A stretch of DNA of 54,904 nucleotides, from positions 1 through 54,904 of the forward strand of contig CAJNYD010000030.1 of assembly GCA_905331295.1 (NCBI GenBank), read 5' to 3'. The translations under genes were made by a program, and so were the position numbers. Below, in pieces: positions 1 to 54,904 of the stretch (position 1 is the stretch's first letter; every line of letters begins with the position of its first letter). Origin of the DNA: Rotaria socialis. Taxonomy: Eukaryota. The notes beneath the pieces were generated by a model that saw nothing but the letters and a program-made list of their open reading frames with translations, searched no databases and was not told the DNA's origin.

Positions 1-721
1 ATTTTGCACTAAAGTTTATCGTTTCGTTATTCTATGAGGGCCCAAACAATGAAAAATAGGGTCAAGCGAGTGGCTCAGTCTTTATAAGAAATAAAGGAAT
101 TTTTGGAGCTCTTACTGTGATATTCGTAATCGGTACCATTAAATCTACAATTACATTTGGTTTGGGCTCGTGATAAAACAAATTTTGTTTTCGATGATAT
201 CTGTGGGGTACCCCAGGCAAAAAAATCGTCAATGTCGATTTTTGGGAAACGAAGTTGAACAAGGTGATCAAGAATGATCCCTAAATAATAACTGATAGAA
301 ATAATTCAAATCTGAGGGGAGGGCGCAAAACGGTCTTATCCGTCCTCCTCCTCACCTAATATTCTCAGAAGTATTACAAATCTGCAACAAAATAAGCTTA
401 CGCTAATTTTTTCCTCTTTTTTTGTTTTTCTTTTCGGTATTTTCCGCTTTTTAAAGTCAGCTGTCCCATTTTTAGACCTCATCAGGTGGCAGCCCTATGC
501 GACATTCTTACCATCTGCTGGCAGCTAATAAGATGAAATGATCAATTCGATTAGCGCAATGAAAACTACAAATATTTTTAATTAGGTTGATAGAAGAATA
601 TCTATCGAAAACTCTCATAGAATGTATTTTATATCATAGTTCTGAATAATAACATACTTAAAATGAAAACCATGATACTTCTGTGAGAAGTTATTCATAG
701 TTCAAGATAGTTCATTGCGCT

Positions 722-820
722 TCTCTTGTACTTCACTCGTGCTTCCCTGTACTTCGCTTGCACTCCTTTGTACTTCCCCGTACTTCACTTGTACTTCGCT
801 TGTACTTCCATCGTACTTCA
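722..820. repeat. Degenerate ~11-bp minisatellite (consensus about CTTGTACTTCR), probably part of a TE relic
   Basis: About 8 imperfect tandem copies of tgtacttc. This explains the repetitive 66-aa ORF at 726-926. Confidence 0.7.
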
Positions 821-2011
821 AAACATGTTTGAAGTAGATGAAGTCGCGCTTTTCCCCCCTTGTATTCACCACATTGTGATTGGCAAGCCTTCAAACCGAG
901 TTTCTATACTCAATCTTTCCCACTAAATAACAAAAGTAAACTTTTGAAATTCTAGGAATGAAATTCAAAAAACGAGGCCCTAATTTCTCAAATATAAGCG
1001 AATTTGTTGCTCAAAAATTGCACTTTCTAATTCGTCTTTTTTTCTTGGAAAAACATGCCAAAAAGTTTAAGGACTATTTTCTTGAACAGTTTTGCTAGCT
1101 CTATCCAAGAATATGTTAATTTGAAAGAACAATTTTGCTCAAATTTTGAATTTCCGACACCTTCCATGTAAAATGATTTTTGTTTTTGATGCAAGAGTGA
1201 ATTGTATTAAACAAAACGATACAATTCGATAGGAAAATAACGATTCTAATATTATAGCTTATATATACATATATCTTTCGTATATATTATTCAAAATGGA
1301 AAGGATTTTATTTCTTGTTTCATTTGAAATCAAAAACACAATCGAGTTGAAAATTGCTCGTTTGATATTTATCGGTGATCCATTTTTCATGCGTTCGTTT
1401 TTCTTATGAAGAGAAAAGAAAAGAACGATTGTGCTTAGTATTTGTTAGACGTGTCTCTATAGAAATCATTAATTAATATTTCTTCTTTATTTGATCCGAG
1501 AAACAACAAGCGGTTTATAAGAAAAATAAACGTAAGAAGAAAATTTGCTTTTATTATCATCGCAATTTTCTTGTTCTATTATTTTCTATAATGTTGAAAG
1601 AGGTTTGATAAAAATTTGTGAATAGTATTCAATAAAAAAATATATTTGAATAAATATTTGCACAGATAACCAAAATATCTAAAGGATAAAACATATATAT
1701 ATGTGTGCGGGTGTGCGTGCGTGTTTGATAGTCATTAACGAGAAAAGAAAAACGATTTGTTAAAATTGATTTTTACGTGTGAAAAAAAGTAAGGAGGAAA
1801 AATACGAATTGCTCGATTCATCTATAAGAACGATAAGAAAAATTTACGCAGCTGATTGCAAAGGTAAAATATTGATTGAAGTATTCGTACAGATAATAAT
1901 ATATTACTTTTTCTTTCTCTTTCGATTAACAGATATGCTTGATCAAGTTTGACTCTTTTTCTCGTGAAAAATAAATACAATACAGTTAGCAACAAATTTT
2001 AAGCTGAAATC

Positions 2012-5000
2012 ATGGTATAGTAAAGCGAACTTTTTTCTATTTACGAATTTTTTCTTTTTGGTATTCTATGTAGTTTCGTGAAAAACTAAAAACACGAAAA
2101 CATTTAGAAGCACTTAAACATGAAATCGATTTGGTTTGTTTCAATAGCTACTTATCATTTTTGTTTTCTTATTGAAATTTATTTGTTAGGATGAACATAA
2201 AGTTTCAATCAATGAAGTTTATCGAAGATATGGAACAAGTCCAGCTATGGTATTCGAGTGATTTTTTCGTTTTATTTTAATTGCTGTTTTTGTTTTCAAG
2301 GGTCTGTCGGACGAACGAGCAGCCGTACTCCTTGAGCGGGATGGTCCAAATGATTTAACACCGATGCGAAAAATACCTGAAATTGTTCGTCTAGCTAAAA
2401 ATATGTTTGGTGGATTTGCAATACTTCTATGGATTGGTGCTTTCCTTTGTTTTACTGCTCATTTTCTTGAATTCTATACATTAGATGATCTACAATATGA
2501 TAATGTTTGTAAATGTTTCTTTGATTTTTTTATCAATACAAAAAAATAGTTTTTAGATGTATTTAGGGATAGCATTAGCTAGTGTTATAATCATCACTGG
2601 ATTTTTTTCTTATTATCAGCAAGCAAAAAGTTCAAAAATAATGGAATCATTTAAATACTTGGTGCCACAGGCAGGTATTATTGTTATTAGATTGATTAGA
2701 ATAAATTTTTATTAAATCGATTTTAGCAAGCTTGCGTTGTTAGACATGGAAGATCAAGAAATATAAATCCAGAAAAGATTGTTATTGGAGGTTAGTTTTA
2801 TTCTATAGAAGATAAGAAGAAAAAAAAAGACCTTTTATATTTACTAACTTATTCGCATACAATCAATTGAATTTTGTTTTTTCGTAAAAATTTAGATATA
2901 CTTGAAATTCGTCGAGGTGATCGGATTCCAGCTGATATTCGAATAATTCGTGCTCATGGTCTTAAAGTAGATAACTCATCACTGACAGGTGAATCAGAAC
3001 CTCAAGCTCGAGGAATTGAATATACCAATGATGATCCATTAGAAACAAGAAATTTAGCTTTTTTTGGTACATTTGCAGTTGAAGGTCTTTTATTTTTAAT
3101 TCTTTTTTAGTTATTTTTATTTTTATTACAAAATTAATTTAATTTAGGTTCATGCATTGGAGTTGTGATTCGTACTGGTGATAAAACGTTTATTGGACGT
3201 ATTGCTAATTTAACAGCTGGTCTGTTATGAATTTGTTTTATTTTTTGTATGAAGCTATCAAAAACAAAATCGAAATTTTCTAGGCATTGAACGTGGTAAT
3301 ACACCAATAGCCATTGAAATAAATCATTTTATTCGCATAATCACAATTATTGCTATTGTTGTTGGTCTCCTTTTCTGTATTTGTTCTCTTTTTCTTGGTT
3401 ATACATATATTGAAGCTGTTGTTTTTCTCATCAGTATTATTGTTGCACAAGTACCTGAAGGTTAGTTCTGTTTTTTTTTTATAGATTTAGTTAATTTTTT
3501 AAATGAATAACAAGATTTCTCGTTTAGGTCTTTTGGCGACTGTGACTGTGAGTCAATTTGGCTTGAAAGAAAAAAACAATTGTTCATAGTTATTAATTTA
3601 AAGGTTTGTTTAACGTTGACAGCTCAACGAATGGCAAGAAAAAATTGTTTGGTGAAAAATTTGGAAGCAATTGAAACGCTCGGTTCAACAACAGTTATTT
3701 GTGCTGATAAAACAGGAACATTAACACAAAATCAAATGACTGTTGCTCACTTTTGGTTTGATAATCATATTATTGCTTCTGATATTGATGCTTTTCAATC
3801 ACGTATAAAAAAATTTATTAATTTATTTTTTTGAAAAAATATCAAGAACTTTTCTTTTAATTCAATAGAATCAAATTATCTAAAATTTTCTCATTGCTGG
3901 AATGCATTGGGGCGATGTGCCATGTTATGTAATACTGCTATATTCAAAGATGATTCACTTAATCTTTCAAAACCAATTGTTCATCGACAATGTGAAGGAG
4001 ATGCAAGTGAAATAGCAATTCTTAAATGTATGGAAGCTATTGTATGTCATTTATCTATTTAATTAGCTTTAAATTAATAAAATTGAATAAAAATTTAGAC
4101 TGGTAATGTTGCATTATTTCGTTCGAAAAATCCCAAAATATGTGAAGTCCAATTTGCATCATCAAATCGTTATCAATTATCGATTCATTCAACAGGTGAT
4201 CATGATGAAAGATATTTACTTGTTATGAAAGGAGCACCAGAAAAAATTCTCAAAAACTGCTCAACAATATATGTTGATGGTTGTGAAATTGAATTTAATA
4301 CTTATTGGAAAAAACAATATGAAAAAGCATTTAACGAATTAAGTAAAATAAATAAATTAAAATTACCTGAAAAATAAAATTTTGAAATAAAATAGGTAAT
4401 CTTGGTGAACGCGTTCTTGCCTTTGCTGATTATCGTTTACCATTAAATAAATATCCACGTGATTACCAATTTGATTGTGACACAATTAATTTCCATGTTA
4501 ATCCTTATTATGAAAATTTTAATTTTCCAACAACTGGTCTTCGCTTTTTAGGTTTAATTTCATTGATTGATCCGCCACGTGTTAATGTTGCAGAAGCTGT
4601 TAGAAAATGTCGTTCAGCTGGTATACGTTTATTAATGGTAACAGGAGATCATCCATTAACAGCTGCTGCTATTGCACGTGCAACAGGTATTATAACTGAT
4701 CATAATTCAACGGATGTACTTTTAAAAAATGCTTATGATAATAATGCTCGATCATGTGTTATTCATGGAAATACATTAAAAACAATGAATAAACAACAAT
4801 TAGATAATCTTATTAAATATCATCAAGAAATTGTTTTTGCTCGAACAAGTCCACAACAAAAATTAATTATTGTTGAAACTTGTCAAAGATTGGGTGAAAT
4901 TGTTGCTGTTACTGGTGATGGTGTTAACGATGCACCAGCATTGAAAAAAGCTGATATTGGCATTGCCATGGGTATTACTGGATCGGATGTTAGCAAACAA

Positions 5001-7010
5001 GCATCTGATATTATTTTACTTGATGATAATTTTGCATCGATTATAACTGGCATTGAAGAAGGAAGACTTATTTTTGATAATTTAAAAAAATCAATTTGTT
5101 ATACATTATCATCGAAAATTCCTGAATTAGCTCCTTTCCTTTTTTATATGATTTTTCAAATTCCTTTACCACTTGGTATGATTTTTTTTTAGCTACTATA
5201 TTAAGTTAAAACATTTTGAAATGACATATTTTCATCAATTTTCATTCATGATAAATGACTCGAAGAATATTGAACGAAATTTTAGGAGTAACTGAAACGG
5301 TTGCTTAGTATGATAATATACATATTTAATGAATTCTTATTAAGATATACTTATTGATGAAAGATTTTTAGGTTAATTTTACAGGGAAAATTTATCTAAA
5401 CAAAGTAATATTTCATTGAGTCTTCAACAATGTTAATCACCTATTAGACTAAGCATACCATTATTTTAGTTCGTTAAAAATAAATCATTTATTTGTTTGA
5501 AAAATATTTTTAGTGTTAGAACCATAAAAATTCATTTTTAGAGGATTTGAGTCTTCACAGATCTTTTATAGATTTATGGATCTTTTTATAGGTACAATTG
5601 CTATATTATGTATTGATTTGGGCACAGATATGTTACCAGCAATATCATTAGCATACGAAAGAGCTGAATCAGATATAATGAAACGACCACCAAGAGATGC
5701 GAAACGAGAGCATCTTGCTACTGATCGGTTTGATTTATTTTTATTATTCTCTTTTTTTCTTCTATTAATTTTCTATAAAAATAGACTTATTTCGATGAGT
5801 TATGGTCAATTAGGGATGATTCAAGCTGGCGGAGGGTTTTTCGTTTATACTGTTGTTATGGCTGAAAATGGGTTTTTACCATCGAGATTATTCGGATTAA
5901 GAAAATCTTGGGATTCAAGATCAATCAATGATCTTGAAGATTCGTATGGACAAGAATGGGTTTGTTTTTCATGAAATTAATTTTTCTCTTTAGACATATA
6001 CTTACGTATATTCATGGAAACAAATTTTTCTATGGTTTAGACTTATTATCAACGAAAAGCATTGGAGGATACTTGTCATACGGCTTTCTTTGTAACTGTT
6101 GTCATTGTTCAATGGACTGTTTTATTATGTTGTAAATCTCGACGAAATTCTCTTTTTCGACAAGGAATGGCGTAAGTCATTTTATCTGTTCAACATATAT
6201 TTTGTTTTTAAAGTCATTCTACAATGATCATTGTTGAGAAACGAAGAAGATATATTATGGAAACGATTAAAAAAATCAAAATTTTTAATAATATCGTTTC
6301 AATAGAATAGTTCTTAGAAATTAATATGAAAATTTTCTAAATTACTTGTATTGATTAAGGTCATATATTAATCTATAGGATATGTTTACATCGACTTTGA
6401 TACTAACGCTAAAAAATCAAAATAAATAATAAATTCTTTAGATCTATATTCGAGATTGAGCTCGTTACTTTAAAAGCATTCTTTTGATGTTTATTGGGAG
6501 ATTTAGTAAAAAGAAACAAATTTCCAGGAGAAAGTGATTAAACACATTCTGAAATAAATTCTTTCTGTAAACATAGAAGAAAATTTTTATCGAATTAACT
6601 GTTCGATAAGACTAAACAAATTTAATAGAAATAACTGAAACAAAAATACACACCCTAAATCTGTAAGGAGAATAGTGTTTATTAGTATAAGTTTTTTCTT
6701 TGATTATTTTAATAGTTATTTTTTTTATTCTTAAAGAAACCAGGTTCTTAATATGAGTATTGTTTTCGAAACTGTGCTTGCTATTTTAATATCTTACACA
6801 CCATATATCAATCGTGGTTTAATGATGTATCCATTGAAGTAAGTTTCGAATTATAAAATAGTTATCTTGATTGACTGATTGATTTCTAGGTTACATTGGT
6901 GGTTTTTACCATTGCCATTCACTTTACTAGTTTTAATTTATGATGAATGGCGAAAATGGATGATTAGAAAATTTCCTGGGTCAATTATTGATCAAGAAAC
7001 TTCGTATTGA
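2012..7010 (+). CDS. ATP1A: Na+/K+-ATPase alpha subunit (P-type IIC), ~20 exons, divergent paralog
   Basis: ATG at 2012 is directly followed by a 59-bp intron. Spliced exons give [38 protein letters not shown], the phosphorylation motif [60 protein letters not shown] and C-terminal DQETSY-TGA (7008-7010). No stops or frameshifts were seen in the exons. Confidence 0.96.
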
Positions 7011-7922
7011 TAAAATAGTTTTTATTGTGAGCTGTTTTACTTTTACGTTGATTTCAGATTAATAAATAAGTGATTAGATATTAAGAAAAAAAAACTACTT
7101 CAATTTTATGTGAACAATACAATTTACAAAAAAAATAATTAATTTCTCGACTAAATACTTTTTAAATAATATACATCTTATCTATTCTTTATTGAATTTA
7201 ATTAAAAGAATTCTTATTTAAGAAATCTTTAAATTTATTGATTAATATCAAAAAATATGTTTATGATAAAATTATCTAATATTCATATTATCTTTATCAT
7301 ATTATTAATTGTTTAAGAAAAAACAATTCTATATATATTCATCGAAACATATAAGATAAAGAAATATTCAAAAAGAAATATAACTATTAAAGCATCGTTA
7401 GAAATTTTTCAAGGGTACGTGTGGGTTAGAGCCTAACGGGTCCAAGAATTATTGTCCCGGTCAAAACAAAATTTTTAGACTCGGACACAGACCCGGACCG
7501 GATGGGCACTAGTGCGGCATAGGGGAAAGTGTCGGCGTAGATATATGACTCTGCTCTTAATCGGCACGCACACCCACCCATCGAGAATTCGAATACATTA
7601 TATTCACTGTGTCCACTGTGATCGAAGAAAACAATACATTGACTGCCTGAGAAACACCGGAAGTGACTATTTGTTTTTTAATCAAAATATTGCTTAATTT
7701 GAACTTCTACAGGACTTTTCAATAAAACAAACGAGACTGGCATCAAAGTGGACTATATTTCCCAATGGAACACAGGTCACCATATTCAGTGCACCAAGAC
7801 TCAACAAACTATCTCTAGACCCAAATATTCTGGCAATGACAGCAGTACCACCGGAGGTATAGAAAATCGACGCACTTCAAGGTCTTCTGCGATCTCTCAA
7901 TGGATATTTTGATGTCAGTTCC

Positions 7923-8420
7923 ATTCGAATAAAACCAGAAGATATGAAAATATTGTAGGATAATAAAAGCGTTACCAACCATTTGATCATCGACATTCAT
8001 CTATTCATTACGGCTACGTAGTGTAGTCTCCATTCGCCAATCTTTTATTATCCCTCGAAAGCCATACTACATTTGAAATCACCGACAAGCGCCTCAAACA
8101 CATCACAAATCTACGACTAGATTATTATATGATTGTTTATCCCATCAATCAGATAAATCATTGGTACTTACAGGTTATTGATCTCGAACCTAAACTATTT
8201 GTACAAGTAGATTCGCTATCAACCCATGATACATTTAGACCAAGGAGCATGAAACGTCTAATTCATCACCGAAACCGTCAGCATTATATCAGCAATCAAA
8301 AACATATTTAGATTTTCTCAATACCGGGAATTTTATCGCACCGAGTCAGCATTTCGGATAGTACCAACATGATAATCATTCGTGCCAGATAAACCTTCCA
8401 ACTCATGCGAAATATAAACT
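7923..8420 (+). pseudogene. Decayed Ulp1/SENP-like (peptidase C48) cysteine-protease domain, likely TE cargo
   Basis: Motifs occur in the expected order across shifted frames: IKPEDMKIL*DNKSVTNHLIIDIHL (WLND-like region), IVYPINQINHWYLQVIDLEPKLFVQVDSL (catalytic H and D) and QHDNHSCQ (Q...C, Cys codon 8383-8385). Stops and frameshifts are present. Confidence 0.65.
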
Positions 8421-8773
8421 GTACCGCCAGTAGTTTGTGACAATACTGCGCACGACTACAACCAGCTCTACCCGGTTCCAGATAAAAAAAAATGGCAAGG
8501 GTAGAATAACCAGCCGCTCACGGCCATCTTTCTTTTGTGAGTCTTTTTATTTCATCCTTCATCACTACAACTTCATTATATTTATAGACAGCCGATATTA
8601 TTCAAATTATCAAGGCGACCACTCATCAAAAACGACACAATGATAAGACATAAAAAACAATTATAATTCCTCCTTTTACATCAATTGAAAATGTATAAAT
8701 TCACAGCCCTCATAACACAACAAACCCGCATCAAAAGTTTCTCTTTCACTGAAATTATTTCACCCCTTCGCAT

Positions 8774-9060
8774 TAGGGGTGAACCTTTATCTTTATTTTC
8801 CTTTATACTAAAGGATAAAGATAAATGAATCCTTTATCTTTAGAAAATAAATGTAAATGATTGAAAAAGCATCTATAGTTTAGTTTTTATAGATAGATGG
8901 ATCATCTATATTAAGATAATAAAAGAAAATGAGTGAAAAAAATTTATCATTTATTTTCTAACGATAAATGATTCATTTATCTTTAGAAACGAAATGATAA
9001 AGGAATCATTTATCTTTAGAAAATAAAGCAAAACTAAAGGAATAAATGATTTTTATTTTC
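8774..9060. mobile_element. Truncated TIR-element/MITE relic with subterminal repeats
   Basis: Starts TAGGGGTG and is followed by several tttatctttagaaa / ataaatga repeats in both orientations. No matching right end was found. Confidence 0.4.
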
Positions 9061-9339
9061 AAGCGATAATCGAGTCGAGAGTATTCTAGAATTGTAGAAC
9101 TCGTATTTGGGAATATTCTTATTATTGAATCGATGTCTTTGGACTAAAAACAGGGACCTCTGAAGTGAAATCAACTGGTACTGCTTTACTAGTATTTAGG
9201 GGATTTTAGTTAGAAAAATAGAGATTAAATTAAAACTAATACCATATTCTGAATGAGCATTAAAAACGGAACAAACCTATGTGACTTTCGAATATATTTT
9301 AGATAGTTATGATTTTTGGTCGAAGAACCCTGAGGGGGA

Positions 9340-9774
9340 TGTCACGTCGTTATTTTAACGATTGAGATGTAAGCGAAAGACGTAATTTGTTCAAGTATTG
9401 ACAAATGCCACAATGATAATGATGGCAAATGACAAGATGAAGTAAATAAAAGAAAGAAATGTGAATGAGAATTCACTAATTTATTTAATAGATTAGAAAT
9501 GAATGCAACAGTGGATACAACAAGGATAAGTTGTACGATTGACAAGAGTTTCAGAAGAAGAAGTTTTAAGATTCAAGTAGAAGAAAAAAGAAGACGAGTT
9601 GATTATAATAGAATCAACTAAGAGAAAAATAACAAGCTAATGAAAAAAGGAATAATGATACAGTAAAGAAAACGCGGGTAGTAGACAATAAGAAACAAGA
9701 AATCATATAGAGAAAATAAATGTACAAGCATAATTGTCATCAGCACACAATACAGGTGATGTTGTGCCGTCACA
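9340..9774 (+). mobile_element. LTR relic (probable 3' LTR of an LTR retrotransposon)
   Basis: TGTCACG...CGTCACA termini, a purine tract (gaggggga) immediately 5' and AATAAA near 9715. Related pieces lie at ~49290-49745 (+) and 54137-54185 (-). No clean TSD. Confidence 0.5.
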
Positions 9775-9950
9775 GAGGGGCTCCCATTACATACTTTAGC
9801 AGCCAACACATGCCACCATTACNACTCTCTCGTAATTTAGATTCATTTTTATATTTCTTTTTTTATGTTGTTTTTTAACATTTAAGTTTTTTATTTGTAT
9901 ATTTTTATGAAGGATTTTTCCCTTAATCTATTTTGGATTAGCTTAGTGAG

Positions 9951-10682
9951 CAGGGTTGCCAAACGTCCTGATTTAGCCAAGAGAATCCTGATTTTTAGAC
10001 TTTTCTCCTGGTACCAGGAGCTGTTTTTTAAGGTTTTCTCCTGGTTTTACAACTTTTTTTCATTTTGAAGATTAATGACATTTGAATCATTACTGTAAGA
10101 CAAGTCAAGAAAAGAGAAAAGAGAAGTATCACACTATTTGATGAATGAAGCGACTAATAAAGTAATTTTGTTTTCATTGATATATCTAAACTAAGATTAT
10201 TACTTTTATAATATAATTCTATGTTAAGAACTTATATACTGTAGATAAAAAAAAACTTCTATCGAAATTTATTGAATATTTTATATGTAAATATATAAGA
10301 TCGGTGAAGTATCAAATTCATTAGAGGAAAATCTTGTATCACAACCTTTACTATCTGTGATACGTTCTGATTCTGTTTCACTAAAACAATTCAAACGACT
10401 GCGAAATGATTAGCAGCATAGAATACATCTGATTATCTTAATTTTTTCTTACGCAACATTTAGACAACAATGTGCACGTCAATAGCTTAGCAGCAGAAAA
10501 TATCAATCAGTCCAGTGAACGAAAGTTCTCGTTTTCTTCGAAAAAAGACAGCCAAATAGCTTCATGATTTCGATAAATATCTTCTGTTTCTTCTCCTGAT
10601 TTTTCAAAAACAAATCTCCTGGTCAACTTCTGATTTTTTGGCAGAAACTCCTGGTTTTAGAAATTTGAATCTGGCAACCCTG
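9951..10682. mobile_element. Non-autonomous hAT-type element (MITE), 732 bp
   Basis: 11-bp perfect TIR CAGGGTTGCCA / TGGCAACCCTG, perfect 8-bp TSD TTAGTGAG (9943-9950 and 10683-10690) and subterminal tcctg repeats. Confidence 0.92.
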
Positions 10683-25232: not shown

Positions 25233-26741
25233 TTATCGATTTGAATTCATACCATTTATGATATTCTTAAAAACATCTAAGAATTCCTTTTCTGTTTTCA
25301 TGCTTTCCTCTTGAAGCTTGGTTTGCTTTTCAAGCAATTCGATTACCTTCACTTCTGATCTGGATGCAACCTCGTTTGCATCATTGATTTTTCCGAGCAG
25401 TTCTTGCATAAGATCAAGTCTGTTAATAGATAATAATAGAGAGAAGATCATTCTAAAACATGTTTAAACTTGTTTTACTTGATTTCCGAAGCACGTTTTT
25501 TTCTAACTGCATTTATCCTCTTCGTCGTATTAGGTGTCCCTTTAGCTTCAGACTTGATTGTAGATTTATCATGGGAAGGCGAAGATGATTTGTTTAAACG
25601 ATTAGGATCAGAACCAGGCGCTTCTTCATCTTTCAGCATGTCAATATCTTCATTGACTTGTTCCGATATTTGCGTTGCATTTAAGTCGCATGATTGAGTA
25701 TTTTCAATATCTATCAGCTCTGTCTGTTCAGTAACCATAGAATCTGATAGGAGAGTATCGTCATTGTAGGGTCTTTCTCCTAAAGCAAATTGTACATTTT
25801 ATATTATGAAATGCTCATACATAAATTTCTAGAATTCAAACTCACCAAGTATCTTATCTATCGCGTCAAAGTAAGACCATGATGAAGGACTGCCACCTGT
25901 CTTTCCTTGCTCTTTTTTTTTCTTTCTATACTCAATAGTAAGATTGGAAATTTTGCATTTAACATCAGCACCACTTAATTGTCGATCTTTTAATATCGAA
26001 TTGAGTTCCTTGGCCATCTGGTTATATATGGGAGTATTTCTTTGCCCACCCTTATTTAATTGTAATTGAAAATCACTCCAGATTCTGATAAATGAGAGCG
26101 TTTCACCCTCGCTCCAGTTTCTCGACCGTTTTGCTGCTTTGGGTGCTAGAGAAAGAACTTATAAAATACTTGATTTAACGTGTTTTACTTGTTTCAAGAT
26201 GTTTTATCTTTTTGTCTGTTTCTTTGTTGCGCGTGTTGTCGATTCAAGATATACCAATTCGTTTTTCGTATTTTTGTTTGCTGCTGTTGATTTTGATTTT
26301 GTCATAGTCGTAACAGGGCTCATCACTAAAATAGTCAAGCTTTCAGTTGTTTTTATAAAAGAACTGTTTTAGACAAATCTGCTTACGCGTTTCTGCTGAT
26401 AATGGGGACTCAGCAGTCGTTGATCGTGCGATTGGCATATCGACGACAGATGATGAATTTGGAACTTGTTCGAGAATTGTTATTCCAGCTGTTGATTTAT
26501 TTATCGTTTGTGGTGTTATCGGACTAGAAAGAGTAAATGTTTTTGGAGATGAATTTATAATAAGACGAGTTGGTAAAGTAGCAGTAGCTGGAGGATTAAT
26601 TCCATTTAGAATTTGTAACGAAGAAACGACATTGTTTTGGTGTAGGACTTTATGCACTGAGTTCAATTTCAAGTAATGTGAATTTTGTGGTTGAACATTG
26701 TTGTTGGGTGACATGACAAAGCGAACATATTGTGGTTTCAT
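25233..26741 (-). pseudogene. Harbinger accessory Myb/SANT-like (trihelix) DNA-binding protein, spliced
   Basis: RNWSEGETLSFIRIW...IYNQMAKEL...VKCKISNLTIEYRK...TGGSPSSWSYFDAIDKILG plus a C-terminal coiled coil. Short GT-AG introns; apparent in-frame TAA at 26204-26206. Confidence 0.85.
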
Positions 26742-27066
26742 CGTCTAAAATCAACAAAGCGCATAAAGATTCACTAATTTCTTGTGGGCGTAAATATAAC
26801 TAGAAATAATATGTGAAGTAGTCCGATTTTCATTCTTCCGTCGGATAAAATGAAGAGAGCCATGCATCATATACGCTAATCTTCATTCTAAACTATGCAT
26901 ATAGGAGACGCCACTAGTGTTTTTCTTATTGGTGCGACGGTATGGCAGTGGATTGGTGCATTAAAGTTCAATCGCCTCGAAAAGGCGATTTAACTGTGTT
27001 TTAACTTTTCGGACAATCTGATTGGTTAATGCTGTTTTAACTTGCTCAGTATGTTTGGGGCCTTAA

Positions 27067-30000
27067 GGCCCTCCCCCCACCCTAATTTCTATTTTAGCCT
27101 CTGATCATCTGATCGTCCTGAAATTTTCAGAGTAAGTGTATCTACTGTTAGGTACTTCACCATAAAAATTTCAGCTCAAAATATTGACTCTAGCAAAATT
27201 TGCCTCAGAATTACCTGTCAAAATACAGAGTTCAGCGTTTCCCAAACCCTACTGTTATCTTAAATGGTAGAAAGCGCGGGTTGGTTTTAAAGTATGCCAA
27301 AAACCCAGCACTACAACTTAACGTAGTCAGAATTTTTCTTTTCTTTTTCTTTTCTTTTCTTTTTCTTATTTATTTCATAGGGTATGGAAATGAGGGGGGT
27401 ACACTGTAATACAGTTGAATTTCATGAGATACTGAACATGAAATTTAACATTGTGGCTTCGTTAAGTTGTAGAACGAATCATTCTCTTCATTTTGAAACC
27501 AACTTGAGCTCTCTAGTGTTTAAAATGACTAAACGATTTGGGAAATACAAAAGTGAAACAACAAAAAAGTCAATTGTGAGAAAAACGTAAAACAAGTTTA
27601 GGAAGTGAAATTGAAGACTTTTTGCTACTGTAACATGGGATAAAATTAATTTTTCAGTGATTTCCCATCGATCACTAGTTAGAACTAACTGAATAGATGC
27701 ATTATAGAGGTTAATAAAATATTCTGGGTGCTGTATATAGTAATGCAGTGTACACAGTCGAATGATTAATAAATGATGCGAAACAAACCATCTGAATTAA
27801 CATCGATATTTTCTATTATTTAACAATAATATGTCTTAAGTATCTGAAATAGATGAAGATGTATTGAAGTAGTCTCAGATATGAAAAAATCTTGACTAAT
27901 TGTTGTGACTAGTTTTTAAAAAATCTTAGATAAATAAGAAATAAGTCACTACTAAACTAATAATCTCCCCCAGGTTCATAATCACTATTCGATTCGTCAT
28001 CTGTTAGTTGCAAGTCCATTAAATCTTGAGTAAGATTAACAGAATTTGTATTAGGATGAATAAATGGTATTTCATCATCATCACTTCCACTGGATGAGCT
28101 ATTAGCACTAGCAGCAGTTGTTATTGTTACAGGTGTTGTTTTACTTTTTTGGCGTCTCTTTTTTACTTTCGAAGTAGCATATTTTCTCATCATACCAAGT
28201 CGACTGAAACATTCAACAGAATAATACCCTGCAGATGAGAAGACGTTTGTAAATAATTTGTCTAAAGAATCATAGCCATCATTATAAATTATTGTGGACA
28301 AACCCAATCCGATACGAAGAATTGTTGTTGAGCAAAATCGGTGCTTAGGAACCATTGTCCACAACAATGAATGAAAAGCCTCATTAGCATTTTGTGATCC
28401 ACCACCTATCACACGTGCTAAACTAGTTGGAGAACATAGTTCTTCAAATGCGGGCTTGATTAGATCTAAGCATGCCCTTGGAATGGCTAATTTTGAATTG
28501 TGCTGGTATTGTTCACCTTTTAAATCTGCTTGAAGGTACTTACACCATTGAGAGTCACACCAATCATGCATCGGTTCCCTGTCTGTGGAATAATGATGAT
28601 TGAAAATAGCCCATGATTTTTTATACAATTTATCTAAATCAGTTTTAGATTCACGTATTGCTTTAGCAAAATAAATTTTAAATTTGATAGCGTGAGCATC
28701 AGTCATACGTCCTTTACCACTAAATCTTTTACCATCAGATAAAGTTTTACCCTTGCTTTCTTGCTTGATCTTTTTGATACGACTTAACATTCGTTTTGCA
28801 AAATGATTTGTATCTTCAAGTTTTTTTATAGTAACACCCGAATATGGAGGATTATTTGTTAGAAAATTATGAACTTTAGCATCACCATCTCCAACATATG
28901 ATATATATTTTATTTTATATTTTGATAATGATCGACAAAACATTTCATGGATCATTAGTTTTTCCATTGCACCTGATGCTCCTGTATTAGAAAGACTTAT
29001 AATAAATAATAAATTAGTATATAATTCATAAAAGGTACCTGTAAAGTTTAATTGGCATTCATGATTTTCTTGAAATGTACTAAATAAATCAAAATTAGTA
29101 TGACGTAGACTTTCTGCGCCGAGACATTTCGAACAATTTTTAGAGGACCATGTAGTATCTATAACTTTTGGATTGGCTGTCGTTGAACATAAGGCAGCAA
29201 TTCCATGAAGACTTGAGTATCCTCGAGTCAGCCATGCACCATCACCACTTACTACTAAATCTCGTACACCACCAGCTGCAGCAACAGCTTCTTCAACAGC
29301 AGTAGCCATCGATTGTTCTTGAGCCTTTTCAATATAATCCAAAACAAATTCTTGTGCTTCACGGTACTTGTGTTCTTGAATAGGTGGCGGTAGATTTAAA
29401 GCACCTAATAATTTCATCACTCCATCACGACCTAATCCACATAGAGTACTACCAATTGCTAAACGAATATTAATCTCATGACGTCTACCAGTTGGCATCT
29501 TCGGCGATGAATACAAAGTCGTGCATGATTTACAATTATTACACATGAATTCAACCTGAACGTATAATCCATTGCGTTCTTTGATAGCTATAGAGCCCTC
29601 CCAAAGCATGTTGCAACCAGAACATGAGAATTGTTTTAGTAATGAGATTAAAGAATTCATATGTATAATTAAATTCGAATTCAAGTTAGATTCAAGATTT
29701 TGTCTACTTGATGTGGACTGATTTTGCACCGACAACATTGACTCATCGTTATCATTGAATGATGATGAAAGGTCTCTCTTTCTCTTTAGGTTTTCTGGAT
29801 GAATCCGTTTCATAAGTAACCTTTTACTCTTCTTTTTGTAATTCATACTCCTTTTACCCATTGAAACCTTTTTACGACTAACAATATATAAAACATTGTA
29901 TTACAAGAAATAGTGCTAACTTACTACTGAAAATACACTTGATGGCTGATTTAACTTAACAAATATATCAAAAGAATGAGAAATATGACATTTTATTTTA

Positions 30001-30416
30001 TTTGGAATGTTTCTTGTCTTTACAAAGATTTGTTTCACACTAGTGAACAACTACTAAAAGCTTCTTGGCACTTATTCTCCCAATAAAAATTGAATTATTT
30101 ATGATTGGTTAGTATTTTCATTTCATTCTGTCGTTTAGACATATATATTCGGGAGTAACAATATCTATTAAGTAATTACACACAGCGACACATGTTAACG
30201 ATAGTTTTCTCTGTGAAAAAAATCGATATTTTTGAAAAATACTTTTTTTGTAGGATTAGGGGTCTCCGAAAAACCGACGTTTCACCCTGAAAACTTATCA
30301 TAAAATCAATAAACTATAGTTCATTCGATAGCGGACACTTTGATCTATCTAATGCGATAAAAATAAAAAAATCGAAAAATTTGACAAAAATTGACTTTTA
30401 GGGTGGGGGGAGGGCC
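27067..30416 (-). mobile_element. Kolobok DNA transposon, 3.35 kb, apparently intact
   Basis: Perfect 19-bp TIR GGCCCTCCCCCCACCCTAA / TTAGGGTGGGGGGAGGGCC, TTAA TSD (27063-27066 and 30417-30420), RR..YY termini and one uninterrupted transposase ORF. Confidence 0.92.
27957..29861 (-). CDS. Kolobok (Mutator-like) DDE transposase, ~615 aa after removing a 57-nt intron (28982-29038)
   Basis: CxxC..CxxC N-terminal motif, VSGDGAWLTRGYSSLHG (D1), CSKC, HECQLNFTG|ASGAME, YVGDGDAK (D2), LEDTNHFAKR, HDWC..WC and QNANEAFHSLLW (E). Confidence 0.9.
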   Translation of the reverse strand: MGKRSMNYKKKSKRLLMKRIHPENLKRKRDLSSSFNDNDESMLSVQNQSTSSRQNLESNLNSNLIIHMNSLISLLKQFSCSGCNMLWEGSIAIKERNGLYVQVEFMCNNCKSCTTLYSSPKMPTGRRHEINIRLAIGSTLCGLGRDGVMKLLGALNLPPPIQEHKYREAQEFVLDYIEKAQEQSMATAVEEAVAAAGGVRDLVVSGDGAWLTRGYSSLHGIAALCSTTANPKVIDTTWSSKNCSKCLGAESLRHTNFDLFSTFQENHECQLNFTGTFYELYTNLLFIISLSNTGASGAMEKLMIHEMFCRSLSKYKIKYISYVGDGDAKVHNFLTNNPPYSGVTIKKLEDTNHFAKRMLSRIKKIKQESKGKTLSDGKRFSGKGRMTDAHAIKFKIYFAKAIRESKTDLDKLYKKSWAIFNHHYSTDREPMHDWCDSQWCKYLQADLKGEQYQHNSKLAIPRACLDLIKPAFEELCSPTSLARVIGGGSQNANEAFHSLLWTMVPKHRFCSTTILRIGLGLSTIIYNDGYDSLDKLFTNVFSSAGYYSVECFSRLGMMRKYATSKVKKRRQKSKTTPVTITTAASANSSSSGSDDDEIPFIHPNTNSVNLTQDLMDLQLTDDESNSDYEPGGDY

Positions 30417-30878
30417 TTAAAGAACACGTTCGTAGCGCAAACGCGTGCTGCGCGAGTGGATAGGAACGTGTTCGGAGCGCGTTCTTGATGCCGTTCGGAC
30501 CGCGTTCTACATGACGTTTGTTGACATAATTAACGCTAATGCTTATTGGTCAGTTTTGTCAAACCAATGAAATTTTTCTTTTTAATCCAAAAATTACCGT
30601 TCGTTACATGTTCTTGATTTTATTATTACAGTGAAAATAAAAATACATTCAAATGAACAGAAGAAAGAAACCATGTCACAAAATTTAAGAGTAACACATA
30701 AAACGATATGTTAAGGCAAATAAACAAAGAAAATACTAGAATATTGACATGTTCAGTGTAGAAAAACGAACTAAAAAAGAATCACACTTATTTGTTTCGA
30801 CAATTTAATAATTACATTTTCTAACTGACAATTAAGTGAGAAAGCGTAGCACACAAAATCTTCGATTAGCGGAGTACT

Positions 30879-31900
30879 TTATTTAGCATTCTTCTGACAA
30901 ATGTCTAGAATATATACAAATAGAAGCAATTTACGTATAGATTCACCTAAATGTTTATTCGGTGGTGACAGTAGGAGCCATCCATTTTTCACAATTATTA
31001 TCGTATAAATATACAGTAGAAAGTTCATTTGTTGTTGACGACCTGTAAAATGAAATGGACATTGAATGTACTTAAATAAAACATCAATGGTGGTTAATTC
31101 GAAACTTACGCATTCTAAAAATAAATTTGCCTTTACTTCGTTCAAAGTCATCACCTGTCAACACCACATGTTCTTTCTCTTGAAAAGTGTCATCTTTATG
31201 ACTATGACTTTGTTGATCATTAGCATGAACATTAATATTATTCTCATTTTCTGTAAGAATGTTTTCATCATAAACAAATGCTTGCATAAGGGTGCCTACG
31301 ATGACATATATCTCATTCACTACTAAATTAGGTGGAGAACTATTGCAACACCTGAATTCTAGCAAAGGGTGAAGTGGGTTCAAATCATAAAATGAGTACA
31401 TAACTTAGTAACTACATGCGAATCATATAGGTCGTGAAAGAATAGTATTAGGTAAATAATCAGCTTTACTTAATCACTCGCATTGGGAATTTGTTACACG
31501 TGACTCTTGTTTTGAATCAGCTTATAATTTATTGAAACCTTCTTTAATGAAGACTTTTTATCTTCATTATGTTTTGGAAAAAGTACTGACAGTCTTCATC
31601 ATATGATAATCGCCTTGGTTTTATCACACATTCATTCAATCGTCACTGTTGATAATCCACAACCAATTATTTTAGTTGCACACATGCAAAATGCCTCGCC
31701 ACATTAGTCTACTGCATCGATGATTCTACCAAGTATGAATATTGTGCCATGCAACTGGCAGCAAAAGCAACAGCATCGTTCCTTTTGATAGATACCAACA
31801 ATATCATAGAGAAGACTGTTGTTTTGAAAGTTCTTTACTCGGAAGTTATTTTTGTCGCTTTCCTACTTTGATGCATAGCTCATGAAAGAATGATACACTA
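30879..31900 (-). pseudogene. Decayed coding relic of unknown identity, probably TE-internal
   Basis: Overlapping frameshifted ORFs 31084-31401 and 30879-31154 have protein-like composition. No recognisable motif. Confidence 0.3.
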
Positions 31901-32559
31901 CATTGTCAATTTATATACAGCAATAACAATCAATTCTCTGGAATAATAGCCCGCTTCATCATTCATCTATTTGATAAAACTAACTATTCAGTGAAATGGA
32001 CTGTTCAGCTCATTACCCGGATACTGATCTATAGAAGTTACTAATGCAGTAATCTCATTTTATTACGGATATTAATTTCAATAATAAGGAACAGGTAACA
32101 TTTTTATTCAAGCAGCAATATTCGAGCCTATTAAACCATCAACATATTCGGAATTATTACTATCCCTCAACAAGAAATTTATAAAAACATATTCCGACTC
32201 CACACCCTACTGACAATGTTGTCAACACGTTTTCATCTATAAATGGTGCATACGTAATTTTTACACTCAAACACATTCCCCGGTTTATTGATCATCAAGT
32301 TTTGATGAAACTCAAAACAAATCATCGATAAATCAGCTCAAGAGATTTAAAATCGACTGTTGATGAAAATCCAATTATTGACCTACTAGTTGGTTATAAT
32401 CGATTCAAATCTATCAATCGGATTGTTTTCTCAATCGATTTAAGGATTATAATCGATTTCAATCTGATTATATGTGAAAAGAACGATTATTTGGGAAATA
32501 ATCGGATTTTCATATGTATAATCAAAAATAATCAAGATTTTGCAACCTATATTTTTCGC

Positions 32560-32581
32560 TGGGGGGGGGGGGGGTCGTTAN

Positions 32582-32657
<76 letters not shown>

Positions 32658-32666
32658 CCCCCCCCG
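32560..32666. other. Poly-G / N / poly-C tract at a contig join (likely sequencing or assembly artefact)
   Basis: G run, a single N, then a C run of about 75 nt. This produces the spurious poly-Pro and poly-Gly ORFs. Confidence 0.75.
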
Positions 32667-33128
32667 CGTCCGTAACTCATTTTACATGGAGATCGTAAGT
32701 ATATCATAATACTTATAGAGTGTGCTATCCTATGGAGCATGGAAATACTATATAATTAAAAATCTCCAAGTGGAAATATTATTGGTGAGACGATTAATTC
32801 ACGAAGGAAGAGCAAGGAAAAAAATCAGTCAGGATGATCGTAACGAACATCTCCTCAGGAAGATCGTAATAGAAATCAAGTGCGAAATGTCTCTTTCCCA
32901 TAAAAACTTGTTGTACAATAAATCAATGTTATAGATCCGATCTATTATTGTCAATGATTATTGATGAGTAATATATACGTATATATTGCATATATCATAA
33001 AAGTAAAGAAAAAGAAAACCTTGTCTATATGTAATAGTAAAAGAAGAGAAAAAACCTTCGCGGTTCGTCATCAACGTGGTGTCTCATGGTCATTTGTCGT
33101 TCGTCATAGTCGATAATATTAGAAAGCA

Positions 33129-34841
33129 ATGAGCTACTACGACGATTGTGGTGATGAATATTCATCTGATGATGATGATATCTTTTATCATAATTATAGT
33201 GTAGATTATGCCAATCAAATATTAAATGGACATCATGCTGTTTCATCATGTTTACCACGTATGCATCAAAAACAAAGAAGATATTCACCACGATTAGTGC
33301 GTATCTCAACATTGGATCAAATTCCTATCGTTAATCGATCAGAAATTCTTCCTTCATTACATAGCCGACCAAAATTGAATTATGACGAAGATATTTCATC
33401 AGTACCCATTGCTCCTTCTCGTTTACCATCATTAGAAGCTACCAGTGAAGAATTAGAAAGACGAGCAACACAAAGAACGCAAACGATACCTCAGGTTGAT
33501 ATTATATTGTTTTATTAAAAAGCATTTTTTCTTTCAATTATTTTAATTCAATTGAGTGCTTTTTTAGGAAACATCAGCAACTATTTCTCCAATTACCAAT
33601 AATACACCTACTGCTACTTACAATGATAATAACAATAATAATCCTCCATCTGAAAATGTGCACCGTCCATTAAATGAAGCTGAATTAAGACAAGTTCAAC
33701 AGCAACAAGAAGCTTTTCAACAACACTTACTCAATATGCAACGTCATTTACTTGAACAGTCTCAACAAGAACAAGTTCCAACATCAAATTCATCTGGACG
33801 AAGAACAAAAGTATCCTATCATGATCTTGAACTTGATGATGACCAAGCTCGCATTGCGGATTTAATTGAGCATGATCCTTATGTTGCAGCAGCTATGGAA
33901 GATTTTGCTTATACACATGGATTATTGGATTGCAACAGACAAAGGTAATTTGATTTCTTTTTTCTTTAATTAAATTGACTCATATGATTCATTGTTAGAA
34001 CTGATTCTAATCATTCATCATCGCAAAATTCTCAACATATATCTAAACGACATCGAAGTCAATATGATGATGACGATCGTTCTCATCGATCTTCTTCATC
34101 TTTATCATCATCTGTATCAGTATCGTCGCTAAACAATGTAACATCAAAGATAAAAGATTCTAACGTTGAAATTATTTTATTGCGTGAACTTAAAGAAATT
34201 AGACGTTTAATGGAAGAATTTGTTCATAGTACAAATAATGTGAATAATCTCAGAGGAATGAGTGTTCATTATCCAACTGTTGACCCAGTAACTGATTATC
34301 GACCATCCATGGTACCACGTAAACAGAATCCACCTCCAGAACCAAATCAAATTTTATATCAAAATGTTGTTGATACTATAAGAGAAGTTATGGATCGACG
34401 TTCTCCTTCTCAACGTGAACAACAATTAAAACCGAGTGAAATAAATGCAAAATACAAATATACTTCTAAAAGAAAACCACCAAATCCATTATCAACTCAT
34501 CAATCCACAGTTATGGAACGATCAATATTACCAACGCAAAATCAAAGACAACGAAACTCATTACAAATGACAACTCCACCAATTGTTCCATCGTCAGCAG
34601 CATCATCATCAAATGTTCCGGTAGATTAAAACATCTTTTGTAGACTATTTTTATTTAATTTCTTTTTGCCAAATTTTAGCCTGCTCCTCCATACGAAGCG
34701 TTAGTTAATTTTTCTTCATCTCGATCAACAACAATAAAAGATCGTAATTTATCTTATGGAAGTCGTCAAAGACAAGCAAATGTTTATGATAGACTTTTAC
34801 CAGGAAATTATTTACGCTTATATACCAATAAGTATAATTAG
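33129..34841 (+). CDS. Uncharacterised, largely disordered protein (4 exons, ~510 aa) with Q-rich and coiled-coil segments
   Basis: Exons ~33129-33494, 33568-33944, 33999-34620 and 34680-34841 join in frame at GT-AG introns of about 54-73 bp. The protein ends NVYDRLLPGNYLRLYTNKYN*. Confidence 0.85.
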
Positions 34842-34884
34842 TTAATATGAGAAAGAAATTTAAAAAAAGAAAACACGAAAATCA

Positions 34885-37800
34885 TTATAGAACACGCATT
34901 ATCGAATGATAAGAAACAATTGGTGAATTTCCTTCTAAATGCACAGCAGTTGCACCAACCTCAATCGATTGTTCATATTCACCACGAGCTTCCATTGATA
35001 AACTTAATAAATACCTTTTTTTTTGATTAAAAGAAACAAAAGATAATTCCATTTTTCATAAGAAAAAAAGTTTTATCTTTACCAAGGTTGATAATTTGAC
35101 GGTTGAATAGAAATCGCATCTCTTGCATATTTTTCAGCTAATGAATAATTTCCAATTTGTATTAAAAGTTTTGTTAATTGAATTAATGTTGGGAAATGAT
35201 AAGGATTAATAGCTAAAGCATCATTATAATTCTGCTTAGCTAATTTTAATTGACCACGTGCATCATTTATTAGACCACGCATATAAAACATTTGATGACA
35301 TAATGGACTTAATGAGGAGATTTCTTTTATACAACGTTCACCTTCATCAATTTTATCTAATTTAATATAATATCGAACTTAAATAGAAAACAAAAACGAA
35401 AATTATTTTCTTTTTCAAAATTAAAAGAATTAATTTCATCTTTTGTTTTACCAAGATATTCAAATATTTGAATTAAACTAAAATAAATTGGTTGAACAGA
35501 AAATAATGACGTTGATGATCGATTATTTTTCATTGAATTCTCATCATTGATTAGTACTGAGAATGGTCGAATACCAAATAAAAATAGATTTTTAATTCCA
35601 TCTTCTATTTTCAATGTTCCTTGTTGATTATTTAATGTTTGTTCAGCATCAGTTTCGGTATTTATTGAAGGATTTTTCGATCGGCTATCTGGACGATTTC
35701 CACCACTAAAAAAAAATTTTGTTTTCAATTGTAAAATATATTTTTAATATAATTCTCACCTTGAATGTGATAGACCATGATCATTATTAGTTAAAAACGG
35801 TTCAAATTCATTTTTCCAAAGCAACAAACCTTCTTTACATGTTGCAATGGACTGCTCACATCCATATAATTCTTCTTCTATTGTAGCTTTTGTTAATAAT
35901 AAACTAAATTTTGATTGAAAAGAATTTAGATGAAATGAAAAAGTAGTTCCTAAAAAATTCTAAAGTAACTTGTTTATTCAGTTTTTATTTTCAATTCTAA
36001 TAGTATAGAAAGTAGTAAAATCTTATCATTTGAAAATGAAATAATATCGTGTTATCATATTCTGTTTTGCTCAATGAACACTCAGTTTTATCTTTGTTAA
36101 TCATTGGAAAAGGTTATTTTTCAGAAGACATTTGTTAGATCAATTATTATTAAATAATTAAAAATAGAAAAGTGTCTAACCTAATATCTGGATAATCATT
36201 TGTTGCTCGATAGATTTGTGCATAAGCTTCAGCCATTTGCTTTTGAGCTGTAAGTAGTAGTGTATGTAAATGAAGAGCAAATTTATCATCAGGTGATAAT
36301 AGTAAACATGTTTCAATTGATTTTAATGCTTCATCAGTCTATTCAACGAGAAATTTTCATTTATATTTTGCTTTTGTTTTCAAAAAACAAAAAAGAACGA
36401 ACTTGATTGTGAAAAGATAAATTATGAGCTAGATGAAAATGTGCGATAGAATCATATGGATCAAGTTGAATTGACCTTTTTGTAGAAGAAAAAAAGAATT
36501 AATTAATAAATAAATAAATGGAATAGATCAAATAAAACCTACTCTCGAAGATCATTAACAGCTGATTGAAATAGTGCTTGACGATCATTATGAATTGATG
36601 TTTGCCGAGCTTTAAATGACTTTGCAACAGCAAGTAAAACAAGTGAACGTGCAAATGGAGGATTTTCAAGTTCTTTTGCTTGTTGACAATAATCAATGGC
36701 TTCATCGATCTAAAAATATTTTATTTATTTCTTTTATTTCTTTTATAAAATTTTCTAATTACAAGATCAATAAATCTAGGTCGTTGTTCATGTTGAGTTA
36801 AATTAGTTTGTTGTTGATTTAAGGTTTGCTTTAACAATGGTTGAGCATCTTCACCACTTGATGGGAAAGTTTCAAATAATGATCGAAACTATTTATTGTT
36901 TTAAATAAAACAAGAAAAAAATTCAATGAATAAATAAAAACTATGGAAAATTTACATCATAAATATGCTCAAGAATTATTTTTGCAAGCTGTAAATAAAC
37001 TTGGATATTTTTTGGTTGCATTCGAAGACATTCTTTTAAGATGAGATAAGCCCGAAATGATTGACCGGATGATATCAATGATAAACCATAATTAAACCAC
37101 GTTTGAAAATGTTCAAATGAAAAGCGAAGAGCTTGCTCATATGACTTAATTTATTTTTCTTATTAATAATTTATTTTTATTTAAAAAAGAAAACTTACAT
37201 CAGCAATTAAATGAAATGCTTGTTTACGGGAGAGAAATATTGAAAGTAAAGCAAGAATATTATAAGCTGCCTGATGACTACGTTCACGTTGTCCTTCATG
37301 TTCTGGTTGCCAATCAAGTACAGCTTCATTTAATGTTGATGTTTGACCCAATAGTAGTAATAATAAAATTTCTTCATTAACATCTCGAGGAATAAATAAT
37401 GATCTATTGTTAGTATTAGTTTTATTTATTTCTATTTAAAACAAAAACAAAAAACTTATCTTACTGAGAACTACGACGACGATTAAGTAAACTAGAATTT
37501 TGAAGGTCATTATCAATATTTGTTAATCGAGGATAATTTCCTTTACAAACACATTTTATTAATAATTCAGCATATTGTTTAATTAACGTCTAAATTAATA
37601 ATTAAAATAGATTTATTTGAAATTCAATTTTTTTTATGGAAACAAAATACGAACTTGTCTCATTGTTTCTAATGATTTAATATGAACATTTTGAATAAAT
37701 GAACGAAATATTTCTATTGCTGTTGTTAAGTTACTAAATAGAAAGTAAAATAATTAATACTATCAATTTAGAAAGGATTTTTTTATTTGAATACAATCTT

Positions 37801-38864
37801 TTTTTTTTATAGATTTTCATGTTAAAAACGAAACTGAAATTATTGTTTAAATACTAATTAGAAAAATCAATCGTAAATAAAATATATAAAAAGAAATCTA
37901 TTTTAATATATTAGATTTGACCTATTTATCAAGATTCTTAAATGAAAATTTAACTTGTTTTAAATTTTTATGTGTTTTTTTCGATTTAGTATTAAAATAT
38001 TTTATCTGTTTCGTAGGTTATTAAACAGAAAAATAGTTTTCTATTCTGTTTCAAATTTATTTATGGAAAACTGAATTGTCTTTTTGTTTTTCATAATAAT
38101 GCCTTTATTTATTGCTTTAGTTATATATCCATTGATTTCAATCAAAAATAAAAATAAAGGCTTAAAAATTTACTTATTTGAAGCATGCAGAAGTGGTAAA
38201 CGTTGATATGCTAATTCAATTAAAGAATTTTCAATATCTAAATTTTCATTACTTAAATGTTTATCTTTTTCAACAGCAGCATAATAAGTTTGACTTAATT
38301 TACAAGAATCATCAAATGATTTAATTATTTCAAATAAATCTTCATTTTTCTTTTCTAATAACAGTCCTTTAAGTGCATAAATTTCTGCAAGTAATAAAGA
38401 CGATCTATTCGGTTGATCATTAATATCATTTGGTATTGAATTTATTGCTAAATTAACATTTAATAAACATTCATCATAACGTGCTTGAGCATAATATAAT
38501 TTAGCTAAAAGACACTCAACTTCAAATAAACGTGATGATAAAACAGATTTAAGAAGATTTTCAACACGAATTAATTCTTCTCGTGATTTTTCTATATGAC
38601 GATTATCAGTTAATGGATATTGTTGTAAATAGTATTCTAATTGTGCTTCTCCGTCTAAGAATTTAACATATTCTATTTAAAAAATACAAAAATAACTATG
38701 CGTTTTTTAAAGGGAAAAAAAGAATATATATATATCCAACCTGAAGCTTTTGCAGTTTTTAATTTATCCAAAATTTTAGTCCAATTAAGTTCTAATCGAT
38801 ATTTTTCAATTTCACTATCGGTTCGATGTTTTCCACTAGACAGATTAGTTGATGTTGTTGCCAT
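34885..38864 (-). CDS. TTC7: Tetratricopeptide repeat protein 7 (PI4KA complex scaffold), multi-exon
   Basis: N-terminus DSEIEKYRLELNW..ILDGEAQLEYYLQQYPL matches the TTC7 start. Also LFIPRDVNEEILLLLL, TPR repeats (YMRGLINDARGQLKLAKQNYNDALAINP) and C-terminus LEGNSPIVSYHSIMRVL* (compare TTC7 ..SPVLPFSIIPREL). Confidence 0.9.
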
Positions 38865-40939
38865 CGAGTTAATTCATTAAAATAATCAAATAAATTTACT
38901 AAAACTAACAATTTTTCAATTTGTTTTTGTTGTGGTTTCTACTTTTTGACATGAATTATAGATTGGAATTGGAAGAACAAACTCATTCAATCCGAGACAT
39001 TCAACTTTCTTTTTTTTTCCTTTTGTCGATATAGATGTCACTGTAGTTTTGTAGCTAACCTAAGGATAAGTGTGAGGATGAGGATGGGCATACTTGAACC
39101 TGAGTGCAAATGAACTGTGATACTAATAGAATGATAATATATCATTTACGAAACTTTTCGTCACTAATAATTTTAAATTATAGCAGCTTTGATTTCTCCT
39201 TTTGAACATGAAATATTTTTATCGATAGTCTCCTAAAAATGAGTATTTGTTGAGTAAGTCTTCTCTTTATTTTCTGTCCGATAATCTCAATCAAAATCGT
39301 TATCATTGAATAAAAAATGAAAAATTCTAACTAAAGGCAAACAATAAGAGATCTAGCACAGTTCGATAAGAGAATTGTAACTGTAAATACTTGTATGTTC
39401 TGTTAATCTTACCAATGTCTTGTTTGACTTTTAGTAGAATGATTAAAAATTAAGTTTTCGTTCAATTGAAAATCCATAATTGAATGAAATAATTTCAGCA
39501 ATGTCGTTTTTAGAATTAATAAAAAGAAATATTTCATTTAAAACGTATATGAAATAATAATATCGTTGAAATATTTATTGATTATAAATAACTAAGATAA
39601 ATTCTGCATTTCAGTTAACGTAAAACATAATTTATCAATAATTAAATGAATATTTTAAAAGAAAAAGCTATTTATCAAGGAAAAAAACTAAAGATGAAAA
39701 CTTGAAAAATTTTTCGATTGAGCAATATTTTCAATATTTATTAATAGATATAGATTTTCTATAGGTCAGATTTTTCAAAGTTTTCGTCTCTAATAAATAA
39801 ATAAAACACAAGTATTTTATTTTATATTTAAAATCTTGCCTTCTTAAAGCGTAAATAAGTATGATCATTAGAGACACTTCATGAAAATATTGGCTTGTCT
39901 ATCTTCTATCATCAACAAAAGTAAACTTTTTAAATAACACATTTAGTTCGTTGACTAATATCATATTGGATAAAAAACAAGAAGATACTATTTTTTTTAT
40001 TTTTATTTATTTATTCATTCAAAGTTTTGTATAAAACCAGTAGTTCTAAATGTTACTGAATTATTCATAGGCAAACTTGCCGATAAATGAATCGATTTAT
40101 TCTTGTTTGTCAGACAATAGAGAATATTTCAAAAATCAAGAATAGAAAAACCGAATTTGTGTTACCGGATACTATTCAACTGAATTCTTTTGAAAGACAT
40201 AAAAAAGAACGTTTTCTTTTATTATCGTCGATAATGTTCTCATTTGTAATTTCAACATCATTTGTCTTTTGCTCTGCTTATGAAGAAAAAAATGAATAAG
40301 AACTTTTTTTTTTAACTAAATGATTGTTGAGAACAAAAGAATATAGCATGATCGAACTAATCAGTTTTAAGTGCTTCGTCATTTGCTTTTGAATCTTTTG
40401 AATCAAAACAAGGAAAACAAGAAATTTTTGCTTTGATTTTGAGTAGTACAGGACATATTTATCATAATCGAGTAGCTATGTTTATTATTAATAATGAAAA
40501 GCATTTCATATATAAATAGATCGAATATCTATATTAGGAGTATTATCTGATCATTTCAATCATCATCATTATCATATATTTACATAAAACGGTCAGATTT
40601 TATCTTATTTACTTTATAATAATATATTTTGTTTCAAAGACAAAATTCATTAAAATCATTTGTCGTTTAGATCAATATTAAAAAAAATAAGAGAATCCTT
40701 TGTCATAATATATCATATAACTTGAATAGATGTTTTGAAAATTGAACTGATAAAGTTAGAAAGTAGACGAAAATCAAAATGATTAAATAATCCTCATTGT
40801 CTTGTCATAATTATTTAAAAAGATTTATTACAATATTCTTCTTTTCTTTTTCTATCATCCTGTTAACTATTAGAAGATCGTCTGAATTTCAGACAAAGAT
40901 AACTCGTATTCTTTTATTTGTTTTTTACAGAAAAATTAA

Positions 40940-41230
40940 ATGGCCATTCTTAGTAATTCGTCGTTTCATACAATATTAATAATAGTGGCTCTATATTCCA
41001 TGTGTCAACTCATACAAGTAATAGAAAGTCGATTTCTTTGGGATTTAAGTTTATATTGTATTAATTATTGTTCACGTAACAATGATCAAATGCTTCCAAT
41101 ACATGTTTGTTCGTGTCATCGTATTGCATCTTATCATCGTCGAATGACAAACAATAATATTCAATCAGAAATTAAACAAGATTATCAATTTAAAAATTAT
41201 CAACAACCTATCAATAATCAATTTCCTTAA
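40940..41230 (+). CDS. Small secreted cysteine peptide precursor (96 aa)
   Basis: Hydrophobic signal-like N-terminus ending VIES, then CINYC...CSC, an RR site and an N/Q-rich tail. A splice acceptor lies 10 nt upstream of the ATG and AATAAA lies near 41299. Confidence 0.75.
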   Translation: MAILSNSSFHTILIIVALYSMCQLIQVIESRFLWDLSLYCINYCSRNNDQMLPIHVCSCHRIASYHRRMTNNNIQSEIKQDYQFKNYQQPINNQFP

Positions 41231-41429
41231 CTTGACACTAAATATTCCTTTTAAATTTAAGAGTAATTGAAGAAAAAAGAACAACTATTTTTTTTTCAAA
41301 ATAAAAGATTTACTCTTCCATGTAGTTACCCGGCTTTGAACCATTACTTGAAGAAAATGTAAGAATTTATAGAAATTTTAAAGCACTATATATATATATA
41401 GTATTCTCTGTAACTACATGTATAGGAAA

Positions 41430-41896
41430 CATGGTTCCCGATTACTTTTGGAAGTGAGGGGGGCTAAATTTTGGCAGAAACTATATTTTTTTTGGCAGAC
41501 AGTATACGCCAAAAAGCAAATCCTTGATTTATAATATCATCATCTAACTTAGATGATCTAAATTCATTTTAATTAAAAATAAGTAAAAACAACATATGTA
41601 TAAAAAGTAATATTTAAAANNNNNNNNNNNNNNNNNNNNNNNNNNNNNNNNNNNNNNNNNNNNNNNNNNNNNNNNNNNNNNNNNNNNNNNNNNNNNNNNN
41701 NNNNNNNNNNNNNNNNNNNNNNNNNNNNNNNNNNAAAAGAAACATCGTAATTGACGGTACACAAACGTACTGTAATCAAGACTTTTCGAATAACCCAAAA
41801 TATAGCAAAACTTTTCGCAGAAACAACTTTTTATTTGTTAAATTTTGTGGGGGGCTGGCCCCCCACAGCCCTCCCATCCCCTAGTCGGGATCCCTG
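41430..41896. mobile_element. hAT-type MITE (spans an N gap)
   Basis: TIR CATGGTTCCCGATTA versus the reverse complement of the right end, CAGGGATCCCGACTA (12/15). Perfect 8-bp TSD ATAGGAAA (41422-41429 and 41897-41904). Confidence 0.85.
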
Positions 41897-42789
41897 ATAG
41901 GAAATATACAGGACACTAGTTTTCACTAAGAAAGTCTTTAGAATTCTGTAAAATATCACAAAAAAATCTTGGTGATTATAGACAAATTCTTGGTTAATGT
42001 ATTGGATGTACTAAATAAAAGAATATTTTTCAGTTATGAAATATAGTGAAATAAAACTTTTTTCTAAAACACAAACAAGAAACAGCATAAATTCATACAT
42101 GATTTAATTCTAAGTGTTTTACATGTGCATATCTCACGGAGATAAACGCAGACTTGTAATCCCCAGCATCTCAGTATCTGCTCAGCACCTTTTGATGCTG
42201 AAACTTAGCTGAATCATATGAAAGTGATTCACAATCACAAACTTTATTTTCAATAATAAACACGACGGTTGGCTTCAAACACACCAATGATGTAAAAAAA
42301 GCTCAGTTTCTAGTAAGAATGAGCATCAAAAATATTTCACAATACTGAATAGAGCAACAAAATACTATTTCTAACCGAAAATCTTTCATTTTTTTTCTCT
42401 CCCAATACGTACTAATCGATCATTCGACAGACTTTTACTTGTTATCAATAACCAGTGTGATGTTTGCTTGTGTAAAAATTTATTAATGAACCAACGCGAA
42501 TGCAGAAATATTTGTAACTATGTTGTGGATTCATTTTATCACACATTCGATAACTATGCAAAGGGAGGAAAACCTTCTCAATCCAGTTTAGTTTAAATAG
42601 TAAGTCAAGGTAATTTCACATGAAAATTTCAGTATCTATAGACCCCACACTTAGTAGTAGCTCTTATAAGTTTCAGCCTGATCGATAAATAATTTGCCTT
42701 ACTTTGGTGCTTAGTGATATAGGCAGACGCTTTTGGGACTGATAAGGATGAAAAGACCATTCATTTAAAGCGATTAGAAGGGAATCGCA

Positions 42790-43302
42790 CTTGACTTTCG
42801 GCAATTGCCAAAGGTTGTGTTTTTGTAGGATTTTCGGCTGTAAATAGGAGGGATCTTTGGCAATAGCCAATAGTACAGTTTTGGCAATTATCAGACGTCT
42901 TATTAAAAACTATTAGGCAACTAATTGATCATAGTAAAGAAACTCTACTTTAGGCAATTACTTTATTTCGTGAACTTTGGGCGATAGATGATTCCCAATT
43001 CTTATAAAACTGTATTTAGCATATCGATACATTCTGTTACTTACCTCTTTTATCATCAATTCAAACTGTATGTATTATTACGCGATATCATCATTCAGAA
43101 GGTCTACTAATATTGTTCAAGGACTTCCATCAACTTGAAAGCACACAATGTCCAAAGTGAGGTTTCTTTACTATAATTAATTAGGTGATTAAGATTTCCG
43201 ATAATTCCTCAAACTGAGCTATTGGCTATTGCCAAAGATCCCTCTCGTTTAAAGCCGAAGATCTTACAAAAACACAACTTTTAGCAATTACCGAAAGTCA
43301 GT
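42790..43302. mobile_element. MITE/foldback relic with ~80-bp imperfect TIRs
   Basis: 42791-42873 is the imperfect reverse complement of 43219-43301 (TGACTTTCGG...GGATCTTTGGCAATAGCCAATAG). Confidence 0.75.
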
Positions 43303-44036
43303 ACGGCGAAATTCATGCTACCCGATTAGACACATGTCTTGACCTGTCATTCGATAGAGAATTTAATTATGAACAAAGCCTTGTACATGCTTTTAAGTGA
43401 AAATCATAAATTTATTATGAAAAATCGAAAATATTAACAGTTGATGGCCATGTGAAGGCTCTTCTGGAATCTTGTTTATCTTCATTCTCTACTGTATGAT
43501 TCAGAATCAAAGTCCATTTTTCAGCATCAATGCCCATCATCAAGAGGTACAAAATTACGAAGATAAAGATCTGTCAAAAACTTATCTTCTTATCTTTCCG
43601 TATGGTATTGCATTCAAAATGCATCAGGAAGTATGTGATAACTAATATTAGATATCTATGATATCAATTATTTCATAAAGAACTGAAATAATTTGCTAAG
43701 TCAAACTTGAATGAGAAATGCTATAGAGTTGCCTTATTTAAAATATTTAAGTTCGAGTACAGTTGAGGGGACTCGAACTTTGTTTTGTGCTGCTGTAATC
43801 TAGTGTTTTATCTAAGTATTCAATCGTATTTTAACTTGATTCTTGATGAAGTAGTTTCTCATTTGAATAGTTGACAATAAACGATAAGGGGCTCGTTGCT
43901 GTGTAGATTTATATCAAGTATTCTCTAGATATTTGTGTTACTTAACATCAATTATAATCACACATAAAAGGCTTTTGTGCCTTGTTTGTCAACAATTATC
44001 ATCGTGAAGGACACTAAGAGCTTTTATTCCAAGAGA

Positions 44037-44451
44037 TGCCTAGTTCGAATTCGAATATAAATGGGCACCCAACTGCATGGTATCAATTCGAAAATAAATG
44101 ATTTAAATAGATTTAGTTTCAGTTTTAAATTTACTTTAAGATGGGGTGGTGTGGGTTGAGGGAGACTAAGGGGTAACTGTGGATGGTGGTGCGAGTGAGG
44201 GGTGGGTAGAAGGGGTACCCGAGTACTTCAAATGTGGTTTTGGGTGATGGGTACTCGGAAGAGTGAGGGTGAGAGGGCATCCGGGTGGTGCCTGGGCTGT
44301 ATATCTTGAAGTATGGATATAGTTGTAGGGGTATATATGTATTCATATGTCGCATATATCGGAAAGTTAAACCAAAACTAAATCTATTTCTAGATTTAGT
44401 TTTAGTTTAACTTTTTCTTTTTTCCATTTATATTCGAACTCGAATTAGACA
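44037..44451. mobile_element. MITE with ~28-bp TIRs, inner inverted repeats and a G-rich core
   Basis: TGCCTAGTTCGAATTCGAATATAAATGG / CCATTTATATTCGAACTCGAATTAGACA. An inner pair aaatagatttagttt / aaactaaatctattt flanks the G-rich segment 44140-44300. Confidence 0.65.
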
Positions 44452-45262
44452 GCTACTCATCGTATAACTATAATATTGAAGATTCTTCTATTCATATGAA
44501 GTGATCTAGTTTCGTATATTGTGTACCTTTATATTTGAAATAATTTGCTATACTCTCGACAACAAATAGAAGTATACAAATATCAAGACACGGAAAACGC
44601 AAAGATGCTCATATTAAAAATATTGAATCTTTCTAAGGAAAAGCATTAGCAACTCTCAAACCATAGGACATGTATCATAATTATATATACTAGGAACAAA
44701 CGAGAATACTTCAAATAACTTTATTTAACAATTAAATAACATCAAATCAAATTCAATTTTAGTTAAAATGATTCATAATCATTTTTAAAATAAATTTCTT
44801 TTCTGGTGCATAGTTAGTTAACATATTCAAAATAATTACTTTAGAACGGTAGATAATCAAAAGATAAAAATCGTTTTTTTTTCATTTTAACATATTAATT
44901 GGATCAACTGAATGAATTATTTCTATGTTTCTACCAATAAAATAGTAATGGAAATTTCATTCGCTTTGCTTTTTTAATATCTATTTATAGTGAGGAAATA
45001 GAAGATTCGTCAAGAGTGGGATATCAACCTCAAAATATTAGATTTTAAAACTATTCAATATTTTCTATTATTATTTTTTTTTTCTATATGATTTTTCTTC
45101 TGGAAAAAGAAAATATTTTAAGAAGAAAAATAAGTAAAAATAGTAGAACACAGCTTTTCTTCGATTTGATAAAACTAATCATAGGAGAAAATATTCGCTG
45201 AATCAATATTGCTTTATATTTTATTAATATATATATATGTGTTATTTATGAATAAAAACTTT

Positions 45263-46488
45263 TTATTTAAGAGATAATGGTTCTTGTTCGCAAATATTAA
45301 TTGATAGTTGAAGACGAGCAGCAAGATCTCCATAATAATAATAAAATGCTTTGTTTCTTGAACATTCAGATCCGTATGTTAAAGGAATTAATTCCATTTC
45401 ATGTTCTTCCATACATTTAACAGAACGTAAAAACTCTCTGAATGATAAAATGCTTTATTTAATGAGAAATATTAACAAAAATAAAATCAACTTACGTGCA
45501 TTTAGTTGGATATTTATCATCAAATGAGTAATGACATTTCATTAAAACTTGTTGACTTAAGCGAGATGGATGACAATGATCAGCTATGTTAATTTATTAG
45601 AAAAGTTTGTTTTTTAAAAGAACTCTTAACTTACCTTTTGGAACATTACATGAGCTCATTACCAATTTCCAATAAATTTTCGAATACTCGTATGAAAATG
45701 GAAAATGTTCAAGAGAACAAATTTGATCAACATCAAATATTGAATATAGACATTGGCGATATGATGAACTTTTATTATAAGCTCTAAAATTTATATGAAT
45801 ACTTTTCTTTTATATGGCTATAAACTCGCTTGAAAATGAAAACAAACTGGCAAAGTAAAGATCCTTCCATATAATATGCATTTTCAGGTGATGTTAAGTC
45901 AATTGTATCATCAATATAATTTTTGTAGCATTCAAGCATATGCATATTCACTGTATTGTCATCGCATTTTTCATTTATTTTATTGTGACCTACAAAAACA
46001 AAACTTTTTTAAAAAGATTTTTATTTTTATCCAAAAGTTGATAAATTTCGATAATTTTAAAAATTAAAATTATTTTATTTTATATAGAATATGAAAATTC
46101 AATGGAAGCTGTGATATTCTTTAAGTCATATTAATATTAAGTAGAATAATTTTCTTTCTTTTTTTCTTTGATGAAAAATATTTTCACAATTCGGAATAGA
46201 AAATATGGAAAGAAATTCGTCTTACATATTAATAAATTTATCTTTTGTATGTCATTTTATGATTCGAAAAATAAATTATTTTGATATTAAATCTACAGAA
46301 AATCAAACTTTTATTTGAAAAATTGAGCTTAATTAAATCTAAAAATGTTATTTTCATTATAAAAATTAATCAAAGCAGAGCAATAATATTTAATCTATGG
46401 ATCAATAATTACCGTTAGCAACAATAAAATTAAGAATTAATGCGATAAAAAGAAGGATATTGATAGATATTCCACAAATCATAATCAT
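45263..46488 (-). CDS. Secreted cysteine-rich protein (~208 aa, 5 exons, two 6-Cys repeats)
   Basis: Not in the ORF track. Exon 1 (46488-46413) encodes a signal peptide MIMICGISINILLFIALILNFIVANG. Four further exons splice in frame: EKCDD..LECYK..LLCQA..RQCLY..QICSL..SSCNV then DHCHP..MKCHY..TKCTE..VKCME..SECSR..NICEQEPLSLK*. Confidence 0.85.
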
Positions 46489-48115
46489 TTACTTAAGATA
46501 ACGAGAAACAAAAATATGTTGGAATTATTATGATATGATTTATTTCTCGACTTATCTTTTTCTCTTTCTTTTTCTGCTTCTTCTTCTCTGGGTTCGTCTT
46601 CTTCTTTTAATCGTGTTCAAACACAATACAAGAAAAACTAAGAACAAATCATTCCACTTCTAGTAACAAATGGCAAATAGGCGGAGCAGGCAAAAGGAAA
46701 ACTGTTTCCGTTTCAATGTCGACACACACGATATGATGATGAGCAACGTAACTCCGTGATAAAACACAACAAAGTTAAAGGCATGATAATTAGTGTAAAT
46801 CTTGTTTCTATTCACTTTTCTTTTTCAAAAGAAAAAAAAGGATCATTATGAAAACAAGTTAATACTCACTGTTCGATATAAATCTATTGAGCATAGCAAC
46901 AAGAAATAATAGAAGATCTCTTATTGAATATTAGTAGGAGAATGCGAATACCACCTATCAATTAGTTCCGTTCTATAGTAGAATCATACCGTGATATTAT
47001 TCTATTATAAATTAAATAAAAGAATTTATATTATATTGATAAATATAAAATTATTTTCGACATCTATATCAACAAAATTAACAAGAAATAAAATGAGCAA
47101 ATACTTTTCATTATTTGTATTAATTTACATGAAATTAATCTATTAAGATGTATGAAACGACAAAAACTATGCTTATTATCAGAAATAAAATTCATATTTT
47201 GCGTCAGGAGGAAATTCTTTCTAAATTAAATACGAAAATACTCAAACGTGAATTCATTCATTTTAACTTCTATTTTAAGTAAAAAAACATAATCATAAAA
47301 ATAAAAGAAGAAAAAACAAGAAACGGAACTCCTAATTTTCCATACATGTGGATTGAGTACTAATTGTCATTTTGATTTCATTGCAAATGAAAATTATTTT
47401 CTGGAAATAATGTTTTTATCATCCATTCAAGAAAATTTCACATTGATTCAAATAAATTTGTTTGAACACAGTTACAAATTTCAATAATCATTGATTGATT
47501 GATTTATTTATTTGTCATGTTAACAAAAGATATTTCTATAATTTTATTTAGAAAAAAAACATACGTAAATACAAATATTTAAGTATAACTCAACTAGAAA
47601 TAACTGTAAGATAATTATTTTCATTCATTAGAGTTCACCATTCTTTCTATTTCCGATTAGAAAACATCAGTTCAATGATGCATTTCATGTCAGCTTATGA
47701 TAAACATAGTGCATTATTATTTTGCATGTATCCTCAACTAACCATATAGCGTAACTAATAAGAGAAGAGATAAAAAGATATACATACTTAAAAAATAATA
47801 GCTTCATTAACAAACGAACTCCTTCAAAACAATCTTGAGTTTAACAAAATGATTAAGACAACAGATTTTTCTTCATCAATTGTTTTTTACGGTTTTTCAC
47901 AACCGACGAGACCTTTTTATCGGTCGATATTATCTTTATTTACGGCGATCATTTCGACATCCGAAACAGATTTCTTAAACAATCTGAAATGGCATAAATA
48001 TTCAGCAATATTTTACCGTGTTTTGCTACGAGAAGTTGGTTGATTTTATGAATTATTTACCTGCTAGTCAATTATCATTGGCTATTCTAATATTTCTACT
48101 ATTTTTGAAGCCTAA

Positions 48116-49258
48116 GACCACCACCCCCCTCAAAAGTCGATTTTCGCCAAAGAAAATCCAAATCGGCTGAAATCTTCAGGATATGTTAGAACTGGAGCGG
48201 GTAGCCTACGATAAAAAAGTCAGCCAGAAATATGCAAGTTTAAGGAAATTATAAAGTGAACACTGGTTAAAAATGACCCATTTTCCACCCTAGTTATTTT
48301 GCCTTCAACTATGTTTTTTCGAAAATTTTTTTTACCATTCGATAGAGCATGCAAAGATGTAGGGCAACTCATGCTTTGATTTTAAAAAAGTCCATTCTGT
48401 AAGCCAAAAACGTTTCCGCAATCCAAAGTCCTTGAAAAAAGGCCAAAAAACTGCAAGTGAGTTTTGTAGGCGATCCTTTTTGGGCATGAAAAATAGCTTT
48501 TTCAAAAATTGCAGCACGAGATGCCCTGCGTCTTTGCATGCTCTATCGAANTGACCCATTTTCCTTCGGAGTTATTTTGCCTTCAACTATGTTTTTTCGA
48601 CATTTTTTTTACCATTCGATAGAGCATGCAAAGATGCAGGGCATGACGTTCTTGGATTTTTTTAAAAGTCTATTTATAAGCCAAAAAATCTTGCACAAGT
48701 AAAAATCCTTCAAAAAAGGCCAAAAAATTGCATGCAAATTTTGTAAGTCACCTTTTTTGGGCATAAAAAAAACTTTTTTCAAAAATCGGAGAACGTCATG
48801 CCCTGCGTCTTTTCATGCTCTATCGAATGGTAAAAAACAATTTTGAAAAAACATAGTTGAAGGCAAAATAACTAGGATGGAAAATGGAAAAACATGATTT
48901 TGAGAAAAACAAAAACATTTTTTCGAAATTTTTTTGCTGTTTTATTGAATTTTCTGCAATTTTCACGCGGTTTTCGAGGAAACTGCCTAACGTGTCCTAC
49001 GTAGCTTTTAATTCTGCACACGCTGAGCGCTTAATTAATTAATCAGTAATTAGAAATCAAAGACCTAATTATACTGCCGTTTTTGACATAGAGGACCTCT
49101 CAAAGATCACTAAAAATTTGGGTCAAAAAATGGTCTTTGGAAAAAAGACTATAGTGATTCTGAAAGAGCAGAACACATGGGCTATCACCCCATGGTGTTA
49201 TCTCAATTTTCATTTTTTTGACGAAAATCGACTTTTTTTGAGGGGAGAATGTAGCGCC
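48116..49258. mobile_element. Non-autonomous Kolobok-like element with internal palindromic units
   Basis: Degenerate TIRs (..CCCCTCAAAAGTCGATTTTCG / CGAAAATCGACTTTTTTTGAGGGG..) and decayed TTAA sites (ctaa / ttga). The subterminal layout resembles the 27067 element (ctgaaat.ttcag...aaaa.tcagc; cattcgatag). Confidence 0.65.
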
Positions 49259-49745
49259 TTGATGCAGATCAGAGGCGCAACTAATAAAAATGCCAGGTGC
49301 CACAGTATTGGTTATGGCAAAATGACGGCAATGAAAATAAAATAATATTGAATATTGGATGAAGATCCAATTGTTTATTGAATGAACAGAAATAGTCGAG
49401 AATAAGAAGAACTCCACAAGCAATTACCTGACACGAGTTTGAACGATTGTAAGGGACAATCGAGTAGATTGATTGTAAAGAACAATCAGGTTGAAAAGAA
49501 AAAGTTAATATGTAATTGATCAAAAAGATGATTCTTTTTGATAGAGAAGAAAAAGAATAATTAGTATATCTCAGCGAAGAGAGATATATATCAAGAAACT
49601 TGAAGAAGCTTGATGAGAAGAAAAAGAATGATTAAATTAATAAAACTCATTTTTCTGAGTCTAAGCGCGAAAAACAGAAAAAGATGCTATTAGGGAAAAT
49701 AACAAGCGCGACAATAAGTAACAAGAGAGAACAACACAGGAGAAA

Positions 49746-49840
49746 CAGAGGTGTTCACAGGGCAGGGCACAGGGCAAAACTTGAAAAAAATATTTTGCCC
49801 TGTACAGGGCAGGGCAGGGCTATATCTTCTTGCCCTGAAA
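49746..49840 (+). mobile_element. Left end of a hAT-like element with CAGGG repeats, inserted in an LTR relic
   Basis: CAG(AG)GTGTTCACAGGGC followed by agggc/gccct repeats. The counterpart end is at 54186. Confidence 0.55.
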
Positions 49841-50037
49841 ATTCTGCATATACCTACTTTAGTTCGAAAATAACAGAAATATTATTTTTTTCGGAAACGT
49901 GAAAACTAAAAAATTCAGATGGCGCTATTAAATGGCGAATCGATGTTATATTTGTGCTTATATGATGACCTTGTGAGGTCCAATCAAATTTGTAAGAAAA
50001 CAAAAGAAAATAATAAAGGAATCATAATAGTGATAAT

Positions 50038-50539
50038 CAGTGGTTTTAATATTAAGTACCACAAGTAAAAGCAAATTACCCGTGGTACTTACGATTTTGA
50101 AAAAGTACCGTGTTTTGCACTTTGCTCGGAAAAACAAAATACCCTGATGGTACTCTGTAAAATAAAAAAGTACTTTGTTTATTTGTTAGCCAATGGCTAG
50201 CAAGAAGAAGAAAAACAATAGTAAATTGTACTTTATTTGTTTTTTTTATATACACAATACTAAAGGTTAATTCAGAAAAATGTTTATTTAAGCTAGTCAG
50301 ATGAATATGTGTATTTTATCTTTTATCTACAAGTCTTTTGTATATTGTTTTTTTTGTACAGAAATATTTTATTAATTAAAAATGGTCAATAGCATATATT
50401 TTTTCTTTGTTTTTCTTAAGTTTCTTTCTGTTGGCACTTTTGGTACTTTATTGTTCATCACAAAGTACCACCTAACACTTTGCCAATAGAAGCAAAGTAC
50501 CTAAATGCACTGTGTTTTAGATTTCTGTTAAAAACGCTG
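50038..50539. mobile_element. hAT-type MITE, 502 bp
   Basis: TIR CAGTGGTTTTAA versus CAGCGTTTTTAA (10/12), perfect 8-bp TSD GTGATAAT (50030-50037 and 50540-50547) and subterminal AAGTAC repeats. Confidence 0.85.
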
Positions 50540-52090
50540 GTGATAATAGTACACATATATTTAAAATATAATTGTAATAGTTGGTCATGTTCTTATTATT
50601 TCAATGAAACTATTAAAAATAAAACTATGCATCGCTATCATCGGCGATAGATTCATGTGCTGATATTTCATCTATCTCTCCTGATGATAAAAATGAAGTT
50701 TCTATTCTCTCTTCGTTAAATATATCTACTGATGGATCACCATTGATGACGCAATATCATCATATACACTTTTTCAATTAGGGCTAGTCATAGGTAGCTG
50801 AGAGACTCAAGCCTTCCCTAAATAAATGTGGAAACTTCGGATTTCATCCGAGAGTTATGCGTACTGCAAAAAGTGCATGCGACATATGAGTCATTCTAGA
50901 ATGCCTGAACACGAAAATTATCATGAGAAACTAGACATTTTGATTTCTGGATGGAGTTTTTGTGAATTTTGAGACGTTTTTCAGGCGATGTTTCGTTAGA
51001 AAGCTATGACTTAGTTCAAAACTAATATCAGATTTAGAATCNGCATCAGAATGTAACAAGAGGTCTTTATGGATATTATCAGATGATGAAGTAAAGAAAT
51101 ATGTTATTCATCATGTTGGTCGATCATGGCATTCATTCGATGGATATATTTTTAATCAAATATATGAATATCAAAAACTTTTTATTTTTTTTCTCACCTT
51201 TTGTATTATTTTTCTTGTATTTGTTTTTAAACATCAAAGTTTCACTTTGACATTTATAAAATTCGGATAAAAAAAAATTTTCTCTAATAAAATTTTATAA
51301 CTAAATGTTAAGCATTTTTCAATTTTTAATAAAAATTCAAATTAAAAGATTTCTCAAAACTTTTCTTCTCAATATTAGATCTTAACAGGAAGTCTCAAAC
51401 GAAGATGAATGAAACAATTTCGATTTTGAAGAGAATATCTTTTTATTCAAGCAAAATATATAAATCGATAAATTTGTTTCAGATTCTTTTTTTTTAAACA
51501 TGAGACTTTTAAGATTATTTATTCAAAATTGAGATATGTAGGATTATTTTTGTTAAAACATCTTTCTGTTTATTTATTTTTCAACGGTACTCTCAATAGT
51601 TTTGCTTTCAGTTTCAATTATGTTCGTCAAAACAAAGAGAAAACAGTTTCAAATTTTAGTCGATTGGAATTCAAAAAAACCAAATTTGATCAATAATTAC
51701 TTTTTAATTCATTTATACAAATAATATTGATTTGTAGTTTGTAGATATCTCATCAATTAAATTCTAATCAGTATTTATTAACATTTTATTTTATTTTTAT
51801 TTTTAGTGAAACACTTTTTTGTTTTCCATAGTTCTGCTCTTGAAAATAATTTTTTCTCGTGATCTTACCGTCATTCTATTGTTTTTTTTTGTGTCATTTT
51901 CTAATGTTTTCTTAAATGTTTTATTTCTATAATTATAAATTCGTTGATACTGTAATTTTATTTAATGAGAAATCTAAATTTTGAATATTAATTTGAATAA
52001 TAAATATGAAGAATTATTTATTAAACGAATAAATCTGAACAATGAATTCAAAAATAAAAGAAAATTGATTAATAAATTTTTCGTTGAATA

Positions 52091-53056
52091 TTAAACAATA
52101 TTAACAAATTCTATCAATGACATTTGTTGTTCGTTTTCTAGATTTTTCATATCGTCTCTATAAATTCTTCCCGATAAATTTTGATTATGAATTTGTTTTT
52201 GTTTTCTTTTTAATGATGAATTAATATCAATTAATAATTTTTCTTGTATATCATTAATAATATTTGATTTTTGATTAACAAGTGGAAAATTTTCAATTGC
52301 TGCTGAAGCAACAACAATCATATTAACGAAATCAGTTGATCGAAATGTAATTATATTATTTTGTCCAAAAACTGAATCTATTGTTAGACGAACATTTATA
52401 TAAGATTGATAAATACAAACAAGATTTACAATGAATAATCCACCGTTAGGATTTAAAAGATATTTTAGTTCAAGAAAAAATTCTTGTGTTTTCATATGAG
52501 AAGGTAAACCACTCATTGAATCATATGCATCGAGTAAAATAATATCATAATTAATTGAATTTAATAAACTTTTTAAAAATTTTCGTCCGTCATTAATAAT
52601 AACTTTCATGTTTGAATCTTCTTTAAAATAAAAATATTTTTTTGCCATTTCATCAACAAGAGGATCGATTTCAATAATTGTTATGGAACATGTTGGATAA
52701 AGTTTTCTGATAGCTCGTGGAAGTGTTCCTCCACCAAGTCCAATTACTAAAATATTTTTATTATCTAATAAAAATGGGTAATATGTTAATGAAATAATCA
52801 TCAATTGAATATATTCAACAAAAGGATAATCGACTCGATTTAAATCAAGTTGAGCTTGTGCACCATTTGACAAATTATTAAAACGCATTATTCGTTTTGT
52901 TCCACATTGAGATATTATTATTGAATAATTATATTTTGATCCTTGTTTAACAAGAATATTTTCACGATGAAATGAAAATAATAAACGAATTATTAAAGAA
53001 AAAACAACATGTAAAATACGCACAATTTTTATTGATAAATGAACTATGATATGCAT
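52091..53056 (-). CDS. Intronless spermidine-synthase-like class I SAM-dependent methyltransferase (~321 aa from the first ATG)
   Basis: ILVIGLGGGTLP (motif I), IIEIDPLV, INDGRKFL, YDIILLDAYD, TQEFF and LNPNGGLFIVN. The first in-frame ATG is at 53056; the ORF track starts at an upstream GTG. Confidence 0.88.
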   Translation of the reverse strand: MHIIVHLSIKIVRILHVVFSLIIRLLFSFHRENILVKQGSKYNYSIIISQCGTKRIMRFNNLSNGAQAQLDLNRVDYPFVEYIQLMIISLTYYPFLLDNKNILVIGLGGGTLPRAIRKLYPTCSITIIEIDPLVDEMAKKYFYFKEDSNMKVIINDGRKFLKSLLNSINYDIILLDAYDSMSGLPSHMKTQEFFLELKYLLNPNGGLFIVNLVCIYQSYINVRLTIDSVFGQNNIITFRSTDFVNMIVVASAAIENFPLVNQKSNIINDIQEKLLIDINSSLKRKQKQIHNQNLSGRIYRDDMKNLENEQQMSLIEFVNIV

Positions 53057-54136
53057 CAATGATTTTTTTCTGTTACTTTCATGATCGACAACGACACAAA
53101 ATGAATCAATATAATTTTCATATATACAAACAAAAATAAAAAATCTCTTTGATCCATAGAAAAAACAAGGTTCATCGTTGTTGAAATCTATCACATCATC
53201 CTGACTTCAGAATCAACCAATGACTGCATTAAAAACTTATATTTTAGAAAAATCTTGGATTTTGTTCTATATTTCGATGGATTCTTCTATTTTAAGTAAT
53301 AAATATTCAAATACAGTAAGACAACGCTAGCAAAATTTTTAAATATCTTTTTAAAGCTTGTCTTGTTCCTCTAACGAGTACATATATATGTGAATATATG
53401 AGTTAGAAAAATCAATCGAATTCTTTTGCCTGAACTTTAATCTGCAGGTCAGACCAGATCACCCAATTCAAGAAATATAACTAGTCTTTCTGTTGCTTTA
53501 CTTTAAAAATTAAAATTAAAAAAGAGTTCTTTCATGTCTTATAATATTACATTTTGTTTCAAACAAAAAACTTAAAAATATACAATGATGACAGAATTAG
53601 ATAAGTTCAACTTTTCAAATGTGCTATTTTTTGATCTAAACTGTTGAAAATGTGATTTTCAAAATTAATTTTTTTTAGATTAAAAGAAAACGAATTATCA
53701 AATATAAAAATTAAATAATTTAAAAGTAAAATATAATAAAATCGAATATAAAAATGATTTAACCATTATTAGTTTCATTTAGATAAATATAAAAATTTTC
53801 CGTTTAATTTTATCTTTTTCTTTTGACTCTGAATATGTTTTCTATTAATTAATGAATTCTTTTAGGAAAGTTTGTCATCGATTAACTTTTTAAATATCAA
53901 TATGATTATCTTTAGTAAGAAGATAATACCATATCACTTAGAGAATCAAATCAACATTGAATCAATTCAGTTTTTCAATATATCAAAAATCAAAAGAGCG
54001 AACGTGATTATAGTCAGAGAACGTATTTTTGAAGACCATTATCCATAACGAAGAAAATGGCATAGTAAACGGTTTTAGAATGATAAGAGATTATTTTACG
54101 TCATCATGCTTCTTGAGGCCACCCCCCCTCGCTCCC

Positions 54137-54225
54137 TGTGACGGCAGCAACGTCACTGATCTTATTATGTACGTTTATTTCTCTTCAGGTGTCCACAGGG
54201 CCAATTTTTATTGCCCTGCCCTGCT
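54137..54225 (-). mobile_element. LTR 3'-end fragment joined to a hAT-like element end
   Basis: The reverse complement reads ..GCCCTGTGGACACCTG|AAGAGAAATAAACGTACA..GTTGCTGCCGTCACA, similar to the LTR end at 9708-9774. Confidence 0.55.
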
Positions 54226-54332
54226 AGTTAAGAAGAATTTTTTTCATGTTTAAATTCAAGTTTAAGTAATCTTTTTTAATTGAAAAATAATTCGACGAAT
54301 ACATAAATGGTCAACAAATAATAAACTAGCCC

Positions 54333-54904
54333 CATAGGCGGCGGAACATTCCTAATTTAGGGGAGGCTCAAATTTTGTTTTTGAAAACAACGACAGAAAG
54401 TCGACATTAGAGGGAGAAAGCACAGTTTTAAATTTCTTGGTTATAACGTTCACTCAAAAAATTTTCTTCACTGACCCATTTTGCACATCTTCAGAACAAT
54501 CGACAATTCTACTACACTATCAAAATTTTTATTTCATTATCAACATAAGCATACAAAATCTTAAACCTTGACTAAAGCAAATAAAAACGTTGCAAGTACA
54601 AAAACTATTATTCATGCCAAAAAAAAGGCTTTTCTACTCTGATTTTTTTGCAATAAAATCAGAACAAATGCTGTTCAAGTTTAACTGATCTATTTTTTCT
54701 TTCTGAATAAGAGAAATAAGGATTTGATTAAAGCGTTGTTGTGTCATTGTTGATCGTAGTCCCTTTCATCGTCATTAGCATTAATAAGTGAAAATATTTC
54801 AAAAACATGCAATATACATATCCTCAGGCTGAACATTACTTTGGAGAAAAAATAGCATCGCTTTTCTAACCGCTTTCACTTATCAAATATAGAATTACGA
54901 TGAA
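54333..54904. mobile_element. Probable left end of another TIR element
   Basis: CATAGGCGGCGGAAC...GGGGGAGGCT terminus-like GC patch. The other end is not in the window. Confidence 0.3.

Follow-up and report, generated by a model that had tools for sequence, protein, structure and literature searches.

Rotaria socialis carries a gene for a P2C ATPase alpha subunit (Na,K/H,K family) in which a lysine in transmembrane segment 5 (TM5) is combined with loss of the aspartate of Na+ site III. The paralog is conserved in bdelloid rotifers; the effect of the lysine, K776, is known already and was published for Artemia alpha2KK (2Na:1K). With a lysine in the ion pocket and a Na+-binding acid lost, the paralog therefore quite probably moves fewer ions per ATP, and a tentative prediction, drawn by analogy with mutant pumps, is that one Na+ is expelled for each K+ imported, without net current. 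The literature search found no paper on this rotifer pump, and the only natural Na+ pump with measured non-canonical stoichiometry found there is alpha2KK, which keeps site III. If the prediction is true, the paralog would allow the loss of ion sites in such pumps to be studied in a natural case. The first-pass annotation had proposed an invertebrate pump with reduced stoichiometry, useful in dilute water or during desiccation, and this interpretation is partly supported.

Gene model and transcription

The window, i.e. the whole stretch of DNA analysed, spans positions 1-54,904 (54,904 nucleotides) of contig CAJNYD010000030.1, forward strand, in assembly GCA_905331295.1. The exon model is as follows.

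2012-7010, + strand: P2C ATPase alpha-subunit gene, 19 exons, 1007 aa, single terminal stop
2012-2014, 2074-2133, 2190-2249, 2301-2504, 2557-2670, + strand: exons 1-5
2727-2790, 2896-3084, 3148-3219, 3284-3460, 3528-3547, + strand: exons 6-10
3604-3802, 3869-4041, 4099-4342, 4396-5175, 5592-5727, + strand: exons 11-15
5785-5959, 6041-6171, 6737-6838, 6890-7010, + strand: exons 16-19
2671-2726, + strand: GC-AG intron; an RNA contig from one run skips 56 bases there
2970-2996, + strand: A-domain motif DNSSLTGES, intact
3706-3720, + strand: phosphorylation motif DKTGT, intact

Of the 18 introns, 17 are GT-AG; the remaining one is GC-AG. The encoded protein is 99.8-100% identical to R. socialis database proteins (one match covers 1006 of 1007 residues), has Pfam P-type domains and contains the motifs DKTGT, TGES, KGAPE, TGD and GDGVND as well as the SYGQ loop. 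In both sequence and model comparison its closest relatives are Na,K/H,K pumps, and in the trees it is placed within animal pumps. The fold predicted from an alignment (pLDDT 76.0) has Na,K-ATPase as its top structure matches, which supports family membership only and is uninformative on side chains; single-sequence prediction was uninformative (pLDDT 34.6).

The gene is transcribed. RNA contigs from four runs were compared over positions 1900-3800, where the long pieces reach 3379 at most, before the codons of Q324, K776 and V926. Spliced contigs spanning four intron joints occur in two of the four runs, and the GC-AG joint is backed by one of them. That the gene is expressed at all, on which the first-pass annotation had made its reading depend, is thus established. 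One of the other runs has short pieces, mostly less than 90% alike, and the other has no match. Contig depth is about 4 in both runs containing the gene, a figure that cannot rank genes. As regards expression under desiccation, the tag of the Adineta vaga ortholog had no row in one supplement file of PMC10809525, nor in the part covered of one of PMC12220480.

Residues of the ion-binding sites

Numbering is that of pig alpha1; chain 3WGU aligns N324, N776 and D926 to the changed residues. The positions are listed below, assigned by alignment of the sequence or the gene model.

2469-2471, + strand: E111 (Q111E), M1-M2 loop; model and alignment
3448-3450, + strand: Q324, codon CAA, TM4, IIVAQVPEG (canonical N); sequence and alignment
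3457-3459, + strand: E327, site II carboxylate, kept; sequence and alignment
5112-5126, + strand: TM5, S775-K776-I-P-E779 in YTLSSKIPE; N776K is AAA at 5115-5117; S775 and E779 kept
5615-5629, + strand: TM6, D804 to D808, both kept; model and alignment
6110-6133, + strand: TM8, Q923-W924-T925-V926 to C930; sequence and alignment
6768-6770, + strand: E954, TM9, kept; model and alignment
6996-7010, + strand: C-terminal ETSY and stop; Y1015S, Y1016 kept; sequence and alignment

The codons and the alignment agree with Q324, K776, V926 and ETSY as first read. In TM8, D926V (GTT at 6119-6121, in QWTV) is accompanied by A925T, and Q923, W924 and C930 are kept. The canonical acids E327, E779, D804 and D808 are all present; the canonical pair N324 and N776 is absent (Q, K), as are D926 and the YY tail (V926, SY). 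Also kept are D369, Y771, T772, S775, T797, Q854, R933, E954 and Y1016, and the earlier statement that the named ligands, the catalytic motifs and the open frame are retained holds in the alignment and the 19-exon model. Both terminal tyrosines had been brought into the argument; the first (Y1015) is changed to Ser, but the second is kept. Further changes are T774S, A770C, I780L and Q111E, the last at a position of the M1-M2 loop that we take to be part of the cardiac-glycoside site.

Conservation in bdelloids and recurrence in animals

The paralogs considered here are database proteins of R. socialis or sister species and do not derive from this assembly. The Q324 and K776 pair stands in proteins of eight bdelloid species, and therefore sequencing error or chance is excluded. 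V926 is present in 7/7 of these species whose models extend to TM8. Orthologs are found in nine bdelloid species with K776 invariant, and the syntenic ortholog of Didymodactylos has K324/K776/V926, so that the expected pairing of K776 with V926 recurs there too. Given this ortholog, Q324 probably evolved from an earlier Lys; K324 is also seen in Brachionus relatives. Judging from these proteins, the paralog is kept across the deepest known bdelloid split. A metagenome scan for ortholog DNA returned 80 loci, the best at 62% identity, and no ortholog. Bdelloids also hold canonical paralogs, as the first-pass annotation had anticipated, and paralogs with V926 only.

Artemia alpha2KK was left out of the trees, and no salmonid protein was retrieved. 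In a 42-row tree the Lys paralog, reached by long stem branches, nests among canonical rotifer paralogs (support 98/100), which argues against orthology to the branchiopod alpha2KK gene, itself absent from the trees. Topology tests reject the union of the bdelloid Lys clade with fish K776 pumps (p-AU 0.0004) and with the pump of the crayfish Procambarus clarkii (p-AU 1.8e-48). A common origin with either is ruled out, and the independent invertebrate origin suggested earlier stands as far as these pumps are concerned.

K776 itself is no rare event; it is recurrent across animals, with at least nine changes on the 42-row tree, and is seen in crayfish, mite, flukes, hairworm, land snail and monogonont rotifer. 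Crayfish, Brachionus, zebrafish and anabantoid-type fishes again combine K776 with a lost D926. Among the retrieved K776 proteins D926 is kept in 46, versus 26 without it, and on the 42-row tree the coupling of the two changes is not significant (four independent pairs, p 0.5), nor is co-evolution of K776 with a change at N324. V926 occurs in two bdelloid classes, which the best tree unites at 82/80; alternatives to a single origin are not rejected (p 0.06 and 0.26), and a test omitting Brachionus gave p 0.034 but is confounded.

Proposed transport cycle

In the proposed cycle, Lys776 would be a tethered cation that occupies one of the shared sites I and II, as it does in alpha2KK, so that one K+ would enter. 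Val926, aided by the Y1015S tail, would abolish the Na+-only site III, and one Na+ would then leave, not two. Residue 324, Lys in the older state and Gln in R. socialis, may reposition Lys776 and keep K+ affinity usable. The 1:1 prediction is a sum of published mutant effects and assumes that both changes are additive. Single-site P2C pumps exist, namely the H,K-ATPases, which work at 1:1. The effect of the lysine, cited in the first-pass annotation, is indeed published: according to Artigas et al., pumps with the alpha2KK mutations N333K/N785K move 2Na:1K, Lys758 of alpha2KK lies inside the ion cavity, and N785K alone lowers K+ affinity about 20-fold, which the TM4 Lys rescues (PMC10756188). 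With regard to site III, D926 neutralized by C930R gives electroneutral 2Na:2K transport, and the D923N mutation reduces the affinity for Na+ by a factor of more than 100 (PMC9463140, PMC10812997).

Several observations stand against 1:1. The D935N mutant (the D926 equivalent) keeps a K+-activated outward current at about one-third turnover (PMC3971657), and thus loss of the carboxylate need not empty site III, whose other ligands, Y771, T772, S775, Q923, W924 and E954, are all kept. Mutants with Na+ at site II only are phosphorylated yet inactive (PMC10812997), and Artigas et al. suggest that occlusion in alpha2KK begins with binding at site III (PMC10756188). Nor is 1:1 thermodynamically required, because estimates with assumed concentrations show that 2:1 already attains 0.005-0.07 mM internal Na+ and that 3:2 could draw K+ from sub-micromolar water.

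The paralog would serve to take up or retain ions in fresh water, in epithelial tissue such as that of protonephridia or gut, and would work beside canonical housekeeping pumps. In low salt, freshwater fish increase their K785 isoforms (PMC10756188). The desiccation role suggested earlier is unlikely, as R. socialis does not desiccate: the closest species is obligately aquatic and non-desiccating (PMC7943196). More tentatively still, the bdelloid paralogs might form a natural ladder, predicted as 3:2 (N/N/D), 2:2 (N/N/V) and 1:1 (Q or K/K/V).

Alternative readings

A close rival of 1:1, with an appreciable though minor share of the probability, is an alpha2KK-like electrogenic pump with two Na+ out and one K+ in. 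Val926 would here only weaken site III, giving insensitivity to external Na+, and would shut the proton leak through D926 at low external Na+. The D935N pump is electrogenic, blind to external Na+ and has proton import down to 12% (PMC3971657), and the leak operates when Na+ is at or below 5 mM, which fits fresh water (PMC9463140). The retained site III ligands agree with this, as do both alpha2KK lysines in the Didymodactylos ortholog. However, Asn offers a side-chain oxygen that Val lacks; if tail truncations are a guide (PMC2894553), the changed tail tyrosine should weaken Na+ occlusion as well; and alpha2KK itself retains the aspartate (PMC10756188).

It is unlikely that import still amounts to two K+ (at 3:2 or 2:2), with the changes retuning affinities or kinetics only. 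Without Lys324 the side chain of Lys776 may lie outside the sites, and Gln324 is a mild change. In the available part of PMC10756188 stoichiometry is measured for the double-Lys mutant only, but that same part locates Lys758 of alpha2KK in the cavity and gives a K+ Hill coefficient of 1.14, near 1, for the N785K single mutant.

Less probable again is an independently evolved H+,K+-type pump that exports H+ (or H+ and Na+) for K+ at 1:1, site III loss plus the tethered Lys being the cause of H+ export. H+ selectivity is predicted to need destruction of site III and a tethered site I Lys (PMC9463140), and both kinds of change occur here. The lysine is nevertheless at 776 and not 775, one residue beyond that of the H,K-ATPases, which was the ground on which the first-pass annotation set that type aside; position 775, K in ATP4A, is Ser. 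A Lys at 776 retains Na+ selectivity in alpha2KK mimics (PMC10756188). W924 and C930 are those of Na,K pumps, the H,K-type Ile924 and Arg930 are absent, there is no Y324, and over the whole length Na,K chains score 1343 versus 1124-1148 bits. H,K-ATPase orthology is rejected.

That the copy is decaying or does not pump (being a pseudogene, a scaffold or a sensor) might be read from the long stem branches and the contig depth of about 4, which cannot rank genes, yet it is very improbable, and a pseudogene is excluded, given the open 19-exon frame, the intact motifs, the spliced transcripts, invariant K776 in nine species, and identity between R. magnacalcarata and A. vaga equal to that of the V926-only sister paralog (85.6% vs 85.4%).

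Comparison with known pumps

The Lys, V926-only and canonical paralogs, with the K/K/V ortholog of Didymodactylos, are a ready-made series for three questions: whether the working cycle needs site III, whether site III loss with a tethered Lys yields H+ transport (raised in PMC9463140), and what role K776 isoforms have in freshwater animals. In the literature consulted, K776 is treated chiefly for fish and branchiopods, and the survey extends that pattern to further animals.

Canonical pig alpha1 (3WGU) shares the fold, the catalytic motifs, the four site I/II acids and the SYGQ loop, at about 59% identity. The paralog differs by N324Q, N776K, A925T, D926V and Y1015S, and its large cytoplasmic loop carries one insertion of 11 residues and one deletion of 8.

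Artemia alpha2KK (PDB 8K1L), of a type shared with Daphnia, likewise has Lys at the N776 position, a changed N324 and canonical paralogs alongside. The TM5-bearing exon has alpha2KK as its best PDB match (344 vs 337 bits); over the whole length alpha2KK scores 1279 bits, below vertebrate alpha1/alpha3 at 1343. At 324 alpha2KK has Lys, as does the Didymodactylos ortholog, and R. socialis Gln. The parallel drawn in the first-pass annotation holds for Lys776; alpha2KK, however, keeps every site III residue including the aspartate, and therefore the R. socialis pump, with V926, differs mechanistically. alpha2KK serves hypersaline salt export.

Freshwater teleost alpha1 isoforms (salmonid alpha1a, zebrafish atp1a1a.5, Anabas, tilapia) share Lys776, and the zebrafish a1a.5, Anabas, Betta and Mastacembelus proteins also are without D926, having Thr there. 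N324 and mostly also the TYY tail are retained, and these isoforms are nested in vertebrate alpha1. Salmonid alpha1a reportedly carries a Lys in TM5, a Val in TM8 (for Asp) and a Ser in TM9 as substitutions. Compared with this set, the R. socialis paralog has K776 and V926 and keeps E954. The sole retrieved non-bdelloid protein with K776 and V926 is XP_045626279.1 of P. clarkii, which also has A770C and T774S; it differs in keeping N324 and the YY tail, and groups with decapod pumps. We know of no functional study of it.

ATP12A, the H+,K+-ATPase of non-gastric type, resembles the paralog in joining a tethered TM5 Lys to a disabled site III (PMC9463140). The means differ: ATP12A has Lys at 775, Tyr324, and a site III that retains its aspartate and is disabled through Arg930 and Ile924 (PMC9463140), whereas the R. 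socialis paralog has S775, C930, W924 and V926. Its 1:1 electroneutral exchange (PMC9463140) is the behaviour predicted for the R. socialis paralog.

Gene model and conserved residues

The P2C ATPase alpha-subunit paralog encoded at 2012-7010 (plus strand, 19 exons) is a real, conserved variant of a known pump type. The exon model gives 1007 residues with a single terminal stop, and its introns are GT-AG in 17 of 18 cases and GC-AG in one. Alignment to pig alpha1 (3WGU) identifies the changed sites as N324, N776 and D926. Q324 (3448-3450), K776 (5115-5117), V926 (6119-6121; together "Q/K/V") and the ETSY tail (6996-7010) all lie where the first-pass annotation had placed them. The exon model and alignment also uphold its claim of an intact frame with site residues and catalytic motifs retained: E327, D369, Y771, T772, S775, E779, T797, D804, D808, Q854, Q923, R933, E954 and Y1016 are present, W924 and C930 are unchanged, and the motifs DKTGT, TGES, KGAPE, TGD, DPPR and GDGVND are intact. 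The top structural matches of a fold model (50-row alignment, pLDDT 76) are Na,K-ATPase.

In the part of the large cytoplasmic loop that exon 14 (4396-5175) encodes, 11 residues are inserted and 8 are deleted relative to pig alpha1; the Didymodactylos pump shares the insertion and lacks the deletion. Position 111 (2469-2471), which belongs to the glycoside-binding loop, carries E in this pump, against S in the canonical bdelloid protein P0088 and T in the V926-only protein P0082; the E may be associated with ouabain insensitivity. The window has 229 N, none inside the pump gene, with N runs and a long C run near 17111-17515 and 32332-32709.

The protein is identical to R. socialis P0163 at 1004/1004 aligned residues and to P0165 at 1006/1007, matches that assign the window to this bdelloid or a very near relative. 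Q324 and K776 occur together in proteins assigned to R. socialis, R. magnacalcarata, R. sordida, R. sp. Silwood1, R. sp. Silwood2, Adineta steineri, A. ricciae and A. vaga. The co-occurrence of K776 and V926 in orthologs, proposed as a check, is found across bdelloids: V926 and the ETSY tail are present in seven of these eight species, and the Silwood2 model stops short of TM8. Contigs from two of four runs, tentatively taken to be RNA and compared over 1900-3800, skip four model introns, with joints that coincide with splice sites; they differ from the window at 0/215 and 4/317 bases, and codons 324, 776 and 926 lie outside their cover.

Paralogs and origin

Three bdelloid classes are found: canonical N/N/D (P0088, P0187), N/N/V (P0082, P0096, P0023) and Q or K/K/V; the first, known from database proteins of the same or sister species, supplies the canonical paralog whose presence was to be checked. 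P0073 and P0021 also carry D926V only, and this class is predicted to be a 2:2 or leak-free pump. All three classes and one unnamed canonical protein form a single clade (98/100, 99/100 and 80/99 in three trees with trait columns removed).

Didymodactylos carnosus P0186 has K324, K776 and V926. Its orthology to the Q/K/V pump follows from its placement as sister group of the Q/K/V clade (support 96-100, three trees), from the loop insertion that both have, and from a further gene, joined to its end by annotation, that matches window 33820-34479. With this species the comparison reaches across the earliest bdelloid split known (PMC7943196). Asn to Lys and Lys to Gln each require one base change, and thus Q324 was probably derived via Lys. 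Brachionus calyciflorus P0133 (K324, K776, T926) has a long branch. It joins the Q/K/V plus P0186 clade in two trees (97/99, 98/99), is unresolved inside the rotifer clade under a mixture model, groups with a mite in one tree that carried a long-branch warning, and is basal in FastTree. It is possible that the Lys paralog is older than the bdelloid-monogonont split.

The independent origin suggested in the first-pass annotation stands with respect to crayfish P0094 and two fish K776 proteins, since trees constrained to unite these with the K clade are rejected (p-AU 1.8e-48 and 0.0004, respectively); the trees comprise 17-46 rows chosen from 456 proteins, with Artemia alpha2KK and salmonid alpha1a absent. 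Fish alpha1a isoforms themselves are not all orthologous (PMC4971688; PMC11172918; PMC13530225).

K776 occurs in 79 of 307 homologs, with D926 kept in 46, lost in 26 and TM8 absent in seven; these are counts and not frequencies, as the redundant set came from homolog searches, two-thirds of them aimed at K776, and cluster look-ups. Of those without D926, 18 are from bdelloids; at position 926 the others have V in crayfish, A in the mite Blomia (together with Q324), and T in Brachionus and in five fish proteins. Among the K776 proteins that keep D926 are those of flukes (with M324), of a hairworm, of a land snail (with W324) and of numerous freshwater fishes. This wide occurrence, together with at least nine changes of K776 on a 42-row tree, makes K776 a recurrent, already known solution. 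On that tree its association with D926 loss is not significant (four independent pairs). The complete Q/K/V/SY combination is confined to bdelloids among the proteins compared. In the Blomia tropicalis pump (P0122), site III is changed even further, with Q923K in addition to D926A. P0121, a K776 protein that bears the label Salpingoeca infusionum, falls among animal pumps in the 42-row tree and near the base in FastTree; the label may reflect contamination.

Genomic neighbourhood

Other features of the window
23629-24549 and 25829-26158, minus strand: DDE_Tnp_4 transposase ORF and Myb/SANT-like ORF (Pfam)
27957-29900, minus strand: 647-aa ORF, Mutator-like transposase (Pfam, E 8.6e-52)
33123-34629, plus strand: gene pieces matching no Pfam family
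38170-38676, minus strand: exon of a TTC7-like tetratricopeptide protein (domain match)
52091-53206, minus strand: 371-codon unbroken frame, spermidine-synthase-like methyltransferase domain (domain match)

The pair at 23629-26158 we take to be typical of a PIF/Harbinger element. The pump neighbourhood is conserved across bdelloids, since the 33123-34629 pieces have their homolog in the gene that annotation joins to the Didymodactylos pump; in this window they are separated from the pump gene by 27 kb and two transposons.

Stoichiometry and role

Lys at both 324 and 776 leads to 2Na:1K transport; Lys758 sits inside the cavity of alpha2KK, and on its own the TM5 Lys reduces the affinity for K+ roughly 20-fold (PMC10756188). 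C930R, which neutralizes D926, gives electroneutral 2Na:2K exchange, and D923N lowers Na+ affinity over 100-fold (PMC9463140; PMC10812997). Summing the effects of Lys776 and of D926 loss would yield 1Na:1K exchange, and on the strength of this addition 1Na:1K is our tentative best guess for the bdelloid pump. Counting against it is D935N, a mutant of the D926 equivalent, where electrogenic pumping persists at one-third rate and the proton leak is lost (PMC3971657). The same result favours a 2:1 pump in which Val mainly shuts the proton leak and lifts inhibition by external Na+, a possibility that we rank a close second. An unchanged number of K+ ions is unlikely, and H+/K+ exchange slightly more so. 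That the gene is a dead copy is very improbable: identity between R. magnacalcarata and A. vaga is 85.6%, against 85.4% for the sister paralog, and the pump is thus not decaying faster. The tail change is mild, as one tyrosine is kept and PMC2894553, so far as it bears on the tail, concerns loss of both.

Fewer ions per cycle allow steeper gradients. As an illustration with assumed concentrations, the internal Na+ floor is 0.3-1.7 mM at 3:2, 0.005-0.07 mM at 2:1 and below 0.00001 mM at 1:1; these figures do not demand 1:1. Because R. socialis and R. magnacalcarata, both obligately aquatic and non-desiccating (PMC7943196), retain the gene, freshwater ion balance would fit better than the desiccation role also put forward in the first-pass annotation, which is now disfavoured.

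The matches listed in a literature search, whose coverage lies largely outside subscription journals, included none on a rotifer sodium pump. The mechanistic prediction for the bdelloid pump appears sharp. In alpha2KK, site III is retained (PMC10756188), whereas in the bdelloid pump V926 replaces the site III aspartate.
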